Assembly: GCA_040289885.1 (NCBI GenBank)
Contig: PSLZ01000016.1
Coordinates: 1,551-65,550 of the forward strand
Reading direction: 5' to 3'
DNA from: Armatimonadota bacterium
Lineage (GTDB): Bacteria > Armatimonadota > HRBIN16
DNA length: 64,000 nt
Part shown: positions 1 to 64,000 of the stretch, piece after piece
Position numbering within the stretch: the stretch's first letter is position 1
Layout: every line of letters begins with the position of its first letter
The notes under the pieces: model-generated
Database searches by the model: none
What the model was told of the DNA's origin: nothing
The model's input: only the letters and a program-made list of their open reading frames with translations
Made by a program: the position numbers and the translations under genes

Positions 1-177
1 ACAGGTTGGGAGAGGTTTCCAGGAAGCCGCTGGTAGAGCCGGAGAAGGTTGGTGTACGGAACATCACCGTGCCGTTTGCTCCCAGCGAGTAGCCCTCGAA
101 GTCGGTGAGCAGTTGCGCCGAGGCGGGCACCGCCGCCAGCGCGATCGCCGCAATGAGCCATACGTGCCATCGTCTCA
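1..177 (-). CDS. Partial (5' end only) secreted protein. N-terminus MRRWHVWLIAAIALAAVPASAQLLTDFEGYSLGANGTV... runs off the window start.
   Basis: ATG complement at 175-177 with an open frame to position 1. Classic signal peptide (positive N-region, hydrophobic core, AxA-Q cleavage). Not in the ORF track because there is no stop inside the window. Confidence 0.5.
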
Positions 178-316
178 TAGATGGTTCCTCCTTTCGCGCA
201 TGCCGATAGAAGCGCTCTTTCTCAGGGATACTTTAGCACAGCGCGAATCACCTGTCAACAGATGCGGGGGAAAATGTTCAGACTCCCGTACTTTTAACAG
301 GTGTGTTGGGTGATCT

Positions 317-2158
317 TTACACTCCGGTCATTTTGCGCAGGCGTCGCAGGGACGCGCCCAGCATGCCCGGCGAGCGCGAGGCATCCCCAAGCCGACGCAG
401 GATTCGAGCCAGCCAGATCCGGCGGCTCAGCCCTGCGCTCGTGCTGGCGGTGCGGTGATCCTGCTCCGATAGGCGGTAGCCGAAGTCTCCGTGCAAGATG
501 GACATCTGGAACCAGTATTCGAAGAGGTGTATCTCCTGCAGTTTGCCCTTGCGTAACTGCGGGGGCAGGCGGTTCAGCAGGGCGCGGGGCAGGTTCCACT
601 CGCCCCAGCGGTTCAGCAGGTCGGTGCCAAGCAAATCGCTGACCTTCTGCACCAGATACAGCATACCGCGGTCCACCACGAGGTCCAACGGCAGGGCGAC
701 GCCGGTGTCCCATTCGAGGTCGATCACCGTCATCTCGCCCGTCGCCTCGTTCAGCAGGCAGTTGCGCGGGGTGAGGTCGAGGGCGTTGGCGGGGAGCCAC
801 TGGCTGGTGGGCGTGTACACGCTATGCCCCAGCCTCTGCGTGCAGAAGCTGGCGAACTGCTCGTTGTGGTTAGCGTAGCCCTCTGGCAGAACCCGCGCCA
901 GCAGGGCGGCATACCAGCGTAGCAGAGCCGATGCTCCCTCCGCATAGCGTTTGTGCCACAGGCAGTCGATAAAGAGGTGCTCCACGTTTTTCAGGTGCTG
1001 ATAGTAGGGTTCGCTGGTGTCGCTGTGAGCGGGGATGGGGGCGGGACGGTTGAGCCACTCACCGCGCACGGTTTCGACGGTAATCTGCTCGCCTTCCTGC
1101 ACGAAGAACTTGGTCTGGCGGAAGCGAGGGGCGCACTGGCTTCGCACCTTTACCGCCAGGATCGAGTGCCAGGCTTGTGGGAGCGGCTGGCGCGAGGCGA
1201 TGACCAGAAAAGAGTTCATGAAGGCGGAGGGATGGGCGTTTCTTGCGACCATGTGCAGGAACTCGCGCTCGTTGAACAGCGGTCGCTGGCGCAGGGAGTA
1301 GTCCACGGTGGGAAGATTCAGAAGCGTCAGCCAATCGAAGGCAGGCTCGCTGAAACTGCGGTCGGCGAGGATGACCTCTGGCATCTTGTAGTCGGGGAAA
1401 GGATAGAACCAGACCTGCTCGTTCAAACCCGCATCTTGCAGTTTGCTTTGCAGAAGCCCCTTGTCGAAGGTGCGGATTCCGTTATAGTCGGGATAGCCGG
1501 AGACGCTTTCGAAGGGTATTCCATAATGGTCTTCGCGGTAGCCCGCGAGGTATTTATGCCCCAGCGGGTTTTCGATAGCGATCATCATTTTGCCGTCGGG
1601 GGCGAGCCGCTGGCACAGTAGCCGGATCAGGTATCCCGCGGCATCCGGTCGGGCGATATATCTGCCCGCGTACTCCAGCACGCCGATCAGCAGGATGACG
1701 TCGAACGGCTCGGAGGGCTGGTAGTGCTCGATGTTGGCGGTTACCACTTCAAGGTGCGGAGCGTGTCGGCAACGCAGGCGAATCAGCTCGGCACGCTGAG
1801 GTGCGCCCTCCACCGCCACGATGTGCTGGATACCGGGCACCCGGCACAGATAGGAGGTAATGGCGCCACAGCCTGCTCCGACCTCCAGCACGCGCAGATG
1901 CTCTTTGGTGCGGGGTATCCAGCTGAGGATGCTGGCGCGGGCGGGCGAGAGGTGGTACGACAGCGGCCACCAGTTATACTGCATCCAGGCGTGCGCTTCA
2001 TCGAAGTCCTCGCGTTGGAAGATGTCGTGCAGGAGGGCTTCCGTGCCGTCGGCGTACTGGAAGTGCGTGCTGGCGTCAGGCGCGTTCACGCTTTCGTTTT
2101 GCGTCACTTGGGCTCCCGACCATATCATCTTTGCATCTCTACCTCGGCGGGTGGTCAC
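317..2158 (-). CDS. Class I SAM-dependent methyltransferase domain protein with a long C-terminal extension (possible kinase/phosphotransferase-like domain).
   Basis: 613-aa ORF. Motif I VLEVGAGCG plus downstream DVILLIGVLEY motif typical of Rossmann-fold MTases. The C-terminal approx 330 aa is unassigned. The start may be the internal MIWSG. Confidence 0.6.
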   Translation of the reverse strand: MTTRRGRDAKMIWSGAQVTQNESVNAPDASTHFQYADGTEALLHDIFQREDFDEAHAWMQYNWWPLSYHLSPARASILSWIPRTKEHLRVLEVGAGCGAITSYLCRVPGIQHIVAVEGAPQRAELIRLRCRHAPHLEVVTANIEHYQPSEPFDVILLIGVLEYAGRYIARPDAAGYLIRLLCQRLAPDGKMMIAIENPLGHKYLAGYREDHYGIPFESVSGYPDYNGIRTFDKGLLQSKLQDAGLNEQVWFYPFPDYKMPEVILADRSFSEPAFDWLTLLNLPTVDYSLRQRPLFNEREFLHMVARNAHPSAFMNSFLVIASRQPLPQAWHSILAVKVRSQCAPRFRQTKFFVQEGEQITVETVRGEWLNRPAPIPAHSDTSEPYYQHLKNVEHLFIDCLWHKRYAEGASALLRWYAALLARVLPEGYANHNEQFASFCTQRLGHSVYTPTSQWLPANALDLTPRNCLLNEATGEMTVIDLEWDTGVALPLDLVVDRGMLYLVQKVSDLLGTDLLNRWGEWNLPRALLNRLPPQLRKGKLQEIHLFEYWFQMSILHGDFGYRLSEQDHRTASTSAGLSRRIWLARILRRLGDASRSPGMLGASLRRLRKMTGV

Positions 2159-2293
2159 CGCCTGTTAATGACGCACGACGGGCAATCTGGGTTCAATGGG
2201 GTTGGCAGGCGGTTTTTGGGGCATCATTCGGCTTGCGAACCCGTGATTTGCTTCATCTTGAGGCAAAAAAATCGAAAAAATCTCCAAAACCTG

Positions 2294-2322
2294 TTGACAC
2301 ATGCGGAAGGTTGTTCTATAGT
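2294..2322 (+). promoter_or_regulatory. Sigma-70 consensus promoter (TTGACA, 17-nt spacer, TATAGT) preceded by an A-rich UP-like tract, driving the sigma factor gene.
   Basis: ttgaca at 2294-2299, spacer catgcggaaggttgttc (17 nt), tatagt at 2317-2322. aaaaaaatcgaaaaaatc lies just upstream. This leaves a 5'UTR of about 115 nt. Confidence 0.55.
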
Positions 2323-2443
2323 GAATATAGGCAAAGGTACGAGGGCTTTGTGCACCCGTGGGTTTTGCCCAGGGTGATGCTCTTAATCCTTGTGCAAGCC
2401 AATTCGGCAAAAAGCAAACCAGAACTGTCGGGAGGCAAGCAGG

Positions 2444-3088
2444 ATGATTTCATCCCGCTATGACGACGGAAGCCTGCGCTTCCAAAACATGCAGGACGAG
2501 GAAGTCGTCGTCTACGCGAAATGCGGTAGCCAGCAAGCGACAGAGCATCTGCTTGCGAAGTACCGCGGCATGGTGGAGAGCAAGGCACGCTCCTATTTCC
2601 TCATGGGAGCCGACCACGAGGACGTGGTACAGGAAGGCATGATCGGGCTGTTCAAAGCCATCCGCGACTTCCGTGAGGACAAGTTGACCAAGTTCCGTCC
2701 CTTTGCTGAACTGTGCGTCACTCGTCAGATCATCACCGCTGTCAAAATGGCTACCCGCCAGAAGCACGCCCCGCTTAATGCGTACATCTCCCTGAACCGC
2801 CCCCTCAACGATGAAGATAACGACTCCACTCTGCTCGAAATCATTCCCGATGAGAGTGTGGCTGACCCCGCTGCCGTTGTGGTAGACCAGCGCCAACCCA
2901 AGAACCTTCTGGAGAAGCTGGAAGGGCACCTGAGTAACCTGGAAGCGCGGGTGCTCGAATGCTATCTGGAAGGGATGTCCTACCGGGAGATGTCCAAACT
3001 GCTGGGCTGTCGTCCCAAATCCATCGACAACGCCCTGCAGAGGGTAAAAAGGAAGGTCAGCATCTTGCTCTCACGCGAAGAGGAGTGA
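2444..3088 (+). CDS. sigH: RNA polymerase sigma factor, SigH (sporulation sigma-H) family of the sigma-70 group.
   Basis: Segments YRGMVESKARSYFLMGADHEDVVQEGMIGLFKAIRDFREDKLTKFRPFAELCVTRQIITAVKMATRQKHAPLN and KSIDNALQRVKRKV are near-identical to conserved blocks of Bacillus SigH (recalled from memory). ATG at 2444 with a GGGAGG SD 8 nt upstream. The track's upstream extension is likely non-coding. Confidence 0.85.
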   Translation: MISSRYDDGSLRFQNMQDEEVVVYAKCGSQQATEHLLAKYRGMVESKARSYFLMGADHEDVVQEGMIGLFKAIRDFREDKLTKFRPFAELCVTRQIITAVKMATRQKHAPLNAYISLNRPLNDEDNDSTLLEIIPDESVADPAAVVVDQRQPKNLLEKLEGHLSNLEARVLECYLEGMSYREMSKLLGCRPKSIDNALQRVKRKVSILLSREEE

Positions 3089-3095
3089 CGCGCTT

Positions 3096-3130
3096 GTCCG
3101 CCGCGGGCTAGCCCGCGGCGGCTTTCTCTG
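3096..3130. terminator. Bidirectional rho-independent terminator between the convergent sigH and mutY.
   Basis: Hairpin ccgccgcggg-cta-gcccgcggcgg followed by ctttctct. The mutY stop codon lies in the loop. Confidence 0.6.
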
Positions 3131-4211
3131 GTTGCCTGGCAAGCAGGGTGTGAACTACCCGCCACATGGGGGACGGCAAAGGCAGGGTCTGCGCCTCCTC
3201 CGGCGACACCCAGCGCACTGTGCCGCCGGATGGAAGCGGTTGTCCCTGGCATCGGCAGAGCACCACATGGAGCGTGATGACGTAATGCATCACCGTGTGG
3301 CGAACGGTGGCGACCGGTTCGCACCCCTCCGCTGTCATGCCTAACAGCCCCACAGCCCGCCTGACTGCCTGCTCCACCGATTCCCCACTCTCCATCCGCA
3401 CGCGCGGGAACTCCCACATACCGCGCCACAGTCTGCCGTCCTCACGCTTGACCATCAGCCATCGCCCGCCCTGTGCTATCACCGCGCAGACGTCGTAAAG
3501 CCTCTCTCGCGCGCGACGCGGGGGCAAAACGGGCAGATGGGTCTGCCTTCCCTGCTGGAACGCTGTGCACACGCTGGCAAGCGGACAGACCAGACATCGT
3601 GGGGCACGGGCGGTGCATATCGTGGCGCCCAGGTCCATCAACGCCTGGTTGAAGTCGCCCGGCACATCGGTGGGTAGAATCTGTCGGCAAGCCTCCCACA
3701 GCCGCCGACGTAGGGTAGAGCGCGTGATCGCCTCCTCTATCGCCAGCAGTCGGGCGAGGATGCGGTAGCCGTTGGCGTCCAGCGCAGGCTCGGCTTTGCC
3801 GAAGGCGATACTGGCAACCGCCCCGGCGGTATACTCTCCAACGCCGGGTAACTGTCTCAGCGTGCCGGCATCGCCGGGCACAACGCCGTTGTGCTCCTGC
3901 AGAATCTGCTGTGCAGTGCGATGCAGGTTTCTGGCGCGGCTGTAGTAGCCCAGTCCTGCCCAGTGGCGCAGAACCTCTTCCTCCTGCGCTTCGGCGAGCG
4001 CGTGCACCGAGGGAAACCGCCGGAGAAACCGCTGGAGATAGGGCAGAACGGTCTCCACCTGCGTCTGCTGAAGCATGGTGGCGGCTACCAGCAGGTGGTA
4101 GGGGTTGGGGTCGTCATGCCAGGGCATAGGACGCCTGTGCGCCCGATACCATTCCAGCAGGTATTGCGGAACGGCACGAATCTGCTCAGGCGTCCACATG
4201 CTCGACCGCAC
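3108..4211 (-). CDS. mutY: A/G-specific adenine DNA glycosylase MutY (HhH-GPD domain, [4Fe-4S] Cys cluster, C-terminal NUDIX-like domain).
   Basis: Motifs HLLVAATMLQQTQVETVLPYLQRFLRRFPSV, GVGEYTAGAVASIAFG and CxxxxxxCxxC...C. 367 aa. Confidence 0.9.
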   Translation of the reverse strand: MRSSMWTPEQIRAVPQYLLEWYRAHRRPMPWHDDPNPYHLLVAATMLQQTQVETVLPYLQRFLRRFPSVHALAEAQEEEVLRHWAGLGYYSRARNLHRTAQQILQEHNGVVPGDAGTLRQLPGVGEYTAGAVASIAFGKAEPALDANGYRILARLLAIEEAITRSTLRRRLWEACRQILPTDVPGDFNQALMDLGATICTARAPRCLVCPLASVCTAFQQGRQTHLPVLPPRRARERLYDVCAVIAQGGRWLMVKREDGRLWRGMWEFPRVRMESGESVEQAVRRAVGLLGMTAEGCEPVATVRHTVMHYVITLHVVLCRCQGQPLPSGGTVRWVSPEEAQTLPLPSPMWRVVHTLLARQPEKAAAG

Positions 4212-4948
4212 TATCCTCCCACGATACTGCGCAGGTTCAGCCCGCCATCACCGCTGATCACGAAGCCGGGGAAGTAGCGGCGCAGGTCATACTTGTCCAG
4301 CACCTGCTGAAGCTCGTAGTTCGCCTGCAGGATCTGCGTATCGACGTCTGTGGAAGCGGTTCCCTGCATCTGCGATAGCGCCTGCAGGGCAGTGTTGGGG
4401 TCGGTCTGCGCCTGCTGTAAAGCGAGGTACACCTTCGTCATGTAGGCGATAGTGGAGGAGAGCATCTTGCGATAGGCTTCGTGCAGGGGCTGGCACGCGG
4501 GTGGAGGTTGTTTGGACTCGAAAAGCTGGCTCAACTGCGCCCACTTCTGGGAGTAGTCCTGCGGAGCCTGCTGTACCGCGCTCATGCGCTGTTGCAGTTC
4601 CTGCTCGTCGATGGTCGCCCGCATCGCCACCGCGTTCACGAACGCGTTGAACGCCGGGGTCAGGTCTCTCTGCATCGCCTGACGCTGTGCCTCCACCCGC
4701 TGTAGGTGCTTCAGGTAGTCGATGATGTCTGCGGGCGGGGTCTTCTCAGGTTGCTTTTGAGGCGGCTCAGCCTGTGCCTGCAGGAGTCCGGTATCGGGAA
4801 GCTGGGGAGCAGGTGCCTCCAACACGTTGCCGGTGGGCGGAGCCATCGCCTCGCGATGGGTGACAGGGAAGAAATGACGTCCCAGCAGGATGCCCGCCAC
4901 TAGCACCACCAGCACACCTGCGCCGAGCAGAGCCATTTTGTGATTCAT
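4211..4948 (-). CDS. Hypothetical membrane-anchored protein (N-terminal TM, Q-rich periplasmic coiled region).
   Basis: N-terminus MNHKMALLGAGVLVVLVAGILLG. No recognisable catalytic motif. Translationally coupled to mutY (shared 4211 boundary). Confidence 0.5.
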   Translation of the reverse strand: MNHKMALLGAGVLVVLVAGILLGRHFFPVTHREAMAPPTGNVLEAPAPQLPDTGLLQAQAEPPQKQPEKTPPADIIDYLKHLQRVEAQRQAMQRDLTPAFNAFVNAVAMRATIDEQELQQRMSAVQQAPQDYSQKWAQLSQLFESKQPPPACQPLHEAYRKMLSSTIAYMTKVYLALQQAQTDPNTALQALSQMQGTASTDVDTQILQANYELQQVLDKYDLRRYFPGFVISGDGGLNLRSIVGG

Positions 4949-5025
4949 CGCGCTTCACCATCCTTCCGCGTATCGAGACGCGGGAAAGGTGTCAAAAGTT
5001 CCTTCCGCTTCAGTATATCACTACG

Positions 5026-5940
5026 CTACGCCGAGCGCACCGACTGCGGCGCCATCTCCCCCTCGCCAGCGGAGGCGCGGGTGGTCAGCCACACCCCATA
5101 CAGCACCATCACCGAACCCAGCGCGGTGTACATCCCCAACGGCTCCTTGAGCCACAGCACGCCCATCAGCGCACCAAACACAGGTTGGACGAAGATGAAA
5201 ACACCCATGCTTCCCACATGGTGCCGCTCCATCAGCACAAACCACACCGCGTAACAGAACGCGCTGTTTACCATGCCCAGATAGAACACAGCACCAAGCA
5301 CGGCGGGGGCAGGGGTGGTTGATGAACCCATCCAGAACAGATACGCCGGGATTGCTAGCGCGAGGGTTGCTCCAACGCTCTCCCAGAACAGCACCCCGAT
5401 TCCGCTATATCGGCGCGTTAATCCCCGCGAAAGCACCGTGCCCGTCCCCTCTACCAACACCGACGCCGCCACCAGCAGGTTGCCGACCAGCGAGCCGCTG
5501 TTGTTCAATGGCGGCACTAGCCCGCGGTTAATCAGCAAGTACGCCCCTGCGAACCCCAACGCCATGCCCCATACGGACTGGCGCGACATGCCCTCGCGAA
5601 GCAGTAGCACCGACATCAACGCCATTACCAACGGCTCGCCCGCCAGCAAGAGGGTGGCGTCCACGGCGGTGGTGTACTTCAGCCCCACGAACACCAGAAT
5701 GTGCACTACCCCCAGAGTCAGCGCCCCCAGCCCTACGGCGCGAATCCGGTCGCGGCGCGGCAGACCCAGCGGCACGCGCAGGACAAAACGGGCGAACAGC
5801 GGTAGCAAGAGCATGGCAATCGCCCAACGTGCCCATGCCAGCGTGACCGACGGAACCCCTCCATTGATGGCGAACTTCGCCATCGGGTACGCCGCCGCCC
5901 ACAGCACGTTGATGAGGAACAACAGCGCCGCGTCAAGCAT
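5026..5940 (-). CDS. EamA/DMT-superfamily transporter (10 TM).
   Basis: Polytopic hydrophobic profile with duplicated EamA-like halves. 304 aa. Confidence 0.7.
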   Translation of the reverse strand: MLDAALLFLINVLWAAAYPMAKFAINGGVPSVTLAWARWAIAMLLLPLFARFVLRVPLGLPRRDRIRAVGLGALTLGVVHILVFVGLKYTTAVDATLLLAGEPLVMALMSVLLLREGMSRQSVWGMALGFAGAYLLINRGLVPPLNNSGSLVGNLLVAASVLVEGTGTVLSRGLTRRYSGIGVLFWESVGATLALAIPAYLFWMGSSTTPAPAVLGAVFYLGMVNSAFCYAVWFVLMERHHVGSMGVFIFVQPVFGALMGVLWLKEPLGMYTALGSVMVLYGVWLTTRASAGEGEMAPQSVRSA

Positions 5941-7057
5941 GACTCGGCTCCACGAAGGGCAAGGGGGTCACCTCGGCGTGAACAGGCGACGGCTCGCAAA
6001 GGACGGTGACCGTTGTGCCCGGCGCGAGGTACTCGTTGCGCAGGTAACCCAGCGCGATAGGCGCACGAAGCGACAGCGAGCGTACCGCGCTGGTCACCCA
6101 GCCGGCATCCGGGCGGTCATCCGTGCGAATGGTAGCGCGATGTGGCGGCAGAACGTCTTCCCGCAGGCGCAAACCCACCAGCGAACGGTTGGTGTGTCCC
6201 CGCGCGACGATGCGGTGTATCACCTCTTGCCCCGTGTAGCATCCCTTGGTGAAGCTGATAGCCCGTTCGCCCAACCCCGCTTCGAGGGGAATGGTGTTTT
6301 GGTCCATGTCGATGCCGAACAGGGGAATCCCCGCTTCCACGCGACGGATGTTCCACGCCTCGTAGCCTGTGGGCTTCACGCCCGCATCGAGCAGGGATCG
6401 CCACAGCGCACGTGCCGACTCCGCGGGAGCCATCACGTCGTATCCTGCCTCGCCACAGCGGTCAGTGCGCACCAGATGCGCAGTGTGTCCTTGCCACACG
6501 GCGCAATGAGAGTGCCACAGTGGCAGTGGCGACTGCAAACCAAACGCCTCCAGTGCACGCGCCGAGCGCGGACCGGCAACGTGTAGGAGCACATGGCTTG
6601 CGGTAAGGTCCTCGACCTGCACCTCTTCCATGATAAGGAACTGTTCTAACCGCTCGTGCACGGTGTGGCGCGTGTGGGGCGGGGTGATGACCAGCACAGC
6701 GTCGTCGATGGCGAACAGCACCATATCCGAGAGCAGTTGACCGGTCGGCTTCAGTAGGCAGGAGTAGGTGCCGGTACCGGAATGCTGGAGGGGCAGGATG
6801 TCCTGGCTCAGCTGTCCCTGCAGGTAGGAGATACGGTCTTCACCGGTGACGCGCAGTTTGCCGGTCGCACTCATGTCCACGACGCCCGCTTTTTGGCGCA
6901 GAGCGAGGTACTCCGCGTGCGTGTCGCCGTAGGAGAGTGGTACGCTCACACCAAGCCATTCGCCCCATCTCGCGCCTAGTGAGCGGTGTTGTTCGTGCAG
7001 TAGTAGCGTCATGGGTGCTCCAAGAAAATTGCCCCGTCGGCGCAGGGCAATGCGCAT
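5933..7057 (-). CDS. Aminomethyltransferase (GcvT) family folate-binding protein, YgfZ-like.
   Basis: Motifs GVVDMSATGKLRVTGEDRISYLQGQLSQDI and C-terminal GCYTGQE. The start may be the internal MTLLLHEQ. Confidence 0.75.
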   Translation of the reverse strand: MRIALRRRGNFLGAPMTLLLHEQHRSLGARWGEWLGVSVPLSYGDTHAEYLALRQKAGVVDMSATGKLRVTGEDRISYLQGQLSQDILPLQHSGTGTYSCLLKPTGQLLSDMVLFAIDDAVLVITPPHTRHTVHERLEQFLIMEEVQVEDLTASHVLLHVAGPRSARALEAFGLQSPLPLWHSHCAVWQGHTAHLVRTDRCGEAGYDVMAPAESARALWRSLLDAGVKPTGYEAWNIRRVEAGIPLFGIDMDQNTIPLEAGLGERAISFTKGCYTGQEVIHRIVARGHTNRSLVGLRLREDVLPPHRATIRTDDRPDAGWVTSAVRSLSLRAPIALGYLRNEYLAPGTTVTVLCEPSPVHAEVTPLPFVEPSHA

Positions 7058-7086
7058 CGATCAGTGCACCACGTGTGATAGCCCTT

Positions 7087-7170
7087 TGGTGCCGGAGGAG
7101 GGATTCGAACCCTCACGCCTTTCGGCACCCGCTTTTGAGGCGGGCGCGTCTACCGTTCCGCCACTCCGGC
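7087..7170 (-). tRNA. tRNA-Leu (anticodon CAA), class II with a long variable arm.
   Basis: Reverse complement GCCGGAGTGGCGGAACGGTAGACGCGCCCGCCTCAAAAGCGGGTGCCGAAAGGCGTGAGGGTTCGAATCCCTCTCCGGCACCA. The 7-bp acceptor stem pairs, the anticodon loop is CUCAAAA, and the T-arm is GGTTCGAATCC. Confidence 0.9.
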
Positions 7171-7219
7171 ACTCACTGCCTATCACTACCTAAAAGTATA
7201 AACGGAAGTGGAGCAAAAG

Positions 7220-10096
7220 TCAACGGGACAAAACCCTGGATGACATGCTCACCTGCTGTTCCATGCCCAGAATCTTGCGCAAGAAGCGTCCGGTGTAACT
7301 TGAATCGACCTGTGCTACCTGCTCGGGCGGTCCCTCCGCGACGATATAGCCGCCTTCCGCCCCACCCTCGGGACCGAGGTCGATAATCCAGTCGGCGGTT
7401 TTGATCACGTCCAGATTGTGTTCGATCACCAACACGGTGTTGCCGTTATCTACCAACCGGTGCAGGACGTTAAGCAGTTTCTCGATGTCCGCGAAATGCA
7501 AGCCGGTGGTAGGTTCGTCCAGAATGTACAGCGTTTTGCCAGTGGCCCGCTTGGAGAGCTCGGTGGCAAGCTTCACACGCTGTGCCTCGCCGCCCGAGAG
7601 GGTGGTCGCCGGCTGACCGAGTTTGATGTAATCCAGTCCCACATCGTGCAGGGTCTGCAGTTTGCGGGCGATGGGCGGAATGGCTTTGAAGAACTCCAGC
7701 GCCTCTTCCACCGTCATGTCCAGCACGTCGGCGATGGATTTGCCCTTGTAGCGCACCTCCAGCGTCTCGCGGTTGTAACGCTTGCCCTTACACACCTCAC
7801 AGGGCACATATACATCGGGTAGGAAGTGCATCTCGATCTTGATGATGCCGTCGCCTTTACACGCCTCGCACCGCCCGCCCTTCACGTTGAAGCTGAACCG
7901 CCCAGGCTTGTAGCCGCGCACTCTGGCGTCCTGTGTGCTAGCGAACAGTTCGCGAATCATATCGAAAACGCCCGTGTAGGTCGCCGGGTTCGAGCGCGGC
8001 GTGCGCCCGATAGGCGACTGGTCGATGTCCACCACCTTGTCAACGTGCTCCATACCGTCCACCCCATCGTGCGCGCCCCATAGCGGATGCGAGCCGTAGA
8101 TGTGGTGCATCAGGCGCGGATAGAGCGTTTCCTGAATCAGCGTGGACTTGCCCGAACCCGACACGCCCGTGACGCACACGAACACCCCCAGCGGGATGCG
8201 CACAGTGATGTTCTTCAGGTTGTGCTGGCGCGCACCGCGAATGGTCAGCCAGCGGTCGCCCAGCTGGCGACGGATGAGGGGGACAGGAATCTGTCGTTTG
8301 CCACTGAGGTACTGTCCGGTGATAGATTGCTCGCAGGCGAGGATGTCCTCCACTGTGCCCTGCGCCACCACGTAGCCGCCGTGCTCGCCTGCGCCCGGAC
8401 CGATGTCGATGATATGGTCGGCGGTGCGGATGGTCTCTTCGTCGTGCTCTACTACAATGATGGTGTTGCCTAGATCGCGCAGGTGCAGGAGGGTATGGAT
8501 CAGTTTCTGGTTATCGCGCTGATGCAAGCCGATGCTTGGCTCGTCCAGAATGTACAGCACACCCATCAGCCCACTGCCGATCTGTGTTGCCAGCCGGATG
8601 CGCTGTGCCTCACCGCCCGCCAGCGTCGCCGCGGGGCGGTCCAGCGTTAGGTAGCCCAGCCCTACGTCCAGCAGGAACCCTAGCCGCGTCTGGATCTCGC
8701 GTAGGAGCTGGTGTGCAATGTGGCGATGGCGCTCGGAGAGTTTGGCGGGCAGTTCATCGAAGAACCGTTGCGCCTCCTCCACCGACAGCGCGGTGAGCTG
8801 CGCGATGTTCAGCCCGCCAACCGTCACCGCCAGGCTTTCGTCCTTCAGGCGCAGTCCCTTGCATTTCGGACACGGCTTGTCCGACATGTATCGCTGGAGC
8901 CACTCGCGTACGTTCTCGGACTCCGTCTCGTTATAGCGCCGCTGGAGCATGGTCACGATGCCTTCAAACTCGCTATCGAAATAGCGGGTGCGTCCCCAAC
9001 GGTTGCGGAAGGTAACGGTCACGTTGCCCTCTACGCCGTAGAAGAGCGCGTGGCGCTGGTGCTCGTTCAGCTGGGCGATGGGGGTATGGATGGTGAAGCC
9101 CAGCTTCTGCGCCACGCCGCGCAACAGCCCCTCGTAATAGGGCATCAGCCCATCTTTGCCGGCGAAGGGTTCTATGGCGCCCTCGGCGATGCTCTTGCTG
9201 GGGTCGGGCACGATCAGGGCGGGGTCGAACTCGGTTTTGAAGCCCAGCCCGTGGCATTCGGGACACGCCCCATAGGGACTGTTGAACGAGAAACTGCGCG
9301 GCTCGATCTCGGGCAGGCTGATACCGCACACCGCGCAGGCGAAGTTCTCCGAGAAGACCAGCTCCTCCCCGTCCACGACCTGCGCGAGCACCACGCCCTG
9401 TCCCATGCGAATGGCGGTCTCCACCGAGTCCGCGATGCGTTTCTCGATGCCTGCGCGGATGACGATTCGGTCCACCACCACCTCGATGTGGTGTATCTTA
9501 TAGCGGTCCAGGGTGGGGATGGGCTGTTCGCTCAGGTCTATCAGTTCGCCGTCCACGCGCAGGCGGGTGTAACCAGCCTTGCGAGCGTCTTCCATCTCCT
9601 TGCGGTATTCGCCCTTGCGCCCGCGCACGATGGGAGCGAGCATCTGCAGGCGCGTTCCTTCGGGCAGAGCCAGCAGGGTGTCCACCACCTGCTCGGTGGT
9701 TTGCTGGGCGATTTCGCGTCCGCACTGCGGGCAGTGCGGGATGCCAATGCGCGCGTACAGCAGGCGTAGATGGTCGTAGATCTCGGTGACGGTGGCTACT
9801 GTGGAGCGTGGGTTTTTGCTGGTGGACTTCTGGTCAATGGACACGGCGGGCGACAAACCGATGATGTGGTCTACATCGGGCTTGTCCATCTGCCCAAGGA
9901 ACTGGCGCGCGTAGGCGGAGAGGGACTCCACATATCTGCGCTGTCCCTCGGCATAGATGGTGTCGAACGCCAGACTGGACTTGCCCGACCCCGAAATGCC
10001 AGTGATCACTACCAGCTTATCGCGCGGAATCTCGACCGTGATGTTTTTCAGGTTATGTTGGCGCGCACCGCGAACAATGATTTTGTCCTGAGGCAT
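7220..10096 (-). CDS. uvrA: Excinuclease ABC subunit A (UvrA).
   Basis: 958 aa with two ABC ATPase modules and zinc-finger Cys clusters ([19 protein letters not shown]). The N-terminus [19 protein letters not shown] is canonical. Confidence 0.95.
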
Positions 10097-10203
10097 GGCG
10101 AACCTTCGTCATCCGGGGAGTTTACATCAAGGATTGTAGCACATCGAGCAGGCAGGAAGCAACCGATTTAGTGCGGAAAGAGGCATAGATAGACCTAAAA
10201 CAA

Positions 10204-11925
10204 TCAGGACCGTTCACGCGGTTGAGGCATGGCGCGGTCGAAGATGCGCGCATTGGGTACACGCTGAAGAACTTTTCGGAAAGGCTTGTTTGGCCCGATC
10301 AGTATGATCACATAAGTATCCTCTGGAAAGGAAATCTCCGTTGTCAGCCGTTTCAGCAGATTCTCGGTGCGTCTTTGGCTATAATACCCGTACCATGCCA
10401 CGTGGGGAACCACCTCCAGTACATAGAGGGGTTGGTGTACCATGTGCTTTACATGCTTGCGTACCAAATATGCCGTTCGTACCTCGGCGTATGCAGCCAA
10501 CTGAGATCGAATCCCTGCCACCTGTTCGGTGGTTAAATCGTGTGGTTCAAACTGGTCCCGTGGTATCACTTTAGAACGCTCTTCTTGCGCGGCTTCCAGC
10601 TCCGCCAGATACTGCTCTGCCCTCTCGGCGTACTGCTTAGCTTGCTCGTCCAGCCCGTGTTCTCTCGCAAATTGGTACGCAGTGTATAGAGCGTTCAGTG
10701 CGGTCTGATCGTTCGACTGCATCGCGCGGTTCAGGTAGTCAAGCCCTTCGGTGTCACCGTGGTTTAGCAACAACTGCCCTAGGAGATAGTTCGCGCCAGA
10801 GTGAGCCGGAGCCTGCGTTAGCAACTGACGGAGCAAAGGTATAGCCTGCTCCTCGCTTTGCAGTTCCGCCTTCAGCTGAGCCAGTTCCCAGAGTTCCTCC
10901 TCGCAGAGATGGGTTTGTTGTGCTTTGCGTTCTAGATCGGCAATTCGCTGGCGCCCCTGCTCAACATATTGGTAGTACTGCTCCCATTCCGCTTGGACAG
11001 TCTCCCGCCACATTTGGTCCAGCGCACTTGAGAGGTGCCTGTGCAGTTCCCCCAAGAAAAAGCCAGCGGCTGTTTCGGTCAGCGGTTTGTTCAGGGCTAT
11101 CAGCGCTTCAATACATTGCTCGTCGCTCTGCTCGGCAGAAAGAATACCAAGCGCTATCAGACGCTCTCTGAAAGCAGGATGGGTATCATCTACCTCTGTT
11201 TGCATAGCCAAAGCCTGTTTCAATGCGAGTGCTGTCTGCTCTGTCCCGGGGCTTTCGCGCAGGCGTAAACCCGCTTCGGTGTAAGGGGCAACAGTGGGTC
11301 GCGGCTGTTCGTAGGCGAGCTTGGCAATACCATCCCATAGATCACGCCAGTGTCTTTCCTGAACTACCAACCGCACCAGAGCGGATGCATGGTGTAAGCC
11401 GGTCAGGCGTGCGCTAATGCGGTCTGCCTCGTACTCATGCAGGCGGCGTAGGGTGAATGTGTACGCGCTGAAGTAAGGCATATACCATTTCAGGAATATC
11501 CGGAAGATCCATGCTCCTCTATGCTTCCGTTCCTCCAGATGCTGGAGGATCTGTCCCCACGTTCTGTTCAGGCGGTAGATCCAGCTCGTGAAGCGGTTAT
11601 GCTGTCCCTCGAGGTGTCCTAGTTCATGCGCCAGTAATGCACGGAACTCTTCTGGAGATGTCGCCTGCATCAGCGGAAGTCCAACCAGCAAATAGTTCTG
11701 GTACCAACCCAGAACGCCCACCCTCGGAATCGGCGCCACCCCTGCATTGTATTCGGGTGTCACTAGCACGCGGTGAATCGGTGGGGTGTGGAGAGACTGT
11801 TGCAGGTTCTTGATGGTACGGAACAGACGCGGAGCCATCTTTGCTGTTAATTCTATCCCTTCCGGCGGTTCGATGGTTACCCGCATCGCCCGCACAAGGA
11901 TGCCCAAAAAGACCAACAGGGGCAC
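10204..11925 (-). CDS. M48-family zinc metallopeptidase with C-terminal TPR repeats (BepA/YfgC-like). The N-terminus appears frameshifted (see finding).
   Basis: HELGHLEGQH (HExxH) plus downstream E. The C-terminal half consists of TPR-like helical repeats. An upstream 68-codon membrane-anchor ORF (to 12130) lies in another frame. Confidence 0.75.
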   Translation of the reverse strand: MPLLVFLGILVRAMRVTIEPPEGIELTAKMAPRLFRTIKNLQQSLHTPPIHRVLVTPEYNAGVAPIPRVGVLGWYQNYLLVGLPLMQATSPEEFRALLAHELGHLEGQHNRFTSWIYRLNRTWGQILQHLEERKHRGAWIFRIFLKWYMPYFSAYTFTLRRLHEYEADRISARLTGLHHASALVRLVVQERHWRDLWDGIAKLAYEQPRPTVAPYTEAGLRLRESPGTEQTALALKQALAMQTEVDDTHPAFRERLIALGILSAEQSDEQCIEALIALNKPLTETAAGFFLGELHRHLSSALDQMWRETVQAEWEQYYQYVEQGRQRIADLERKAQQTHLCEEELWELAQLKAELQSEEQAIPLLRQLLTQAPAHSGANYLLGQLLLNHGDTEGLDYLNRAMQSNDQTALNALYTAYQFAREHGLDEQAKQYAERAEQYLAELEAAQEERSKVIPRDQFEPHDLTTEQVAGIRSQLAAYAEVRTAYLVRKHVKHMVHQPLYVLEVVPHVAWYGYYSQRRTENLLKRLTTEISFPEDTYVIILIGPNKPFRKVLQRVPNARIFDRAMPQPRERS

Positions 11926-12182
11926 TAACAGTTTCCATAATGACGGATGGGAGGGTTACCATCACGTAAATCACAGTGACTGTGAGTGTTAGCGTGACGG
12001 CGACCACAAGCCAGATGTAGAAGTATCCCAAACCAGCCAGCAGAGCGACCCGAAAACGGTAGGCGAAAGGATGTCGGCGCGAGTAATCTTCCAGTCGCCT
12101 CACCATCGCCTCGAATCGCTCAGGGGTCATCGCCCTTCCTAACTACCTCTCTTGCGTAGTAGCAGTGAGCGCGAGCTACCCG

Positions 12183-12866
12183 CTACCCAAAACTAGCCAA
12201 GAGGTTCGACCGCAGGAACGCCTCGGCGTAGCGGGTGCCGCGGGCGTAGCCGCGCACCTTCGCCAAGCCCTCGATGTAGTCCATCACGCCGGGCAGTACG
12301 GCAAACTGGCTTTGCTGGGTCTGCATCGCCTCCAGCTTTTTGGGCAAAAAGTCGCTGATGTCCACCAGCAGGGAGGGATGCGGAAAGAGCTCTAGCACCT
12401 CATAGTAGTATAGTTCGGGCGTATACCACGGCTCGCCAAAGTCCGCCAGCACGTTTTCATAAGCCTTCCAGCGGGCTTCGTCGGTCAACGCCGAGATGGC
12501 TCGATGGTCGCGGTGCTTGTCCTCGCTCCAGTGGGTCAGGATCACGTCTGGGCGATAGTGGCGGATCAACCGCACGCATTGCTGGTAGGTCTCGCGGTCG
12601 TTCATCACACCCTGTGTGGGCTTACCTAGGATCACGCGCTCGGTGATGCCCAGTACCTGGTCGCAGGCTTGCGCCTCTGCCTGGCGAACCTGGGCGATGC
12701 TCTCCTTCTGCTCCACGCGACTGTAGCCCGTCTCGCCCGCGCAGAAAGTGACCACGAACACCTGCTTGCCCTCTGCACTCAGACGGGCGATGGCACCTCC
12801 ACAGCCGATGATCTCATCGTCGGGATGCGCCGCGAATACCAGTACCCTGTGCCAATGCTCGATCAT
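12183..12866 (-). CDS. PIG-L/LmbE family N-acetylglucosaminyl deacetylase (BshB/MshB-like).
   Basis: N-terminal VLVFAAHPDDEIIGCGG zinc-binding motif. 227 aa. Confidence 0.8.
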   Translation of the reverse strand: MIEHWHRVLVFAAHPDDEIIGCGGAIARLSAEGKQVFVVTFCAGETGYSRVEQKESIAQVRQAEAQACDQVLGITERVILGKPTQGVMNDRETYQQCVRLIRHYRPDVILTHWSEDKHRDHRAISALTDEARWKAYENVLADFGEPWYTPELYYYEVLELFPHPSLLVDISDFLPKKLEAMQTQQSQFAVLPGVMDYIEGLAKVRGYARGTRYAEAFLRSNLLASFG

Positions 12867-12877
12867 CGCTTTGTCTC

Positions 12878-13690
12878 CTACCGGTGATGTTGGAGTTCGC
12901 GCACCACCGCTTCGGTGTCCTTCATCCAGCGGTAATTGGGTGCATCGTTGGGGATTAGGTCACGGCTCTCACCTGCCAGCGTCCACAGATAGTACACGCG
13001 CGTGCCCGGTGCGGCGGCGATGGGATGGTAGCCCCGCTTGATCAGCAGAACGGAGTTCTCTCGGATGGGATACACCTCGTCCACGTCACCTTCGGCGGTG
13101 TACAGCCGCGCCACCCCGAAACTGTCGGCAGGCTGTACTTTGAAGAAGTACACCTCCTCCTGCTTGCTCTCGACCGGTGGGCGGTGCACGTCGTGTTTGT
13201 GGGGCGGCCAGCTAGACCAGTTTCCGGGCGGGTTGATGGTCTCGCCGACCACCAGGCGCGCCGCCGGGGTGCGCTTGTCCACGATGTCCTTCACATCGCG
13301 CCGCCAGTTCCACACGCCCACATCGCGAATCACCACCTCTTCAGGGGGTATCAGCCGAGGGGGCGATTCGGCGGGCACTCGCGTTTTGCTGATAGCTACC
13401 TCCGCCTCGTCCACCACCTGGATCTCTATTGGCGTGTGGTTGGGGGCGTAGAGGCTCCACGCATTGCCGTCAAACACACTGCGCCGCCCACCTACGTTCG
13501 GGTAGGCTTGACCGTTCACCTGCAGATGACATCTGCCCGACAGGACGACCAGCACCGCCTCGTACTCCGCCGTGTCGATCTGAAAAGCGTCGCCGGCGCT
13601 TCCCTTGAACACGCCGAACTCGATATACTGCATCTCACCCCGTTCTACGAGCGCGTTGAAGCCGCGTTCCAGCGTGAAATGCTTCATCAT
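12878..13690 (-). CDS. iolB: 5-deoxy-glucuronate isomerase (IolB/KduI cupin family).
   Basis: Length (271 aa from MMKHFTLERG) and conserved blocks (WSSWPPHKHD, EVYFFK, GYHP) match the IolB family. The track ORF has a 25-codon upstream extension. Confidence 0.6.
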   Translation of the reverse strand: MMKHFTLERGFNALVERGEMQYIEFGVFKGSAGDAFQIDTAEYEAVLVVLSGRCHLQVNGQAYPNVGGRRSVFDGNAWSLYAPNHTPIEIQVVDEAEVAISKTRVPAESPPRLIPPEEVVIRDVGVWNWRRDVKDIVDKRTPAARLVVGETINPPGNWSSWPPHKHDVHRPPVESKQEEVYFFKVQPADSFGVARLYTAEGDVDEVYPIRENSVLLIKRGYHPIAAAPGTRVYYLWTLAGESRDLIPNDAPNYRWMKDTEAVVRELQHHR

Positions 13691-13798
13691 CGTCGCAAAT
13701 CCCCCTGCCGTTCTGAAGAATCCCTCGCTTTTCTTCCCGTTATGCTTCGCCTTGCGGCTCAGCACGCCCCATAGGACACGAGAAGATATCCGCTTGCT

Positions 13799-14956
13799 TT
13801 AAAACGGATTCACGGGCTCGCCGTTGCGGCGCACCTCAAAGTGCAGGTGGGGTCCTGTCGCTAATCCCGTCGCGCCCACGTAGGCGATCACCTGCCCCTG
13901 CTTGACCACCGTGCCCTCGCTGACCGCCAGCGCAGAGCAGTGGCCGTACAGGGTAGCAACTCCTCCGCCATGGTCAATGATGACCGTGTTGCCGTAGCCG
14001 CGTCGGTAACCCGCGAAAATCACCTCGCCGTCTGCAGCAGCTTTGATGGGCGTGCCGTGCGGGGCGGCGATGTCCACCCCGGTATGCATGCGGTCGACTT
14101 TCAGAATGGGGTGGTAGCGCATCCCAAAGCCGGAGACAATCGGTCCGCTGACCGGGCGGATGAACCCGCCGCGGAAGGGTTTTGCCAGCCGAGCCTGCCC
14201 CCGCGGGGTCTGCTCCATCGCGCGCAGCATGGCGGCAATCTGGCGCGACTCCTCTTCCCACTCGTCCAGCGCCTGTTCTTTCAGCTCCCGGTCACGCGCG
14301 ATGTCTTCTAGAATCTGCCGTTTGGTCTGGGTCTGTTGCTGGAGGAGCTGCGTTTGCTGTGCCAGCTCCGCCTCCAGCTGGGCGATCTCCCACGCCTGTT
14401 TGTCCAACTGTGCCTTCGCCTGTGCGACCTCTTGCTTGTCCTGCTGGATGGCGAGCACCAGGCGCGAATCCGCCCGGGCGATGCGTCCCAGCACATAAGA
14501 GCGGCTGATGAAGTCGTGTACATCGCGCGAGCCGAGCAGGACACGCACCGTGCTGGCGTTGCCCTGCTGGTACGCCACACGCACCCGACGCGCCAGTAGT
14601 TGCTGGCGGTGTTGCAGGCGCTGTTCCAGCTCCTTCAAACGGGCGGCGGTTTTGCGCTGGAGGGCACGTACGGTGTTCAATCGAGCGCGCACCACATGCA
14701 GGCGTTTGCGGGTGGTGTCCAGGCTCTGCTCGGTTGCCAGCAGGTCGGCGGTAACGGCACGTTCGCGCTTGCGGATACGACGGATCTCTGCACGCGCCTG
14801 TTGAATCTGTTTTTTAACCTGAGCCAGCTTCGCCTGTAACTGCGCTTTGTGGGCGGGGGTGGGCTTGGAAGAGTGCTGAGGCGGCGATGCTAGCACCGTG
14901 CATAACACCAGCAAAGTCACTACCCCACTAACTATCCATCCCTTGCGTAACCCCAT
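13799..14956 (-). CDS. M23/LytM-domain peptidoglycan endopeptidase with a long N-terminal coiled coil (EnvC-like FtsEX partner).
   Basis: Signal/TM MGLRKGWIVSGVVTLLVLCTVLA, a coiled coil of about 250 aa, and a C-terminal M23 domain (HTGVDIAAPHGTPIKAA...GYGNTVIIDHGGGVATLYGH). The track ORF extends upstream into ftsX. Confidence 0.8.
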   Translation of the reverse strand: MGLRKGWIVSGVVTLLVLCTVLASPPQHSSKPTPAHKAQLQAKLAQVKKQIQQARAEIRRIRKRERAVTADLLATEQSLDTTRKRLHVVRARLNTVRALQRKTAARLKELEQRLQHRQQLLARRVRVAYQQGNASTVRVLLGSRDVHDFISRSYVLGRIARADSRLVLAIQQDKQEVAQAKAQLDKQAWEIAQLEAELAQQTQLLQQQTQTKRQILEDIARDRELKEQALDEWEEESRQIAAMLRAMEQTPRGQARLAKPFRGGFIRPVSGPIVSGFGMRYHPILKVDRMHTGVDIAAPHGTPIKAAADGEVIFAGYRRGYGNTVIIDHGGGVATLYGHCSALAVSEGTVVKQGQVIAYVGATGLATGPHLHFEVRRNGEPVNPF

Positions 14957-14976
14957 GATACACCCCCTGGCGTTGC

Positions 14977-15861
14977 TTACACTGCCTGCAGGTATTTTCG
15001 GACGGAGAGCGTGCTGACCATACCCCCAATGACTGCTCCCAGTAAGCTCAATCCCAAGAACACCACCCAGAAAGGCATGGGCGAACCCCCCAGGCTGTCG
15101 ATGAAAACCAGTTTGCGCATCACGAAGTGCGAAACCATCTGAGACACCCCGAAAATCAACCCGCAGGCGATCCATGCCCCCAGCACGCCCTGCACCACTC
15201 CTTCCAGCACGAACGGCGTGCGAATAGTGCCCGATGTGGCTCCGATGAGCTGCATGATGCGTATCTCCCGCCGCCGGGCGAAGACGGTCAGACGGATCGC
15301 GTTGTAGATGATCACGCTGGTAGCGATAAGCAGAAGAAGCGTGCCTCCGATGCCGATCCAGCGCACCACCGTCGCTACCGAAAGGATGATATCCACCTCT
15401 TCTTTGGCATCACGCACGGCGTCCACCTCCGGCAGGCTCTTCAGCCACGCGCTGACCACTCCCGTACGCGATGGGTCCTTGACCTGAATGACGAAACTGT
15501 CTGGTAAGGGGTTATACGGCAGAGCGGTGGTGATCTCCTGCTGAAGCTCCTTCTGAAACTCGGGCCACGCCTGCTCTTTGGGCTTGAAGGTGACCTGCGC
15601 GATGTCGGGATGTGCCTGCAACTGCTGGTGCAGTTCCTGGGCGCGTTGGCGTGAGACGTTGTCCCTCAGGAAGACGTCGATGGCGAACTTCGGAGGCAGG
15701 CTGTTTGCCAGCCTCTCCAGCCGCCACACGATCAGCCCGAACCCACCGAACACCGCCAGTGCCAGCGCCACCGTGCCAATGGCGGCCAGCGTCATCAAGC
15801 CGTTGCGACGCAGGTTGACCAAAGCCTCCTCAATCAGAAACTCCACGTGACTAAGGTTCAT
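14977..15861 (-). CDS. ftsX: Cell division ABC transporter permease FtsX.
   Basis: N-terminus MNLSHVEFLIEEALVNLRRNGLMT, 4 TM and a periplasmic loop. It lies downstream of ftsE. Confidence 0.9.
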   Translation of the reverse strand: MNLSHVEFLIEEALVNLRRNGLMTLAAIGTVALALAVFGGFGLIVWRLERLANSLPPKFAIDVFLRDNVSRQRAQELHQQLQAHPDIAQVTFKPKEQAWPEFQKELQQEITTALPYNPLPDSFVIQVKDPSRTGVVSAWLKSLPEVDAVRDAKEEVDIILSVATVVRWIGIGGTLLLLIATSVIIYNAIRLTVFARRREIRIMQLIGATSGTIRTPFVLEGVVQGVLGAWIACGLIFGVSQMVSHFVMRKLVFIDSLGGSPMPFWVVFLGLSLLGAVIGGMVSTLSVRKYLQAV

Positions 15862-15862
15862 G

Positions 15863-15942
15863 TTAACTACGAGATGCTTCGCTGGCGCTCAGCATGACGC
15901 TGTATTGTCATTCTGAGCGAAGCGAAGAATCTCAGCCCCCCT
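15863..15942. repeat. 80-bp MITE/REP-like palindromic element inserted at the ftsE/ftsX junction. It is flanked by a 16-bp direct duplication gtgactaaggttcatg (15847-15862 and 15943-15958).
   Basis: Nested inverted repeats (gcttcgct...agcgaagc and gctcagcatgac...gtcattctgagc). The core gtcattctgagcgaagcgaagaatc recurs at 54745-54769. Confidence 0.7.
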
Positions 15943-15946
15943 GTGA

Positions 15947-16633
15947 CTAAGGTTCATGCGCGTACACCCCGAACGGAACGTCACTCACAATGGTACCCCG
16001 CTCCAGCATCACCACGCGCTTGCGCATGCGGTCAATCACATATTTATCATGGCTGGCGACCAGCACCGTCGTGCCGCGGATGTTGATGTGGCTGAGCAGT
16101 TGCATGATGTCCCACGAGGTATCGGGGTCGAGGTTACCTGTTGGCTCATCCGCGAGAAGCAGGGGCGGGTCGTTAGCGATGGCGCGGGCGATGGCAACAC
16201 GCTGTGCCTCGCCGCCTGACAGCTGCGCCGGAAAGCTATCGCATCGCCGCAACAGCCCAACCAGGTCCAGCGCGTTGGCGGTGCGCTTGCGTATCTCTTT
16301 GCGGGGCAGTCCCAGCACGCGCAGAGCGAACGCCACGTTCTCCCACACCGTCTTGTTGGGCAGTAGTCCAAAGTCTTGAAACACCACCCCCATCATGCGC
16401 CGGTAGTAGGGCAGATCGTGCGGAGGGATTTCGGCAACGTTGCGCCCTGCAACGATCACCTTGCCTCGCGTAGGGAGCACTTCGCGCGTGATGAGTTTGA
16501 GCAGGGTGGATTTGCCCGCTCCCGTCGCCCCAACCAGAAAAGCAAACTCCCCCTTCTCCACGCGCAGGTTGATGTTCCTCAGTGCGTGTACGCCGTTGGG
16601 ATATGTGACCTCTGCCTCTTGAATCTCTATCAT
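15947..16633 (-). CDS. ftsE: Cell division ATP-binding protein FtsE.
   Basis: N-terminus MIEIQEAEVTYPNGVHALRNINL, Walker A GATGAGKST, signature LSGGEAQRV and Walker B LLLADEP. The start was chosen at the internal ATG (16633). Confidence 0.9.
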   Translation of the reverse strand: MIEIQEAEVTYPNGVHALRNINLRVEKGEFAFLVGATGAGKSTLLKLITREVLPTRGKVIVAGRNVAEIPPHDLPYYRRMMGVVFQDFGLLPNKTVWENVAFALRVLGLPRKEIRKRTANALDLVGLLRRCDSFPAQLSGGEAQRVAIARAIANDPPLLLADEPTGNLDPDTSWDIMQLLSHINIRGTTVLVASHDKYVIDRMRKRVVMLERGTIVSDVPFGVYAHEP

Positions 16634-16729
16634 CACTACCCGCCTGCTATGGTATGGTTCGCAACGCAGTGGGCAAAACCCTTTCGGCAGGAACAGCAAT
16701 CGTCAATGGCGAAAGCGTAAGCAGTATTT

Positions 16730-19234
16730 GTGAAAGCAGGTGTGGGATTGAGAGCAGTCGCGATAGTGCTGGTGAGCGTGATCGCCTTGCTGGCCGGGGT
16801 CGGTGGAACGCAGGCGCAAGGATTGACGGTGGGTCAGGGCGTTTTTACCGACCGGGACGGCGGCACGCATCGCTGGCAGGTGACCCCAGCGCACAGCCTG
16901 CAGTGGGACGGAGGGCTGTATCTGCCTGCAGGGGTGTGGTTCACACCGCAATCGCTACGTGCGGACGCCACCGAAGCCGACTTCCAGCGTGACGAGCGCC
17001 TGCTAGACGCGCTGGCACAGGCGGGTATTTCCGATGTGTGCGTGGTGCCACGCGAAGCGGGCAATGTAGTCTCGGTAGAACGCTGGCAGAGGCTGGTGGA
17101 TGCGCTGGAATCGCGCAACTTTCGCTACGGCATTTCGCTGGGCGAAGCGGGATTACCCATCGCTCAAGGCTATGTGGTTGCGCCTGCGTCCAACCGCATT
17201 GCCAACATCGTGCAGGGGGGAGTGGTCGTCTTTCGCACCCCTTACGCCGACCACGCGCTGGCATTCGTGGTAGATACACACGACAACAGCGTGCTCAGCC
17301 GCTCGCGCGTGAACGTAGAGCAGGGCGTCGGTCGCCTACCACTGCAAATGGCAGAGGGCGTGCGGGCGGTGATGGTTGCGTATCCTCACCGTCCACTGGC
17401 GGATTCAGGGGGGTTCGTGCCCGACGTGTGGGAGGGCTACGATGGATGGCGCGATAGCGTTTTACAAACGCTCGGCAAGGTGCGGTTCGGGAAGGGGCTT
17501 CGCTTTTTTGCCGACCCGCTCGGTCGGTGGACACCGCCTTCGGACGATCAGGGCATTGTGCCATCGTCGGAGATGTTCCGACTGGGCTTCGAGGCGTTTC
17601 TGGCACGCAAGTACCAGACTCTGGAGAACCTGATGAGCGCATGGGCGCTCTCCGAGCGGAATCTGGAGTCTTTCGCCGACGCGGCGCGCCAGCTCGCGCT
17701 CTGGCGGGGGCAAAAGGGGCTACCTCTGCTCTATGACCTGCAAACGGGCAATCTGCGCCGGGTGGAAGCCTCCCGATGCGCCTACTGGACGGACATCAAC
17801 CAGTACCTGCGCGAGTCCCTGCAGGATTCGGCGGACCGCATGGCGGTGGTTCTGCGCTTGCATGGAGCGGATGTGCCCGTGCTGGTGGGCTGGCAGAGGT
17901 TTCATCCCGTATACGTCAGCACGCAGAACCAGCCGGGCATCGAAGGGTTGCTGGTGGTAACCGCCGAGCGCGGTTTTAACCTCGCGGTCAAAGCGATGGC
18001 GCTGGCGATGGGGCAGGCAACGGAGAGCGTGCGCCCCACGTGGCTGGTGAGCATGGTCACGCGCGACCTCAAGCAGGACTACGCAGACAGCCAGAGCCTG
18101 CACAGCGAAGCCGAGACGCTGGCTCAGGCGGGCAGTCGTGGCTGGTTCTTTCGCATCACCGAGAACACGGTGGACGTCACCGTCCTGCAGTGGCTACGCG
18201 CTTTTCAGCAGTCCGCGCAGGCACGAGCCGAATGGCAGGAGGCGCCCAAAGTGCTGTTCTTCCCGCAATCGGCTTCGGGTATCTGCGAAGTGAGGCGACT
18301 GCCTGGGGGGGGGTGGTGGCTCCCCTCCGTGCGACCGGGGGCGATCGTCAACGTCGGGCAGAACTATCGTGCCTACCAGATCAGCACGCTGGGGGGTCAG
18401 CAGTACGTGATGTGGGCGGCGGACCGGGAACGCAAGACCAGCTTTCGCCTCACCGAGCCGCGCGTGTTCACCGCACAACTGCCCGATGGCACGCCAGTGA
18501 AGGTCAGCGGCAAAGGGCGCAGTTTCTCGATGACCCTGCCCACCGTGCCCGTGGTGTTCACCAACAGCGGCACGCTGTTCCCGGTGGAGGCGGCGGAGGA
18601 CGCCGTCAACGAACTGGCGCGACTGATCAAGGTGGGTGAGTCCCGTCGCACCGATGTGGGCACGGCTCGCTTCCGCTGGCAACAGGCGCGCGACAACCTG
18701 CGGTCGGGACAGGTGTACACCGCCTACTTACTCGCCAGCGAGGCGCTGAACGAGTTGATCCAACGTCTCGCTCAGTACCTGTGGATGGAGGCAGAGACGG
18801 CAGACGAGAGCAATTTCGACGAGGTGCTGGAACGCCCGTGGGCGAGCGACGGCAAAATCGTTCGGCTGGAGAACTATAACGACCCGCCGGCGCGGGGCTA
18901 TTTCCTGCGCTACCGATTTGCGGTGAAAGAGGAAGGCAGTTACACTATGTGGGTGGCGCGCCGGGCGGAAGGCGTTTCCCCCCTGCTGTGGAGTATCGAC
19001 GACAACGCGCCCCAGCCTCCCGAAAGCAACGTGCTCGTCGGCGAGTACGGCGAAGGGTTCGGGTGGACGCGCCTGGGGACGGTCAGGCTATCGCCCGGCT
19101 TCCACACGATCGAACTGCGGGTGGTCAACCGTGTGGGCGACAGCAGTACGCCGTATGTGCAGTGGTGTGATGTGGTGCTGTTGACCGCCGAGAACCTCAT
19201 CCCGCAGGGCACTGCCAAGCCGCCGGTCAGGTAG
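16730..19234 (+). CDS. Large secreted protein of unknown function (834 aa). It may be carbohydrate-active, with a C-terminal beta-sandwich-like domain.
   Basis: GTG start and a signal peptide MKAGVGLRAVAIVLVSVIALLAGVGGTQAQG. No catalytic motif was recognised. It is followed by a DUF624-like membrane protein and a PfkB kinase. Confidence 0.5.
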   Translation: MKAGVGLRAVAIVLVSVIALLAGVGGTQAQGLTVGQGVFTDRDGGTHRWQVTPAHSLQWDGGLYLPAGVWFTPQSLRADATEADFQRDERLLDALAQAGISDVCVVPREAGNVVSVERWQRLVDALESRNFRYGISLGEAGLPIAQGYVVAPASNRIANIVQGGVVVFRTPYADHALAFVVDTHDNSVLSRSRVNVEQGVGRLPLQMAEGVRAVMVAYPHRPLADSGGFVPDVWEGYDGWRDSVLQTLGKVRFGKGLRFFADPLGRWTPPSDDQGIVPSSEMFRLGFEAFLARKYQTLENLMSAWALSERNLESFADAARQLALWRGQKGLPLLYDLQTGNLRRVEASRCAYWTDINQYLRESLQDSADRMAVVLRLHGADVPVLVGWQRFHPVYVSTQNQPGIEGLLVVTAERGFNLAVKAMALAMGQATESVRPTWLVSMVTRDLKQDYADSQSLHSEAETLAQAGSRGWFFRITENTVDVTVLQWLRAFQQSAQARAEWQEAPKVLFFPQSASGICEVRRLPGGGWWLPSVRPGAIVNVGQNYRAYQISTLGGQQYVMWAADRERKTSFRLTEPRVFTAQLPDGTPVKVSGKGRSFSMTLPTVPVVFTNSGTLFPVEAAEDAVNELARLIKVGESRRTDVGTARFRWQQARDNLRSGQVYTAYLLASEALNELIQRLAQYLWMEAETADESNFDEVLERPWASDGKIVRLENYNDPPARGYFLRYRFAVKEEGSYTMWVARRAEGVSPLLWSIDDNAPQPPESNVLVGEYGEGFGWTRLGTVRLSPGFHTIELRVVNRVGDSSTPYVQWCDVVLLTAENLIPQGTAKPPVR

Positions 19235-19242
19235 GGACACCG

Positions 19243-20031
19243 ATGCAAAAGCCCGCTTCGCCTACCATCAGTTTCTTCAGAGCTCTGCGCAACGCCACCG
19301 GTGACGCCTACGACCGATTGGGGTTGACGCTGGCTAGCAGTCTGCTCTGGTTCGCGGCATCGATGGCAGGGGTAATGGCTATCAACGCACTTGCGCGCCC
19401 TCAGCCCGCGCTGGTGACATTAGGCGCGCTGTTCGTCGGGGGCGTACTGCTCGGGGAGGCATGGCTGGGATGTGTGTATCTCGCCTACCGTATCGCCACG
19501 CGCGACGAGCCGTCCCTGCTGTGTTTTGTGGAAGCGTGGCGGAGTTTGGGGTGGAAGACCCTGTGGCTGTCGGTGATCCAGACCTTTGTGACGCTGGTCA
19601 TCCTGGCGAACATCGCGCTCTATCTGCAGAGCCCACTGATATTCCTGCGCGTGTTTGGGGTAGTGATTCTGTACGTTCTGCTGTTGTGGTTAACCGCGGT
19701 GCTGTATCAGTATCCGCTTTTGGTGGAGCATGTGTTCGGCGCGTATGTGGGCGAGCAGAGCAAGACAGGCTGGCTGAGACGGGTCTTGCGGCGGTCGTTA
19801 CTACTGACCATCGGCAATCTGCCCTTCAGCGCGGGGATGTTTGCCATCGTGGTGGCGTGGGGCATTTTCTGCTTTGTCAGCGTGGTTGGGCTTGCGCTGA
19901 TGTTTGCGGGGTTTGTTTCGTTGGCGGTTCTACACTGGACACGCGCGCTATTGGTCAACTATGGCGTCATCATCCCTCCGCCCGAGCCGGAGGTGGTGCC
20001 GGATGAGCAGTTTCGCATTCCCGACGAGTAA
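19243..20031 (+). CDS. Polytopic membrane protein, YesL/DUF624-like.
   Basis: 262 aa with 6 predicted TM. The N-terminal SFFRALRNATGDAYDRLGLTLASSLLWF resembles DUF624 (low confidence). Confidence 0.45.
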   Translation: MQKPASPTISFFRALRNATGDAYDRLGLTLASSLLWFAASMAGVMAINALARPQPALVTLGALFVGGVLLGEAWLGCVYLAYRIATRDEPSLLCFVEAWRSLGWKTLWLSVIQTFVTLVILANIALYLQSPLIFLRVFGVVILYVLLLWLTAVLYQYPLLVEHVFGAYVGEQSKTGWLRRVLRRSLLLTIGNLPFSAGMFAIVVAWGIFCFVSVVGLALMFAGFVSLAVLHWTRALLVNYGVIIPPPEPEVVPDEQFRIPDE

Positions 20032-20070
20032 CTCGTGATTGCCAATATCACACAAGGAGGGTGTAGGAGG

Positions 20071-21015
20071 ATGTTTGAAGTAACCTGTCTGGGCATTCTG
20101 GTGGCAGATGTGGTTGGCAAGCCCATCGATACCTATCCCGAGCGGGGTCGCCTGAACCTGGTGGAGCGAATGGAACTGCACAGCGGTGGCTGTGCGGCAA
20201 ACACGGGCGTCTCGCTGGCGAAGATCGGCATCAAGACAGCTGTCATCGGCAAGGTGGGCAACGACGGCTTTGGGGATTTTCTAGTGCAGGTGCTACAGAA
20301 GCACGGCATCGACACGCGCGGTGTGAAGCGCGACGAGAAGGAGGCTACCAGCGCCACGATGGTTATGGTGCACAGCGACGGCGAGCGCTCGTTCCTGCAC
20401 TATATTGGGGCGAACGCGACCCTGCGCCTGGAAGATGTGGACATGGACCTTGTGCGCCAAAGCAAGGTGCTCCATGTGGCCGGCGCGCTGGTCATGCCGG
20501 GCATTGACGGCGAGCCGACGGCGCAACTCCTGCGCCGCGCCAAAGAGATGGGTGTAATCACCAGCTTTGACACCGTTTGGAACGCTAACAGCGGGTGGAT
20601 GCAGACGATTAAGCCCTGCCTGCCCTACGTGGATTACATCATACCCAGCATCGAGGAAGCGAAGATGCTTACCGGCAAAGAGGAGCCCGAAGATATCGCA
20701 CAGGTCTTTCTGGACCATGGCGTGAAGGTCGTTGGCTTGAAGATGGGCGAGCGGGGCTGTTATATTCGCACCCCGGAGGTGAAGCTGGCTATCCCGCGCT
20801 ATCAGGTGCAGGCGGTAGATGCGCTGGGCGCGGGCGATGCGTTTGCGGCGGGGTTCCTCACCGGCGTGGTGAAAGGTTGGGATCTGGAGCAGACGGGGCG
20901 GTTTGCAAACGCGGTGGGGGCTTTGTGTGTGACCGCCCTTGGCGCCACGACAGGCGTGCGTTCGCTAGAGGAGACGCTGGAGTTCATGCAAAAGACGCCG
21001 ATGGTTTCGAACTGA
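20071..21015 (+). CDS. PfkB-family carbohydrate kinase (ribokinase / 2-keto-3-deoxygluconate kinase-like).
   Basis: AGGAGG SD before ATG 20071. N-terminus CLGILVADVV and C-terminal DALGAGDAFAAGFL, the PfkB signature 2. Confidence 0.8.
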   Translation: MFEVTCLGILVADVVGKPIDTYPERGRLNLVERMELHSGGCAANTGVSLAKIGIKTAVIGKVGNDGFGDFLVQVLQKHGIDTRGVKRDEKEATSATMVMVHSDGERSFLHYIGANATLRLEDVDMDLVRQSKVLHVAGALVMPGIDGEPTAQLLRRAKEMGVITSFDTVWNANSGWMQTIKPCLPYVDYIIPSIEEAKMLTGKEEPEDIAQVFLDHGVKVVGLKMGERGCYIRTPEVKLAIPRYQVQAVDALGAGDAFAAGFLTGVVKGWDLEQTGRFANAVGALCVTALGATTGVRSLEETLEFMQKTPMVSN

Positions 21016-21062
21016 GAGGACTTCCTACCAAAAGAGGATAACCTCAATCGTGAGGTCGAGGC

Positions 21063-22531
21063 TTGGTGGTGAGAGCAATGCGGAAGGTGCAACGGCGAAT
21101 GTCTACGGGCATCGCCGGGCTGGACGAAGTGCTCGGTGGTGGGCTCATTCCTCAGCGTGCGTACCTCTTGCGGGGTGCTCCGGGCACAGGCAAGACACTG
21201 GTCGGACTGCATTTCCTAGCGGCGGGCGCACGGCGCGATAACCCATTGTTCATTGCGATGGAAGAGCCCGAGTATAAAATCCGTCAAAGCGCCGCCAGCA
21301 TGGGGTTGGACCTGCGTGGGGTACACTTTCTGAACCTCAGTCTATCTTCGGAGTTTTTTGCTCAGGCACAGACCTATGACCTGTTTGCGCCAGCAGAAGT
21401 AGATCGCTCGCCCACGACCAACTTGGTGGTGGAGCGCGTACGCGCGCTAAAGCCCAGCGGGTGTTTGTGGATTCGATGACCTACTTCCGCTACCTTGTGC
21501 CCAATGAGTTCGAGTACCGCAAGCAGGTCTTGTCGTTCCTGCGCTTTCTGGCGGACCAGGGCGCGACGGTGATGTTCACCTCCGAAAGCACTGTTCTGGC
21601 GCCGGATGATGACCTGCAAGCACTCAGCGATGGGGTCATCCATCTGGAGATGAACGGTGGCAACAGACGGCTGAGCGTGACCAAAATGCGGTGCAGTGCG
21701 TTCCGCTTGGGATGGCATGCCCTGCGTATCGATAAGCGGGGTCTGCGCGTATATCCCCATCTGCTTCCCGATCCCGGGCGTTTTACTGCCGTTCAGGAAC
21801 AGATTCCGTCGGGCATGCCTGCGCTGGATGAGCTTCTGCATGGCGGACTGGAACGGGGCACCATTGTGTTGATCACGGGTGCAAGCGGGGTCGGCAAGAC
21901 CACGTTGGGGATGCAGGTCATGAAGGAGGCGGCTACACGGGGGGAGCGATCGGTGGTATACACGTTCGAGGAGGAAGTGGCGCATATCCTGAGCCGGTGT
22001 GCCGCAGTGAGCATCCCTGCGAGGGAGATGAGCGAGCAGGGAACGCTCTCGTTGGTAAAGGTAGAGCCGTTACAGCATTCCGCCATCGAGTTCGCCTACC
22101 TGGTGCGCGACGAGGTGGAGAGGCGTGGGGCGCGCATCGTCATGATAGATAGCGTGGCAGGCTATCGACTGGCTCTGCATGGGGAAGACCTGGTGGGGCA
22201 ACTGCACGCGCTGTGTAAGTGGCTACAAAGCCGCGGCGTGCTAACGCTTCTGATCAACGAGACGCATGCCGTGTCGGGTCCATTGCTGGTCAGCGAAGTG
22301 GGGCTGAGCGATCTCGCGGACACGGTGCTGTTCCTGCGCTATGCGGAGAAGTACGCCCCTGAACGAACGGAGCTGACGCGGATCATCGGCGTGTTGAAGA
22401 AGCGGCTGAGCGACTTTGACCACACCGTTCGGGAGTTTCGCATCACCGCGCAGGGTGTTCAGATAGGACAGCCGATCCCTCATTGGCGCAACATCGTGGC
22501 AGACACACCAGTGTGGGGAGAGCGACCATGA
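21063..22531 (+). CDS. KaiC-like double RecA-superfamily ATPase (COG0467). It is interrupted by an apparent -1 frameshift near 21465-21480.
   Basis: Domain 1: GIAGLDEVLGGGLIPQRAYLLRGAPGTGKT. Domain 2: GMPALDELLHGGLERGTIVLITGASGVGKT. The frame change falls between ...RALKPSG and RVFVDSMTYF, the position of the KaiC RVxIDS motif. Confidence 0.7.
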
Positions 22532-23610
22532 ATCGCCTGCTTCTGATGCTGGCAAACCGAGCGAACCTGCGCCTGCTCGAGGAGACGCTAGCGGTGCGTT
22601 ACACCGCTACCCCGTTCGACGAGTCGCGGTATCGCGGCTCCTTACGCTCATGTGACCTGGTGATTGTGGACGGTGTCATGCTGGAGCGATACATGGACGC
22701 CATTTCGCAGGCGAAACAAGACGCTCTGCCGACGTTTCTGCCAGTTCTGCTCGTGACCTCACGGCAGGGAGCCGGGTTGGCAACGCGCAATCTGTGGAGG
22801 TCTATTGATGGAGTGATGCTCACACCGATTCAGCGGGTGGACCTCCAGGCGTGGGTGGAGGTGATGTTGCGAACGAGACAGCTCTCTCTGGAGCTGTATC
22901 AGCGCAACCAGGAGCTGGAGGCGTTTGTACATGCCGTAACGCACGAGCTGCGTGCCCCGCTACGTGCCATGACGGGCTTCGCCGAGGCGGTGATGGAGGA
23001 TGCCGGACTGCCGACAGACAGTGAGCCCTTCAGATACCTCCAGCGCATCGCCGAAGCGGCGCAGGAGATGAAGCGGGTTCTGGATTCTCTGCTGACCTTT
23101 ACTCGTCTCGGCAGGGAAGTGGAGATTCAACCAGTGTGGCTGAAGCCGCTGATAGACATCTGCTTGCGCGAGCTAGAACAGGAAATCACCCGGACGATGG
23201 CGCAGATAGAGTACAGCCTACAGTGCGAAGTGGTGGAATCCGATGCTTTGCTACTCAAGACGGTTATGAACAATCTGATTTCCAACGCGTTGAAGTTTCG
23301 CTTTAAGGAGAGACCGGTTTACGTACATATCTCCGCTTATCCGCGCGGAGAGTTCTGCCGTATCGAGGTGCAGGACAACGGCATCAGCATCCCACCCGAG
23401 GATACCGAGCGGGTGTTCGCTCCCTTCACGCGACTGCACGGCGTGGAGGAGTATCCGGGTGTGGGGTTGGGGTTGAGTATCGTCAAAAAGGCGGTCACAT
23501 CCATGAACGGACGATGTGGGGCGGTGTCACGCCTCAACGAGGGAAGCACGTTCTGGATCGAACTGCCGCTGACAGAGGATAACGGCGATGAGAGTGCTAT
23601 TGATAGATGA
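22528..23610 (+). CDS. Sensor histidine kinase with an N-terminal receiver-like (pseudo-receiver) domain.
   Basis: Its ATG overlaps the KaiC stop (ATGA). H-box HAVTHELRAPL, N-box NLISNALKF, G-boxes DNGISIPPE and GVGLGLSIV. Confidence 0.8.
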   Translation: MNRLLLMLANRANLRLLEETLAVRYTATPFDESRYRGSLRSCDLVIVDGVMLERYMDAISQAKQDALPTFLPVLLVTSRQGAGLATRNLWRSIDGVMLTPIQRVDLQAWVEVMLRTRQLSLELYQRNQELEAFVHAVTHELRAPLRAMTGFAEAVMEDAGLPTDSEPFRYLQRIAEAAQEMKRVLDSLLTFTRLGREVEIQPVWLKPLIDICLRELEQEITRTMAQIEYSLQCEVVESDALLLKTVMNNLISNALKFRFKERPVYVHISAYPRGEFCRIEVQDNGISIPPEDTERVFAPFTRLHGVEEYPGVGLGLSIVKKAVTSMNGRCGAVSRLNEGSTFWIELPLTEDNGDESAIDR

Positions 23611-25165
23611 GAACCCGAACGACCGGGAACTGATTAAGAGGTATTTGCGCAAACACATTGCGGACCTGCACGTGATCGAAGTGCCAAATCACGAACGCTT
23701 CAAGAAGGCGCTGGAAAGCGGAGGCTTTGATATCGTGCTGACTGACTATCATCTGCACTGGTCGGATGGGCTGACGGTTCTACAAGCCGTTAAGCTTCAG
23801 TATCCGCATATCTCCGTCATCATGGTGACCGATTCGGGGAGCGAGGAGATCGCCGTACAGGGGATGCGCGAAGGGCTCAGCGACTATGTGCTGAAAGGGC
23901 ATTTGGCGCGCCTGCCCAATGCGATGGTAGAGGCTATCGAGCGCGAAAGGCTGAAGCAGGAACACGCCGAGGCGGTTCAAGAGCTCCAACGGTCGCACCA
24001 GGCGCTTCAGGAGGCGATGAAGCAACTGCAGGAGACGCAACAGCAGGTGATTCAACAGCAGCGCCTGCATGCACTGGGCGAGATGGCAAGCGGGATTGCG
24101 CACGACTTCAACAACGCGCTCACACCCATTCTGGGGTTGACCGAGCTTCTGCTCGATAATCCCAGCGTCACTGTGGACCCACAGGTGCGTCGGTATCTGG
24201 AGATGATTCACACCGCGGCGCAAGATGCTGCGCAGACGGTTAGCCGTCTGCGCGAGTTCTACCGCCCTCGGGGACGCGCGGAGTTGCGCCAATCGGTAGA
24301 CGTGAATGAACTAGTGCAGGAGACGGTGGAACTGACCTCCCCGCGCTGGCGGGAACAGGCGGAAGCGAAAGGGGCTTTCATCCACATGCATGCCGACCTA
24401 CAGCCTGTCCCCCTCGTTTCGGCAAACGGTGGCGAACTGCGGGAGGTGCTGCAGAACCTTATCTTCAACGCGGTAGATGCGCTTCCGCGCGGCGGCGATA
24501 TTATCATCCGCACCCGCACGGTGAGCGAATCGGCGCGGTGCTGGGTGGTGATGGAGGTGGAGGATAACGGCATTGGGATGGACGAGGAGACGCGCGCCCG
24601 CTGTTTCGAGCCGTTCTTCAGCACCAAAGGGGAGCAAGGTTCGGGATTGGGGCTGGCGATGGTATACGGTATCGTTCAGCGGCACGATGGCAGAGTCGAT
24701 GTAGACAGCACAGTGGGCAAGGGAACGGCGGTGCGGGTGCACCTGCCTGTGGATCCCGTGCAAACCACCGCTATGGTCGTTCGAGAGGATTCCGCCCCTC
24801 AGCGTCCTCTGCGAATCCTGTGCGTGGAAGACAAGCCCCTCGTGCGTGAAGTTATCGTGGAGCATCTGCTCAGGCAGGGGCACACGGTAGAAGTGGCGTC
24901 GGACGGCAAGCAGGGGCTAGAGCGGTTCCTAGCGTCGCGCTACGACCTGGTGATCACCGACTTGGCGATGCCTGTCATGAACGGGGAACAGTTGGCAGTG
25001 GAGATCAAGAAGATTGCCCCCAACAAGCCCATCATTTTGCTCACCGGTTTTGGCGACCCGCGCCTGGCGCAAAACGCTTATTCCGACCTGGTGGACTGTG
25101 TGTTGATTAAGCCCGTTACGCTTTTCGCGCTGAGGCAAGCCATTGCCAAGGTCACCGCGGAGTAG
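23588..25165 (+). CDS. Hybrid histidine kinase / response regulator (REC-HisKA-HATPase-REC).
   Basis: REC1 [10 protein letters not shown]...VLTDYHL. H-box [10 protein letters not shown]. HATPase VEDNGIGMD...[12 protein letters not shown]2 [13 protein letters not shown]...VITDLAMP. It overlaps the upstream kinase by 23 nt. Confidence 0.8.
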
Positions 25166-25203
25166 GGTATCATCAATGCGAAAACTTGCCGACGGAGGAG
25201 AAA

Positions 25204-25692
25204 ATGTCGCAACCACTGGTTGGGATACTGATGGGCAGTGATTCGGACCTGCCGGTGATGAAGCAGGCAGCGGAGGTGCTGGAGCAGTTTGGCGTTCCGT
25301 ATGAGATGCGCGTGTCTTCGGCGCACCGCACACCGTTTGATACCATCGAGTATGCCCGCACGGCGTACGAGCGCGGCTTGCGGGTGATTATCGCCGGCGC
25401 GGGGGGCGCGGCACACCTGCCGGGTGTACTGGCTGGCGTGACCACTTTGCCGGTGATCGGCGTGCCTATCGAGAGCAAGCTGCAGGGGCTGGACTCTCTG
25501 CTCTCCATCGTGCAGATGCCGTCGGGGGTTCCGGTGGCAACGGTAGCCATCGGCGGCGCACGCAACGCAGGCATTCTGGCGGTGCAGATACTGGCAACAG
25601 GTAACCCCGAACTGCACGCCAAGCTGGTGGAGTTCAAACAGCAGCTCGCCGAGCAATCGCGTGAGAAGAACCGGAAACTACAGGAAGGATAG
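25204..25692 (+). CDS. purE: 5-(carboxyamino)imidazole ribonucleotide mutase PurE.
   Basis: Motifs [39 protein letters not shown] and [23 protein letters not shown] before ATG 25204. Confidence 0.9.
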
Positions 25693-26739
25693 ATGGAAGA
25701 CAAGCGTTTGCGGCTAACTCAACTGGTACGCTGTGCGGGTTGAGCGAGCAAGCTGGGACCCACCCAGCTGGCGCAGGTTCTGCGTCAGTTCCCCGACATC
25801 GCTCATCCCGACCTGCTGGTAGGGGTTGACACCCGCGACGATGCAGGAGTGTTTCGCGTCCGCGAGGACCTGGCGCTCGTGCAGACGGTGGATTTCTTCA
25901 CGCCCGTCGTGGATGAGCCCTACTGGTACGGCGCCATCGCTGCCGCAAACAGCTTCAGCGACGTGTACGCGATGGGGGGCACACCGCTCACCGCGCTGAA
26001 CCTGGTGTGCTTCCCCATCGACAGCGCTCCCGCGGACATCCTCGCGGACATCCTGCGCGGCGGCTACGATAAGGCACAGGAGGCTGGCGTGGTGATACTG
26101 GGTGGGCACAGCGTGGACGACCCCGAGCCCAAGTACGGGATGGCGGTGACGGGAGTGGTGCACCCGCAGAAGGTGATCACCAACGCCGACGCCAAGCCGG
26201 GCGACCTGCTGGTGTTGACCAAACCGCTGGGCACGGGCATTATCACCACGGCAGCCAAGTTCGACGAGTGCCCTGCCGACGTGCTGGATGAGGCAATACG
26301 GGTGATGGCAGCGCTCAACGCCGGCGCAGCGCAGGCGATGCAGGAAGTGGGCGTGCACTCCGCCACAGACGTCACCGGATTCGGGCTGATCGGGCACCTG
26401 CACCAGATGGCGCAGGCAAGCGGGGTGGCGATACGCCTCCATGCCGGGCGGGTTCCGCTGTTACCAGCGGCGGAGCGGTTGGCTCTGCAGGGCAACACCA
26501 CGCGCGGAGGAAGCCTGAACCGCGAGTATGTGGCAGAGCTTCTGCGCTTTAGCGACCGCGTGCCGCTATCTCTACAGCATGTTCTGCTCGACCCTCAAAC
26601 GTCCGGGGGACTGGTGATCGCGGTGGAGCCGGAGCGTGTGTCCGCACTGTTAGAGGCACTGCACGCCCGCCAGACCCCTTGCGCCGAGGTCATCGGAGAG
26701 GTTCTGGAAGGACAGCCGGGGCAGATTGTGGTGGAGTAG
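25693..26739 (+). CDS. selD: Selenide, water dikinase SelD. It is a selenoprotein with in-frame UGA (Sec) at 25741-25743.
   Basis: ATG 25693 follows the purE stop directly. MEDKRLRLTQLVRCAG-U-ASKLGPTQLAQVL aligns with E. coli [20 protein letters not shown] (Sec at the Cys17 position, Lys20 kept). Downstream blocks VDFFTPVVDEPYWYGAIAAANSFSDVYAMGG and HSATDVTGFGL are SelD. The ORF track starts at 25849 only because of the UGA. Confidence 0.85.
25744..25775 (+). promoter_or_regulatory. SECIS-like hairpin immediately 3' of the selD UGA.
   Basis: agctggg-accca-cccagct (7-bp GC-rich stem, 5-nt loop) starts 8 nt after the UGA. This matches the bacterial SECIS placement. Confidence 0.5.
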
Positions 26740-26744
26740 TGCAG

Positions 26745-27623
26745 CTATTGCACGATTCCTGAGCCGTCAATGGGGAAGGAATCCAACACTACTAGCACCC
26801 CGTGCGACTCCGCCAGCGAGCGGGCGTTGCCGGTAACGCCCTTCCCCGCTACCACGGGCAGAGTGTTCCATCCCCGTTCACGCAGCACCGCCGCCCGTTC
26901 CAACGCACGCTCTACGTCGCTTTCGTCCACAGTCCACGAGATCTCCCATACCATCAGCCACTCTTCGTCGGTGGTGCGCCGCCGCCCAGTAACCAGTAGG
27001 TCTATCGCCAGAATCTGCTCCCACTCTTGTTTGCTCAGCGGACGTTGGTCATACAGTGAGTCAATCATCTGCCCTTTATCGACAACTCTCAGCCGGCGGA
27101 AGAAAAGCCCTAGGATCGCGGTGGCGTTGGCGCGGTAGTAGGATTCCAGATGGAATCCCTTCAGCTCGCCGACATCTTTCTGAATGCTGTCCACTCGCTC
27201 CACCAGTCTGTCCAGTCTGATGGTCAGTTCATCCACCCTGGCAGTGAGCTGTTCCAGCCTGGCAGTAAGGTCATTCACTCTGGCAGTGAGTTCATCCACC
27301 CTGGCAGTGAGCTGTTCCAGCCTGGCAGTAAGGTCATCCATTCTGGCGACGATCTGCCGATGGTGTTCGGCAAGTTGGCTCATCTTAGCGGTCAGGCTCT
27401 CTATCTGGCGGTTGTTGGCTTCCTGCTGTTCTGCAAGCTGGCGGAACCGTTTTTCGGTCTCCTCCGCGAGGCGTGTTAGCGCTTGCTCGAGGCGGTCGGT
27501 GCGTTCAGGCAGCTGCTGATAGCGTTCAGGCAGGAGTGCCTCCAGCAGGGGCTGTCGCCATTCTGGATGCTCCTGTAGGGCGCGGATAATGTCTTCCAGG
27601 GTTTCCCGTGCCATCTCTCTCAC
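26745..27623 (-). CDS. Hypothetical coiled-coil protein with 21-aa tandem repeats and a C-terminal PD-(D/E)XK-like (DUF3782-like) domain.
   Basis: Repeats DLTARLEQLTARVDELTARVN x2 with flanks. The C-terminus ...IDLLVTG...LMVWEISWTVDESDVERA...VVAGKGVTGNARSLAESHGVLVV resembles a restriction-endonuclease-like fold. Confidence 0.5.
   Translation of the reverse strand: MREMARETLEDIIRALQEHPEWRQPLLEALLPERYQQLPERTDRLEQALTRLAEETEKRFRQLAEQQEANNRQIESLTAKMSQLAEHHRQIVARMDDLTARLEQLTARVDELTARVNDLTARLEQLTARVDELTIRLDRLVERVDSIQKDVGELKGFHLESYYRANATAILGLFFRRLRVVDKGQMIDSLYDQRPLSKQEWEQILAIDLLVTGRRRTTDEEWLMVWEISWTVDESDVERALERAAVLRERGWNTLPVVAGKGVTGNARSLAESHGVLVVLDSFPIDGSGIVQ
27215..27355. repeat. 63-bp tandem DNA repeat (two full copies plus partial flanks) encoding the heptad-like coiled coil of the protein above.
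   Basis: gttcatccaccctggcagtgagctgttccagcctggcagtaaggtcat[t/c]cact recurs with period 63 (27226 and 27289). Confidence 0.8.
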
Positions 27624-27646
27624 TCCACTGTATTATACCACAGGGG

Positions 27647-28333
27647 CTATTTGGGCTGAGCGGGCGAGGCTGGGCGGAAGGCGGGATAGCCCCGGCTCTC
27701 CATCATCTCACCGATACGGCACATCACCTCCCGGCTGAAGGCGTCCCGTGCCTGACGGTCGCTCTCGTAGCGCTGGGCGAACTGCTCGTAGTACATCGGC
27801 TCGCCGAAGATGACCTTCAGGCGATGCCAACGGGGCAGGCGGGGGTCGGCGGGCAGGATTTCGCGCGTGCCGATGACCGCAGTAGGCACCACGGGCGCAC
27901 CGCTCATCTTTGCCAACAGTGCCACGCCGGTCTGAGGCTCCAGCAGGTAGCCATCTCCACTGCGTGTGCCCTCGGGGAACATAATCAACACTTCGCCTAG
28001 GCGGAGCACCTCCAGTGCCGTGCGCAGTGCCTGGCGGTCGGCGGCGTTCTGGTGCACCGGGAAACAGCCCATGCGCCGAATGTACCAGCCCAGAAGGGGT
28101 ATCTTGAACAGCGGCGCCTTGCCCATGAAACAGCAGCGGCGAGGCCAAGCAGCGCATCCCACCACTGGCGCGTCCATGTAGCTGGTGTGGTTTGGAGCCA
28201 GGATCGCCGCGCCGGGCGGGATGTTTTCGTGTCCTTCCACCTTCATCCCGAAGAAGAGGCGCAGGATGGGGCACACCACCCAGCGCGAGATCAGGTAGAG
28301 GGCTGGGCTTCGTTCGTGAACCGGGCACGGCAT
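27647..28333 (-). CDS. plsC: 1-acyl-sn-glycerol-3-phosphate acyltransferase PlsC.
   Basis: APNHTSYMDAPVV (NHxxxxD) and FPEGTRS motifs. The start was taken at MPCPVHE (28333). The 486-aa track ORF is a read-through artefact across cmk. Confidence 0.8.
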   Translation of the reverse strand: MPCPVHERSPALYLISRWVVCPILRLFFGMKVEGHENIPPGAAILAPNHTSYMDAPVVGCAAWPRRCCFMGKAPLFKIPLLGWYIRRMGCFPVHQNAADRQALRTALEVLRLGEVLIMFPEGTRSGDGYLLEPQTGVALLAKMSGAPVVPTAVIGTREILPADPRLPRWHRLKVIFGEPMYYEQFAQRYESDRQARDAFSREVMCRIGEMMESRGYPAFRPASPAQPK

Positions 28334-28974
28334 ATCCTCAGCACCTCCTCCACCACCTGCTCCAGAGTCATGTTGTCGGTGTCGATAATGACCGCGTCGG
28401 GTGCAGGGCGCAGGGGAGCGACGTGGCGTATGCTGTCGCGCTGGTCGCGGGCAGACATGTCCAGTTTGACCTGATGGAAGGAGATGTCGATGCCTCGCTC
28501 CAGCAGTTCCTTGTGGCGTCGGCGGGCGCGTTCCTCTATCGATGCGGTGAGGAAGATCTTCACCTGCGCGTTCGGAAAGACCACCGTGCCCGTGTCCCGT
28601 CCTTCGGCGACGGTGCCGCCCTGTTTTGCGAAGTCTCTCTGCCAGTCCAGCAGTATCTCGCGCACTTCGGGGATGGCGGAAATCGGCGAAGCGAGGTTGG
28701 CGACCTCCGGCGCGCGGATGGCTTCCGTAACATCCTCGCCGTCCACCAGCACGCGCTGTTCCCCGTTGTGCTGTTGCAGGTCCACTTTCGTCGCTCGGGT
28801 CATGTCCACGATGTAGCGGGTGTCCTGCGGGCGCAGGCCGTTCTTGATCGCCTTCCATGCCAGCGCGCGATACAGCGCCCCTGTGTCCAGGTAGCGGTAA
28901 CCCAGCGCCTGCGCCACCCGCTTTGCCACACTGCTCTTGCCCGCGCCGGCAGGCCCGTCGATAGCGATAACCAT
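28291..28974 (-). CDS. cmk: Cytidylate kinase Cmk.
   Basis: MVIAIDGPAGAGKSSVAKRVAQALGYRYLDTGALYRA P-loop and Cmk N-terminus. Confidence 0.9.
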   Translation of the reverse strand: MVIAIDGPAGAGKSSVAKRVAQALGYRYLDTGALYRALAWKAIKNGLRPQDTRYIVDMTRATKVDLQQHNGEQRVLVDGEDVTEAIRAPEVANLASPISAIPEVREILLDWQRDFAKQGGTVAEGRDTGTVVFPNAQVKIFLTASIEERARRRHKELLERGIDISFHQVKLDMSARDQRDSIRHVAPLRPAPDAVIIDTDNMTLEQVVEEVLRICRARFTNEAQPST

Positions 28975-28979
28975 CTGCT

Positions 28980-30278
28980 TCACGGCGCACCTCCTTCCAG
29001 CTCCTGGAGCTTTCCGAAGAAGTTCGGAAAGGTTTTTTGCACGCACTCCGGGTCGGCGATGGCGATGCCCGGCACGCGCAATCCGATGAGCGCAAACGCC
29101 ATCGCAATCCGATGGTCGTTGTAGGTTTGCACGGTGCCCCCTCGGGGCGTGCCCGGGTAGATGGTCAGCCCATCATCATGTTCTTCCACATTCACGCCCA
29201 GCCGTTTCAGTTCGTTTGCTACCGCGCTGACCCGGTTGCTCTCTTGATAGCGGGCGTGTTCCACGCCCCGGATGCGGGTTGGACTGTCGGCAAAGGGAGC
29301 CACCACCGCCAGCGTGATGAAGGTGTCCGAAATGTCCGACATGTTCACATCCACGCCATGCAGAGCCGAGGTGCCCGCTACTTCCACCCCATCTGGTAGC
29401 CAGCGTACGGTACATCCCATCTGTTCCAGAATGTCCACAAAGCGGATGTCACCTTGCAGGGAGTGCCGGTTCAATGCCGGGATGCGCACACGCCCGCCGG
29501 TTATCCCTGCTGCGGCGAAGAAGTAGGAGGCGGCGGTAGCATCGGGCTCGACGGGATATACCGCTTGGTCTTTCAACTGGTAGCGCTGGGGCGCGGGTAC
29601 GATGATGCGTGCATGCTCTTCCTCCCAGCAGGCGTCCACCCCGAACTGTCGCATCATGCGCAGGGTCATTTGCACGAAAGGCGCGGATACTAAGGCTCCC
29701 TCAAGACGTATGGTGACCGTGCCGGAGGCGCAAGGCGCCACCATCATCAGCGCGGAGAGGAACTGACTGCTGATGTCGGCGCGCACGGCGACCTCTCCCC
29801 CTTTCAGCCCGCGCGCCCGCACCACCACGGGCGGACAACCAGTGCCCGCTTCTGAAAACGCCTCGGCTCCCAGAGCGTTGAGGGCATCCAGCAAGGGCTG
29901 GATGGGGCGCTGGCGCATCCGCGGCGTGCCGTCTATCCGATAGGTTCCCTTGCCTAGCGCGACCAGCGCGGTAAGGAAGCGCGCCGCGGTGCCGGCATTC
30001 GCCACCCACAGGTCCGCCTGCGTCGCGGGGATTTTGCCCCCCTCTCCCCGGATGACGAGGGTTTCCGGTTGCGGTTGGCTTAGTCGGAATCCCAGCCTGC
30101 TCAGGCTCTCCTGCATCACGCGCGTATCTTCCGAGTCGAGCGCATGGGTGATGGTCACCTCCTGCGGGCACAGGCTCGCCAGCAACAAAGCGCGGTTCGT
30201 GATGCTTTTGGAGCCCGGCAGACTCACGGAGGCATCGGGTGGAGCGTGGAGAGGGACGATTTGGTGCACGGAGGTCAT
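28980..30278 (-). CDS. aroA: 3-phosphoshikimate 1-carboxyvinyltransferase (EPSP synthase) AroA.
   Basis: 432 aa with motifs LPGSKSITNRALLLA and NAGTAARFLTA. Confidence 0.9.
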   Translation of the reverse strand: MTSVHQIVPLHAPPDASVSLPGSKSITNRALLLASLCPQEVTITHALDSEDTRVMQESLSRLGFRLSQPQPETLVIRGEGGKIPATQADLWVANAGTAARFLTALVALGKGTYRIDGTPRMRQRPIQPLLDALNALGAEAFSEAGTGCPPVVVRARGLKGGEVAVRADISSQFLSALMMVAPCASGTVTIRLEGALVSAPFVQMTLRMMRQFGVDACWEEEHARIIVPAPQRYQLKDQAVYPVEPDATAASYFFAAAGITGGRVRIPALNRHSLQGDIRFVDILEQMGCTVRWLPDGVEVAGTSALHGVDVNMSDISDTFITLAVVAPFADSPTRIRGVEHARYQESNRVSAVANELKRLGVNVEEHDDGLTIYPGTPRGGTVQTYNDHRIAMAFALIGLRVPGIAIADPECVQKTFPNFFGKLQELEGGAP

Positions 30279-31123
30279 AGTCCAAACGCCTGCCGCAGAA
30301 TGTGTGCTTCGGTAAACAGCCGCTGGATGGTTTCGGCGTCTTCGTCGGCGATGGCGGAACGCACCTCCTGCAGTTTGCCGAGGAACTCGTCGATTGCCCG
30401 GAGCACGTGCTCGCGGTTATGCAGGAAGATGTCGCGCCACAGCTCGGGCGAGCTGCCGGCGACGCGCGTGCCATCTCGAAAGCTGCCCCCGACCAGCTGC
30501 GGATAGGAGCTGTTCTCGGCGACGTGTACCAGTGCCAGCGCGATGGCATGGGGCAGATGGCTGGTGAGTGCAACCGCACGGTCGTGCTCGTCTGGGTCGG
30601 CGATCAGCACTGGTGCGCCTAGCCCCTGTGCCAGCGCGGAGACCTTTTGCAGGGCGGGGGGAGATGTCTGCTCGGTGGGGGTGAGCGCCCAAGTGGTGTT
30701 GACGAACAGGTCGGCACGGGCGTTCTGCACGCCTGTCTGCTCCGAGCCTGCCATCGGGTGCCCTCCGACGAATCGCGCGCCCAGCAGGTCGGTGGCCTGC
30801 TGAACAACGGTGCTTTTTACTGAACCCACATCCGTCACCACGCAATCGGGCGAGAGCCATTGTTGGCACAGCCGGAGGGTGGGCACGATCAATCCAACAG
30901 GGGTGCACACCACCACCATATCCGCGCCGGTGACGGCTTCCTGCAGAGAGGTGGTGGCGGAATCGATGGCGCCTGCCTGCAGAGCCAGCTGTAGCCGTTC
31001 GGCACTGCGTCCTGCACCCACCACATGCAGAGCCAGCCCGCGCTGACGCACACCCATGCCGATAGAGCCGCCAATCAGCCCTACCCCGATGATACATAGC
31101 CTCTCACAAAGGGTTTCTGCCAT
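30275..31123 (-). CDS. tyrA: Prephenate dehydrogenase TyrA.
   Basis: N-terminal Rossmann IIGVGLIGGSIG, then conserved HPMAG and PDEHD blocks. Confidence 0.85.
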   Translation of the reverse strand: MAETLCERLCIIGVGLIGGSIGMGVRQRGLALHVVGAGRSAERLQLALQAGAIDSATTSLQEAVTGADMVVVCTPVGLIVPTLRLCQQWLSPDCVVTDVGSVKSTVVQQATDLLGARFVGGHPMAGSEQTGVQNARADLFVNTTWALTPTEQTSPPALQKVSALAQGLGAPVLIADPDEHDRAVALTSHLPHAIALALVHVAENSSYPQLVGGSFRDGTRVAGSSPELWRDIFLHNREHVLRAIDEFLGKLQEVRSAIADEDAETIQRLFTEAHILRQAFGL

Positions 31124-31132
31124 CGTCTCCTC

Positions 31133-32155
31133 CTAGATACTGCGTTCCACCGCTGGCGCCAGCTGGCGCAGTCGCTTCATCATCTCCTCAAAGGCTTCGA
31201 ACCGCAGAGATTGCGGTCCGTCCTTCAGCGCACGTTCGGGTTGAGGATGCACCTCCACGATGATGCCGTCCGCACCAGCAGCGATCGCCGCCGCAGCGAC
31301 CGCAGGCACCAGGCTCGCCTTGCCCGTGCCGTGCGAGGGGTCGGCGATAACGGGCAGATGGGACAGCTCCTTAGCCACCGGGATGGCGTTGATGTCAAAG
31401 GTGTTTCGAGTATAGGTCTCGAACGTGCGGATACCACGCTCGCACAGGATAATGTTGTAGTTGCCGCGTGAAGCGATATACTCCGCCGCCTGCATCCACT
31501 CCTCGATGAGCGATGCCCAGCCGCGCTTGAGCAGTACGGGCACGCGCGTATTACCGATCTCCTTCAGCAGAGAGAAGTTCGTCATGTTGCGAGTACCTAC
31601 CTGCAGAATATCGGCGTACTGTGCCACCAGCTCCACATCGCGCGTGTCCATCACCTCGGTGACGATGGGCAGACCGGTCTCCTCGCGCGCCGCCGCCAAC
31701 AGTTTCAACCCCTCTTCGCCCATGCCGTGGAACGAGTAGGGGGAGGTGCTGGGCTTGTATGCGCCACCGCGCAGGATATGTGCACCCATCTGTTTGACGA
31801 ACCGGGCGGTTTGCATTAACTGCTCTTCCGACTCGATGGTGCACGGGCCTGCCATGATGGTCAGGCGGTTTGCGCCGATCTCCACGCCCCGCACGTTGAT
31901 GACCGTGCCCTCGGGACGGAAGGCACGCCCTACCAGCTTGTAGGGTTTGGAGATAATCACCACCCGCTCTACATAGGGCAGAGCCTGCAACTGCTCTGAG
32001 AGATCGGCTTTCTCGGTGTCCATCACGCCGATACAGCCCACGATGGTGCGCTCGACCCCGCGCGAGATGTGCACTCCAAACCCGCGTGTTTTCAGGTTGT
32101 GGGTCAGCTCTTCGATATCTCTATCCGTCGCCTGAGGCGTCAGCACGATAATCAA
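31133..32155 (-). CDS. 3-deoxy-7-phosphoheptulonate (DAHP) synthase, type I-beta, with an N-terminal ferredoxin/ACT-like regulatory domain.
   Basis: The core (approx 250 aa) after an N-terminal ~90 aa ferredoxin-like segment resembles the Thermotoga-type DAHPS fusion (family recollection). Blocks are IMAGPCTIESEEQLMQTAR, KPSTSPYSFHG and ADPSHGTG. Confidence 0.8.
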   Translation of the reverse strand: MIIVLTPQATDRDIEELTHNLKTRGFGVHISRGVERTIVGCIGVMDTEKADLSEQLQALPYVERVVIISKPYKLVGRAFRPEGTVINVRGVEIGANRLTIMAGPCTIESEEQLMQTARFVKQMGAHILRGGAYKPSTSPYSFHGMGEEGLKLLAAAREETGLPIVTEVMDTRDVELVAQYADILQVGTRNMTNFSLLKEIGNTRVPVLLKRGWASLIEEWMQAAEYIASRGNYNIILCERGIRTFETYTRNTFDINAIPVAKELSHLPVIADPSHGTGKASLVPAVAAAAIAAGADGIIVEVHPQPERALKDGPQSLRFEAFEEMMKRLRQLAPAVERSI

Positions 32156-32242
32156 GGTAACGGTATACCTCCTTCAAGCGGTATGGGGATGGTGACCGAA
32201 TTATACATGAAAGGGGCGATGCTCGTCAACCGAGTGAGCCGA

Positions 32243-34705
<2,463 letters not shown>

Positions 34706-34710
34706 ACTGG

Positions 34711-35979
34711 TTATGATGCCTGCTTAATATCCTCGGCGCGCAGCACCTGAGGTTCGGCACGTTCCCGCACCGTTCGCTCATCGACGATGACCCGCTTGAT
34801 GTCTTGGGAGGAGGGCACCTCGTACATGATGTTGAGCATGATCTCCTCGATGATGGCACGCAGGGCACGCGCACCCGTTCCCCGCGCCATCGCCTCCTGG
34901 GCTATGGCTCGCAGAGCCTCCTCGGTGAACACCAAGTCCACGCCGTCCATCTCGAAGAACTTTTGGTACTGTTTCACCAGCGCGTTTTTCGGCTCCACCA
35001 GAATGCGCATCAGCGTCTCTTCGTCCAGCGGTTCGAGGGTGGTCACTACCGGCAAACGACCGATGAACTCGGGGATAAAGCCGAACTTGAGCAGGTCTTC
35101 CGGGATCACTTGTGCCAGCAGTTCCCCATAACTGAGCTTCTTTTTGCCTTCCAGCGAGGCGCGGAAGCCCATCGTCTGGTTGCCCAGTCGCTGGGCGATA
35201 ATTTTGTCCAGCCCTTCGAACGCACCGCCGCAGATGAACAGGATATTGGTGGTATCTACCTGAATGAACTCCTGTTGCGGGTGTTTGCGTCCGCCCTGTG
35301 GGGGCACATTGGCAATGGTGCCCTCCAAGATCTTCAGCAGGGCTTGCTGGACCCCTTCGCCGGACACGTCGCGCGTGATGGAAGGGTTATCCGCCTTGCG
35401 GGCGATTTTGTCTATCTCGTCGATGTAGACGATGCCGCGCTGGGCGTTGCGCACGGTTTCCTGCAGGGAGGTGCCCGTGTCGGCGGCTTGCAGTAGCCGA
35501 AGCAGGATGTTCTCCACGTCCTCGCCCACATAGCCCGCTTCGGTGAGGGAGGTGGCATCGGCGATGGCAAAAGGCACGTTCAAAATCTTCGCCAGCGTCT
35601 GCGCCAGCAAGGTCTTGCCGCTACCGGTGGGACCGATCAGCAGGATGTTACTCTTTTGCAGTTCCACCTCGTTATCGCGCGAGGCGTGCTGGATGCGCTT
35701 GTAGTGGTTGTACACCGCCACCGACAGCGCGCGCTTGGCGCGTTCCTGCCCCACGACGTACTGGCTGAGGATGCGGTAGATCTCTTTAGGCTTGGGAACG
35801 CTGGGCAGTCCGTGTGTTGCAGCGCGCTCATGACGTGCCACCTGCGACTGGATGAGTTCGTTGGCGTAATGGATGCAGTCGATACACACCCCGCCGTGCA
35901 TGCCCTGGATCAGACGCGGGCGGATCTTTCCACACAGCACACAACGCCCTTCCAACGGTTCGAATCCGGTTCGTGCCAC
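34711..35979 (-). CDS. clpX: ATP-dependent Clp protease ATP-binding subunit ClpX.
   Basis: GTG start at 35979 with a GAGAGGAG SD. N-terminal zinc finger CVLCGK...CIDCI, then GPTGSGKT and the [11 protein letters not shown] pore loop. Confidence 0.9.
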
Positions 35980-36001
35980 AGGTTCGCTCCTCTCATGATT
36001 T

Positions 36002-36613
36002 TTAGCGTGCGCCACGCGACAGTATTTCGTCAATGATGCCGTATTCCTTCGCCTCCTGCGCGGACATGAAGTAATCACGCTGGGTATCCTGCTCCACCCG
36101 CTCCAGAGGCTGTCCCGTGTGGTAGGCAAGAATCTCGTTGAGCATCCGGTTGTATCGCAATACTTCCTGCGCCTGAATGTTGATGTCGATGGCAGTGCCC
36201 TGGAAGCCTGCGCTGACCTGATGGATCATCACGCGAGCGTGTTCCAGGCAGTAGCGTTTGCCTTTCGTGCCCGCTGCAAGCAGGACCGCTCCCATCGACG
36301 CCGCCTGTCCTACGCAGATGGTGGCGATGTCGCACTTGAGCACCTGCATGGTGTCGTAGATGGCAAGCCCAGCGGACACACTGCCTCCCGGCGAGTTGAT
36401 ATATAGCTCGATGTCGCGGTTCGGGTCTTCCTTCTCCAAGAACAGCATCTCCGCGACCACGAGGTTCGCCAGGTGGTCGTCGATAGGTTCGCCGATGAAG
36501 ATGATGCGGTCCTTGAGCAGGCGCGAGTAGATATCGTATGCCCGTTCGCCACGCGCCGTCTGCTCAACGACCATCGGTATCAATGAGTTGTGGATGAGCG
36601 GTCGTGCTTTCAT
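36002..36613 (-). CDS. clpP: ATP-dependent Clp protease proteolytic subunit ClpP.
   Basis: Motifs [18 protein letters not shown] and [14 protein letters not shown] (catalytic Ser). Confidence 0.95.
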
Positions 36614-36616
36614 CGC

Positions 36617-37936
36617 CTACTCCTGATTATCGGCCTGCTCACGCTGTGACTGGATACGAAACTCTTCTTCTGTAACTTCGGCAACATCCCACAGAAACTG
36701 CAGGGTCTTCTGCGTCAAGAGCTCGTCCAGCGCGTCTTCCGCCTCTTCCGAGTTTTGTGCGTCAGCCGCTGTCATGTTGCGCGCTTCGGCTATCTTCTGA
36801 ATCGTCTGCTTGCGCTCTTCGTCGGTCAGAGCGATGCCTTCGCGCTCGCGGATGGCTTTGAGTATCAATCCGTAAAGGATGCTGGACTCGGTGCGGGTGC
36901 GCCAGTACTCATAGAACTCGGACTCCGTCATATTCAGACTGCGCGCGTACTCCGCCATGCTGTATCCCCCTCGACGCAGATTCTCCTCGATCTGCGCCAG
37001 GGTATCCCGCGCACGGGTTTCGATGATGATCGGCGAGATTTCCACCGTTGCCGATTGCAGCACCGCTTGCCGCATGCTGGCATTGGACGCCGACTCCGCG
37101 TAGCGCGTCAGTTCGTCCAGAAGGGCTTGTCGGATGCGCTCGCGCAGTTCGTCCATCGTCTCCGCCTTCATCTGCTTGAGCAGTTCCTCGTCATCGGGCA
37201 GTTTCATCTCGGAGATACCGTGCACGGTTACCTGCAGGCGCACGGTTTTGCCGCGCAGTTCCGCGTCGGGGTCGGTTTCGGGAAACTGCACGGTCTCCTC
37301 TTTGCTATCGCCTGCCTTCATGCCGAGGAGCACGCGTCCTAGCGGATGTGCCTGCATCTCTTCGGTCAGATGTACCAGATTGCGTCGGGTCGCGCGTGGG
37401 TTCGCCTCGCCCTCGATGTGCGGGACGATGGTGACGAAAACCACGTCGCCCGTTTGCGCCTCCCGGTGCACGCGTTCGTAGCGGATGAACTGGCGGCGGC
37501 GCGATTCGATCTCATTGGTCACATCCTCGTCGGTGACCACCGGCTTGTAGCGTGTGGCCTTCAGCCCGCGATATTCGCCCAGCTCCACTTTGGGCTCCAG
37601 GGGCACCTTCAGCGAGTAGAGCATCGGCTTGCCCTCTTCCAGCTGTTGCACATCCAGCTGGGGTGGCACACCGTACGGCTCCACCTGCGCCTCCTGTAAA
37701 GCGGGGTTCATCGTTTCCTTGAGAATCTGTTCCAGCACCCGCTCGCGCACATAATCCTCGCGCAGTGCCTGACGCAAAAGCCCGATGGGCGCTTTGCCGG
37801 GGCGGAAACCTGGCACCTCCACATATCTACCCAACTGCCGATAGACCTTTTCAAAAACCTGGTTGACACGCTCCGGTTCTACCTCTACCTGTAGAGCGAC
37901 CGTCCGATTGTCCAATGTCTGCGTGGTTACTTGCAT
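36617..37936 (-). CDS. tig: Trigger factor.
   Basis: 439 aa. N-terminal MQVTTQTLDNRTVALQVEVEPERV, a PPIase domain and a C-terminal helical arm. Canonical tig-clpP-clpX-lon order. Confidence 0.9.
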   Translation of the reverse strand: MQVTTQTLDNRTVALQVEVEPERVNQVFEKVYRQLGRYVEVPGFRPGKAPIGLLRQALREDYVRERVLEQILKETMNPALQEAQVEPYGVPPQLDVQQLEEGKPMLYSLKVPLEPKVELGEYRGLKATRYKPVVTDEDVTNEIESRRRQFIRYERVHREAQTGDVVFVTIVPHIEGEANPRATRRNLVHLTEEMQAHPLGRVLLGMKAGDSKEETVQFPETDPDAELRGKTVRLQVTVHGISEMKLPDDEELLKQMKAETMDELRERIRQALLDELTRYAESASNASMRQAVLQSATVEISPIIIETRARDTLAQIEENLRRGGYSMAEYARSLNMTESEFYEYWRTRTESSILYGLILKAIREREGIALTDEERKQTIQKIAEARNMTAADAQNSEEAEDALDELLTQKTLQFLWDVAEVTEEEFRIQSQREQADNQE

Positions 37937-38139
37937 CCTTTACCCATGCCTCGTTCAGCAGATTCATCCCTCGCTGATGTTTATTCGCAAAAAGAAGGAT
38001 ACAATCCGTCATGCAAAGGGACGGGTTGCATCCTTCCTGCCGAGCACCGGGAAACATCTTAGGGCTACCTGTACTGACCACGGTGCTAGTGTACCATACC
38101 CTGAACATGCTGTCAAGATGGTGCGCCTATCCGGGCACT

Positions 38140-39153
38140 TCAGAGGTCTCTCTGCACCATGTAATCGCACAAAGCGATCAGGCTCTGGCGGATGGGGCTG
38201 TCGGGCAGTCGCTCCAGCGCTTCTGCTGCCTGTTGGGCGTGGCGTGCGGCGACGGCCTGCGTCCGGCTAAAACCCTCGTAACGTTCGATAATGTCCACCA
38301 CTTGCTGAACCTCTCCATCTTTCACTGGCGAGCCGATGATCTGCAGTAATCGCTGGCGGTCCGCCGGTGTGGCTTCTCGCAGGGTGATAATCAACGGCAG
38401 GGTGAACTTGCCTTCGCGCAGGTCGCTCCCGACCGGTTTGCCCATGCGCACGGGGTTGCCAGTGTAGTCCAGCAGGTCATCGGCGATCTGGAACGCCATG
38501 CCGATGTGGTATCCGTAGTCCGACAAGGCGTCTACCATCGGTTGAGGGGCACTGGCGACCAGCGCGCCCGTGCGACAGCATCCTCGAATGAACCCCGCCG
38601 TCTTCTTGCGAATGATTTCGAAGTAGGTCTGCTCGGAGATGGAAGGGTCGTTGGTATGAATCATCTGAAGCACTTCGCCTTCGCTCATCTCGATAGCCAC
38701 CTGCGAGACCGTGCGCAGGATGGCGAGGTCACCGTCTTCTGCCAGCAGGTACATGGCTTTCGCCAGCAGGTAGTCGCCGGTTAGCACGGTGACCCCGTTG
38801 CCGAATACCGCGCTGGCGGTTGGGCGTCCGCGCCGGGTGGTGGTGTTGTCCACGACGTCGTCGTGGATGAGCGTCGCCATGTGCATCAGCTCTGCCACCG
38901 CCGCCAAGGGGATCAGCCTGTTTTTGTCCACCGGCAAGCCGGTCGCATATGCGCTGAGACAGACCAGTGCAGGGCGTAGCCGTTTGCCCCCCGAAGAGAG
39001 CACGTGTCCCCCTAGGGACCATATCGTGCGCACGGGCGAGGATATCTCCTGCTGGATGCGCTCTTCCACTGCCTGCAGGTCGGGCAAAACGACTTCCAGC
39101 AGTTTCATCATATGGGGGTCGGTGGCGCGGGTGATGAACGCAGAAGTGCTCAT
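38140..39153 (-). CDS. Polyprenyl diphosphate synthase (hepta/octaprenyl, IspB/HepT-like).
   Basis: First DDxxD motif LIHDDVVDN and second DD-rich motif FQIADDLLD. Confidence 0.85.
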   Translation of the reverse strand: MSTSAFITRATDPHMMKLLEVVLPDLQAVEERIQQEISSPVRTIWSLGGHVLSSGGKRLRPALVCLSAYATGLPVDKNRLIPLAAVAELMHMATLIHDDVVDNTTTRRGRPTASAVFGNGVTVLTGDYLLAKAMYLLAEDGDLAILRTVSQVAIEMSEGEVLQMIHTNDPSISEQTYFEIIRKKTAGFIRGCCRTGALVASAPQPMVDALSDYGYHIGMAFQIADDLLDYTGNPVRMGKPVGSDLREGKFTLPLIITLREATPADRQRLLQIIGSPVKDGEVQQVVDIIERYEGFSRTQAVAARHAQQAAEALERLPDSPIRQSLIALCDYMVQRDL

Positions 39154-39884
39154 GGTTTAACTCCAGAATGAATGCATACGATTCCAAAGGTGAGCTCCCG
39201 CCACTGGACCTGGGTGAACCCTGCTTCGCGTAGCAGATGTGCCAGCTGTTCGCGCTCTGGGAAGTGGCTAACGGAGACCGGCAGGTAAGTGTAGGCGTCG
39301 CGATGGCTGAGCAGTCCCCCGATAAAGGGCAGGATGCGATGGAAGTAAAAGGCGTAGATGGTGCGGAAGGGCTGTCGTTGTGGGTGCGAGAACTCCAGGC
39401 AAACCAGCCTCCCGCCCGGTTTGAGCACACGCCACATCTCGGCGAACGCGCGCTGAATGTCTGCCACGTTGCGGATGCCAAAGGCGACGGTGACGGCATC
39501 AAAGATGTTTGCCGCGAAGGGCAGGGTTTGCGCATCCCCCAGGGCCAGCATGATGCGTCGCCCCACCCGATGTCGGCGCACTTTGGACATGCCGATTTTG
39601 AGCATCGGTTCGCAGAAGTCGATACCAATCACCTGCCCATCTTCTCCTACGTCTTTTGCCAGCCTCAGGGCAAAGTCCGCCGTGCCGGTGCACACATCCA
39701 GCGCGCACTGACCCGGATTCAGCATGGCAGACTTCGCCGCCACATGCCGCCAGTAGTGATGGATGCGCAAACTGAGCAGTGAGTTCAGCAGGTCATAGCG
39801 CGGCGCGATGCGTGCGAACATGTCGCGCACATAGCCATGCTTCCGCTCGCCGATAACCTGCGATGTGTCCAGCGTCGTGCCCAC
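39150..39884 (-). CDS. ubiE: Demethylmenaquinone / ubiquinone methyltransferase UbiE/MenG.
   Basis: DVCTGTADFA motif I and UbiE-family conserved blocks. It overlaps ispB by 4 nt. Confidence 0.85.
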   Translation of the reverse strand: MGTTLDTSQVIGERKHGYVRDMFARIAPRYDLLNSLLSLRIHHYWRHVAAKSAMLNPGQCALDVCTGTADFALRLAKDVGEDGQVIGIDFCEPMLKIGMSKVRRHRVGRRIMLALGDAQTLPFAANIFDAVTVAFGIRNVADIQRAFAEMWRVLKPGGRLVCLEFSHPQRQPFRTIYAFYFHRILPFIGGLLSHRDAYTYLPVSVSHFPEREQLAHLLREAGFTQVQWRELTFGIVCIHSGVKP

Positions 39885-39964
39885 AACAGGTTCCTTTCAT
39901 GCACCCTGTTTCACAATCTATCGCAACGAGTATACCCTATATCGGAGACATGTTCCAAACTTTG

Positions 39965-41317
39965 TTAGTATGCAAAACTGCGCCCGCTTTCCTGCCTCTG
40001 CGAATCTCTGAGCAGGAGCATCCCCCACGCCACCAGCGCCAGGTCGACCGCGTTTTGCCCCACCTGAGGCAGGTAGTAATAATGTTCGAACGGATGCAGA
40101 AAGCTCATGGGCAAGTAGGTAACACCTTGCCACAGGAGCCACCAGCCGAACCATCGCCGCCAACGCCAGAACGCGACCAGCACGCCCACAAAGGCGAGGT
40201 CGGCAGCCAGCGTGTCCCAGGCGTCTTTGAAGAAGAACAGGTAGGGGTCAAAGCCGGTGGTTTTCCAGTACTGGTAATGCGTGAGCACGGGGACGAGGGT
40301 CTGCAACAGATGTCTTGTTGCGAGCGTGGGAGAGGAGCGTAACTGCTGTTGCTGGTAGCCGCTGATGGTGGGTGGCAAGAGTGTCAACCGCAAAGCGACA
40401 GACGCTAGCGCTATCGCCACGACGATACCCGGGGCTACCCACGCTCGCCACCGCCACTCCCTGCGCACGGCGAAGGCGAGCACGATAACGAGAGGAACCG
40501 CTGTCAGCGGTTGTTCATAGGCACCGCACGCGCCCGCGTCAAGCAGACCCGCCGCCAGCAGATAGCGCGTGCGCCCCGTCTCGCCCCAGTGCAAGAAGCT
40601 TCTGAGGCTCCATACCGTCAGGCAGGTTGCCAGCAGGGCGGTGCGCGAGGGAACCCACACGATGAGACGCTCGAAATCGCTGTGCACCAGCCTGTCCCAG
40701 CCCCAGAAAAACGCCCCTATTCCCAACCCTATCTGCCACCAGTGGGCGCGGAGCCGGCTTTTCCACGCGGGCAGGCTGTGCGGATAGCTCGTGACCAGAA
40801 ACCATACCAGTATCCACCACCACACGGATAGCCTCTGTACGCTGTGCAGGGCGTTTGTTTGCTGAAGGCTTAGGATAACCGCCCCGGCGAGCGCGAACGC
40901 TTGTGCGTGCCTTTCCTCGGTGAGAGGAGGCGATAGCCATCGGTGCGCAAACCCCCTCAAAAGCCCGTAGGAACCCAAAGCGGTTAGCAGTGCCAACAAC
41001 CAGTTGGTCAACCGATAGCCCCAGCCGGTTTCGCCGTACAGCGTGTAGTCTAGCAGAAGGGACAGGCAGGTGGTCGGGCGATAGAAGCCGTTATGCAGAA
41101 ACCAGTCGCCGGTGAACCAGCGCCACCAGCCGGCTATTCCGCCGGTATCGCGCATGGCGTTTAGCATGGCGGCGGTGTCGGTGTCCGTGCGCAAAGGGGC
41201 GTTCGCTACCACCTGCACAAGCCCCGGCAGGTTGGCGAAGAGCACCACCAGCACAGGAAGAGACCTCTGCCAGAAGCGAGGTTGCATGTTTACAATTACT
41301 CGTGACAGTCTGTGCAC
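39965..41317 (-). CDS. Large polytopic membrane protein (approx 12 TM). Possibly a GT-C/PMT-like glycosyltransferase. Hypothetical.
   Basis: 450 aa, Trp-rich and hydrophobic. The family is not confidently recognisable. Confidence 0.4.
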   Translation of the reverse strand: MHRLSRVIVNMQPRFWQRSLPVLVVLFANLPGLVQVVANAPLRTDTDTAAMLNAMRDTGGIAGWWRWFTGDWFLHNGFYRPTTCLSLLLDYTLYGETGWGYRLTNWLLALLTALGSYGLLRGFAHRWLSPPLTEERHAQAFALAGAVILSLQQTNALHSVQRLSVWWWILVWFLVTSYPHSLPAWKSRLRAHWWQIGLGIGAFFWGWDRLVHSDFERLIVWVPSRTALLATCLTVWSLRSFLHWGETGRTRYLLAAGLLDAGACGAYEQPLTAVPLVIVLAFAVRREWRWRAWVAPGIVVAIALASVALRLTLLPPTISGYQQQQLRSSPTLATRHLLQTLVPVLTHYQYWKTTGFDPYLFFFKDAWDTLAADLAFVGVLVAFWRWRRWFGWWLLWQGVTYLPMSFLHPFEHYYYLPQVGQNAVDLALVAWGMLLLRDSQRQESGRSFAY

Positions 41318-41344
41318 TGGGCAAAGTTTTTAGCGTATTTACGT

Positions 41345-41797
41345 TCAGTATACATCCAGTAACTCGTCACGATGGATGCACTCTATTTGGTGAACACGAA
41401 GCTCCTGCATCAAAGGGGCATCTGTAGTAACAACTATCCCATGTCCTGCCGTAGCGAGGCGAGCCAAGTATCTATCATCAGGCTTTATCTGCCAATCCTC
41501 GGCAAGTGGGGGGCAATCGTGCTGGTCGATGGCGAGATATTTTTGACTATTGTTGAGCACGAAGTTACGGCAATAGCGCACAATCTGGGGGGTTCTCACG
41601 TCTCTGAACAGGCAAAGGTTATAGAACTTTTGCTCAAACGCAGAGCCTTTCATAGAAACCAGCATATCGCATTTCTGTACCAGTTGCTCCAGAAAACGGA
41701 ATGCCTGTTGCTGACGCTCAAGCCCATTTTCACCGCCGAGATCGTGCCATAACCACTCGTCAACGATAAACCGTCTCTTGGTGTTCTGCACGTTCAA
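41345..41797 (-). CDS. Small (approx 150 aa) protein overlapping the stop of the upstream ATPase. Putative effector/partner of a two-gene defence-like module.
   Basis: A TTG/GTG start overlaps the ATPase stop (TTGA). Sequence RRFIVDEWLWHDLGGENG...GIVVTTDAPL has acidic PIN/Toprim-like positions but no confident family. GC is visibly lower than the flanks. Confidence 0.5.
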   Translation of the reverse strand: MNVQNTKRRFIVDEWLWHDLGGENGLERQQQAFRFLEQLVQKCDMLVSMKGSAFEQKFYNLCLFRDVRTPQIVRYCRNFVLNNSQKYLAIDQHDCPPLAEDWQIKPDDRYLARLATAGHGIVVTTDAPLMQELRVHQIECIHRDELLDVY

Positions 41798-42960
41798 ATC
41801 CCCAGCATCAGACGGATATCTTCCAGTTCGTCCTCCATGAAGGATGCTAATCCTCCTGTAATCTGTCCCGCTTCGTTGACCTCCTGGGGGCGGCAGACGG
41901 TCTGCTTGTCCATTTTCTCCACAAGGTAAAACCGTACGGAGTGCACCGGCATCTGCTTGCCCGCAATCCGCGCAAGTAGGGCGGACACGAACACCTCGCT
42001 GTGTGTGGTCACGATTACCTGTTTCGCTTCGTCGGCGATAATGGCACATAGGGTTCGGACCAGCCGACGCATTACCGACGGATGCAGGTGTGCCTCTGGC
42101 TCTTCAATCAGCAAGGTGCGTACATGAGGCTGGTGCAGTTTTGCCAGCAGGTATACCAACTGGTTCACACCGAACCCATCGTTGCACAGAAACGACGGCA
42201 AACGAGCCTCTTTGTCGGTACTCTGCAGGTATACGATGGCTGTGCCCGGCGGGGTATAGAGCCTGAAGTCTCTACCAGTGATTCGCTCAAGGTCCGCGGA
42301 TATTTTGGCAGGCATGTAAGGGTCAGTAATAATGCTGGTGGCGACCTCATCTTCCGAGACGGGCATTGCACTGAGCGGTACAGGGTTGTAATAGGGCTTG
42401 AAAAATCCTCTTTTGTGCGGTGCGATGTCTACCCGGCGCAGTGCCTCGGGGATGCTATTGAGCCGATGCGCCAGATCGTGCGCCCGCTCCTGTACCGCTT
42501 CGCCCGCAGTTTCTGCGGTGACACTGGCTGCAATGCCATCCCACTTGATGGAGCAGGTCCCGTCGCCGTACATTTGGGTTACGGTCTGATTGAGCGCGTA
42601 CGGGAAACTCACCTCCAGGTGCAGGTCTATTTCAGAGGACTTCAGGTAAAACGCGCTGGAGTTTTTGCGTAATGTTAACCCGTATTCACCGGCATCCGTG
42701 CCAGCCCGAATATCTACCTCACCGTCTTTGTCATGGGCGAAAACGCATTCCTCAAAGCCAGCGAGGTTCAGGAAGCCGAGATTGAAGAAGTTGTCGACAG
42801 ACTGGTTGGGATTGGCAACGACATTTCGGATGACCAAAGGCGCGTAAAGAACGCTGGACTTGCCGCTGGCGGTCGGTCCATACAGCACAGTCAGCGGCGC
42901 CAGATGAATCTCCTGCTCCTTGATAGAGCGAAAACCCCTAATCCGTAGCGATGTAAGCAT
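41794..42960 (-). CDS. ABC-type 'AAA_15/AAA_21' family ATPase of the kind found in antiphage and abortive-infection systems (PtuA/AriA/GajA/AbiL-ATPase-like).
   Basis: N-terminus MLTSLRIRGFRSIKEQEIHLAPLTVLYGPTASGKSSVLYA (Walker A). C-terminal TLLIEEPEAHLHPSVMRRLV (Walker B/D-loop) and VIVTTHS (H-loop). 388 aa. Confidence 0.75.
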   Translation of the reverse strand: MLTSLRIRGFRSIKEQEIHLAPLTVLYGPTASGKSSVLYAPLVIRNVVANPNQSVDNFFNLGFLNLAGFEECVFAHDKDGEVDIRAGTDAGEYGLTLRKNSSAFYLKSSEIDLHLEVSFPYALNQTVTQMYGDGTCSIKWDGIAASVTAETAGEAVQERAHDLAHRLNSIPEALRRVDIAPHKRGFFKPYYNPVPLSAMPVSEDEVATSIITDPYMPAKISADLERITGRDFRLYTPPGTAIVYLQSTDKEARLPSFLCNDGFGVNQLVYLLAKLHQPHVRTLLIEEPEAHLHPSVMRRLVRTLCAIIADEAKQVIVTTHSEVFVSALLARIAGKQMPVHSVRFYLVEKMDKQTVCRPQEVNEAGQITGGLASFMEDELEDIRLMLGI

Positions 42961-43017
42961 AGCGAGTTCCTCACCGGCAGTATTGTAGAGGATGGGATAT
43001 CCCTTGTCAATGCGGTA

Positions 43018-44826
43018 TCATCCGCGCTTGAAACGCTTCTCCAGCTCCTCGATGCTCAGCACCAGCACCACCGGGCGACCGTGCGGGCACAGGTAGGGGT
43101 TCTCGGTTTCTGCCAGCTCCTGCAGAAGGTGCGTCATTTCGGCGTGGGAGAGCAAGTCGCCCGCTTTGACCGCCATTTTGCACGCGGTGGTGGCGACCAG
43201 CGTTTCGTCGGTGAGGGGGAGGCGTCGCTGGATGCCCAGCTCGGAGATCTCGTCCAGCAGGTCTCGCACGATGGCCTCCACGTTGCGCTGTCCGAGCCAC
43301 GCTGGCACCCCCCGAAGTACCACGCTGTCACTGCCAAACGGCTCTATCACGAACCCCATCGTCTGCAGTTCCTGTTGATGCTCGCCCAGGAGGGTAGCGG
43401 TACGCCGGTCCAGATGAAACACCAGCGGCGTGAGCAGGTGCTGGATCGGGATGGATTGCTTCTGTCGCAGGACGGTGAGCTTCTCATACAGCACCCGCTC
43501 GTGCGCGACATGCTGGTCGATAATCAGTAGTCCCCGCAGGGAAGAGGCGATAATGTAGGTGCGGTTGACCTGTCCCAGCACCTGAAACCCCTCCAACATC
43601 TCTGCGTAGGGGCGCGTCGCGGGGGACACCTCGGCGGGGGGAGCGTAGGCAGGGTCGACGCCCGCGCGACGCAGTAGCTCCGCATGAAGTAGCTCCTGCG
43701 GTGGAGGAGGTGCGGGTTGCCACACGGTTTGTGCCGGCGTGGGGCGTTCGGAGGGTGCAGGGATTTCCAGTCCGCTCTGTAGTCCGGGCAAGGCGGAAGG
43801 GATCATGCCCTGTTGGAGCAGTGCCTGCCGTACGGCGTTCAGCACGGCATGATAGACCTCCCCTTCGTGGGCGAATTTCACCTCGGCTTTGGTGGGATGC
43901 ACGTTCACGTCCACGCTGTGGGGAGGCACGTTCAGAAAGATGGCGGCGATGGGATGCCGTCCCTCCGGGGTGAGGGTGCGGAAGGCGTCGTCCAGCGCAC
44001 GGGAGAGCACGCGGTGGCGCACCAGCCGACGGTTCACGAAGAAGCTCTGCATAGCGCGGGTGGGACGGGTGAGGTGTGGGGGCGAGATGTAGCCGGTGAT
44101 GTGCAGATAGCCCTCCGTGTAGTCGATGGTGCGCAGTTCGCGGGCAACATCGCGTCCGAACACCGCCAGCAGAGCGTGGCGAGGGTCACTGCTACCCTGC
44201 GAGGCAAAAATCTCCTGCCCGTTGTGCACCAGACGAAAAGAGATTTCGGGGAAGGCAAGGGCGAAACGCGTGATCAACTCGGTAATGTGCGAGAGTTCGG
44301 TGGCGGTGCTTTTGAGGAACTTCAGGCGGGCGGGTGTGTTGTAGAAGAGGTCGCGCACGGTGACGGTAGTGCCATCTCGGGCGGCGCACTCTTCCGCCTC
44401 CACTACCTGCCCGTTCTCCACCATCAGGCGCATCCCCGTGTCCAGGTCAGCGCGTTTGGTCACCAGCTCGAATCGGCTGACGGCAGCGATGCTGGGCAGA
44501 GCCTCGCCCCGGAACCCGAGGGTGATGATGGATTGCAGGTCGTCGGCGTCGCGAATCTTGGAGGTGGCGTGTCGCTGGATGCTGAGGAGGGCATCGGCAG
44601 GGCTCATTCCCTCCCCGTCGTCTACCACGCGGAGCAGGCGTTTACCGCCCTGTTCCACCTCCACGAGGATGGTGCGTGCCCCGGCGTCGATGCTGTTTTC
44701 TACCAGCTCTTTGACCACCGACGCCGGGCGCTCCACCACCTCGCCGGCGGCAATCCGGTTGACCGTGTGCTCTTCCAGCAGGTGAATCCGTGTTGGATAT
44801 GTGTGTACCGTTTCAGGCAGGCTCAC
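43018..44826 (-). CDS. mutL: DNA mismatch repair protein MutL.
   Basis: N-terminal NRIAAGEVVERPASVVKELVENSIDAG GHKL ATPase, and a C-terminal dimerisation/endonuclease domain. Confidence 0.9.
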   Translation of the reverse strand: MSLPETVHTYPTRIHLLEEHTVNRIAAGEVVERPASVVKELVENSIDAGARTILVEVEQGGKRLLRVVDDGEGMSPADALLSIQRHATSKIRDADDLQSIITLGFRGEALPSIAAVSRFELVTKRADLDTGMRLMVENGQVVEAEECAARDGTTVTVRDLFYNTPARLKFLKSTATELSHITELITRFALAFPEISFRLVHNGQEIFASQGSSDPRHALLAVFGRDVARELRTIDYTEGYLHITGYISPPHLTRPTRAMQSFFVNRRLVRHRVLSRALDDAFRTLTPEGRHPIAAIFLNVPPHSVDVNVHPTKAEVKFAHEGEVYHAVLNAVRQALLQQGMIPSALPGLQSGLEIPAPSERPTPAQTVWQPAPPPPQELLHAELLRRAGVDPAYAPPAEVSPATRPYAEMLEGFQVLGQVNRTYIIASSLRGLLIIDQHVAHERVLYEKLTVLRQKQSIPIQHLLTPLVFHLDRRTATLLGEHQQELQTMGFVIEPFGSDSVVLRGVPAWLGQRNVEAIVRDLLDEISELGIQRRLPLTDETLVATTACKMAVKAGDLLSHAEMTHLLQELAETENPYLCPHGRPVVLVLSIEELEKRFKRG

Positions 44827-45479
44827 TTCTCGGGGACCTTTGGTCCAGGGGGTATCGGCGGTCTGCCAGACGGCGTTTTGAGCATCTTGGTGTACCGCTC
44901 GATGCGCTCCTGGTACATTTTGACCTGCGGGTCGGTATCGGGCTTGCCCTGTTTCTTCAGTTTTGCCAACTGCTCTTTGGCTATTTCGATCTGCTTGGCG
45001 ATGATTTGCGGGGGCATAGTCATGCCTGGTGGCATGCCGGGTGGAGCCTGGAAGGCTTCAGGGTTCTCTTTGCGCCATCGCTCCATTGCCGCTTTCTGCC
45101 ATGCCCTATAGACGGCATCCCGTTTTTTGATCACCTCCGCGAGCTGCTTGACCAGCTCCAGCTTTTGCGCGTCCAATCGTTTGCGCTCTGCTGGGTCCTG
45201 TGTGCTGAAGCGTTTCCTGTCCAGCTCTACCGACCGGTTGATCAGGGCATCTCGCTGTTTCTCCAGCTGATGCAGTTGTGCAGCCAGAGCCTTCTCCCGC
45301 GGGCTGGGGTTGGGCTTCTTCTTGGGCAGCGGTGCCCCCTTTGGCAGGTTCAGCATCTCCTCCTTGATGATCGCCGGCTTGGGCACAGGCTTAGGGGTTT
45401 GCGTCTTTTCCTGTGCAAAGGCGATGCTGGTCGCCAGGAAGACTGCGGTCACAGCAACCGCAATCAAAGATTTCACCAT
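44823..45479 (-). CDS. Hypothetical periplasmic coiled-coil protein (Lys/Pro-rich), translationally coupled to mutL.
   Basis: AGGAGG SD before ATG 45479. Signal peptide MVKSLIAVAVTAVFLATSIAFAQ. Helical charged repeats. Confidence 0.55.
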   Translation of the reverse strand: MVKSLIAVAVTAVFLATSIAFAQEKTQTPKPVPKPAIIKEEMLNLPKGAPLPKKKPNPSPREKALAAQLHQLEKQRDALINRSVELDRKRFSTQDPAERKRLDAQKLELVKQLAEVIKKRDAVYRAWQKAAMERWRKENPEAFQAPPGMPPGMTMPPQIIAKQIEIAKEQLAKLKKQGKPDTDPQVKMYQERIERYTKMLKTPSGRPPIPPGPKVPEK

Positions 45480-45624
45480 CGAATCGACCTCCTGTAGCAG
45501 GACTGTATTCACCTTCATTATATACGAAACGGCGTGGCAGAGTTATCCATTCTTCTTCGGCAAAAACACCAGAACCGCATCTTGGGATATAATGAGAGCG
45601 GTAGAACTTGCGGATGGAGCGTTT

Positions 45625-48078
45625 ATGCGTTCACGACCTCGGAAGCGTTCGGTGACTCGTGCACTGCGCAGGCGTCGTCGCCCGGTTTGGCAACGCCTGC
45701 TGATCTATCTGCTTCTGCTGGTATTGCTGGGCATTGTGGTGGGTGGGGGGTATCTGGTGGTGCTCTTGATACAGGTCTCCAAGATGTTGCCCAGCAGTGG
45801 GCAGATCGCCAACATCAAGCCTTACGTTGGCACGCGTATCCTCTCGCAGGACGGGGTCGTGCTAGCTACCCTGACCAACGAGCGGCGCGAGTTGGCAAAG
45901 CTCTCCGAGTTCCCCAAAGCCCTCATCGATGCCATTGTAGCCATTGAGGACAGACAGTTCTACCAGCATCGCGGAATCAGCCCCAAAGCGGTGTTGCGTG
46001 CCGTGTGGGTAAACCTGCGAGCAGGCAGGTACGCCCAGGGAGGGAGTACCATCACCATGCAGTTGGCGCGAAACGCCTTTCTGAGCCAGCAGAAGACCTT
46101 CCATCGCAAACTGCAGGAAGCTCTGCTGGCACTGCAGATCGAACAGCACCTCACCAAAGAGCAGATTATGGAGACCTACCTCAACGAAGTGTATTTCGGC
46201 AGTGGGGCTTATGGAGCTAAGACCGCCGCGCGCGTGTACTTCGATAAGCCGCTGAACCGGCTGACCCTCGCCGAATGTGCTCTGCTGGCGGGATTGGTGC
46301 GCCGTCCCTCTGTGTATTCACCGCACGAGAACCTCGAGCTGGCTCTGAGCCGGCAGAAGGTGGTGCTGAAGCGCATGTTGGATCTCGGTTTGATTACCCC
46401 CCAGCAGTACGAAGAGGCGATACGCGAGCGGATTCGTATCGCTCCCTTGCGCCGGCAGGGGGTTGCCTATAAAGCGCCCTACTTTGTGTTTCACGTGCTG
46501 AAGCAATTAATGGAAGACTACGGCGCCGACCAGATTTACAAGGCAGGGTTGACCGTAGAGACCACCCTGAACTGGCGGATGCAGGAGGCCGCCGAGCGGG
46601 CACTGCGAGAGGGAATCGTCCAATACGGCAGAGGACAGGTCACGCAGGGCGCGCTGATCGCCATTGATCCCAAAACGGGCTACATCCGCGCGATGGTGGG
46701 CGGGGTGGAGTTCGGCAAATCGCAGTACAACGCAACCACCCAGGGGCGACGACAACCCGGCTCGGCGTTCAAGCCCATCGTCTACTGCACAGCCATCGAT
46801 AAGGGTGTGCTGACCCCCGACTCGCGCATTCTGGACGCACCGGTCAGCTATCCTTCCTATCCGAAGCCGTATCGTCCCAAGAACTCGGATGGTCGTTATC
46901 ATGGCTGGGTTACGGTGCGACAGGCGATAGCTTTTTCCATCAATATCCCGGCGGTGAAGACGCTCGCCATGGTGGGACCGGAGGCAGTGATTGAATATGC
47001 CCGCAAGCTGGGTATCACGTCACCGCTGGAGCCCAATCTATCGCTGGCGCTGGGGTCATCGGCGGTCAGTCCGATCGAGATGGCGGTGGCGTACAGCGTG
47101 TTCGCTTCGGGTGGAAACCGGTGTGAACCGATGGCGATTGTGCGGGTGCGCGATAGCGAGGGGAAGATCATCCAGGAAAACGCCCCCGACATCACCTATG
47201 GGGTGATATCCGAGAATACGGCGCAGGTGATGGACGACCTGCTGAAGGGGCCGGTGCACCTGCCGGGTGGTACTGCCTATCGGGTACTGCACGACTTTGC
47301 CGAGGCGCGGGGCAAAACGGGCACAACCGATGAAGGGCGCGATGCCTGGTTCGTGGGTTACACGCCCGAACTGACCACCGCGGTGTGGGTCGCACGCGAG
47401 GTAGTGGACCCGGTGAAGAAGCAGAAGGTATATCTGCCGATGCCGCGCATCTTCGGGGGCACGGTGTGCGCGCCGATCTGGAAGGCGTTCATGAGCGAGG
47501 CGGTTCCCCTGCAGAAACAGTGGCTGAACAAATTGGAGCCCGGCGATGTGCCTGTGAAACCCCAACAGCCAGAGAGCGTGGATACGGTCACGTTGATCCT
47601 GTGCGACGACACAGGCATGATCGCGACCCCTGCCTGCCCGCACACGCACAAGTTCACTTTCCGCCGCGGTAAAGAGCCCACGGAACGCTGTAGCCTGCAC
47701 GGCACCCAGTCACCGGTTGGTACAGACAATGTGAGACCTTCCCCCGCGGAAGAAGGACAGCCGGCGACTACCGTGCCTCAGGTACCGGAAACGTCGCCAC
47801 CACCTGCGACAACCGCGCCCGGCACTACCACGGCGGGCGAACCTGCCAACCTTCAGCCGCGTATCAGCGAGCCCCCGCCCGTGAGCGCGCCGGCGTCACC
47901 GCGACTTTCGGAACCGCTGGCGGTACGCCCACCTGCCACTGAGCGCGTGCGGATATGCGTAGATTCGGGTCTGCTGGCAACGCGCTATTGCCCAGAAGTC
48001 ATCGTGAAGACTTTTCCTGCAGGCAAAGCACCTAGGCGACGATGCAACCTGCACCGTCCTCCGCCGGGGGAGGAGTAA
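45625..48078 (+). CDS. Bifunctional class A penicillin-binding protein (PBP1A: GT51 transglycosylase + transpeptidase).
   Basis: Motifs EDRQFYQHRGI and GGSTITMQLARN (GT51), then SAFKP (SxxK), SIN and KTGT. The C-terminus has two Cys-containing modules separated by a P/T-rich linker. The track ORF carries a spurious 105-codon 5' extension. Confidence 0.9.
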   Translation: MRSRPRKRSVTRALRRRRRPVWQRLLIYLLLLVLLGIVVGGGYLVVLLIQVSKMLPSSGQIANIKPYVGTRILSQDGVVLATLTNERRELAKLSEFPKALIDAIVAIEDRQFYQHRGISPKAVLRAVWVNLRAGRYAQGGSTITMQLARNAFLSQQKTFHRKLQEALLALQIEQHLTKEQIMETYLNEVYFGSGAYGAKTAARVYFDKPLNRLTLAECALLAGLVRRPSVYSPHENLELALSRQKVVLKRMLDLGLITPQQYEEAIRERIRIAPLRRQGVAYKAPYFVFHVLKQLMEDYGADQIYKAGLTVETTLNWRMQEAAERALREGIVQYGRGQVTQGALIAIDPKTGYIRAMVGGVEFGKSQYNATTQGRRQPGSAFKPIVYCTAIDKGVLTPDSRILDAPVSYPSYPKPYRPKNSDGRYHGWVTVRQAIAFSINIPAVKTLAMVGPEAVIEYARKLGITSPLEPNLSLALGSSAVSPIEMAVAYSVFASGGNRCEPMAIVRVRDSEGKIIQENAPDITYGVISENTAQVMDDLLKGPVHLPGGTAYRVLHDFAEARGKTGTTDEGRDAWFVGYTPELTTAVWVAREVVDPVKKQKVYLPMPRIFGGTVCAPIWKAFMSEAVPLQKQWLNKLEPGDVPVKPQQPESVDTVTLILCDDTGMIATPACPHTHKFTFRRGKEPTERCSLHGTQSPVGTDNVRPSPAEEGQPATTVPQVPETSPPPATTAPGTTTAGEPANLQPRISEPPPVSAPASPRLSEPLAVRPPATERVRICVDSGLLATRYCPEVIVKTFPAGKAPRRRCNLHRPPPGEE

Positions 48079-48080
48079 CC

Positions 48081-49892
48081 ATGCGCGGACGGTTCGGGGT
48101 AGAGATGCCCGCACCACCGCAGGTGCCCCACTGGAAGCTATATGTGTCGCTGATCGTGCTGGGGTTTGCGGTGCTGGTTCTGCGCCTGTGGTATCTTCAG
48201 ATCGCGATGGGCGAGCAACTGCTGGCGCAATCGGAGAGCAATCGCAAGCGATTTATCCGCCTGTTCGCCCCTCGTGGGATGATTGTGGATCGCGCGGGAC
48301 GCACACTGGCAATGAACCGCCCCGAGTTCGTGGTCAGCGTCGTACCTGCCGAGGTAGGACGGGACGATTCGGTTCTGCGCCGACTAAGCCGGATTCTGGG
48401 CATGCCGCTGGAGGACATCCTACAGGTAGTGGGCAGTGCCAAACAGCGGGCGCAGAGGCTGTATCCGGTTCCGCTGGCGGTAGGGGTTCGGCTGGAGGTG
48501 GTCACGCGCGTAGAGGAGAACCGCCTGTGGCTTCCGGGCGTCAGCGTTAGCCCCCAGCCGGTGCGCTGGTATCCTGAGGGCAAGCTGGCATCGCATGTGC
48601 TGGGAATGCTGGGCGAAGTAGACGCTAAGGAGTTGGAGAAACTGCGCGACGCCGGAGTCTCTCAAGGCGAGTACGTGGGCAAGATGGGTGTGGAGAAGGC
48701 GCAAGAGGTGTGGCTTCATGGGCGGGCTGGCGGCAAATGGGTGGAGGTGGACGCTCGGGGACGCCAGCGGCGTGAGATCGAGGAGGTTCCCGCCGAACAG
48801 GGCGCTACGGTGATGCTGACCCTCGACAAAACCCTGCAAAAAGCGGCGGAAGAAGCGTTTGGTAGCAGGGTGGGGGCGGCGGTGGCAGTTGACCCGCGCA
48901 CGGGCGAAGTGCTTCTCATGGCAAGCTTCCCACGCTTTGACCCCAACGCCTTTGCACGCGGCGTCAAGCTAAACGTCTGGCGCGAGATCACGAGTAACCC
49001 TCTGAAGCCTCTGCAGAACCGCGCTATCGGTAGCCGATACCCGCCCGGCTCCACGTTCAAGATAGTGACCGCTGCGGCGGGATTGCACTCCGGCTCCATA
49101 ACGCCCTATACGCGTTTCTACTGCCCGGGCGCCTTGCAGTTGGGAAGATGGCGGTTCCGTTGTCATCGCACACACGGCGCGACCGACTTCGTGAAGGCAA
49201 TAGGGGCGTCCTGCGATGTCTACTTCTATCAGGTCGGATTGAGAACGGGCATCGAGAACCTGGCGCAGATCGCCCACACCTTCGGTCTGGGCGAGACGAC
49301 AGGTATTGACCTGGTGGGGGAGAGCAGGGGCAATATCCCCACGCCCGAGTGGAAGGAGAAACGCTACAAAGAAGGCTGGTACGACGGCGATACGGTCAAC
49401 GCCTCCATCGGACAGGGGTTTGTACAGTGTACCCCGCTTCAGATGGCGCTGGTTGCCTGCGCGGTGGCAAACCGGGGTAGCGTGATGAAGCCGTTCGTGG
49501 TCAAGCGCGTGATTCGCCCCGATGGCGTTGCGATAGATACTCAGCCGGCGGTGCTGAAGCAGATACCACTTGCCCCCGAATACTGGCAGTGGATTGAAAG
49601 AGGCATGCGCTCTGCGGTGGTGGCACCGGGCGGCACAGCGCACGCAGCAAACCTACCCGGTATCGCGGTAGCAGGCAAAACCGGCACCGCCGAGGACCCG
49701 CCAAGGCGTCGCCCCCATGCCTGGTTCATCTGCTACGCGCCCATGAAGAACCCGCGTATCGCGCTGGCAGTGGTGGTAGAACAGGGCGGGCACGGGGGAG
49801 CGGTCGCTGCGCCCATTGCAAGGCATATCTTGGAGACCTTCTTCGGCATCAGCCACGCCCACGCTCGCGGCGACGCCAGCGCAACGGACTGA
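48081..49892 (+). CDS. Class B penicillin-binding protein 2 (MrdA-like peptidoglycan D,D-transpeptidase).
   Basis: GGGGAGGAG SD before ATG 48081. N-terminal TM, then motifs STFK, SCD and KTGTAE. Confidence 0.85.
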   Translation: MRGRFGVEMPAPPQVPHWKLYVSLIVLGFAVLVLRLWYLQIAMGEQLLAQSESNRKRFIRLFAPRGMIVDRAGRTLAMNRPEFVVSVVPAEVGRDDSVLRRLSRILGMPLEDILQVVGSAKQRAQRLYPVPLAVGVRLEVVTRVEENRLWLPGVSVSPQPVRWYPEGKLASHVLGMLGEVDAKELEKLRDAGVSQGEYVGKMGVEKAQEVWLHGRAGGKWVEVDARGRQRREIEEVPAEQGATVMLTLDKTLQKAAEEAFGSRVGAAVAVDPRTGEVLLMASFPRFDPNAFARGVKLNVWREITSNPLKPLQNRAIGSRYPPGSTFKIVTAAAGLHSGSITPYTRFYCPGALQLGRWRFRCHRTHGATDFVKAIGASCDVYFYQVGLRTGIENLAQIAHTFGLGETTGIDLVGESRGNIPTPEWKEKRYKEGWYDGDTVNASIGQGFVQCTPLQMALVACAVANRGSVMKPFVVKRVIRPDGVAIDTQPAVLKQIPLAPEYWQWIERGMRSAVVAPGGTAHAANLPGIAVAGKTGTAEDPPRRRPHAWFICYAPMKNPRIALAVVVEQGGHGGAVAAPIARHILETFFGISHAHARGDASATD

Positions 49893-49944
49893 GCGATACC
49901 ACCTGTAGCAGTGACAAACAATCTACCTCACAGAATTGACACTA

Positions 49945-50520
49945 TCAGGGGGGGCACTGCCCTCCGCCGTAGCGGCTAGCGTACTCCGCCCGGAACGCCT
50001 CCAACGTGGGGTTGTCGAACAGCACCAGGCGCACCTCCTGCACACTGCTTTGCGGGTTCTGCGCGAAGTAGTCCTCGATCGCGCCCAGCATCACCCTGGC
50101 ACAGCGGTGCTTCGGGAAACCATAGATGCCCGCACTGATAGCGGGGAACGCCACCAGGCGCACCTGCAGGTCGTCCGCGCATTTCAGACTGCTCTGCACC
50201 GCGCTCGCCAGCAGGCGGTCTGCCTCCTCGGGCGTGTAGTTGCTCCAGATGGGACCGACGGCGTGGATGACGTAACGCGCGGGAAGCGCACCTGCCCCCG
50301 TTACCGCCGCGCTGCCTGTGGGCACGCGACCGATACGGTTGCTTTCTTCCTGAATGACCTGTCCGCCCGCGCGCACAATCGCGCCAGCCACGCCTCCGCC
50401 ATGCTGGAGCCACTCGTTCGCAGCGTTGACGATGGCGTCCACCTGTTGTTTGGTGATGTCGCCCTGAACCAGCAGAAGGCGTCGCTCGCCCAACGTTGTT
50501 TGTGCAATCACCTGGGACAT
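49945..50520 (-). CDS. Macro-domain protein (O-acetyl-ADP-ribose deacetylase, YmdB-like).
   Basis: Motifs LLLVQGDITKQQVDAIVNAAN, GGGVAGAI and FPAISAGIYGFP. Confidence 0.85.
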   Translation of the reverse strand: MSQVIAQTTLGERRLLLVQGDITKQQVDAIVNAANEWLQHGGGVAGAIVRAGGQVIQEESNRIGRVPTGSAAVTGAGALPARYVIHAVGPIWSNYTPEEADRLLASAVQSSLKCADDLQVRLVAFPAISAGIYGFPKHRCARVMLGAIEDYFAQNPQSSVQEVRLVLFDNPTLEAFRAEYASRYGGGQCPP

Positions 50521-50634
50521 TGCTGTCCTCCTGACGACCAGATGCCAACTCAGTGTAGCACAGGTTGGCGGGGACAGGCAAGATGCAGGACTGCCTGCCT
50601 TCTCGAACTAATCATGCAGGCGGGAGGGGAAGCG

Positions 50635-52865
50635 ATGAAGTTCACGAAAGGCATCTGGTGCATGCGCGAGGGCGTCACACCGCACTACGCCCTGCATGTG
50701 TATGATTACGAATACTCTGCCCATACATTGACCCTATATGCTCCTGCCGGGGCGTGGGTTTCTAACCGCGCGGGAACACTAGATAACCCTCTGCTCACCG
50801 TGCGCCTCAGCTCGCCCCTGCCGAACGTGATTCGCGTGCAGGTGACGCACCATCTGGGCACGCCGGTGCCCCCGCCATACTTTGACCTCGAGGAGCGGGC
50901 TGTTGCGCCCGTGCGGATCGAAGAGGGAAGTGGCTATATTGCCTTCACCACCGGTGACCTAACCGCCCGTATTGCTACCGAAGGGGGCTGGGAGATGGAG
51001 TTTCTGCACGGCGGGCGACAAATCACCGCCTGCGGTGCGAAAAGCATCGGCTACATGGATACGCCGGAAGGGCGGTTCATGATGGCACAGATGGGGCTGG
51101 GCGTGGGTGAGTGTGTCTACGGATTCGGCGAGCGGTTTACGCCCTTTGTGAAAAACGGACAGGTGGTGGAGATGTGGAACGAGGACGGCGGCACCGCCAC
51201 CGAAATCGCCTACAAGAACATTCCCTTCTATCTCACCAATCGGGGCTATGGCGTGTTCGTCGCGCATCCGGAAAAGGTCTCGTTCGAGGTGGGTTCCGAG
51301 TGGGTGCAAAAAGTGCAGTTCAGTGTGCCCGGCGAGGCACTAGATTTCTATGTGATAGGCGGTGCCACCCCGAAAGAGATCATCAGCCGGTACACTGCTC
51401 TGACAGGACGTCCTGCCCTACCGCCGGCGTGGTCGTTCGGGCTGTGGCTAAGCACCTCCTTCACCACGAACTACGACGAGCAGACGGTCACGCACTTTAT
51501 CGACGGCATGGCACAGCGCGACATCCCACTGAGCGTGTTTCACTTCGATTGCTTCTGGATGCGCGAGTTCCACTGGTGCGATTTTGAATGGGACCAGCGT
51601 GTTTTCCCCGACCCGGAGGGCATGCTGAGCCGGCTCAAAGAGCGCAGACTGCACATCTGCGTGTGGATCAACCCGTATATCGCCCAACGCTCGGCTCTGT
51701 TCGAGGAAGGGATGGCGAACGGCTACCTGCTGAAGTGCCCAGACGGCAGTGTGTGGCAGACCGACCTGTGGCAGGCGGGGATGGGCATTGTGGACTTCAC
51801 CAACCCCGACGCCCGGCGATGGTTCCAGAGCAAACCGCGCCGACTGTTGGAGATGGGTGTGGACTGCTTTAAGACCGACTTCGGCGAGCGTATCCCCACC
51901 GACGTGGTCTATCACGACGGCTCCGACCCCGTGCGGATGCATAACTTTTACTCCTACCTGTACAACCGAACCGTGCACGAACTGCTGGTACAGGAACGGG
52001 GCGAAGGCGAGGCGGTACTGTTTGCCCGCTCAGCCTGTGTGGGTTCGGATTCTGGAGCCACGACATTGGCGGCTTTGTGGACACCGCTCCCGCTCACCTG
52101 TACAAACGGTGGTGCGCCTTTGGATTGCTCTCCTCGCACAGCCGGTTGCACGGAAACAGCTCCTATCGCGTGCCCTGGCTATTTGACGAGGAGGCGGTGG
52201 ACGTTCTGCGCTTCTTCACCCGGCTCAAGTGCCGTCTGATGCCTTACCTGTTCCAAGAGGCTTGTGAGGCGCACACGCAGGGGATTCCCATGATGCGCGC
52301 GATGTTCGTGGAGTTCCCCAACGACCCAGGCTGCGATACGCTGGACAGGCAGTACATGCTGGGTGAGGCGTTGCTGGTGGCGCCCGTCTTTTCGCCGGAC
52401 GGCGTGGTGGACTATTACCTGCCTGCCGGTCGCTGGACGAATCTGCTCAGCGGGCAGGTGGTGGAGGGCGGGCGATGGGTACGCGAACAGCATGACTTTC
52501 TGAGCCTGCCGCTGATGGTGCGCCCTAATACCGTCTTGCCCATGGGCGCGGTAGACGAACGCCCCGACGACGACTATGCCGACGGGGTGACCTTCCACGT
52601 GTTCGAACTTGCCGACGGCGCAGAGGTGCACACGACCGTGCCTGACACGCGGGGACGACCGGCGCTGGTCCTGCATACCCGGCGTGAGGGCGAGCTGGTC
52701 CCCTTCCGCGCGGAAGGTCACACGCAGGGCTGGCAGGTTGTCCGACACCACGCGCACCGCGTGTCCGAGGTCAGGGGTGCCGAGGCAGAATCTGTCGAGA
52801 ACGATGTTCGCTTGATACCGGCGAGTGGGGCGCGAGAGGTGTGGGTAAGGCTCAAAAGCGTTTGA
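50635..52865 (+). pseudogene. GH31 alpha-xylosidase/alpha-glucosidase (YicI-like), apparently disrupted by an internal deletion and frameshift near 52045-52060.
   Basis: Frame 1 reaches ...KTDFGERIP (nucleophile region) and ...VLFARSACVGSDS. Frame 3 then resumes directly at FGFWSHDIGGF. The about 30 aa containing the HWGGD acid/base block is missing. The total length is not a multiple of 3. Confidence 0.6.
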
Positions 52866-53544
52866 ACCGCCACTTGACCAGCGTCCAGATGGCTTCCACG
52901 CCGTCCCACCAGCGGATCTTCTTGCCCTGCAGGGTGGTGCGCGCTTCGTAATGGATGGGTACCTCCATGATGCGCACGCCGCGGCGGATGACCTTGGCGG
53001 TCACCTCCGGGCAGAACTCGAATCGCCGACAGGTGAGAGGCACGCTTTTGAGCAGGTCGGCGCGGAAGGCTTTGTAGCAGGTGGCTTCGTCGGTGAGCGG
53101 ATGCCAGTAGAGCCAGCGCACCATCGCCGCCAGTAGCCGGTTGATCAGGTAGTTGGGCAGACGCATGCCCTTGGGGCGACGGGCAGTGAGGAAGCGCGAG
53201 CCGTATACCACGTCCGCCTTGCCTTCCGCGATGGGGGCGATGACCCGGGGGATGTCCATCGGGTCGTATTCCAGGTCGGCGTCCTGAATCATGATGATGT
53301 CTCCCGTGGCGTGCGCGATAGCGGTTCGGATCGCCATCCCTTTGCCCAGGTTGCGCTCGTGGCGCAGGAGCACCACGTCGGGCTGTTGAGCCAACAGATC
53401 GGACGTGGCATCGGTGGAGCCGTCATCTACCACCAGAATCTCCTTTTGCAAGGGGACTGCGCGCACCCGCTCAATTGCCTGCACGATGGTGTCGGCTTCG
53501 TTATACGCCGGGATGATAATACTGACTACCGGATGGTCTCGCAC
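52852..53544 (-). CDS. Family 2 glycosyltransferase (polyprenol-phosphate mannose/glucose synthase-like).
   Basis: Motifs VSIIIPAYNEADTI, VVDDGSTD and DAD. Confidence 0.8.
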   Translation of the reverse strand: MRDHPVVSIIIPAYNEADTIVQAIERVRAVPLQKEILVVDDGSTDATSDLLAQQPDVVLLRHERNLGKGMAIRTAIAHATGDIIMIQDADLEYDPMDIPRVIAPIAEGKADVVYGSRFLTARRPKGMRLPNYLINRLLAAMVRWLYWHPLTDEATCYKAFRADLLKSVPLTCRRFEFCPEVTAKVIRRGVRIMEVPIHYEARTTLQGKKIRWWDGVEAIWTLVKWRFKRF

Positions 53545-53625
53545 GGGCGGTGTTCACCCTTTTCGCTTGCTATCCATAGTGTGCCTTATGGAGCCGAGTG
53601 CTGTCAAGCCCCGATTCTTGCCGGG

Positions 53626-54630
53626 CTAATATCCCGCCTGCTTATCCACCACGTTCGTCATCGCCGCGAGGTCGCCGGCGAGGTAGGCGTGCAGGTTGTG
53701 CAGGAATATCTGCGCCGCACGAGCGCCGTAATGCGGAGTTACCCCCGATACGTGGGGTGTGATGATCACGTTGGGCATCTGCCACAGCGGGCTATCGGCA
53801 GGGAGGGGTTCGGGGTCAAACACGTCCAGCCCTGCGCCCGCGATCCATCCCTCCTGCAGAGCGCGTATCAGCGCGGACTGGTCGATAACCCGCCCGCGTG
53901 CAATGTTGACCAGGATGGCATCCCGACGCATCAGGCGCAGTTCCCTTTCGCCGATTAGCCCCCGTGTTTCGGGGGTTAGCGGCACGCACAATACCACGTA
54001 CTCGCTCTCGCGCAGGAGGTCGGGCAGTTGCGCCGAGGACAACAGCAGGTCCACGCATTTCGCTTTCTGTTGGGGATTGCGCCGCGTGGCGATCACGCGC
54101 ATTCCAAAGGCTTTGCCACGCTCCGCGACCGCTGTGCCGATAGCACCCAGCCCGACCACGCCCAGCGTCGCACCGTGCAGTTCGCGCACCTGTTCGCGGA
54201 AACCGTCGCGGTTCCATTCGGCACGCATCTGCTGGCGCACACAGCGATGAAGCCCGCGTGCAAACATCAGCAGGATGCCGCACACGTGCTCGGCGATGGG
54301 CACGGCGTGCACCCCGCTGGCGTTGGTGAGGATAATGTCGCTCGTCAACAGTTCGGGCGAGAGGGAGCCTTCGATGCCCGCACCCAGGAACTGAATCCAG
54401 CGCAGGCGGTGGCAGTAGGGAAGCCACTCCCGCGCGAAGTGCCCACATACTATGATCTCTGCCTGCGAGAGCACCTCGGGGCAGAGTTCGTCAGGAGGTA
54501 GTAGCGTCCACTCTACCCGCTCGCGCGCCAGAGAGTCCTGCTGGCATCGTGCCAGGAACTGGTCGTGAATCTTCCAGCCGGGCGAGTAGGCAAACAGCAC
54601 CTGTGTTTTGGCCGTATCGCTCATTTCCAC
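53626..54630 (-). CDS. D-isomer-specific 2-hydroxyacid dehydrogenase (PGDH/glyoxylate reductase family).
   Basis: GVVGLGAIGTAVA NAD motif and conserved catalytic R/E/H blocks. 334 aa. Confidence 0.8.
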   Translation of the reverse strand: MEMSDTAKTQVLFAYSPGWKIHDQFLARCQQDSLARERVEWTLLPPDELCPEVLSQAEIIVCGHFAREWLPYCHRLRWIQFLGAGIEGSLSPELLTSDIILTNASGVHAVPIAEHVCGILLMFARGLHRCVRQQMRAEWNRDGFREQVRELHGATLGVVGLGAIGTAVAERGKAFGMRVIATRRNPQQKAKCVDLLLSSAQLPDLLRESEYVVLCVPLTPETRGLIGERELRLMRRDAILVNIARGRVIDQSALIRALQEGWIAGAGLDVFDPEPLPADSPLWQMPNVIITPHVSGVTPHYGARAAQIFLHNLHAYLAGDLAAMTNVVDKQAGY

Positions 54631-54660
54631 AACAACAGACGACGCAGTTTTGTGCTCCTT

Positions 54661-54800
54661 GCGTTATCCTGAGCGAGAATATCATTTGGACATTCTGACC
54701 GGCTTTCCCTGTCATTCTGGTCTGCCTCTCTCTTGTCATTCTGAGCGAAGCGAAGAATCCCAATCGTTGAACAACGAGATGCTTCACTTCGTTCAGTATG
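54661..54800. repeat. Cluster of degenerate copies of the 'cattctga' palindromic repeat family. It includes an exact 25-nt match (54745-54769) to the core of the ftsE/ftsX insertion.
   Basis: atcctgagcgagaat, gacattctgacc, gtcattctggtc, gtcattctgagcgaagcgaagaatc, then cgagatgcttc (the same modules as at 15869-15931 but reordered). Confidence 0.65.
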
Positions 54801-54842
54801 ACGAACAGACCAAGATGCTCCAGGCGGAATCCGCTATTTTCC

Positions 54843-56170
54843 CTAGCGGCGAGCCAGCCCCTGAAGCGAGCGCACGGGAGCATCGCCCGAGACCCCATGC
54901 CGCCAGAAGGTCTGCGTGCGCAACGGACCGACCGATACCATCGCTACCGGCGTGCCGGTCAGCTCCTCCACAAGCTGGATGTAGCGTTTCGCCTCCTCCG
55001 GCAGGTCCTGCCAGGTTCGCACTTCGGCGATCTCCGCTTTCCAGCCAGGCAGTTGCTCGTAGACGGGCTCACACTGTTGGAGCACCGCGCTGTCGGAGGG
55101 GAACTGCTCGATCACCTCGCCGCCGGGCAGGCGATAGGCACGGCAGATGTGCACCGTCTCCAGCCCGCTGAGCACATCCAGCAGGGTCATAGCGAACGCG
55201 GTCAGACCGTTCACCTGCGCCGAGTAGCGAAGCGCCACCGTATCCAGCCATCCACAGCGGCGCGGTCTGCCCGTGGTCGTGCCGTATTCTCTGCCTCGCT
55301 CGCGCAGGTAGTTGCCGGTCTCATCGAGCAGTTCGGTGGGGAACGCCCCAGAGCCAACGCGGGTGGTATACGCCTTCGCCACGCCGATGACGGCGTCGAT
55401 ATGGGTAGGCCCGATGCCCGTGCCCACGCACGCCCCGCCCGCCACCGGATGCGACGAGGTCACGTAGGGATAGGTGCCGTGGTCGAGGTCCAGCAGAGTG
55501 CCCTGTGCGCCCTCAAAGACCACGCGCTGACCGCTTTTCACCGCGTGATACACCAGCGGGTCGGTGTCGGTAATCAGCGGGCGCAGGATGTCGGCGTAGG
55601 CGGTATACTCCTGCCAGATCTCTTTGAAGGTAGGGCAGTTTGTCGAATAGACCTGTTCGAGTAGACGTTGCTTCTCTTCCAGCGCGAGGCGCAACACGGC
55701 GGCGAAGCGATCGGGCTGGCGCAGGTCCGCCATGCGGATACCCTTGCGGGCGGCTTTATCCGCGTAGGCGGGACCGATGCCCCGGCAAGTGGTGCCGATC
55801 TGCGCGGAACCCCTCTGCTTCTCTTCCAGCGCGTCCAGCAGGCGATGGTAGGGCATGACCACATGCGCGCTCGCACTGACGCGGAGGTTGTCCACCGCCA
55901 CCCCCTGCGCCTGCAGGGAGCGAATCTCCTCCACCAGCACCTGGGGATCTACCACCACACCGCTGGCGATGATATTGGTCACCTGGGGGCGGAAGATCCC
56001 GGAGGGCACCAGATGCAGTTTGAACTCCTGCCCGTCGAAGCGCACGGTATGCCCGGCGTTGCTACCGCCGCCATAGCGCACGACCATATCGGCATCCTGC
56101 GCGAGGCAGTCTACCACTTTGCCTTTGGCTTCATCGCCCCACTGGGCACCAACCACGACCACTGCTGGCA
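54843..56170 (-). CDS. purA: Adenylosuccinate synthetase PurA.
   Basis: MPAVVVVGAQWGDEAKGKVVD P-loop N-terminus (ATG at 56170). GGAAAGGAGG SD upstream. The track ORF has a 40-codon false extension. Confidence 0.9.
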
Positions 56171-56371
56171 TAGGGCATACAACGGCGTGTGCCGTCTTTC
56201 CTCCTTTCCGTTGCGCGGGGCAACCGGCTTGATCTATTGAAAAGGTTGGGTTGTCTGCACTGCCAACCACACAGCATCTAATATACCACAAAACAGGGGC
56301 ACAGGGTTTAGCGTCCGACAGGGACCTGGGGGCGCGGGGAGGCAGTGCGGGGCATCTTCGTCATAAAAAAA

Positions 56372-56446
56372 TGGAGCGGGAGACGGGACTCGAACCCGCG
56401 ACATCCAGCTTGGGAAGCTGGCGTTCTTCCACTGAACTACTCCCGC
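56372..56446 (-). tRNA. tRNA-Gly (anticodon CCC).
   Basis: Reverse complement GCGGGAGTAGTTCAGTGGAAGAACGCCAGCTTCCCAAGCTGGATGTCGCGGGTTCGAGTCCCGTCTCCCGCTCCA. Anticodon loop UUCCCAA. T-tract after the 3' end. Confidence 0.9.
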
Positions 56447-56556
56447 TCACTCTACACCAATATTCTACACCTGCTTTCCACCGTTGTCAAGGATTCTGCA
56501 GAGGGAGGTTGAACAAAAAATCGCGGGCAATTCCCCTTGTCCATCCCCCAACTCCC

Positions 56557-56585
56557 TTGACACCCGATGCGAGTTAGGGTTAAAT
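56557..56585 (+). promoter_or_regulatory. Near-consensus sigma-70 promoter (TTGACA-17-TTAAAT) upstream of the decayed regulator.
   Basis: ttgaca at 56557-56562, 17-nt spacer, ttaaat at 56580-56585. Confidence 0.45.
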
Positions 56586-56599
56586 GGACGAACAGATAC

Positions 56600-56830
56600 T
56601 CTACGGGCAAACCTATTGTACGTACACTGAAGGAGAACATTCTCAGCGGCAGTTACCCGCCCGGCCCGCAGTTGCCAACTGAGGCAATGGACGAGACGGT
56701 TCGTGGTCAACCGGGTGACGGTACGCAACGCCCTGGCACTGATTCAGCGCGAAGGGCGGTGGTGCGCATTCCCGCCAGAGGCACTTTTGTGCGACGCAAT
56801 GAACCACTCTCTTCCCCACCAAAGTCTCTA
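56600..56830 (+). pseudogene. Remnant of a GntR-family (AraR-like?) transcriptional regulator. Its HTH is split across frames by at least two indels.
   Basis: Frame A reads VRTLKENILSGSYPPGPQLPTEA. Frame B reads RRFVVNRVTVRNALALIQREGRW. Frame A resumes with VRIPARGTFV. Together these reconstruct a canonical GntR winged HTH. There is no intact ORF longer than about 70 codons. Confidence 0.45.
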
Positions 56831-57083
56831 CGCATGGGCGCGGAAGCCGTCCGCCTCCTGATACGTCGGCTTCGGAACCCAGACCTTTCCGCCCAGCATG
56901 TCGTTTTTTACCAGTTGACCTGTATGTGCGCTCTACGACGGTACCTGCCACCGCTGTGGTGCACTAGATCCCGATGCGCTATAATATGCCAAGGAAGGTT
57001 CGCCCCCCAGGGGGGAACCTTGTGGGAGGCGTACGACCGTTCATGCGGGAGGAAAAGAAATACCCGCGACCGATCAGCGGGCG

Positions 57084-57569
57084 ATGCTGTTGGCAATTGC
57101 GGTCAGCGTAGTGGCGTCGGTATGGAGCACTCTGGTTTTAGCCTGTCGCTACGGCGGAGCAAACCTGAACAGCTGGTTCTTCATCGACGGTCCCCAGTTC
57201 CCCTACAAGGGGGCGGCAGGCAAGATCATCAATCCCTCGGACCCTAGCATCACCGGCTGGTTGCTCACAGGCGGAGGGGCAGGGGTCATGGGTTTCCTGA
57301 GCGCGATGCGCCAACGGTTTGTGGGATGGCCTTTCCATCCTGTCGGATTCTGCGTCGGGAGCACGTGGGTCGTGGGCGCGCTGTGGCTGACCTGCCTTGT
57401 CGCGAGGTTGGTGAAGTTGCTCATCCTACGCTTTGGGGGACTGCGCGGGTTTCGGACGTCCCTCCCCTTCTTCCTGGGATTGATTGTCGGACAGTACACG
57501 TGCAACGGTTTCTGGCTGGTGATGGACTACTTCAGCAGCGCAAAGGGCAATCGGATATTCTGGATCTGA
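57084..57569 (+). CDS. Small hypothetical membrane protein (4 TM, 161 aa).
   Basis: ATG 57084 is the only in-frame start after the stop at 56982. Hydrophobic segments. No family assigned. Confidence 0.4.
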   Translation: MLLAIAVSVVASVWSTLVLACRYGGANLNSWFFIDGPQFPYKGAAGKIINPSDPSITGWLLTGGGAGVMGFLSAMRQRFVGWPFHPVGFCVGSTWVVGALWLTCLVARLVKLLILRFGGLRGFRTSLPFFLGLIVGQYTCNGFWLVMDYFSSAKGNRIFWI

Positions 57570-57638
57570 TGTGGCATCATCCGAACGGCAAGGGTATAAT
57601 GCACTTGCAATGCCTTCAGGGGAGGTGCACAACACTCC

Positions 57639-58001
57639 ATGCCCATCTACGAGTACCGGTGCAACGCTTGCCGAAAGCGATTTAGCGTGCTGGTGGGAGT
57701 GATCGCCCAAGATGACCCTCTGCAATGTCCGCGCTGTGGGGCTACGGAGGTCACCCGCCTGATCTCGCGCTTTGCTCGCCTGCGCAACGAGGATGACCTG
57801 ATGGACGACATGCTGGACCCCGACCGAATCGGTGACCCCGAGGACCCCAAAACCATGCGCCGCTGGGTCAAGGAGATGGGCAAAGAGCTGGGCGAGGACT
57901 TCGCCGACGAGTTCGATGAACTGCTGGTGGAGGAAGAGAAAAAGGGCGCGTCGGGCGAGGGGGAGAGTGAATCGGACGACACAGGCGACGACCTGCTCTA
58001 A
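57639..58001 (+). CDS. FmdB-family zinc-ribbon protein with an acidic C-terminal tail.
   Basis: MPIYEYRCNACRKRFSV...LQCPRCG (CxxC...CxxC). The 3' end overlaps the selB end. Confidence 0.75.
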   Translation: MPIYEYRCNACRKRFSVLVGVIAQDDPLQCPRCGATEVTRLISRFARLRNEDDLMDDMLDPDRIGDPEDPKTMRRWVKEMGKELGEDFADEFDELLVEEEKKGASGEGESESDDTGDDLL

Positions 58002-59905
58002 TCCGGCTCCGCCAGTACGCGTTCATCCCCTACTCGGCGAGTCAGGCGGATGCTGTCGAAGTACTCTAGCAAGGGCACTACGAACTTCCGGCTGGAGCCG
58101 GTGAGGTCGCGAAACTCCCCGACGCTCAACGAACCCTTCTGCCGTATCGTGCGGCGCACCAGCTCCGCCAGCTCCTGAATCACCTCCTGATGAAAGAACA
58201 GCTCCTCTTCCAACCGCACCAGCACCCCCATCTCCACCAGAACCTGTATCATCGCCCGCACGGCATCGGGAGGTGCCCCCACCTGTTGCGCGATGACGGC
58301 GACCGGCGGGGGAGTGCTCCCGCCCTCACGAATAACCTGCGCTACACGCTCTGCCAACCGCTGCTGACGCTCGTTGAGGCGAATAGAGAAATCCGCCAGC
58401 CGTACCAGCGCACCCTGCGAGGCGATCACTCCCTCCTCCTGCCAGCGAGTGAGCAATGCCTCAAAGAGGCGTGGTGAGAGGTGCCTAGCTGTGGTGGAGC
58501 GCAGTTCCTCGCGAGGCATGCCGGCACGCAAGGGGTTCTGTTGATGGTAGCGTTCCAGAGCTTGCCGCACTCGCTCCAGCAGTTCCTGCCAGACGCTCCG
58601 GGCAAACCATCGCTCGCCGACGCGCAGAACCTGCCCTTCTTGCTCCAGCCGTTGGAGCCACTGCGAAACGCGGGAGACATCGGTTTCGGCGCGACGGGCA
58701 AGCTCTAAGGCGTCCAAACCCTCTGGAGCCTGCGCCAGGATCGCCAGCACGCGCTCCGCCGGCTCGCCAGTCAACAGTGACCCCAGATGCGCTATCACGA
58801 CGGGGGCAAATCGCTTGTGCCGAGGCGCGTGCGGCTCGAGCACCACTCCACCCCCGAGGGTGAACATGGGCGAATAGGTGCGGATGACAAAGCGGTCCCC
58901 ACGTGCGCAAACCAGGGGCTCTTCCAGCCGTATCTGCACGAACCCCTGCGCCCCCAGCTCCAGACGTTCGTTGTCCAACAGAGACACCCGCCCGATTACC
59001 TCTGCCGTGCCCAGATACACCCGTATCCGCGTCCGGTGAGCCAGTGCTTTGACCGCATCGGGAAGAAGCGTCACCTGCGCGTCAAAGGCTTGCGTCGAAC
59101 GGAACAGACCGGGCGGCACGCACACCATCCCGCGCTCGATGGCTGTTTTCTCCACACCGGGTAGGTTGATAGCGACCCGACTGCCTGCAACCGCCTCCTC
59201 CACCCTGCGTCCGTGCACCTGTATCTGCCTCGCCCGAGTCGTAATCCCCACGGGCAATATCTCGATGGCAGAGCCTACGCCAATCCTGCCGCTGACCAGC
59301 GTGCCGGTAACCACAGTGCCCGCCCCAGCCAGCGTGAACACCCGGTCAATGGGCAACCGAAAGGGAGCGTTGGTCTCGCGAGGGGGCACGCGTTCTACCG
59401 CCTCCTGCAGAGCAAGGCGTAGTGCGTCCAGCCCCTGCCCCGTCACCGCCGACACTGCAAGCACCGGCGCATCCCTCAACGGCGTATCCTGCAAGAACCG
59501 ACGCACCTCTTCGGTAACCAGCTGAAGCCACTCCTCGTCCACCAAGTCGCACTTGGTCAGCGCCACCACTCCTGCTTTCACGTCCAGCAGGCGCAGGATG
59601 TCTAGATGCTCGCGCGTCTGGGGCATGATGCCCTCATCGGCGGCGATTACCAGCAGAACCACGTCCACGCCGCCCGCGCCCGCCAGCATGTTTTTGAGGA
59701 ACCGCTCGTGTCCGGGCACGTCTACGATCCCGACCACCTGCCCGCCCGGCAGAGTGAGCGAGGCGAACCCCAGGTCTATCGTCATGCCCCGCTCCTGCTC
59801 TTCCTTCAGGCGGTCGGGATTGATGCCGGTCAAGGCGGTGATCAGCGTGGACTTGCCGTGGTCCACGTGCCCTGCTGTGCCGATGATGACGTGCTTGTGC
59901 TCCAT
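57998..59905 (-). CDS. selB: Selenocysteine-specific translation elongation factor SelB.
   Basis: N-terminus [21 protein letters not shown], then DVPGHERF and ALTKCD G-domain motifs. 635 aa with C-terminal winged-helix SECIS-binding region (...[33 protein letters not shown]). Confidence 0.9.
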
Positions 59906-59968
59906 CCTGCCGTGCCCCGCTTTCGTGTGCCGATTCTGTGCCTAACAGTATACCTCCTGTGCAGGAGA

Positions 59969-59997
59969 TTTGACAAAAGGATGGCGAAAGCGTATAA
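59969..59997 (+). promoter_or_regulatory. Perfect consensus sigma-70 promoter (TTGACA-17-TATAAT) for the OMP/prs/gatC/rlmN run.
   Basis: ttgaca at 59969-59974, spacer aaaggatggcgaaagcg, tataat at 59992-59997. An approx 70-nt leader with hairpin cagcaggcaacagcgggcgcactgctg. AAGGAGG SD before GTG 60072. Confidence 0.55.
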
Positions 59998-60071
59998 TGC
60001 TGGCGAACGACAGCAGGCAACAGCGGGCGCACTGCTGTCATCATCACGAATTCGCAAAAGGAGGAGTGTGA

Positions 60072-60608
60072 GTGAAAGGCTTATCTCGTGTGACAGCGCT
60101 GTTGAGCCTGGCGCTGACGCTGAGCGTGTTGGGTGCACCGCAGGCTCGGGCACAGTTTGACAACACAGCCACCGATGTCAGCATCCGCGTGGGAGCTAAC
60201 GTGGTCAACCGAGCCTCCATGCGCACGGTCGGCGATGTGTGGCTGGCGATCGGCGCGGATGTGAAACTGCGCGGAGGCTCGTTGATCGGCGAGGGTGAGA
60301 TGCTTCTGGGAATAGACCACTATACCCGCAGTCAGGGCGGTCAAACCGCCAGCATCACCGCCATCACCCTCACGCAGGTGTTCTCGGTAGACCCCACCGA
60401 GCGGTTCAAAGGCTACATCGGGCTGGGCGCAGGCGCATACGTGCTGAAGCCTTCGGGCGTCAGCGCCAAGACGGTGTTTGGCGGCAAACTGGTGCTCGGC
60501 TACGACATCAATGAAAAACTCTTCGTGGAACTGGACTACCATCTCACCGGCAAAGAGATGGACTTCCGCGGGGATAGCACCACCATCCTCGTGGGCTATC
60601 GCTTCTAG
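60072..60608 (+). CDS. Outer-membrane beta-barrel protein (OmpW/OmpA-like porin-family fold) with a signal peptide.
   Basis: Signal MKGLSRVTALLSLALTLSVLGAPQARAQ. Alternating amphipathic beta strands. C-terminal ...ILVGYRF with terminal Phe, typical for BAM substrates. Confidence 0.75.
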   Translation: MKGLSRVTALLSLALTLSVLGAPQARAQFDNTATDVSIRVGANVVNRASMRTVGDVWLAIGADVKLRGGSLIGEGEMLLGIDHYTRSQGGQTASITAITLTQVFSVDPTERFKGYIGLGAGAYVLKPSGVSAKTVFGGKLVLGYDINEKLFVELDYHLTGKEMDFRGDSTTILVGYRF

Positions 60609-60613
60609 GGCAC

Positions 60614-60636
60614 AGGGGCGGTGCTCTACCGCCCCT
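60614..60636 (+). terminator. GC-rich hairpin immediately after the OMP gene (possible attenuator/terminator, no strong U-tract).
   Basis: aggggcgg-tgctcta-ccgcccct. Confidence 0.35.
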
Positions 60637-60648
60637 TGACCACCTGGG

Positions 60649-61605
60649 ATGAAACAACGTCGACCGCTGAAGCTGTTTGCCGGGAATGGAAACCCTGACC
60701 TTGCCCAGCGTATCGCCGCCGAGCTGGGCACACCACTGGGTCAATTGCTTCTACGCCGGTTCAGCGACGGAGAGATACGCATCGAGTGCGATGAGAGCGT
60801 GCGCGGATGCGATGTGTTCGTGATCCAGTCGTTCTGCTCGCCCATCCATGACCACCTGATGGAACTGCTCATCCTGCTGGACGCTCTGCGACGCGCCTCC
60901 GCCGCGCGTCTGACGGCGGTCATCCCCTATTTCGCCTACGCCCGCCAGGAGAAGCGTGCCTCCCCGCGCGACCCCGTGCCCGCCAAAGTGGTGGCGGATA
61001 TGCTGACTACCGCGGGTGCAGACCGGGTGATCACCATGGACCTGCACGACGAGGCGATTGCAGGCTTCTTCCACATCCCGGTGGACGACCTCAGCGCGCT
61101 GTCGATGCTGGTGCGCCACTATGTCGCCCAACGCGAGCCGCAAACCGTGGTCGTGGCGCCTGATGCGGGAGCGGTGCGTCTGGCGCGTGCGCTTGCTACC
61201 CGACTGAACGCCCCGCTGGCGGCTGCTTACACGCGCGGACATGCCGATAGCCCCACCCATGTACGGTTTGCCGGGGACGTACAGGGTCTGAAGCCGCTCA
61301 TCGTGGAAGACATGATCGTCACCGGCAGGCGGTTGGAAACCTGTATGCATGCGCTTCTGCGGCGCGGATGCCTGCCCGAAATCCGGGTCGCAGCCACGCA
61401 TGGGGTGTTTGCAGGCGACGCCCTTCAGCGCGTCATGCTTCCGGAGGTGGTGGAGCTGGTGGTCACCGACACCCTCCCGCAAACGCATAAGCATCCCCGC
61501 GTCACCGTGCTCCCGACCGCCCATCTGTTTGCAGAAGCCATCCGAAGAGCGTATAATAACAGGATGCTGGACCTTTCGCTGACACTCGCACGAATCACCG
61601 ACTGA
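60649..61605 (+). CDS. prs: Ribose-phosphate pyrophosphokinase Prs.
   Basis: Motifs KLFAGNGNPDLAQRIA, DLHD and the PRPP-binding loop LIVEDMIVTG. Confidence 0.9.
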   Translation: MKQRRPLKLFAGNGNPDLAQRIAAELGTPLGQLLLRRFSDGEIRIECDESVRGCDVFVIQSFCSPIHDHLMELLILLDALRRASAARLTAVIPYFAYARQEKRASPRDPVPAKVVADMLTTAGADRVITMDLHDEAIAGFFHIPVDDLSALSMLVRHYVAQREPQTVVVAPDAGAVRLARALATRLNAPLAAAYTRGHADSPTHVRFAGDVQGLKPLIVEDMIVTGRRLETCMHALLRRGCLPEIRVAATHGVFAGDALQRVMLPEVVELVVTDTLPQTHKHPRVTVLPTAHLFAEAIRRAYNNRMLDLSLTLARITD

Positions 61606-61615
61606 GGAGTACCCG

Positions 61616-61912
61616 ATGGCACAGCGATTGACTCTGGAACAGATAGCGCATGTGGCACGGCTGGCGCGATTGGCGCTGAGCGAAGAAGACCTGCGCCAGA
61701 TGGAAAAACACCTCAATAACCTGATGGCGCAGTTCGAACGCCTGCAGGAGCTGGACACGACGGGCGTGGAGCCAACGGCGCACTCGTTCCCGGTATACAA
61801 CGTGTTCCGCGAGGACGTCGTACAGCCCTCTTTGCCCCAGGAAGAGATCCTCGCCAACGCGCCTGAACAACGGGACGGCTGTTTTGTGGTGCCGCTCATC
61901 GTGGAGGGGTGA
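61616..61912 (+). CDS. gatC: Asp/Glu-tRNA(Asn/Gln) amidotransferase subunit C (GatC).
   Basis: 98 aa. N-terminus LTLEQIAHVARLARLALSEEDL and C-terminal VTGV-like block. Typical GatC size. Confidence 0.85.
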   Translation: MAQRLTLEQIAHVARLARLALSEEDLRQMEKHLNNLMAQFERLQELDTTGVEPTAHSFPVYNVFREDVVQPSLPQEEILANAPEQRDGCFVVPLIVEG

Positions 61913-61953
61913 ACGCCAGGATCCATCTCCACGCCGTTCGGAAGGGTAAGCGG

Positions 61954-62994
61954 ATGAAAGAGGCTGTTCCTGTTCTGCCGGGTGCCACGCGCGAAGAGAT
62001 TCTGCAGGTCATGCGCGAGCTGGGGCAACCCGCCTATCGCGCCGAGCAGATCGCCCAGTGGGTCTATCGTCACGCCGCCAGCGACTACGCGCAGATGACC
62101 AACCTGCCCCTTGCCCTGCGCCAGAGCCTGGCGGAGCGACTGCCCTTGCAACGCCTGCAAACCGTCCGAGCCCAGCAGTCGGTGGACGGCACGATCAAGT
62201 ACCTCTTCGAGCTGGCAGATGGTGAGCGTGTGGAAGCGGTCTTCCTGCCGTACGAGGACCGTACCTCTGTGTGCATCTCCTCGCAGGTGGGATGCGCCGC
62301 GGGGTGCCGATTCTGTGCAACCGCACAGATGGGTTGCGCGCGCAACCTCACCGCCGGCGAGATGGTGGATGAAGTGCTCTCTATCCAGCAGATGACGGGA
62401 CGGCGCATCAGTCATGTGGTGTACATGGGCATGGGCGAACCGCTGTGGAACCTGCAGGAGGTGATCAAAAGCATTCACCTGCTGAACAAAGAGGTGGGCA
62501 TCTCCCAGCGGCACATCACGGTCTCCACGGTGGGCGTGGTGCCGGCGATCTATGAGCTGGCACAGCACCAACTGCAGATTACCCTTGCCATCTCCCTGCA
62601 CGCTCCCGATGACGAACTGCGCGCGCGCCTGATGCCCGTCGGGCGCAAGTGGAAGGTGCAGGAGCTGATTGCCTCCGCAAAGCACTACACCGAAGTCACG
62701 GGACGCAAGGTAACTTTCGAGTATCTGCTGTTACGCGGGGTCAACGACGAGCCGCACCACGCGCGCGCCCTGGCGAGGCTGGTACGCGGGATGGTCTGCA
62801 ACGTCAACCTGATACCGTTCAACCAGGTGGAAACGCCCGACGGTTTCACCCGTCCCGAGCCCGAACGGGTGGCACGCTTCCGCCGATTGCTGGAAGAGGC
62901 AGGGATTGTGGTCACCCAGCGCGTCGAGAAAGGGTATGACATCTCCGCAGCGTGCGGGCAGTTGAAACTGGAAACGGTGCGAGCGCGCTCATGA
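61954..62994 (+). CDS. rlmN: 23S rRNA m2A2503 / tRNA m2A37 methyltransferase RlmN (radical SAM).
   Basis: CISSQVGCAAGCRFCATAQMG radical-SAM CxxxCxxC motif and RlmN-family C-terminal blocks. The start may be 61909 (alternative). Confidence 0.85.
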   Translation: MKEAVPVLPGATREEILQVMRELGQPAYRAEQIAQWVYRHAASDYAQMTNLPLALRQSLAERLPLQRLQTVRAQQSVDGTIKYLFELADGERVEAVFLPYEDRTSVCISSQVGCAAGCRFCATAQMGCARNLTAGEMVDEVLSIQQMTGRRISHVVYMGMGEPLWNLQEVIKSIHLLNKEVGISQRHITVSTVGVVPAIYELAQHQLQITLAISLHAPDDELRARLMPVGRKWKVQELIASAKHYTEVTGRKVTFEYLLLRGVNDEPHHARALARLVRGMVCNVNLIPFNQVETPDGFTRPEPERVARFRRLLEEAGIVVTQRVEKGYDISAACGQLKLETVRARS

Positions 62995-64000
62995 AACGGT
63001 GGGGTCTCCTCTGGATAGCGATCGTAGGATGGTTGGGCGGAGCGAACCCTGCCATCGCGCAGTCGCCGCAGGAGCTCCTGCAGACAGCGCTCGCTCGGAT
63101 CGTTCAAGCCGCACGCGCGGATTCGGAACCCACCGCATGGCGTGCCGAGGGCAGGGTGCAACTGCTCTATCCGCTGTCCAATTTAGGCACTATCACGTTG
63201 ACGGAGGATGGAGCAAACTTTCACGTGGTTCTGCGCATGGGCGGGGTCACCACCGAAAACGCCTACGACGCCATCACAGGCAAAGGCTGGCGCCGACAGC
63301 ACGGTGCACTCCTGCCCCTTGTCTCCGACGAGGCAACCCAGTTTGCGCGGTTCTCCGTGCAGGCTCTACTTACTGTTCTGACCCGCGGGGCGCGCGGCGA
63401 CCTCGGCGTGATAGACGGCGGCACCGCTACCCTGCCCGATGGGCGCACCGCGCGCTGGCTCCAGATAGTGCCTCACCGGGGAACGCCCTGGGACATCTAC
63501 CTCGACACGCAGGGCGAACTGCTGGCATGGGGCTATCATGAGAGCGATTCCTTCCGCCGCCTCCCCACGCGGTTTGTGATAGTCCCGTCTGGGTGGCGCG
63601 AATCGGGAGCGGTGCGCGCACCGAGCGCGCTGAAAGTGTACGAGGACGACCGACACGTCCAGACGGTGCACTGGGAAAGGATCGCGCATCTGCCCACCTC
63701 TGCACTGCTTCCCCTGCTGAACCCGCCCGCACCCTTGCCCGCTCCAGACGGGCGTCCTGTAACCTTTCCAGTTCGGTTCTTTCAGCGTTTGATATTGCTG
63801 AAAGCGAAGCTGAACGGGCACGAATACCTACTGCTTCTGGACACCGGCGCGGCGATCACTGTGATCGACAAGCCCGTCGCCGACGCGCTTCGCTTGCCGC
63901 CGGGGGAGCGCATGAACGTACTGGGCGCAAGCGGGCAGGGGGAATCCACCATCACCCGTCTGCAAAGCCTCGAGCTGGGCAGGGTGAAGTTACGGAACCT
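62991..64000 (+). CDS. Partial (3' end beyond the window) secreted protein with a C-terminal retropepsin-like (clan AA) aspartic protease domain.
   Basis: ATG 62991 overlaps the rlmN stop (ATGA). Signal MKRWGLLWIAIVGWLGGANPAIAQS. ...GHEYLLLLDTGAAITVID carries the DTG active-site motif. It is absent from the ORF track (no in-window stop). Confidence 0.6.
   Translation, partial: MKRWGLLWIAIVGWLGGANPAIAQSPQELLQTALARIVQAARADSEPTAWRAEGRVQLLYPLSNLGTITLTEDGANFHVVLRMGGVTTENAYDAITGKGWRRQHGALLPLVSDEATQFARFSVQALLTVLTRGARGDLGVIDGGTATLPDGRTARWLQIVPHRGTPWDIYLDTQGELLAWGYHESDSFRRLPTRFVIVPSGWRESGAVRAPSALKVYEDDRHVQTVHWERIAHLPTSALLPLLNPPAPLPAPDGRPVTFPVRFFQRLILLKAKLNGHEYLLLLDTGAAITVIDKPVADALRLPPGERMNVLGASGQGESTITRLQSLELGRVKLRN

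Follow-up and report, generated by a model that had tools for sequence, protein, structure and literature searches.

A hairpin-repeat pair inside the 11-base ftsE/ftsX overlap of a hot-spring Armatimonadota species, with a 16-base duplication and both genes intact

How does a hairpin repeat come to lie at a new site, and what becomes of two overlapping genes when it lands between them? How repeats of the REP type multiply has long been asked, and we take up the question here at a single junction in a 64-kb stretch of DNA (hereafter the window) from a hot-spring Armatimonadota species, in which a pair of hairpin repeats sits inside the 11-base overlap of ftsE and ftsX, accompanied by a 16-base duplication, with both genes intact. 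Because the insertion lies inside coding DNA, the empty-site alleles of nine related species can be aligned with it base for base, and the locus offers a rare clean view of before and after. The repeat class itself is already known, and the event is a single one, in an uncultured organism.

The ftsE/ftsX junction and its empty-site alleles

The 16-mer GTGACTAAGGTTCATG occurs exactly twice on the plus strand of the window, against a chance expectation of 0.01, and no third match was found in the window with up to 2 mismatches allowed. The two copies are still identical and bracket exactly 80 bp (Table 1), precisely where the original prediction had placed a palindromic insert between direct repeats. 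Its minus-strand sequence, CATGAACCTTAGTCAC, holds both the ftsX ATG and the ftsE TAG of the two open reading frames. The total added DNA is 96 bp, comprising the 80-bp insert and a second copy of the 16-bp target, and is a multiple of three. The ftsE TAG and the functional ftsX ATG are now 85 nt apart (96 inserted minus 11 of overlap), a value with which the gene calls in L136-L138 agree and which corrects the 84 bp given initially.

An empty-site allele was sought in relatives and was found in 9 of 9 related Armatimonadota species (...GCGCATGAACCTTAGyCAC...). Their junction, ...GTGTACGCGCATGAACCTTAGCCAC..., is present in a single copy in each, and the ftsE TAG and ftsX ATG overlap by 11 nt, as had been proposed for the ancestral genes. 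The FtsX proteins of these species are 89-93% identical, and in L008 the identical 16-mer is present once. The window species is nested among the empty-site species, as sister to Ch118 and binchicken at ~15% nucleotide divergence, and the insertion is therefore the derived state. Nor is it an assembly artefact, because the identical filled junction is present in contigs of three independent assemblies (ENA ERZ1673964, ENA ERZ1673967 and JGI 3300003453). The left half of the filled junction was also recovered in four Logan assemblies, and all four contigs break inside the insert, within the arm, which suggests that the arm is repeated in the genome. As judged from the aligned alleles, the 96-bp gain occurred in the lineage of this species only.

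The duplicated 16 bp take in the entire overlap together with 1 nt on its upstream side and 4 nt on its downstream side. Since they span the whole overlap, ftsE has kept its stop, and ftsX its ATG and codons 2-5; comparison of the empty and filled alleles bears out the earlier proposal that duplication of the junction spared both genes. Had fewer than the 11 overlap bases been duplicated, either the end of ftsE or the start of ftsX would have been destroyed. Only a duplication spanning the whole overlap could have preserved both genes, and selection would explain why one so long is seen.

Table 1. Features of the window around the ftsE/ftsX junction, and the second copy of the repeat family
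Feature	Position	Strand	Basis or remarks
M23 peptidase with PcsB-type coiled coil (EnvC/PcsB-like)	13799..14956	-	third operon gene, downstream of insert
ftsX, 294 aa	14977..15861	-	ORF; Pfam FtsX_ECD + FtsX
ftsX-proximal 16-bp target copy	15847..15862	-	functional ftsX ATG 15859-15861, codons 2-5, relic TAG
80-bp insert: TTAACTAC, arm b, CTGTAT, arm a, AGCCCCCCT	15863..15942	.	tags-inward (tail-to-tail) CGTC/TGTC dimer; absent from 9 relatives
Arm b*, reads CGTCATGCTGAGCGCCAGCGAAGCATCTC	15871..15899	-	CGTC tag, 5-bp stem, tandem G.A pairs, GC/GCCA/GC top
uORF, 22 codons, MNLSHRGAEILRFAQNDNTASC, followed by stop	15889..15957	-	starts at old ftsX ATG, overlaps ftsE stop
Spacer CTGTAT, 6 bp, between two inward-facing tags	15900..15905	.	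sequence
Arm a, reads TGTCATTCTGAGCGAAGCGAAGAATCTC	15906..15933	+	TGTC tag, ATTCT/AGAAT stem, tandem G.A pairs, GCGAAGC top
ftsE-proximal 16-bp target copy, CATGAACCTTAGTCAC in gene sense	15943..15958	-	functional ftsE TAG 15947-15949; relic ftsX ATG 15955-15957
ftsE, ABC ATPase, 228 aa, ending ...VYAHEP and stop	15947..16633	-	ORF; Pfam ABC_tran
Second family copy, canonical tags-outward dimer	54734..54803	+	arm a 54734-54761, 14-nt loop, arm b 54776-54803

Hairpin repeats of the insert and their family

The insert is a dimer of ~28-nt hairpins, each with a 5' CGTC or TGTC tag, of the class known as CGTC-tagged REPs or Ssn-related motifs. Its tails are 8-9 nt long and non-palindromic, and its ends, TTAACTAC and AGCCCCCCT, carry no terminal inverted repeats. 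As DNA, the whole insert folds into one long interrupted hairpin (dG -23.2 kcal/mol, z = -6.5), and none of 200 shuffles was as good. The isolated arms are weak hairpins by standard nearest-neighbour parameters (-1.9 to -4.3 kcal/mol, z about 0), so that the evidence for single-arm hairpins is covariation rather than energy. In the alignment of arms, 93.9% of cells are paired, compared with at most 47% in all slid registers, and double-sided changes number 59 against 15.6 in shuffles, with 0 of 500 shuffles reaching 59. Covariation in the aligned sequences thus supports each arm as a hairpin of its own. The arm b* in particular gave an nhmmer match at E=2e-5, is found in identical form twice in relative L010, and has its hairpin backed by covariation. 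Across 61 distinct arms, T3 and C4 never vary, G2 is conserved in at least 90%, and C26, which follows the stem, is invariant or near-invariant; the nine-position stem starts with A-T and T-A, positions 6-7 are conserved G.A/A.G pairs, and the loops are of 3 nt (GAA) or 4 nt (GCCA). A hammerhead or K-turn reading of CUGA...GAA was considered and rejected, the core lacking the NGA of CUGANGA and there being no 3-nt bulge.

Further copies of the element, which had been expected elsewhere in the genome and in relatives, are plentiful; together with the empty sites in relatives, they leave neither of the two refuting outcomes named in the prediction standing. The 64-kb window holds 2 dimers of the family, the second (Table 1) being located between purA and a 2-hydroxyacid dehydrogenase gene; relative L010 carries three, all of them tags-outward (HH); and the exact 20-mer core of arm a was found in at least 120 metagenome contigs, ranging from 31 to 70% GC, as well as in plasmids of Cyanobacteriota, Acidobacteria, Bacteroidota and Proteobacteria. 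Single arms are common among the family copies. As for the orientation of pairs (122 sources), 62 are tags-outward and 11 tags-inward, and the only tight inward pair is that at ftsE/ftsX. The 62 canonical dimers have no flanking duplication above the control level, and the 16-bp duplication is therefore no demonstrated property of the family. Where long flanking repeats do occur, in L074, L114, L111 and L051, they are tandem arrays whose loops are identical.

Two other constructions of the family were examined and set aside. Arms 300-6000 bp apart merely mark successive intergenic regions and do not delimit an autonomous element, and att-like recombination, in which the element would have carried the 16-mer beforehand, finds no such sequence in the loops of other copies. 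No empty site could be defined for the second copy in the window, where the relatives do not share the gene order around the dehydrogenase gene, or for the three L010 dimers, whose intergenic region has diverged too far for junctions to be drawn. No donor for the 80-mer was found in the 64-kb window. Rfam gave only tRNAs and chance miRNA matches, whether for the locus (E ≤10), for the entire window or for nine canonical-dimer loci, and a search of the literature for the arm sequence in both orientations gave no relevant match.

The class of CGTC-tagged REPs was defined by Di Nocera, De Gregorio & Rocco 2013 and includes, according to the sections of that paper used here, Neisseria dRS3 and Rickettsia RPE-4 and RPE-6 (PMC3733652); Chenal et al. 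2025 renamed these repeats Ssn-related motifs (SRM/NTS) (PMC11893778). Compared with the CGTC-REPs as those sections of PMC3733652 describe them, the present arms share an unpaired CGTC or TGTC tag (the variants there being TGTC and CCTC) and short tails beginning with C, and they resemble them in having stems of ~9 positions opening with A-T and T-A. Both sets of repeats are dispersed and mostly intergenic and occur mainly as HH dimers whose spacers vary from 13 to 45 nt, TT being rare, both include heterodimers of different stems, and both are occasionally found inside or at the ends of genes. The CGTC-REPs, however, are described there as having a Watson-Crick GC-rich stem of 8-9 bp with a 4-5-nt loop, whereas the arms here have two invariant sheared-type G.A pairs, a GCGAAGC top and a 3-nt loop, and the tail is CTC here as opposed to CCA there. 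The host here belongs to the Armatimonadota, a phylum not named in the same sections of PMC3733652, which likewise contain no footprint comparable to the present filled/empty pair with its 16-bp target duplication.

The small GIY-YIG Ssn nucleases bind the hairpin as ssDNA, in a single orientation, and cut a few nt upstream of the tag (PMC11893778). Both the SRM (PMC11893778) and the present arms are directional hairpins in which GTC precedes the palindrome and C follows, mirroring the cleavage and binding determinants of SsnA; both flank, on one or both sides, ~100-aa single-domain GIY-YIG (cd10448) genes; and both exist as hundreds of dispersed copies over many phyla. The genes in question here are of ~90-115 aa (PF01541), and their ends are abutted or overlapped by the arm type at 7 loci (L143, L098, L028, L034, L014, L150 and L152), which are unrelated and all belong to organisms other than the window species. 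When further Ssn homologues were fetched blind, lineage-specific CGTC hairpins were present on the flanks in 6 of 6. In contrast to this agreement, the published SRM pattern, HGTCWYN(0-2)YYVSBRHN(0-5)WNVSBRGN(0-2)RNCYNB, has 0 matches in the window and fails both arms of the insert and the arms of the second copy, and a profile of 121 Ssn homologues detected no ssn homologue in ~230 kb of the window lineage. Hairpins of Neisseria, Rhizobium and Azospirillum, taken as positive controls, were matched by the pattern; a hairpin subtype that it overlooks is spread across phyla. A database search for ssn had Verrucomicrobia as its top matches and hence is uninformative on Armatimonadota. Relative to the SRM literature, the present case differs in being an insertion footprint. 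At the Azospirillum sufB-ssn-sufC locus, comparison with relatives showed that intergenic sequence had been replaced, with no clean filled/empty junction.

Origin of the insertion

For the CGTC-REPs, which "apparently lack a dedicated transposase", ongoing de novo formation is raised as a question in the sections of PMC3733652 used here, and Chenal et al. 2025, whose topic is transformation control in Neisseria, left open how the repeats spread (PMC11893778). What we infer about mechanism comes from a single event with one footprint, namely 80 bp whose tags face inward across a 6-bp spacer and whose ends are not palindromic, with 16 bp of duplicated target. More likely than transposition, a staggered break or a stalled replication end at the junction would have been repaired by copying or capturing a repeat segment, which could have been the junction of two canonical dimers in tandem or a canonical dimer in circular form, and synthesis would then have restarted 16 nt back, duplicating the target. 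We consider it probable that the locus is explained by a repeat dimer of the CGTC-REP/SRM class, a derived insertion and an origin of this repair type. The locus also yields predictions, on the position at which a cognate nuclease would cut and on the form of insertion polymorphisms in sister genomes.

The nuclease itself may have had a part in the event. A cut 3 nt upstream of each tag, an offset that we infer from the description of the 37-nt substrate of N. meningitidis SsnA (PMC11893778), would hit the same central point, CTG/TAT, on both strands. It is conceivable, if doubtful, that the insertion arose by Ssn-dependent mobilisation, whereby a dimer cut 3 nt outside its tags would be joined or replicated as a circle or concatemer and then copied or ligated into a staggered break. 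The joining into a circle or concatemer would account for the tags-inward order and for the 6-bp spacer as 3+3, and the copying or ligation into a staggered break for the long target duplication. If this were true, the locus would be the first insertion footprint of how CGTC-REP/SRM repeats spread, and a hydrolytic single-strand nuclease of the GIY-YIG type could, with the help of host repair, serve as a transposition system.

In a related reading, which we regard as unlikely, a circular tags-outward dimer, cut by Ssn 3 nt outside each tag and joined, was integrated or copied at ftsE/ftsX through a break in its loop, so that the insert would be a circularly permuted element and the footprint of an Ssn-dependent mobilisation pathway. 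Permutation of a canonical dimer would give exactly the order seen, with loop part, arm, tag, 6 bp, tag, arm and loop part; the 6 bp of the spacer correspond to 3+3, with the SsnA offset inferred as above; the tail next to arm b, TTAACTAC, is similar to the loop end next to arm b, TTGAACAAC, in the canonical copy in the window; and NTS-ssnA-NTS units resemble insertion sequences (PMC11893778). The 3+3 match, however, was spotted post hoc, and the cut offsets of Ssn homologues vary by at least 1 nucleotide. Moreover, since GIY-YIG nucleases act by hydrolysis and are unable to rejoin DNA, host ligation or replication must be invoked, a circular intermediate is not reported, no ssn was found in the ~230 kb of the lineage, and a circle alone does not explain the 16-nt stagger.

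The original prediction described the insert as MITE-like, which holds insofar as it is small, palindromic and multi-copy and lies inside a perfect direct target repeat, but not for its ends, which lack inverted repeats, or for the other copies, which lack a target duplication. A classical MITE, that is, a deletion derivative of an IS moved in trans by a DDE transposase acting on terminal inverted repeats with a 16-bp staggered cut, is accordingly very unlikely here, even though a few IS groups are said to produce long or variable duplications. The inverted arms are internal and inward-facing, single arms are common and each covaries as a separate hairpin, the 62 canonical dimers are without flanking duplication above control, and the sole gene repeatedly flanked by arms encodes a nuclease of ~100 aa, GIY-YIG, and no transposase. 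A transposase acting on terminal inverted repeats thus appears not to have placed the insert. Bacterial MITEs found in operons (Neisseria Correia/NEMIS, ERIC and RUP) are, as here, small palindromic inserts with a target duplication, and as co-transcribed RNA hairpins they can alter the stability or translation of neighbouring cistrons. Their terminal inverted repeats lie at the extreme ends and their duplications are short and fixed (for example TA), whereas the present insert has internal inverted arms and a 16-bp duplication.

A REPIN, the doublet of GTAG-type REPs that a RAYT (an IS200/IS605-like Y1 HUH transposase) moves through single-stranded intermediates, resembles the insert in several ways, and we nevertheless hold this origin to be highly improbable. 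As in REPINs and BIMEs, short hairpins form inverted doublets that can also fold as one long hairpin, the copies are non-autonomous, dispersed and intergenic, both doublet orientations exist and one associated enzyme gene is flanked by the repeats; the subterminal hairpins with non-palindromic tails recall IS200/IS605 ends, and a GTAG adjoins arm b*. That GTAG, however, is not kept in other copies, and the conserved tag is (C/T)GTC, in contrast to the REPs listed for RAYTs, all of which begin with GTAG or GTGG (PMC2817692). The flanked genes that were found encode hydrolytic GIY-YIG nucleases rather than Y1 (HUH) transposases, and IS200/IS605-type transposition yields no larger target duplications (PMC2817692), so that none such as that seen here would be expected of REPIN/RAYT systems. 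With the wrong tag and the wrong associated gene, a RAYT/REPIN identity was rejected.

Finally, deletion between the 16-bp direct repeats around the hairpin would restore a perfect empty site, but that the element was ancestral at ftsE/ftsX and was lost from the relatives by precise recombination of this kind is scarcely credible, since the window species is nested, all 9 relatives, in several clades, are empty and at least 3 independent precise losses would be needed, and both 16-mers remain identical.

Expression of ftsE and ftsX across the insert

With a derived insertion of repair type as the preferred reading, the consequences for the operon can be considered. The suggestion that the element adds a hairpin or attenuator to the operon survives in its first part: the insert, as 126 nt of mRNA-sense RNA, folds at -43.5 kcal/mol (z = -2.6). 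The second part found no backing, as the hairpin is followed by GUAGUUAACAUG with no U-tract, and no terminator-like or promoter-like site was detected on either strand of 15600-16200.

The operon mRNA would carry a stable stem of 24 paired positions between ftsE and ftsX, and ftsX would be cut off from the sequence that originally preceded it. A uORF (Table 1) opens at the former ftsX start, which would still be coupled to the ftsE stop; it is in frame with ftsX, traverses most of the hairpin and ends with a TGA 27 nt before the functional ATG. Judging from this arrangement of reading frames, translation of the uORF probably keeps the hairpin open and permits re-initiation, a translational relay by which co-expression of FtsE and FtsX would be maintained. 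The locus is in this respect a natural experiment, in which an essential, translationally coupled pair of genes has been moved 85 nt apart yet survives, possibly by way of the relay uORF.

Rickettsia palindromic elements are inserted in frame in protein genes, and in both cases hairpin repeats are tolerated in essential coding DNA because both frame and function are preserved. Unlike those elements, the present insert is not translated as part of the mature proteins; it parts two formerly overlapping genes and contains an in-frame stop.

An insertion at the ftsE/ftsX junction

Reading both strands of 15700-16100, we found the 16-mer GTGACTAAGGTTCATG twice, exactly 80 bp apart and flanking the insert as originally predicted; at ≤2 mismatches these are its only copies in the 64 kb (0.01 expected). 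In gene sense (minus strand, CATGAACCTTAGTCAC) the 16-mer carries both the ftsX ATG and the ftsE TAG, one copy serving each gene. Thus, ftsE does keep its stop and ftsX its start, although TAG and working ATG lie 85 nt apart rather than the 84 first given.

A protein-guided scan with one genome per species yielded nine Armatimonadota/Chthonomonadia MAGs, including the hot-spring bins HR16, SKYG40 and SKYG83, with FtsX 89-93% identical to that of the window species. The comparison of junctions proposed in the original prediction uncovered the empty-site allele in 9/9 relatives (...GTGTAyGCrC ATGAACCTkAGyCAy..., single copy), with the postulated 11-nt overlap (ftsE CAT GAA CCT TAG over ftsX ATG AAC CTT AG); one relative (L008) has the identical 16-mer once. 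The junction, single in the relatives and double in the window species, was duplicated by the insertion, as had been proposed. In a neighbour-joining analysis of ftsX and the M23 gene, the window species is nested within the empty-site set, its sister being Ch118 + binchicken_co30_132 (~15% nucleotide divergence). Given this nesting, a single gain is far more parsimonious than a series of precise losses, and the insertion is derived.

Same-species alleles were sought by exact FtsE and FtsX protein look-up. The filled junction is identical in contigs from ENA ERZ1673964, ENA ERZ1673967 and JGI 3300003453, and its left half is present in four Logan assemblies, in which every contig ends 39 nt into the insert; an FtsX-bearing Logan contig ends 31 nt short of the ATG. 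These ends are repeat-induced assembly breaks and provide a separate line of evidence for a multi-copy arm. In this look-up, no empty allele was paired with an identical FtsE. The look-up as a whole agrees with the relatives in supporting a real and derived insertion. The 834-aa ORF divergent from ftsE, without a Pfam match, is conserved beside ftsE in relatives and same-species contigs.

Positions of the features discussed (window coordinates unless a locus is named)
Feature	Position	Strand	Remark
tRNA-Leu(CAA) and tRNA-Gly(CCC) genes	7087-7170 and 56372-56446	-	sole Rfam/ARAGORN matches in the window
PcsB/EnvC-like M23 peptidase gene			next after ftsX
ftsX, FtsX protein, 294 aa	14977-15861	-	ATG supplied by 16-mer copy 15847-15862
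16-mer, two copies	15847-15862 and 15943-15958	+
insert, 80 bp	15863-15942	+	in order: TTAACTAC, GAGATGCTTCGCTGGCGCTCAGCATGACG (arm b), CTGTAT, TGTCATTCTGAGCGAAGCGAAGAATCTC (arm a), AGCCCCCCT
arm b	15871-15899	-
arm a	15906-15933	+
ftsE, ABC ATPase, 228 aa	15947-16633	-	TAG supplied by 16-mer copy 15943-15958
834-aa ORF	16730-19234	+
partial arm copy	54710-54719		first 10 nt, TGTCATTCTG
second arm pair	54734-54803		arm a, 14-nt loop, arm b
L010 (SKYG83), three dimers	1891-2179		window counterpart: ~100 nt intergenic DNA
L029, half-arm run	~800-890		18-nt unit = arm minus its 10-nt top
L143, half-arm runs	1450-1530, 2090-2170
L017, L032, L033, L036, L106, half-arm runs
L098, arm-flanked ssn homologue	2042-2350
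L152, arm read as coding sequence	1325-1350

A tagged hairpin repeat and its copies

Folding gives the insert a single long, interrupted hairpin of 24 paired positions, stable both as DNA (-23.2 kcal/mol, z = -6.5) and, as a 126 nt region, as mRNA (-43.5 kcal/mol, z = -2.6), in line with the folding originally anticipated. Comparison of 61 distinct arms further indicates that every arm forms its own hairpin: in the structure ....(((((..((...))..)))))... 93.9% of cells are paired, with all slid registers at ≤47%, and double-sided stem changes number 59 vs 15.6 in shuffles, a value reached by 0/500. Covarying stems of partner arms include ATTCT/AGAAT, ATCCT/AGGAT, ACCCT/AGGGT, ATGTT/AACAT and ATGCT/AGCAT, and the conserved positions are GTC ahead of the stem, tandem G.A/A.G pairs, a GCGAAGC top and C past the stem. 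Single arms are weak hairpins under standard energy rules; standard parameters do not allow for the unusual stability that d(GCGAAGC) and Y-GA-R tandem mismatches have in DNA.

Other genomic copies, a search for which had been proposed, were found by arm-profile search in the window, as one further, tags-outward pair with reversed arm order between the purA stop and the 2-hydroxyacid dehydrogenase start, and in L010, as a tandem array of three tags-outward dimers located upstream of ftsE. The 20-mer arm core TCTGAGCGAAGCGAAGAATC was found in at least 120 metagenome contigs (G+C 31% to 70%) and in plasmids of Planktothrix, Calothrix, Oscillatoria, Granulicella, Hymenobacter, Phocaeicola and Novosphingobium. 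An exact 20-nt core common to at least five phyla (L011-L130 and plasmid matches H1-H12) amounts to unusually strong cross-phylum conservation for an intergenic repeat. No Rfam family matches the repeat. The usual layout is TGTCA...arm...13-45-nt loop...arm...TGACA, the tags lying on the outside; arms also occur singly. Adjacent pairs are tags-outward in 62 cases vs 11 tags-inward, the latter being mostly joins of neighbouring or tandem units; the ftsE/X pair alone is tight. Canonical dimers showed no target duplication above the control level.

Several minor observations concern these copies. A partial arm precedes the second window dimer. Upstream of the dehydrogenase gene lies purA in the window and URO-D in relatives (53600-56300 vs L131-L135), which at 80-85% protein identity yet differ in gene order; this points to poorly conserved synteny in the lineage. 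L010 dimers 2 and 3 share an identical 48-nt block (19-nt spacer + arm b*) with unrelated loops and second arms, which suggests that the repeats recombine or serve one another as templates for copying. Tandem runs of the arm 5' half (TGTCATTCTGAG + 6-11 nt) sit directly ahead of a full arm, possibly as scars left where the hairpin repeatedly broke and was repaired.

Association with Ssn nucleases

The Planktothrix plasmid match adjoins a 94-aa "GIY-YIG nuclease family protein" (Pfam PF01541). Homologues found by tblastn with this protein directly abut arms in four metagenome loci, and two more, picked regardless of flanks, are bordered on either side by arm dimers. For each of six more distant plasmid homologues (Rhizobium, Spirosoma, Neisseria, Aeromonas, Azospirillum, Novosphingobium), the flanks carry lineage-specific hairpins built like the arms, as CGTCA(T/C)-stem-loop-stem-TC; that of Neisseria is dRS3. 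SsnA (cd10448), a small GIY-YIG single-strand nuclease (Ssn), binds the CGTCATTCCCGCGMAVGCGGGAATCYRG hairpin solely as ssDNA in a single orientation, its cut falling a few nucleotides upstream; cleavage needs the three nucleotides ahead of the palindrome and binding needs C past it, and "Ssn-related motifs" (SRM) flank 71% of ssnA homologues (PMC11893778). NTS-ssnA-NTS units are likened to insertion sequences, the accumulation of repeats being left open (Chenal et al. 2025, PMC11893778). "CGTC-tagged REPs", as defined by Di Nocera et al. 2013 (PMC3733652), often have the tag changed to TGTC, have stems of 8-9 opening with A/T, form predominantly tags-outside "HH" dimers, rarely tags-inside "TT" dimers and frequently heterodimers, and "apparently lack a dedicated transposase".

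The window arms fit this class by their tag, architecture and conserved positions, by the way they pair into dimers and by the genes they accompany, but they do not match the published degenerate SRM pattern, whereas positive controls do; they are therefore a CGTC-REP/SRM subtype overlooked by that pattern. The Spirosoma subtype likewise goes undetected. The original label "MITE-like" is accordingly refined to a tail-to-tail CGTC-REP/SRM dimer, a multi-copy small insert but one without terminal inverted repeats. Both the repeat class and its connection with Ssn nucleases were already known, whereas the subtype and its presence in Armatimonadota appear new, as does an insertion footprint resolved to the base, with 16 bp duplicated where two essential genes overlap. 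No ssn homologue lies within the 230 kb examined of the window lineage.

Arms are also read as coding sequence at the L028 and L034 gene ends and in L152, and several Ssn proteins end in an arm-encoded ...DSSLRSE. In L152, AATGACA within the arm provides the TGA that stops ssn as well as the ATG from which the downstream gene, for an ABC-transporter ATPase, starts (4-nt overlap). ssn and hairpin dimers lie inside conserved operons, between sufB and sufC in Azospirillum lipoferum 4B (L148) and between binding protein and ABC ATPase genes in L152-L159; in four other Azospirillum species sufB and sufC are adjacent without ssn, the intergenic sequence being replaced so that no clean junction can be drawn. 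The L098 homologue is a pseudogene, its reading frame being interrupted by TAA where its L034 relative has TAC.

Origin of the insertion and its consequence for the operon

We favour a repair-type route, in which a staggered break or stalled end within the junction would capture or copy a repeat segment from a template before synthesis resumed 16 nt back. Selection would set the duplication length (11 overlap bases + 1 + 4), all 11 overlap bases being needed for survival of both genes. The insert runs loop part, arm, tag, 6 bp, tag, arm, loop part, as would a canonical dimer after circular permutation or, equivalently, the boundary of two tandem ones. The spacer length would fit the joining of two Ssn-cut ends, as cuts 3 nt upstream of each tag, an offset inferred from how the 37-nt substrate of N. 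meningitidis SsnA is described (PMC11893778), would both land at CTG|TAT (6 = 3 + 3). However, this match is a post-hoc coincidence, offsets differ among Ssn homologues (PMC11893778) and a hydrolytic nuclease is unable to rejoin DNA; for these reasons the repair-type route is preferred. Placement by a terminal-inverted-repeat transposase is unlikely, because the insert is a TT dimer whose outer ends are not inverted repeats. An att-like model finds no support, the 16-mer being absent from other copies.

The original prediction also envisaged a hairpin or attenuator. The hairpin stands, but a scan of the junction region (15600-16200, both strands) found no terminator or promoter signal that would support an attenuator. 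The native upstream sequence of ftsX now precedes a relic ATG, not the working one. This relic, still overlapping the ftsE stop, opens a uORF (MNLSHRGAEILRFAQNDNTASC, then stop) in the ftsX reading frame (96 = 32 codons), whose end lies within the second arm, 27 nt short of the real ATG. Ribosomes arriving from ftsE by coupling would therefore open the hairpin and end translation near the ftsX start, plausibly preserving ftsE/ftsX co-expression. REP hairpins protect upstream mRNA from 3' exonucleases, and by analogy the insert could stabilise the ftsE mRNA segment.

Follow-up and report, generated by a model that had tools for sequence, protein, structure and literature searches.

We analyzed a window of 64,000 nucleotides from a contig of an Armatimonadota bacterium, which carries on its forward strand a frameshifted KaiC-like ATPase gene followed by two histidine kinase genes, HK1 and HK2. 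The 5′ fragment of the ATPase gene (21078-21479) was delimited by the ORF list, its translation, the Pfam profile and the start of the orthologues (MRK/MHK); ATG 21078 is its likely start codon, and the listed ORF (21063-21479, 138 aa, + strand) reaches back to TTG 21063, the earliest in-frame start. This fragment carries a GLDxxLGGG motif, the Walker A of the first RecA domain (CI; GAPGTGKT) and a catalytic EE, runs out of frame beyond Pro126 and ends at the stop TGA 21477-21479. Alignment of the DNA with an intact orthologue and with six further contigs (L001-L006) places the frameshift, the loss of 1 nt from a Pro codon, at about 21453-21455. The 3′ fragment (21461-22531, + strand), read in the -1 frame and defined by the ORF list, translation, Pfam profile and public gene calls, comprises 356 aa from GTG 21461 or 351 aa from ATG 21476, the latter being the start chosen by the gene callers of public assemblies (P0016, 351 aa). 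It encodes the remainder of CI and the whole of the second RecA domain (CII; GASGVGKT, EE, IVMIDS and GLSDLAD). The CI Walker B strand, VFVDS, is part of the product only when GTG 21461 serves as the start codon; the alternative ATG 21476 forms an ATGA (21476-21479) with the TGA that closes the 5′ fragment.

HK1 (22528-23610, + strand, 360 aa), assigned by Pfam, an AF2 model, Foldseek and family conservation, consists of a pseudo-receiver domain at approximately residues 1-120 (22528-22890), a HisKA domain (130-195) with the H-box HELRAPL and a HATPase_c domain (239-349), the last two from Pfam. HK2 (23588-25165, + strand, 525 aa), assigned by Pfam, by receiver residues read from an alignment and by the architecture of its orthologues, is a hybrid kinase with a receiver at either end (Pfam: REC 3-118, HisKA 163-227, HATPase_c 283-389, REC 410-519), as the initial annotation had described it. 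The reading frames end at 22531, 23610 and 25165. Their coordinates bear out the reported coupling: the HK1 start, ATG 22528, forms a 4-nt ATGA overlap with the ATPase ORF, the HK2 start, ATG 23588, lies 23 nt inside HK1, and both overlaps are identical at the orthologous locus L007. The motifs attributed to the ATPase, namely the Walker A sequences GAPGTGKT and GASGVGKT together with GIAGLDEVLGGG and GMPALDELLHGG, are likewise all present. The first gene was, however, taken for a single double-RecA ORF; it is two ORFs in different frames, and the frameshift had been either missed or silently repaired. Scans for promoters and terminators gave no signal above shuffled expectation, the operon encodes no DNA-binding domain, and a search of the 64 kb with local HMMs turned up no KaiC-like, receiver or kinase genes besides these.

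As encoded, the first KaiC domain is divided between the two ORFs. The frame-repaired protein contains two KaiC-domain (PF06745) stretches (E 6.8e-68; 228.9 bits against a Pfam cut-off of 26.6) and gives a full-length match to KaiC in a phmmer search of the PDB (1.3e-46). An AF2 model of the intact orthologue P0003 (pLDDT 82.6) was compared with the PDB using Foldseek, and the best 50 matches were all KaiC (E about 1e-40, TM about 0.74-0.80). Among NCBIfam models, those for KaiC scored 217.6 bits against a cut-off of 408 (NF006799) and 142.9 against 546.25 (TIGR02655); the RadA/Sms model TIGR00416 scored 67.7 against 403 bits, in the P-loop region only, and the ArlH/FlaH models 46.7 against 215 bits and 62.2 against 194 bits (NF052589 and NF004723). 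The choice between KaiC and RadA or ArlH, which the initial annotation had put forward as a check, thus falls to the KaiC family on the NCBIfam scores (217.6 versus 67.7 and 46.7 bits) and on the Foldseek matches. A RadA/Sms- or ArlH-type protein that is KaiC-like in name and lies beside kinases by coincidence can be dismissed, as the RadA, RadB, ArlH/FlaH and DnaB models give weak partial matches through the common P-loop core, the RadA and ArlH scores fall far under their cut-offs and cover one domain each, KaiC alone matches both domains at full length, and the linkage to kinases recurs in 66 of 68 genomes. Judged from its sequence, the repaired protein is a full-length double ATPase of the KaiC fold and not a clock-type KaiC.

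The nature of the frameshift was assessed by aligning the window with the intact orthologue at L007 as reference: the window reads AAG CC- CAG and L007 reads CAG CCT CAG. The same 1-nt deletion is present in the metagenome contigs L001-L006, which come from independent samples (ENA, JGI and four Logan runs) and are each 99.9% identical to the window. The gene is uninterrupted, at ~484 aa, in 17 Armatimonadota orthologues (71-82% identity), and a full-length ATPase ORF was found in 80 of 80 genome loci. Because six independent contigs share the lesion and the orthologues are intact, we conclude that the deletion is real and fixed across samples. It is highly improbable that the operon is intact and working as initially annotated and that the frameshift is an error of sequencing or assembly. 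Loss or gain of one base in a short run of C is the sort of change that errors can make, and the rest of the ATPase gene is open and well conserved, but six contigs, each the product of a separate assembly and drawn from different samples and projects, show the identical gap, and the gene callers in those assemblies likewise split the gene (the P0016 cluster). Moreover, short-read sequencing is not prone to errors at a CCC run. In the orthologue model the break falls between the helix at 112-124 and the Walker B strand at 128-132, and the N-terminal fragment as encoded covers just 2-77 of the 231 positions in the KaiC profile.

An alignment of the family allowed the residues that matter in KaiC to be compared. 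In CI, E63 is invariant and position 62 variable; in CII, E298 and E299 are invariant and S411, which occupies the position of S431 of KaiC, is nearly so. Conservation across the family extends to the Walker A and B motifs and to the EE pair of CII, and a Ser or Thr is kept at the T426 position. At the T432 position the family has an invariant Tyr and the window an Asp, and the C-terminal A-loop tail that binds KaiA is absent, the alignment ending near KaiC residue 494 of 519. The full-length KaiC fold, the residues kept at the S431 and T426 positions and the conserved Walker motifs and CII EE pair are what one would expect of a genuine KaiC timekeeper, an hourglass independent of KaiA and KaiB whose phosphorylation cycle drives the kinases. 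We nevertheless consider this very unlikely, given that the protein scores under the two curated thresholds for KaiC (408 and 546 bits), that the T432 position and the KaiA-binding extension are altered or missing as above, that the ATPase gene is broken in the window, and that no autophosphorylation was detected for LbKaiC2, probably of the same family (PMC11680916). In line with the initial annotation, no kaiB was found in the window: tblastn gave only chance-level matches in the 64-kb window, a weak test, as the query sequence was approximate. Beside 96 related loci there were no KaiB or KaiA genes either, the flanking genes being receivers and kinases.

The real frameshift in the ATPase gene makes it doubtful that the KaiC-dependent relay originally proposed works in this genome. 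The window carries five private substitutions at sites at least 98% conserved in the family, among them G206C in the MRGS motif and Y412D at the family-invariant Tyr; most orthologues have 0-2 such changes, and P0013 and P0017 equal the number in the window. Two population SNPs fall within the gene, both non-synonymous and at conserved residues (G26D, and R/C beside the CII Walker B), while HK1 and HK2 have none and the PfkB gene has three that are synonymous. Accelerated evolution of the broken gene was not supported: relative-rate tests on the ATPase gave an excess of window-specific amino acid changes (34 versus 27 and 37 versus 23, p = 0.07-0.37) that is not significant, which argues against an old pseudogenisation. 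The ATPase gene is most likely a recent pseudogene. Loss of ATPase function in this genome would follow, leaving two intact kinases without ATPase input; a second intact KaiC-like copy may lie elsewhere in the genome, outside the 64-kb window.

Alternatively, the ATPase could still be made and functional, either as a two-piece protein (138 aa plus 351-356 aa) or as a full-length chain produced by -1 ribosomal frameshifting. Several observations would suit such residual function. The overlap of the upstream stop with an in-frame ATG (ATGA 21476-21479) is a context for termination-reinitiation, and a restart at GTG 21461 would retain the Walker B strand; every population sampled is fixed for the frameshifted allele, both ORFs are otherwise open, the partner kinases are free of SNPs, and the overall substitution rate of the ATPase is not significantly raised. 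Against it, no obvious Shine-Dalgarno sequence precedes GTG 21461 or ATG 21476, the cut lies inside the RecA core just ahead of its central Walker B strand, and the radical private changes G206C and Y412D, like both polymorphisms, strike invariant or conserved residues. A programmed -1 frameshift is itself unlikely: 21440-21479 contains no slippery heptamer of the form X XXY YYZ, and the gene is in frame in 17 of 17 orthologues and 80 of 80 genome loci, so that recoding is not ancestral. On balance we regard residual function as unlikely, if less so than a sequencing error or a timekeeping role, and favor recent pseudogenisation.

The two kinases differ in their receiver domains. The N-terminal ~125 residues of HK1 matched no Pfam model, and Response_reg gave no match there even at E <= 10. 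The AF2 model of this domain (pLDDT 90.3) has a (beta-alpha)5 fold in the order b1-a1-b2-b3-a3-b4-a4-b5-a5, for which Foldseek returned receiver domains only (GacS D1, ArlR, DivK, PleD and similar). Across the pseudo-receiver family the Asp at the acceptor position (D48) is kept in at least 95% of members, and both the acidic pair (A-N in the window) and the conserved Lys (Thr/Ala-Pro instead) are lost. The receiver-like domain recognized in the initial annotation is therefore, according to the model and these residues, a divergent receiver fold that lacks key catalytic residues. At the profile level it is related to the small free-standing receiver of other loci (hhalign 94.5%, E 8e-8). An origin of the HK1 domain by fusion of that small receiver gene was rejected, as in Chloroflexota cassettes (L013) the free receiver occurs alongside an HK1-type kinase of full length; the profile comparison indicates that the two are paralogues. 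By contrast, both receivers of HK2 are canonical as read from the alignment, with DE...D...T...K in the first and ED...D...T...K in the second, and the architecture of HK2 is identical in its orthologues and in the Chloroflexota cassettes.

We then asked how widely this gene arrangement is conserved. A kinase with a pseudo-receiver (PsREC) lies downstream of the ATPase gene in 66 of 68 loci; a small atypical receiver is encoded between the two in 59 of the 68, and a REC-first hybrid kinase follows the PsREC-kinase in 13. These loci span cyanobacteria (most), Chloroflexota, Armatimonadota, a deltaproteobacterium, an actinomycete and Ca. Manganitrophus. In the reverse direction, all three HK1 homologues that were sampled, picked independently, adjoin a KaiC-like gene. 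The kinases are thus tightly linked in related genomes, the lack of which the initial annotation had named as grounds for abandoning its proposal. The downstream kinases vary in the type of their core, and only the PsREC is constant among them. The cassette occurs in more than 500 species of at least 6 phyla, and its designation as a non-cyanobacterial type does not hold, as most of the named relatives retrieved are cyanobacteria, which carry it as an extra paralogue. Nor is the kind as poorly characterised as was stated, since KaiC/HK/RR modules of Pseudomonas and LbKaiC2 have already been studied (10.1101/2022.01.26.477890; PMC11680916). The three-gene cassette is widely conserved and belongs to a partly described family, of which the copy in the window is an ordinary representative, probably in decay.

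Taken together, these observations make it probable that the region is an Armatimonadota copy of a widespread cassette of a KaiC-like ATPase and a cytoplasmic PsREC-kinase, here with a REC-HK-REC hybrid, in which the ATPase is most likely a recent pseudogene. As the frameshift is genuine, the annotation of the ATPase gene should record it as disrupted, and the locus is unsuitable as an example of a working module. For the family as a whole, the constancy of the PsREC leads us to infer that the ATPase contacts the kinase through the kinase N-domain. We propose that the ATPase forms a ring whose slow nucleotide cycle, possibly with phosphorylation of S411, would set its binding to the pseudo-receiver, and that this binding would toggle HK1 between its kinase and its phosphatase mode, by analogy with the control of SasA and CikA by clock KaiC and with the binding of a kinase N-domain by Pseudomonas KaiC. 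As to the direction of phosphotransfer, HK1 would pass phosphate to the free atypical receiver in most phyla and to the two canonical receivers of HK2 here. More tentatively, and with less than even confidence, we suggest that the cassette may be a distinct input system for two-component signalling, in which a pair of paralogous, non-canonical receivers would sense the nucleotide or conformational state of a KaiC paralogue outside the clock, acting for instance as a slow timer or as a gauge of temperature or energy. For this large family among the many stand-alone KaiC homologues, the PsREC, with the related small receiver that usually accompanies it, offers a concrete candidate interface between the ATPase and two-component signalling. 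If the cassette is such an input system, the strain of the window would be a natural loss-of-ATPase or two-piece variant that could show how the kinases behave without the ATPase.

Among the closest known systems is LbKaiC2 of Leptolyngbya boryana (LBWT_17950; Matsukami et al. 2024), a multimeric protein with weak, temperature-dependent ATPase activity and no detected autophosphorylation, encoded 3 bp upstream of an HK gene (PMC11680916). LbKaiC2 and the present family share ~25-30% identity to clock KaiC, one conserved CI Glu, the CII EE pair, a single Ser phosphosite, the missing C-terminal extension and an HK gene immediately downstream. The spacings of 235 and 113 residues between E69, E304-305 and S417 of LbKaiC2 are identical to those between E63, E298-299 and S411 of the family, in which cyanobacterial members are common, and on these published residue numbers, as opposed to the LbKaiC2 sequence, the family is probably of the LbKaiC2 type. 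The window copy differs from LbKaiC2 in being frameshifted, in having EE in CI and in the Asp that replaces the family Tyr after the Ser; the LbKaiC2 report describes no pseudo-receiver, small receiver or hybrid kinase (PMC11680916). A second parallel is provided by the KaiC homologues of Pseudomonas (P. putida PP_3834/PP_3835 and P. protegens; Terrettaz et al.), which lack KaiB, are phosphorylated at one or two sites, share their operons with genes for HKs, hybrid HKs and single-domain RRs, and are bound by a kinase through its N-terminal domain (10.1101/2022.01.26.477890). As far as the published description allows them to be likened, these modules and the window both combine a KaiC homologue with an HK and a hybrid kinase in one operon without KaiB or a DNA-binding output. 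They differ in the kinase N-domain, described as PAS in Pseudomonas and a pseudo-receiver here, and in the single-domain receiver, which the Armatimonadota version lacks. Archaeal KaiC-like ATPases have reportedly been proposed as signal-transduction hubs; going by the title of that work and the papers citing it, they would resemble the family in joining a KaiC-family ATPase to signalling proteins and not to a clock, and would differ in being mostly single-domain or differently associated. With clock KaiC of the KaiABC system the family shares the two-domain fold (TM about 0.78) and, by inference, the logic of an ATPase ring that controls histidine kinases, and pseudo-receivers recur in that system as the CikA PsR and the KaiA N-domain (PMC12632262). 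It departs from KaiABC in scoring under the curated KaiC thresholds and in having no T432, A-loop tail or SasA-type thioredoxin-like domain, and no KaiA or KaiB genes were found beside its loci. The partner kinase would accordingly dock in different ways in the two systems, through a KaiB-like domain in KaiABC and, as we propose, through an N-terminal pseudo-receiver in the present family.

The locus at 21063-25165 on the plus strand had been read in the initial annotation as three overlapping genes, the first encoding a KaiC-like ATPase. The junctions it gave were as described: the ORF of the next kinase, HK1 (22483/22528..23610), has its ATG at 22528 within the ATGA that closes the ATPase gene, and that of the hybrid kinase, HK2 (23588..25165), has its ATG at 23588, 23 nt ahead of the HK1 stop. 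An orthologous locus with an intact ATPase gene (L007) shares both overlaps, of 4 and 23 nt, and all of the quoted Walker A and GLDxxLxGG motifs were found in translation. However, ORF listing gave four ORFs instead of three. The ATPase is not a single gene here, being divided between a 5′ ORF of 138 aa (21063..21479) and a 3′ ORF of 356 aa (21461..22531) in a different frame. When these were fused by one added base, two KaiC domains were recovered (Pfam PF06745, 6.8e-68). Junctions, motifs and domains therefore stood, but the annotation was only partly confirmed because the frameshift had been missed. The locus is flanked by pfkB upstream and by purE and purM downstream, in a synteny kept only inside the Armatimonadota clade; these three genes are outside the cassette. 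Consecutive genes of 834 and 262 aa without a Pfam match (16730-20031) hold the same place ahead of pfkB in contigs from related Armatimonadota.

The frameshift is real. Alignment of the window (AAG CC-CAG CGG GTG TTT GTG GAT) with L007 (CAG CCT CAG CGC GTG TTT GTG GAC) revealed a 1-nt deletion in a Pro codon just ahead of the CI Walker B strand. The window's sequence at this site recurs unchanged in six contigs that came from different samples and assemblers (ENA ERZ1673964; JGI 3300003453; Logan SRR6519253/55/56 and SRR5249264) and are 99.9% identical to the window overall, and the C-terminal fragment is called as its own gene in public data (P0016). No break occurs in seventeen orthologues (71-82% identity; ~484 aa) found in Armatimonadota and Chthonomonadia MAGs and in "bacterium HR16", and the ORF is full-length in all 80 relatives fetched from species-representative genomes (the best 80 of more than 506). 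Since the orthologues are in frame, the shift is not ancestral.

No slippery heptamer was present at the frameshift site. A two-piece product is conceivable from the sequence, because the stop codon of the 5′ fragment shares bases with an in-frame ATG of the 3′ fragment (ATGA, 21476-21479) and a start at GTG 21461 would keep VFVDS in that fragment. In an orthologue structure model the break maps between a helix (112-124) and the Walker B strand (128-132), and the 5′ fragment as encoded covers only KaiC profile positions 2-77. The window ATPase also carries five private substitutions (D86N, P89L, E109D, G206C and Y412D) at sites at least 98% conserved over 119 family members; G206 sits in the MRGS motif, and Y412 is invariant in the family alignment. 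Close orthologues mostly carry 0-2 such changes, although P0013 (5) and P0017 (8) match or exceed the window's count. Among the near-identical metagenome contigs only two SNPs fall in the ATPase gene, both non-synonymous at conserved residues. At 22133 (codon 225 of the 3′ fragment), beside the CII Walker B, the window has CGC, encoding the family-consensus Arg, and six of six metagenome contigs have TGC (Cys); the other, G26D in the LGGG motif, occurs in one contig (L004). The same contigs have no SNPs in HK1 or HK2 and three, all synonymous, in PfkB. Against these signs of decay, the excess of changes in the window lineage did not reach significance in Tajima-type relative-rate counts (34 vs 27; 37 vs 23; p = 0.07-0.37), and the lesion is therefore probably recent. 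A young pseudogene is the best fit for the ATPase gene, although these data do not prove loss of function.

Membership of the KaiC family, proposed initially with RadA and ArlH as the groups to be set aside, was upheld. A PDB sequence search returned full-length matches to KaiC (best 1.3e-46), followed by Rhodobacter KaiC (~1e-30), single-domain archaeal homologues (~1e-21) and RAD51 paralogues at only ~1e-4. The AF2 model of an orthologue (P0003; pLDDT 82.6) had KaiC structures only among its top 50 matches (TM 0.74-0.80). NCBIfam scores were far under the curated cut-offs for RadA (67.7 vs 403) and ArlH (46.7 vs 215), and well under those for clock KaiC (217.6 vs 408; 142.9 vs 546). In the family alignment, Walker A and Walker B motifs are both conserved, as are a single CI Glu (E63) and the CII EE pair (E298/E299); the KaiC S431 position holds a conserved Ser (S411), the T426 position a conserved Ser or Thr, and the T432 position an invariant Tyr. 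In alignment to KaiC, the ATPase ends short of the KaiA-binding tail. It is not a clock KaiC.

The H, N and G boxes are intact in HK1 and HK2 alike. HK2 has the Pfam order REC-HisKA-HATPase_c-REC, as first described, with canonical residues in both receivers. HK1 consists of HisKA and HATPase_c preceded by ~125 residues without any Pfam match; Response_reg did not match this domain even at E <= 10. It had been called receiver-like, and its AF2 model agrees with this, being a (beta-alpha)5 fold (pLDDT 90.3) whose structural neighbours are exclusively receiver domains. HK1 family members share an invariant Asp at the acceptor position (D48) along with several further invariant residues, whereas Ala/Thr-Pro replaces Lys and the acidic pair is absent. 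Judged by these residues, the domain is a pseudo-receiver (PsREC) by a published definition (PMC12632262), albeit one that keeps the Asp.

Full-cover HK1 homologues of ~350-360 aa are numerous, and a KaiC-like gene adjoins all three that were chosen independently. A single scan across species-representative genomes turned up more than 506 ATPase relatives; the best 80 loci were annotated with local HMMs, and linkage was counted in the 68 of these having at least 2.5 kb downstream. A PsREC-first kinase (105-184 bits, any kinase core type) lies downstream of the ATPase in 66 of the 68, bearing out the proposed linkage. A single-domain receiver of ~123 aa stands between ATPase and kinase in 59/68, and a REC-first hybrid kinase follows directly in 13/68. 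Asp, Ser and Lys are retained in this small receiver, but Asp-Arg stands where an acidic pair would be expected; at profile level it is a relative of PsREC (hhalign 94.5%, E 8e-8, 112 columns). The cassette was found in cyanobacteria (54 loci, many from Microcoleus), Chloroflexota (15) and Armatimonadota-type genomes (4), and in single deltaproteobacterial, actinomycete and Ca. Manganitrophus genomes. The label "non-cyanobacterial type" is inaccurate, given that the named relatives are mostly cyanobacterial. In the Armatimonadota clade, to which the window belongs, the small receiver is missing and the REC-HK-REC hybrid takes its place; a four-gene layout with both occurs in Ktedonobacteria and other Chloroflexota. 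Local HMMs detected no other receiver, kinase or KaiC-like gene in the 64-kb window, and tblastn with an only approximate query detected no KaiB-like ORF there.

Several related loci showed further arrangements. In an Anaerolineae contig (L012:12344-13434, = L038) a second KaiC-like gene, with two single-domain receivers ahead of it, lies ~5 kb downstream of the first cassette; a single genome can therefore hold several such modules. A deltaproteobacterial MAG (L010:2500-5016, = L088) has a divergent MEDS-PAS-HK-REC kinase upstream of its KaiC-like gene, and several KaiC-like proteins of the family have faint precomputed MEDS matches. At L015:3145-4598 (ENA ERZ25039602 contig_20393) the KaiC-like gene also appears broken, being called as 66-aa and 369-aa pieces; the small receiver, the PsREC-kinase and a REC-HisKA_2 kinase downstream of it are intact. 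Within the window, G+C is 0.541 at 10001-12000 and ~0.61 in the remainder. A 21-nt/63-nt tandem repeat (27226-27347) lies inside a coiled-coil-like minus-strand ORF (26745..27623); the near-identical contig L001 falls out of register with the window at this repeat and then realigns, and the gene is called at 289-324 aa across contigs, which suggests that copy number varies within the population.

For this cassette the analysis shows co-oriented overlapping genes, cross-phylum linkage, folds and residue patterns. We predict that the ATPase ring would bind the PsREC of HK1, and also a free receiver in cassettes that have one, according to nucleotide or Ser411 state. Binding would gate HK1 between kinase and phosphatase activity, and HK1 would pass the signal on to the HK2 receivers. 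This scheme is proposed by analogy with KaiC-SasA/CikA, with Pseudomonas, in which KaiC homologues that lack a KaiB partner dock on the neighbouring kinase through its N-terminal domain and add to stress resistance (10.1101/2022.01.26.477890), and with the pseudo-receivers that recur in Kai partners (CikA PsR and the KaiA N-domain; PMC12632262). The initial annotation was right in family and linkage, but its "KaiC-dependent relay" is doubtful here, where the ATPase gene is frameshifted. This organism probably lacks the ATPase step, and HK1 and HK2 may run unregulated, be otherwise regulated or be next to decay.

The closest described protein is LbKaiC2 of Leptolyngbya boryana, which is multimeric, hydrolyses ATP weakly in a temperature-dependent way and gave no detected autophosphorylation (PMC11680916). 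Its gene lies 3 bp ahead of one for a histidine kinase, and the authors of that study regard LbKaiC2 as a group apart from KaiC1/2/3. Its published features agree with those of the ATPase family (one CI Glu, CII EE, a single Ser, no tail), with equal residue spacing (E69/E304-305/S417 vs E63/E298-299/S411). From this comparison of published description and residue numbers, rather than of sequence, we infer that LbKaiC2 belongs to the family. The KaiC-homologue literature examined does not spell out that nearly all partner kinases carry PsREC, or that PsREC is a paralogue of the small receiver; as purely comparative observations, this signature and paralogy are modestly new. Stand-alone KaiC homologues with kinase and receiver genes and without KaiA or KaiB are a kind already described, of which the window locus is a new, damaged Armatimonadota member.

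Follow-up and report, generated by a model that had tools for sequence, protein, structure and literature searches.

Selenophosphate synthetase (SelD) is the second most widespread selenoprotein family of bacteria and carries selenocysteine (Sec) in its N-terminal loop (PMC1794560, PMC13188914). Sec-containing SelD has been described in Anaeromyxobacter, Geobacter, Moorella and Clostridium (PMC1794560). Recoding of UGA as Sec involves a hairpin, the bacterial SECIS, for which PMC13188914 gives a stem of 4-16 bp, a loop of 3-9 nt, a distance of 16-37 nt between UGA and loop and a minimum free energy of -7.5 kcal/mol or lower, with a G within the first two bases of the loop and the loop pattern N1-G-[G/U]-N-N2. 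The usual distance from the UGA to the conserved loop G is about 20 nt, and a stretch of about 13 nt can reach from the A site to the loop (PMC4605307). In the Armatimonadota, Sec-type hydrogenases and a canonical selC have been reported (PMC13582414), and the phylum is not named for SelD in the selenoproteome surveys that we checked. We analyzed a selD gene in a 64-kb stretch of DNA from an Armatimonadota bacterium (the window). From its sequence, the nucleophile at residue 17 of the encoded SelD is very probably Sec, inserted at an in-frame UGA by SelB and a downstream hairpin, most probably the second of two consecutive hairpins that we term hp1 and hp2. The features of the locus are compiled in Table 1.

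Table 1. Coordinates of the selD locus and of selB in the window.
Feature	Position	Strand	Remarks
purE (N5-CAIR mutase)	25204-25692	+	TIGR01162 220 bits vs cutoff 150; 162-aa gene in public assemblies
Shine-Dalgarno-like AGGAAGGA	25682-25689	+	ends 3 nt 5' of the selD ATG
selD (selenide, water dikinase), full-length	25693-26739	+	348 aa, predicted Sec at residue 17, stop TAG 26737-26739
Cys14 codon TGT	25732-25734	+	three residues N-terminal of Sec; Gly in E. coli SelD
Predicted Sec-encoding UGA, codon 17	25741-25743	+	corresponds to E. coli SelD Cys17 by alignment to 3u0o
Lys20 codon AAG	25750-25752	+	conserved catalytic Lys in the N-terminal loop of SelD, aligned to 3u0o
hp1, AGCUGGG-ACCCA-CCCAGCU	25751-25769	+	7-bp stem, 7 nt after UGA
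hp2, GGCGCAG-GUU-CUGCGUC	25770-25786	+	apical GUU 25777-25779; stem extendable to 25768-25788
GTG fallback start	25849-25851	+	program-made ORF 25849-26739, 296 aa, without the catalytic loop
selB, 635 aa	57998-59905	-	TIGR00475 426 bits vs cutoff 242

The identity of the gene and the position of the UGA can be read directly from the DNA. The selD ATG immediately follows the purE stop codon TAG (25690-25692), and from there the frame runs as MEDKRLRLTQLVRCAG-UGA-ASKLGP and stays open to its end at 26739. Translation of the entire interval gives MEDKRLRLTQLVRCAG*ASKLGPTQLAQVL..., with 348 sense codons and one internal TGA, codon 17. The sequence CAGGNAG(G/C) in front of the selD start is kept in relatives, and the juxtaposition of purE stop and selD start is kept in three of them (L001-L003). 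Since the purE TAG directly abuts the selD start, the two genes probably form one operon. With Cys substituted for the internal stop, the product matched TIGR00476 from residue 7 onward with 379.3 bits (cutoff 125), and NF002098 was matched over residues 2-347 with 344.9 bits (cutoff 299). The domains PF00586 (AIRS) and PF02769 (AIRS_C) are recorded for the identical, truncated SelD proteins in the databases. Residues 2-347 are collinear with residues 2-344 of E. coli SelD (3u0o, E = 1e-71), and collinearity extends to the structure sequences 2yye and 2zod of Aquifex aeolicus SelD. The SelDs of A. aeolicus and Haemophilus influenzae contain Sec as well, 2yye and 2zod being the Sec-to-Cys form. 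A first-pass annotation of this DNA had proposed aligning the full 348-aa product with SelD families; with two SelD equivalog models passed and the E. coli enzyme collinear, this alignment bears out its assignment, and the gene is predicted to encode a complete selenophosphate synthetase.

The Sec/Cys17-Lys20 loop of SelD is essential for catalysis, as mutagenesis of the E. coli enzyme revealed. In the present protein U17 (TGA) and K20 (AAG) lie in this Gly-rich N-terminal loop and align with Cys17 and Lys20 of 3u0o, so that the residue-for-residue match to the E. coli active-site loop claimed in the first-pass annotation holds. A Ser is found where E. coli SelD has Cys19. The resulting motif, CAG-U-A[AS]K, is common to the Sec-type SelDs of Myxococcaceae, Desulfosporosinus and Geomesophilobacter.

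Conservation of the UGA was observed at every distance from the window gene. The nearest genome loci are Armatimonadota metagenome-assembled genomes with 80-85% identity, and TGA occupies codon 17 in all seven Armatimonadota orthologues (the window gene, L001-L003 and L094-L096). Among these seven, the 16 codons 5' of the UGA differ almost exclusively at third positions, and the differences are mostly synonymous on both sides of the UGA, including the 35 codons between it and position 25849. Of 80 more distant genome loci, 50 have TGA at codon 17 and the other 30 have a Cys codon, TGC or TGT. A set of 80 metagenome loci has TGA in 77, the others reading TGC or TGT bar one that lacked a match to the motif. 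Relatives of the TGA type span Gemmatimonadota, Myxococcota, Actinomycetota, Chloroflexota and Firmicutes, while full-length Cys-type relatives with 55-57% identity show ...AGCASK... or ...AGCAAK... at the position of the UGA. The in-frame UGA thus aligns with Cys in homologues and is flanked on both sides by conserved frame, as characteristic of a selenoprotein gene. TGA also serves as an ordinary stop here, ending about one in three of the window's long ORFs. The genetic code is therefore standard and not reassigned, and the UGA in selD is a special case.

Folding of the 60 nt from the UGA onward (25741-25800), suggested in the first-pass annotation as a check, gave a divided answer: the hairpins do fold, but the folding energy of the full 60 nt is only mildly out of the ordinary (z = -1.83; 8 of 200 shuffles were as good). 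The evidence for a recoding region comes from comparison, where it is strong, more than from folding energy, which is modest when taken alone. For the comparison, we built two gapless alignments of the 66 nt from the UGA onward, A1 with 51 UGA-type and A2 with 30 Cys-type genes. The AA of the Lys20 codon (columns 10-11) is invariant in both groups alike. Ten base pairs showed double changes in the UGA-type set, and none of 500 shuffles reached the observed values; since a few clades, chiefly Gemmatimonadota, dominate the aligned samples, fewer independent events lie behind these changes than the pair counts suggest. Controls in which the pairing pattern was slid along the UGA-type set gave 25-45% paired cells. 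A closing helix around both hairpins (UGAGCGA/UCGCUCA, 25741-25747 with 25799-25805), suggested by the 66-nt fold, was rejected because its 39% paired cells in UGA-type genes equal the level of shuffled and slid controls. A search of the UGA region against Rfam, up to an E-value of 10, returned no family match, the hits to Hammerhead_II (16 bits) and to snoRNAs being noise.

The most pronounced signal was found in hp2. Folded alone, this hairpin has an energy of -8.6 kcal/mol, which one of 200 shuffles equals. It is paired in 93.7% of the cells of UGA-type genes vs 41.0% in Cys-type genes, and the latter value is the level of its own slid controls. We therefore regard hp2 as a structure specific to Sec-type genes. 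All seven pairs are intact in each of the seven in-clade sequences, and an in-clade change of G31 to A, which replaces Ala by Thr, converts a G-U into an A-U pair. Columns 33:43 reveal compensatory exchanges between G-C (Ala GCG/Arg CGN), C-G (GCC/Gly GGC) and U-A (GCU/Ser AGC). This covariation crosses the protein code, as the synonymous third base of an Ala codon changes in concert with base 1 of the codon that follows four positions later. In the loop, column 38 is invariably U in the 51 UGA-type sequences, and at least 90% of these have G at column 37. The constraint is directly visible in the nucleotide sequence: among four genome-derived orthologues the third position varies in 5 of the 15 codons 18-32 vs 246 of the 334 codons elsewhere (Fisher p = 0.0017), and the longest invariant run of the gene in these four, 20 nt at 25759-25778, spans the 3' arm of hp1, continues across the 5' arm of hp2 and reaches the first base of the hp2 loop.

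Measured against the bacterial SECIS consensus, as given in PMC13188914, hp2 passes on all counts, with a 7-bp stem, the apical sequence G36-G37-U38-U39-C40, a spacing of 33 nt and -8.6 kcal/mol. Its loop G sits 33-34 nt after the UGA, with hp1 in between. From this comparison of sequences, hp2 is most probably the SelB-binding element, and we treat it as the candidate SECIS. The LAQVLR motif of Sec-type SelDs appears from the alignments to be held by the SECIS stem, and it decays once the UGA has changed to UGY. Sec-type selD is hence a clean example of an mRNA structure that constrains a protein sequence.

The hairpin picked in the first-pass annotation was hp1, and the claim of a SECIS-like 7-bp stem stands in part: the hairpin is real, conserved and stable (-11.2 kcal/mol alone, equalled by one of 200 shuffles), but it departs from the SECIS consensus in two of four rules, as its loop ACCCA lacks a G at either of its first two bases and lies 14 nt after the UGA, short of the 16-nt minimum. 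That hp1 itself is the SECIS bound by SelB, with hp2 incidental or accessory, is unlikely in our view. It is the more stable of the two hairpins (-11.2 vs -8.6 kcal/mol) and the one nearer to the UGA. It is also enriched in UGA-type genes (84.6% paired cells vs 63.3% in Cys-type genes), and its inner pairs covary, with 23 sequences having G-C and 16 having C-G at pair 16:24. A G-loop hairpin at roughly the hp1 position is found in locus L017 and in actinobacterial loci, in the latter as GCCCCAA-GGAC-UUGGGGC at a distance of about 20 nt from the UGA; Dehalococcoidia and L017 show yet other placements of the G-loop hairpin. Against this stand, besides the two missed rules, the in-clade sequences, in which pair 12:28 of hp1 is broken in four of seven while hp2 is intact in all. 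Moreover, hp1 is largely driven by coding, since AAG-CUN ... [CG]AG-CUG brings the self-complementary AGCU with it. This explains why hp1 survives at 63% in Cys-type genes and persists in a relative that has lost hp2 (L004). Judged from these patterns, hp1 is a conserved helix but probably not the SelB-binding element, and it may serve as a spacer or accessory helix.

With hp2 as the preferred SECIS, decoding would proceed as follows. When the ribosome reaches the UGA, SelB bearing Sec-tRNA(Sec) along with GTP would bind a hairpin of the coding sequence just downstream and deliver Sec at the UGA in place of termination. The target of SelB would most probably be hp2, with its 7-bp stem, the apical G-G-U-U-C that includes the G-U of bacterial SECIS elements, and its position 33 nt from the UGA. 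We infer both the binding of SelB to hp2 and the insertion of Sec, and any role of hp1 is likewise conjectural: lying between UGA and hp2, it may bring the two effectively closer together, or the ribosome may just unwind it. It is tempting to speculate that folded hp1 loops out 19 nt, so that hp2 would regain the canonical distance from the A site.

The factor required by this mechanism is encoded nearby. A selB gene is present in the same window as selD, and its product carries the Pfam domains Beta-barrel_SelB, SelB-wing_2 and SelB-wing_3, among which is the winged-helix region that binds SECIS elements. Taken together, the UGA in selD and the presence of selB make the organism a probable user of selenocysteine. 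The claim that the UGA turns selD into a selenoprotein, with which the first-pass annotation began, thus gains from several sides, namely family membership, alignment, conservation of the UGA, a hairpin of SECIS consensus and selB in the window. Genes for selA and tRNA-Sec, whose absence the first-pass annotation had listed among its grounds for refutation, were not found in the window plus 7.5 kb to its left and about 0.9 kb to its right, together about 71 kb or less than 5% of the genome, although selB was; this search used ARAGORN, Rfam, NCBIfam models (applied to the larger ORFs) and the Pfam annotation of called genes. A tRNA-Sec nested in or beside selB, as it occurs in some lineages, was not detected by a permissive Rfam scan of 56400-61000, and ARAGORN and Rfam returned none in the selD flanks of relatives. 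The window sequence is part of the 85,253-bp NODE_43 of ENA ERZ1673964, and all assemblies stop about 0.9 kb right of the window. The neighbors on the right are prs, gatC, rlmN and a protease/PDZ gene, and the 7.5 kb on the left carry dnaA, nikR and genes for an MCP and a methyltransferase; sel genes occur on neither side. A non-exhaustive scan of the window for further UGA-interrupted genes, which required long in-frame ORFs with high GC3 on both sides of a TGA, yielded only wrong-frame or intergenic artefacts, such as a candidate at 45268, which lies upstream of the PBP1A gene, and another at 28982, where aroA and cmk overlap. Two ORFs at 60-64 kb that matched no family were discarded, as public gene calls place the genes of that interval on the opposite strand.

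The same SelB/SECIS route could also deliver an amino acid other than Sec. As reported in PMC13582414, which cites Vargas-Rodriguez et al. 2018, tRNAs of the tRNA-ReC type decode SECIS-linked UGA as Cys. If such a tRNA (selC*) read the UGA of selD, instead of or alongside tRNA-Sec, the protein would be partly or wholly a Cys form. Genes resembling tRNA-ReC occur in addition to canonical selC in five of five Armatimonadota genomes with UXXU hydrogenases (PMC13582414), but these genomes may not be close relatives of the present organism, and a tRNA of the tRNA-ReC/selC* type was absent from the approximately 71 kb covered here. A Cys enzyme would be viable, given that Cys-type SelDs are functional in many bacteria and that 30 of the 80 genome relatives are of this type. 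However, the UGA is maintained across the clade and not changed to UGY, which argues that Sec itself is selected. We consider decoding as Cys quite improbable. A combination of both, dual decoding of the UGA through one SelB/SECIS route, with Sec inserted if Sec-tRNA(Sec) is available and Cys inserted by tRNA-ReC otherwise (low selenium or selenophosphate), is unlikely as well. If true, it would allow a Cys-SelD to bootstrap selenophosphate synthesis and would solve the circular problem posed by an enzyme whose synthesis depends on what it makes. The auto-regulated selenium metabolism that the first-pass annotation read from a Sec-containing SelD would be a conjecture here; it is an old hypothesis, reportedly proposed by Guimaraes and co-workers in 1996.

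The in-frame UGA at codon 17 has a direct consequence for annotation. As stated in the first-pass annotation, the ORF call is truncated and misses the catalytic N-terminus: the ORF list contains only the frame from the GTG at 25849, 52 codons downstream in selD, and we observed that the entire clade is affected. The 38 closest database proteins, with 73-100% identity, measure 286-328 aa and cover 82-94% of the query. Entries identical to the window protein exist as P0001-P0004 with 296 aa and P0005-P0008 with 286 aa. Close entries that we retrieved begin at four fallback starts 3' of the UGA (MGPTQLAQVL, MAQVLRQ, MLRQFP and MFRVRED/MQTVDFF), and NCBI and JGI records named 'selenide, water dikinase' are among the truncated ones. 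All 38 begin 3' of the UGA and lack the catalytic loop because gene callers halt at the UGA and restart downstream, and surveys of protein databases will consequently mis-score this Armatimonadota clade. The UGA might be taken for a genuine stop, with selD being a pseudogene or its functional product starting at 25849 or later, as all gene callers annotate the gene as truncated and neither selA nor selC turned up in the surrounding 71 kb or so, yet this is highly improbable, since the codons before the UGA and those up to 25849 are conserved as protein in the seven orthologues, the Sec/Cys17-Lys20 loop would be missing from a truncated product, the callers disagree among four different starts, and selB is present in the window. 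We conclude that the value of the finding is practical, for annotation rather than for discovery, and that the current understanding of selenium biology is unchanged.

How, then, does a very probably Sec-containing SelD from the Armatimonadota compare with the systems already described? In E. coli, SelD uses Cys, encoded by UGC without a SECIS, whereas the present gene has UGA and a candidate SECIS; the two proteins are nevertheless collinear over residues 2-347 and share Lys20 along with the remainder of the PurM-like fold. The hairpin finds its counterpart in the E. coli fdhF SECIS, whose sequence we verified under the fdhF annotation in 5419 of 5426 E. coli genomes. Both hp2 and the fdhF element have a short GC-rich stem and a loop starting with G-G-U. 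Their apices, GCAGGUUCUGC in hp2 and GCAGGUCUGC in fdhF, read GCA-GGUUC-UGC vs GCA-GGUC-UGC, and the G-U is exposed in hp2 as well. There are differences, too. The helix of hp2 is a perfect one of 7 bp, without the bulged U that fdhF has in its 5' arm, and its base lies 26 nt from the UGA instead of 11 nt, the interval being filled by hp1 at selD. By this analogy hp2 resembles the fdhF element without being a copy of it. The bSECISearch model (Zhang and Gladyshev 2005, in the form in which PMC13188914 conveys it) also accommodates hp2, but at the far end of the spacing with 33 nt.

The closest likeness is to other bacterial Sec-SelDs, which share with the present gene the protein family, the placement of the UGA within the Gly-rich loop at the N-terminus and, directly downstream in the coding sequence, a SECIS or, here, a SECIS candidate. 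The hairpin that encodes LAQVLR, GGCGCAGGUyCUGCGyC, is common, nearly base for base, to genes of Gemmatimonadota, Myxococcota and Desulfosporosinus. Unlike the G-A-G-U-A-C-K of other Sec-SelDs, the motif reads C-A-G-U-A-S-K here, with a Cys at -3 and none at +2. The same mis-annotation has been described for SelD generally by the authors of BSepDB. Since Sec-SelD is widespread and its mis-annotation is documented, the present selD is an ordinary gene of an already well-described kind, and a Sec-encoding selD in the Armatimonadota is a new example of a known bacterial arrangement.

The G-loop hairpin is positioned differently in UGA-type selD genes (those with TGA at the Sec codon) of other phyla. 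This comparison covers columns 16-41 after the UGA in the homologous loci L025, L030, L038, L049, L080 (Actinomycetota), L017 and L013/L071. In actinobacterial selD the hairpin reads GCCCCAA-GGAC-UUGGGGC and follows the UGA by about 20 nt, and hp2, the hairpin that is the best SECIS candidate of the window selD, is absent. Since hairpin placement differs between phyla, SECIS layouts in the SelD family number two or three at the least.

Remnants of the hairpin structure are kept in three Cys-type selD genes (TGC or TGT at the Sec codon) of Gemmatimonadales, L004, L016 and L020, which are interspersed with UGA-type relatives. L004 retains six of the seven pairs of hp1 (the hairpin at 25751-25769 in the window selD), and GGCGCAGGUCCUGCAGC is still present in L016. 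The three genes are consistent with a recent Sec-to-Cys conversion and subsequent decay of hp2.

The positions of surrounding features are listed in the table. The selB gene is isolated: a Zn-ribbon protein gene, purA and tRNA-Gly(CCC) flank it on one side, and the opposite flank holds an OMP beta-barrel gene, prs, gatC and rlmN. Neither selA nor selC adjoins selB. Immediately 5' of purE-selD lie genes that look like a KaiC-linked two-component signalling cluster. In public gene calls the single 486-aa ORF is represented by two genes, cmk (230 aa) and one for a PlsC-type acyltransferase (228 aa), and the cmk start overlaps the aroA stop at 28980-28982.

Six independent assemblies from ENA, JGI and Logan (L085-L090) share one endpoint within a few bases, and this common stop suggests that a repeat or a strain-variable region lies just past the right end of the window. 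Beyond the left end, dnaA is found in the extending assembly L091, and the window is therefore probably near the chromosomal replication origin.

Features of the window and its margins
Feature	Position	Strand	Remarks
Two KaiC-like ATPase genes (137 aa; 351-356 aa), then histidine kinase, hybrid kinase/response regulator	21063-25165	+	
Single 486-aa ORF	27647-29107	-	
selB, selenocysteine-specific elongation factor	57998-59905	-	complete; SelB winged-helix domains present
Shared assembly end	about 64000-64926 (contig terms)		window right end; ~5.0 kb from selB start
dnaA	L091 342-1748		outside window, ~6-7 kb left of position 1

Comparison of window positions 25732-25752 with the peptide motifs of relatives revealed two motif classes among Sec-type SelDs. 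The window SelD belongs to the class C-A-G-U-A-[AS]-K, which carries a Cys at -3 but lacks one at +2; in the class G-A-G-U-A-C-K the Cys is at +2. Judged from these motifs, the second cysteine seems to have been relocated to the opposite side of Sec between the two classes. The +2 Cys of the G-A-G-U-A-C-K class occupies the same place as Cys19 of E. coli SelD.

Follow-up and report, generated by a model that had tools for sequence, protein, structure and literature searches.

The locus lies within a stretch of 64,000 nucleotides from an Armatimonadota bacterium (contig PSLZ01000016.1), referred to here as the window. Two adjoining genes, encoding an ABC ATPase and a small partner protein, are placed between mutL and a gene for a presumed membrane protein. 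In order of transcription, the features are:

43018..44826, minus strand: mutL, the upstream flank, outside the system (Pfam MutL_C, 2.5e-42; DNA_mis_repair, 9.7e-38)
41318..43017, minus strand: inserted cassette of about 1.7 kb, from the mutL stop codon to the start of the membrane-protein gene; a trough in GC
42982..43010, minus strand: predicted promoter of the sigma-70 type (TTGACA-17 nt-TACAAT), within the 57 bp that separate mutL from the ATPase gene
41794..42960, minus strand: ABC ATPase ORF, 388 aa, OLD-type, resembling NsnB and the HEC-03 ATPase; proposed sensor or regulator
41345..41791 (41797 with a TTG start), minus strand: stand-alone PIN-fold protein, 148 aa from the GTG at 41791 or 150 aa from the TTG at 41797; proposed RNase effector
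39965..41317, minus strand: 450-aa hydrophobic, presumed membrane protein, the downstream flank, outside the system; no Pfam or NCBIfam match

The cassette is a foreign, discrete and horizontally mobile insertion. Close relatives without it have mutL directly beside the membrane-protein gene, and the latter adjoins ubiE and ispB (which lie downstream of it) both with the cassette and without it. Comparison of the occupied locus L062 with the empty locus L061 gives a 1722-bp indel in flanks that are 91–94% identical, while L018 and L057 differ by a 2061-bp indel and have flanks that are 98.5% identical. The left junction falls directly after the mutL stop codon. Inspection of the junctions in these two pairs revealed no direct repeats or target-site duplications, and there is no integrase or transposase near the cassette. 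The same site between mutL and the membrane-protein gene is also occupied in relatives whose ATPase is just 59–60% identical to that in the window.

The base composition of the pair is deviant. Against a reference of 61.4 ± 2.6% GC for the 43 ORFs of at least 150 aa in the window, the partner gene has 49.0% GC (z = −4.7) and the ATPase gene 55.1% (z = −2.4), with the flanks at 63.6% (mutL) and 61.2% (membrane-protein gene). Of 30 loci compared, 28 have a pair that is poorer in GC than the flanking sequence (p = 6e-6). The first-pass annotation, which was made from the window alone, had described the pair as GC-poor, had suggested its horizontal acquisition, and had asked whether mutL adjoins the membrane-protein gene elsewhere. 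The GC deficit is confirmed, mutL and the membrane-protein gene are indeed neighbors in near-identical relatives, and the empty sites establish the discrete insertion; a recent acquisition in this genome is however rejected, because the syntenic copies of the ATPase have diverged to the extent noted above.

The cassette is predicted from its sequence to carry its own promoter, which matches the consensus at 11 of 12 positions. Relatives in which the site is occupied (L018, L062) have a TTGACA / TA(C/G)AAT pair at the same place, and those with an empty site (L057, L061) lack it.

The ATPase and its PIN-fold partner

The first gene encodes an ABC ATPase head with intact catalytic motifs, a β-rich Insert-1 and a short C-terminal extension. 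It matches the Pfam families AAA_15 (E 3.3e-22; 80.1 bits, cut-off 32.1) and AAA_21 (E 2.4e-20; 74.3 bits, cut-off 27). Three regions are invariant among 60 homologues: the Walker A motif G28-x4-G33-K34-S35, the Walker B/D-loop region E286-E287-P288-E289-x-H291..P294, and the H-loop T319-H320-S321-E322. The Pfam score, the Walker A motif, the acidic Walker B followed by PE.HLHP, and the H-loop all identify the protein as an OLD-type/AAA_15 ABC ATPase. The AlphaFold2 model (pLDDT 92.1) has the ABC head fold with the β-rich Insert-1 and without a coiled coil, and the C-terminal tail (residues 342–385) is modeled as a short β-hairpin and a helix. The best matches in PADLOC are NsnB, HEC-03, AriA, PDC-M55A and GajA, and the protein is a member of the defense-associated OLD/AAA_15 ABC group. 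A housekeeping SMC, RecF or RecN identity was rejected: such similarity is limited to the N-terminal 40 residues, there is no coiled coil, and the NCBIfam cut-offs are missed by a wide margin (23 against 172 bits for RecF, 15 against 408 bits for RecN).

Two starts are available for the partner gene. The TTG at 41797, which overlaps the TGA of the ATPase gene, yields 150 aa and corresponds to the NCBI call, while the GTG at 41791 sits 2 nt past the ATPase stop. The GTG aligns with the ATG start of the relatives, and a protein of 148 aa that does not overlap the ATPase gene is therefore more likely. The ORF is conserved: clustering at 50% leaves 569 representatives, and the 150 of these that were listed are all stand-alone proteins of 93–179 aa without a C-terminal toxin domain.

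Two structure-comparison methods concur that the partner has a PIN fold, a three-layer α/β/α arrangement with a parallel sheet. The best structural neighbors include VapC43, VapC21, the VapC proteins of Caulobacter and Shigella, and FitB, although sequence identity to the VapC proteins is only 7–15%. Sequence searches were largely silent. The window partner has no match in Pfam, PADLOC, NCBIfam or PHROGs, and a sequence-profile search of the PDB gave a single sub-threshold match, to the PIN domain 1o4w (E 0.74). Among 116 homologues, PIN_4 and PIN_9 gave sub-threshold matches in 6–7 members each, and the PADLOC models of PIN components matched none. A Toprim, HNH or HEPN identity was rejected, there being no library matches and the fold being PIN.

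The partner is thus a stand-alone PIN-domain protein, and it keeps a set of conserved acidic residues. D11/E12 at the end of β1, D106 at the N-terminus of the helix after β3, and D124 in a T-T-D sequence after β4 are 98–100% conserved in the family, and E12, D106 and D124 are placed at the same secondary-structure elements as in canonical PIN domains. When D17 and D142 are counted with E12, D106 and D124, conservation of these five residues is 92–100%, and Ser50 after β2 is also conserved. Of the four acidic active-site residues (D-E-D-D) of PIN nucleases, the second, a Glu expected in the helix after β2, is variable (position 53, Q36/E24/A14). Because this second acid is not conserved, we regard nuclease activity of the partner as no stronger than plausible.

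The main points proposed for the two proteins at first inspection survive. The assignment of the Walker A/B, D-loop and H-loop motifs to an AAA_15/AAA_21 ATPase of defense type holds, and the housekeeping clade that had been named as a counter-indication does not apply. The partner lacks HNH and DUF4435 as had been stated, and of the two folds suggested for it PIN is upheld and Toprim is not. The 150-aa ORF is real, while its overlap with the ATPase stop is the less likely reading.

Linkage and distribution of the pair

Searches seeded with the partner gave 39 loci, drawn from many phyla, and in every one of them the ATPase gene is directly upstream of the partner gene; a partner of 150–157 aa is present in each of nine further contexts that were seeded with the ATPase. 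The first-pass annotation had named a partner not conserved next to this ATPase family as a refuting result, and the partner is conserved there. The distance between the genes is between −18 and +24 nt across loci, and on sequence grounds the second gene appears to be translationally coupled to the first. The divergences of the two proteins are correlated (r = 0.92). No third gene recurs among 123 neighboring ORFs of 35 loci. The ATPase and its partner always travel together, and are gained or lost as a unit.

The pair occurs in phyla with hardly any cultured members, among them Armatimonadota, Acidobacteriota, WOR-3, Planctomycetota, Nitrospirota and Chloroflexota, and all members of the family come from uncultured MAGs. 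The family was not matched in IMG/VR viral contigs, PLSDB plasmids or INPHARED phages. The pair is often found among other defense genes, including further ATPase–nuclease pairs. Examples are a locus with pAgo and SIR2 and a type IIG restriction-modification (RM) enzyme, one inside a type I RM operon, one with an MmeI-type RM system, and one with a second AAA_15 gene and a PLD-SNF2 gene. RM and DUF4276 are recurrent families among the neighbors. In most other loci the nearest neighbors are housekeeping genes rather than defense genes, and many are solitary insertions of the pair among such genes.

Proposed function and alternative readings

The combination of an ABC ATPase with a small nuclease, as in PARIS, Septu, WonAB, HEC-01 to HEC-03 and the core of Menshen, is coming to be seen as a major design of bacterial immunity. 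We think it probable that the pair described here is a self-contained, mobile two-gene immune module of abortive-infection type, of the class that combines an OLD-type ABC ATPase with a small nuclease. The mechanism that we propose is modeled on HEC-03, WonAB, PARIS and the modeled NsnB-NsnC complex. In dimers or tetramers of the ATPase, the C-terminal extensions would bind the PIN protein and keep it in an inactive or ATPase-dependent state. The ATPase would sense a phage-derived cue, and binding or hydrolysis of ATP would then activate or release the PIN nuclease, which would cleave tRNA, rRNA or mRNA, such that translation stops and the infection is aborted.

It is unlikely, in our view, that the pair is instead a toxin–antitoxin or addiction module, in which a VapC-like PIN toxin would be neutralized by the ATPase in place of VapB, and which would be maintained by selfish stabilization without dedicated anti-phage sensing. 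Several features are in keeping with such a module: the partner shares the effector fold of VapBC, the two genes form a tightly coupled operon, presence is patchy with many solitary insertions, and the Pfam description of AAA_21 reads "putative AbiEii toxin, Type IV TA system". However, neither the order of the genes nor the length of the upstream product fits VapB. Where VapBC has a small antitoxin, all 39 loci have an ABC ATPase, which in the window is an enzyme of 388 aa whose ATP-hydrolysis motifs are fully conserved, and not a small DNA-binding antitoxin. Addiction modules are common on plasmids, and the family was not found among those in PLSDB. Simple sequestration has been experimentally excluded for the related WonAB (PMC12137116), and defense by HEC-03 needed both genes (bioRxiv 10.1101/2024.01.29.577857).

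A further reading starts from Menshen, the NsnABC system (Millman et al. 2022; Li et al. 2025, PMC12065111), of which the pair could be a reduced or remnant form. The PIN protein would then serve as an adaptor without catalytic activity, as the inactive PIN of NsnC does, and the NsnA-like ParB-DUF262 sensor and the toxic effector would be elsewhere or lost. The similarity is considerable. NsnB is the best PADLOC match of the ATPase and covers its full length (E 8.9e-31, residues 1–381 against positions 1–338 of the 345 in the model), and the two ATPases share GxG in place of the SGG signature. We read the invariant R184 as occupying the Q-loop position and replacing its glutamine, and NsnB also has an arginine there. 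In both systems the downstream protein begins with a PIN-fold domain; the PIN-like N-terminal domains of NsnC are modeled to bind NsnB, docking on its C-terminal tail (PMC12065111). The variability of the second canonical acid in the partner family would also fit an adaptor. The differences nevertheless make this reading very improbable. NsnA (ParB-DUF262 with ParBDB) has no counterpart, the gene upstream of the ATPase here being mutL; no DUF262 or ParB gene adjoins the pair here or in any of the nine ATPase-seeded contexts, and none recurs among the 123 neighbors. NsnC has an inactive PIN-like domain followed by a C-terminal toxin domain, whereas the window partner is a single PIN domain, and the listed representatives of its family likewise have no toxin domain. 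The five acidic residues that are conserved in that family are absent from the PIN-like domains of NsnC, and Walker B has EE in the window ATPase compared to EN in NsnB.

A housekeeping role of the pair, as an accessory to the mutL / ubiE-ispB neighborhood (for example as an RNA-processing or DNA-repair ATPase–nuclease of this Armatimonadota lineage), is scarcely credible: the site is occupied in several related lineages with diverged ATPases, the pair is on the same strand as mutL, and the ATPase head resembles those of SMC and Rad50, but the reading is largely refuted because relatives with an empty site exist, even at 98.5% flank identity, and the pair moreover has a predicted promoter of its own, deviant GC and an ATPase remote from RecF and RecN, and in other phyla occurs in unrelated contexts and never with mutL.

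Comparison with known systems

The ATPases of PARIS and Gabija belong to the same superfamily as the window ATPase (PADLOC AriA 5e-25, GajA 1e-18), and OLD (PDB 6p74, 6.8e-11) and PtuA also match it; these matches, to PARIS, Septu, Gabija and OLD, are mostly confined to the C-terminal Walker B/H-loop region. PARIS (AriAB), Septu (PtuAB), Gabija (GajAB) and OLD follow the logic that we propose for the pair, in which an ATPase controls a nuclease. The effectors differ, being Toprim in AriB, GajA and OLD and HNH in PtuB; the window partner matches neither of these, nor DUF4435.

WonAB offers a mechanistic template. It consists of an OLD-ABC ATPase with K34/R182/H333 motifs and a small nuclease that sits on the C-terminal extension of the ATPase, and it acts by translation arrest (PMC12137116). 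The WonAB, PD-T4-4 and "OLD-ABC + novel REase" operons resemble the window pair in that a small nuclease follows a compact ATPase of the OLD-type ABC group, which has K34 and an arginine near 182–184; in WonAB the nuclease binds the dimerized C-terminal extension. This likeness is drawn from the description of those operons. The effector fold is PD-(D/E)xK in WonAB as against PIN here.

The closest known layout is that of HEC-03 (Hma-embedded candidate 3) from Pseudomonas cichorii, a validated anti-phage pair in which the gene for a 461-aa ABC ATPase is followed by an overlapping gene for a 157-aa VapC-like PIN protein (Payne et al., bioRxiv 10.1101/2024.01.29.577857). Dyads of OLD-ABC and PIN have also been noted in comparative surveys (PMC12839542). 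In HEC-03, as in the window, the ATPase comes first and a small stand-alone PIN protein (157 compared to 148–150 aa) second, with genes that overlap or abut. Homology between the two ATPases extends over their whole length: the PADLOC model of the HEC-03 ATPase (PDLC04148) matches the window protein with E 1.2e-26, and hhalign aligns the family profile with the P. cichorii ATPase at 98.9% probability (E 1.8e-17, 26% identity over 328 columns). Shared motifs are the N-terminal NF(K/R)S, GxxxSGKSS, NLGGF, GFGV(N/S)Q, (E/Q)PE.HLHP and SHSE. There are also differences. The window ATPase is shorter (388 compared to 461 aa). The C-terminal domain DUF3696, which is a criterion for HEC-03, is not clearly recognizable: it has no match in the window ATPase at E ≤ 1, and of 60 members of the family 7 show weak matches, the best with E 0.0011. 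The two PIN proteins have no significant sequence similarity (hhalign E 0.68). HEC-03 has been tested against phages, whereas a defense role of the family described here is a prediction.

A PADLOC call of a HEC-03 system needs both genes, and in the window PADLOC recognizes the ATPase (as NsnB and HEC-03) and not the PIN protein. The effector is likewise unrecognized by Pfam, NCBIfam and PHROGs, and the system has therefore been missed in censuses of defense systems. The first-pass annotation had proposed a novel or under-described immune system: the pair is indeed uncatalogued, its effector being unrecognized by PADLOC v2, while its architecture is not novel, given HEC-03. We conclude that the cassette is an uncatalogued relative of HEC-03 with an already known layout of ABC ATPase and PIN protein. 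It opens no new category of biology; what it adds to the ATPase–PIN branch is a family of about 570 sequence clusters from phyla with hardly any cultured members. The polymorphism between nearly identical strains with and without the pair constitutes a natural experiment, and the pair, being small (388 and 148 aa), lends itself as a minimal model of an ATPase that would gate a PIN RNase.

More speculatively, and with a probability that we put as rather low, this family and HEC-03 might represent the free-standing, catalytically active ATPase–PIN form that Menshen later elaborated. An OLD-type ABC ATPase would at first have had direct control of a PIN RNase, with the PIN domain of Menshen subsequently having lost its active site to become an inactive docking adaptor (inPIN) for swapped-in toxins, and a ParB-DUF262 sensor having been added. 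If so, the pair would be a minimal two-protein model of how an NsnB-type ATPase switches on a PIN-fold partner, and the immune RNases of uncultured phyla would gain an unrecognized PIN family, marked by K55/R141 and an altered second acidic position.

The ATPase and its PIN-fold partner

The region carries two genes in the same direction on the minus strand, with that of the ATPase preceding that of its partner.

Genes of the pair (coordinates; strand; description)
41794..42960; minus; ATPase, 388 aa, first gene of the pair
start at GTG 41791 (148 aa) or TTG 41797 (150 aa), end at 41345; minus; partner, second gene of the pair

The ATPase matches AAA_15 (E 3.3e-22) and AAA_21 (E 2.4e-20) in Pfam, both exceeding the curated cut-offs. 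Motif conservation was read from an alignment of 60 homologues, in which the invariant elements are Walker A (G28-x4-G33-K34-S35); R184-G-F, whose arginine we read as a probable stand-in for the Q-loop glutamine; the GxG "signature" (N260-D-G262-F-G264-V-N266-Q267); Walker B with the motif after it (E286-E287-P288-E289-x-H291-L-H-P294); and the H-loop (T319-H320-S321-E322). The defence-type ABC ATPase motifs described in the first-pass annotation are confirmed. PADLOC matched the ATPase over its full length to NsnB of Menshen (8.9e-31), and also to the HEC-03 ATPase (1.2e-26; model named HEC-03B), AriA (5e-25), PDC-M55A (6e-24) and GajA (1e-18). The closest solved structures by sequence are OLD nuclease and PtuA, with the match confined to the surroundings of Walker B and the H-loop. 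The AlphaFold2 model (pLDDT 92.1) has an ABC head, a β-rich Insert-1 and a short hairpin-helix tail, with no coiled coil, and its Foldseek neighbours are the heads of SMC, Rad50, PtuA and OLD (TM ~0.5). DUF3696 is weakly detectable in 7 of the 60 family members. The protein is an intact OLD-type ABC ATPase.

The second ORF was originally described as 150 residues long, overlapping the ATPase stop codon (TTGA). The ORF itself is confirmed, and the TTG 41797 start corresponds to the NCBI annotation; GTG 41791, 2 nt past the ATPase stop, is the more likely start because the ATG of relatives aligns in register with it, a minor correction giving 148 residues. The window partner has no match in Pfam, PADLOC, NCBIfam or PHROGs. 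When 116 homologues were scanned singly, a few gave sub-threshold matches to PIN_4/PIN_9 and none matched PADLOC; a profile search of the PDB returned only a PIN domain (1o4w, E 0.74). An AlphaFold2 model built from the 116-sequence alignment has a mean pLDDT of 92.5 and a pTM of 0.86, and its best Foldseek hits (probability 1.00, TM 0.5–0.6) agree with PIN. The predicted structure settles the matter where the sequence libraries are silent, and bears out the earlier guess of a PIN-like effector.

Conserved residues of the partner (residue; conservation among 116 homologues; position in the model)
E12; 114/116; end of β1
D17; 114/116; helix after β1
S50; 106/116, plus 7 Thr; after β2
K55; 116/116; helix after β2
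D106; 115/116; N-terminus of the helix after β3
T122-T123-D124; D124 116/116; after β4
R141; 115/116; after β5
D142; 107/116; after β5

Of the four acidic positions canonical for PIN, the family retains three; the fourth (Glu, in the helix after β2) varies between Q, E and A. This conservation suggests that the protein is an active enzyme and not an adaptor.

Occurrence of the pair and its surroundings

In nine distinct contexts of ATPase homologues, a Pfam-less ORF of 148–157 residues always lies directly 3′ of the ATPase. Independently, the partner profile was run against 185,579 species genomes and found 39 loci, all from MAGs; in all 39 the ATPase is immediately upstream on the same strand. 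They include Armatimonadota, Acidobacteriota, WOR-3, Planctomycetota, Nitrospirota, Bacteroidota, Chloroflexota, Verrucomicrobiota, Desulfobacterota, Clostridia and Gammaproteobacteria. The distance from ATPase stop to partner start ranges from −18 to +24 nt (32 loci), and sequence identity to the window ATPase correlates with sequence identity to the window partner (r = 0.92). HMMER found 569 partner homologues among 1.84 billion cluster representatives (409 with E ≤ 1e-10); the 150 matches listed are all stand-alone proteins of 93–179 residues, none fused to another domain. The partner is a stand-alone PIN-fold protein, tightly coupled to the ATPase, with conserved acidic residues. We note two irregular loci: in one (L050:7659-7976) the best-aligning ATPase segment covers only the C-terminal third, and in another (L055:5306-5377) an intact ATPase is followed by a partner recognisable only in its first 24 residues. 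These may be decayed copies.

Among the 123 ORFs nearest to the pair at 35 loci, no third gene recurs. No families occur more than twice except components of type IIG and type I restriction-modification systems and ResIII; AAA_15/AAA_21 with DUF4276 was a neighbour twice. Genes for restriction-modification and other defence functions often surround the pair. It adjoins a short pAgo (Piwi) and SIR2 pair and an MmeI-type enzyme; at another locus, an Eco57I/MmeI-type enzyme; and at yet another, a HEPN gene, a second AAA_15 ATPase and a PLD-SNF2 protein. At a further locus (L013:1-9194) a type I restriction-modification operon encloses it between hsdS and hsdR, in the order hsdM, MNT/HepT toxin-antitoxin pair, hsdS, ATPase-PIN, AAA_14/DUF4143, hsdR, the same "guilt by embedding" setting in which the HEC systems were discovered. 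In two WOR-3 MAGs (L009 and L010:130-3840) a short Argonaute (Piwi) and SIR2 pair and a DUF2851 gene are directly upstream, with an MmeI-type restriction-modification enzyme farther upstream in L010; these surroundings form a compact defence island.

A GC-poor cassette gained or lost as a unit

The pair was first noticed as GC-poor, and indeed GC content is 49.0% in the partner (z = −4.7) and 55.1% in the ATPase (z = −2.4), compared with 61.4 ± 2.6% for 43 large window ORFs; both flanking genes are in the usual range, mutL at 63.6% and the membrane-protein gene at 61.2%. The pair is lower in GC than its flanks in 28 of 30 loci (mean difference −5.8 points, Wilcoxon p = 6e-6). The site mutL / pair / membrane protein / ubiE / ispB is also occupied in relatives from the window's own Armatimonadota lineage, with ATPases 87%, 60% and 59% identical, so the insertion is not recent in the window genome. 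Close relatives without the pair, whose existence the first-pass annotation had raised as a question, do occur. The empty site L057 and the occupied L018 have flanks 98.5% identical in nucleotide sequence and differ by a 2061-bp segment bearing the pair; the empty L061 and occupied L062 have flanks 91–94% identical and differ by a 1722-bp segment. The left junction is directly after the mutL stop codon, where occupied sites have a near-consensus promoter that is missing from empty ones.

Promoter at the left junction in the window
43010..42982; minus; TTGACA-17-TACAAT, 11/12 positions matching

The pair is an autonomous, GC-poor cassette with its own promoter, gained or lost as a unit. No direct repeats were seen on inspection of the junctions, there is no integrase nearby, and searches of IMG/VR viral contigs, PLSDB plasmids and INPHARED phages gave no homologue.

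The right junction lies inside the first codons of the membrane-protein gene (L061:5950-5990 against L062:5930-5990; window ~41290-41345). The N-terminus is MPVFALLSSLRTLSRRLQT... in occupied L062 and MSTLSRRLQT... in empty L061; the insertion therefore gives the neighbouring gene a new start codon and N-terminus. In L018 (4521-4932) the inserted segment runs about 410 bp past the PIN stop and contains several GC-rich hairpin-like repeats, such as GGTCGTGCTCCGTCGCGACC; a copy of this last repeat is also at the empty site (L057:5682-5800). The repeats are possibly elements of the REP/MITE kind and might bear on cassette gain or loss.

Three other window features were observed. A 231-residue Lys/Pro/Glu-rich protein with no Pfam match (44823-45518, minus) shares 4 nt with the start of mutL, is kept upstream of mutL in all relatives examined (61–75% identity) and is apparently co-transcribed with it. 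A 573-residue M48-family peptidase ORF (10204-11925, minus) has 55.05% GC, the lowest of the large window ORFs and marginally below the ATPase. After a tRNA gene (56375..56446, minus) comes a 226-residue ORF (56567..57247, plus) that Pfam does not match and whose GC3 (0.56) is the lowest among the large window ORFs; this ORF (within 56375-57247) may be another small foreign insertion beside a tRNA.

Proposed function and relation to known systems

HEC-03 of Pseudomonas cichorii consists of a 461-residue ABC ATPase with DUF3696, followed by an overlapping gene for a 157-residue VapC-like PIN protein; the pair shields E. coli from phages, and both genes are needed (Payne et al., bioRxiv 10.1101/2024.01.29.577857). 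In WonAB, an OLD-ABC ATPase (K34, R182, E300, H333) carries a small nuclease on its dimerised C-terminal extension; the nuclease is toxic only if the ATPase is active, and translation is arrested as a result (PMC12137116). WonAB is a mechanistic precedent for the window pair, and according to a 2026 BREX survey (PMC12839542) OLD-ABC ATPases are repeatedly paired with an HNH, REase or PIN nuclease.

The original interpretation of a defence-type ATPase with an effector is supported, and we consider it probable that a phage-sensing ATPase licenses a PIN RNase and so aborts infection. From homology to HEC-03 and analogy to WonAB, PARIS and NsnB-NsnC models, an ATPase oligomer would hold the PIN protein through its C-terminal extension and sense a phage cue; ATP binding or hydrolysis would then license the RNase to cut tRNA, rRNA or mRNA, halting translation.

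That the pair is a plain toxin-antitoxin or addiction module is unlikely, since the upstream protein is an enzyme with conserved ATPase motifs and not a VapB, and given the precedents of WonAB and HEC-03. Menshen comprises a ParB-DUF262 sensor (NsnA), an ABC ATPase with GxG for SGG, Arg for the Q-loop Gln and a DUF3696 tail (NsnB), and NsnC, whose inactive PIN-like N-terminal domain docks on NsnB in AF3 models and is followed by a C-terminal toxin domain (Li et al., PMC12065111). The window ATPase shares the NsnB-type features, and the pair is evidently akin to the NsnB-NsnC core; it has neither NsnA nor the toxin domain, and its PIN acidic residues are retained. A reduced Menshen with PIN as an adaptor is very improbable: the acidic residues are conserved, and NsnA or a toxin domain was found at none of the loci examined. 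A housekeeping partner of mutL is scarcely credible, given the empty-site strains and the unrelated contexts in other phyla.

The value of the pair is mainly practical: today's libraries for annotation and defence finding do not see its effector family, and the pair is distributed across uncultured phyla, offers a clean natural presence/absence contrast and is small enough for a minimal model. Profile comparison with the HEC-03 sequences printed in the supplement of Payne et al. aligned the window's ATPase family to the HEC-03 ATPase with 98.9% probability (E 1.8e-17, 26% identity over 328 columns). The similarity between the PIN families is not significant (E 0.68), although their PDD/PSD and TTD/DTD motifs are in register. 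It is conceivable, if rather doubtful, that the pair keeps an ancestral, catalytically active ATPase-PIN pairing which Menshen later made into an adaptor interface. The pair is a distant, uncatalogued member of the ABC ATPase and PIN pairs already described and validated, of which HEC-03 is the exemplar.
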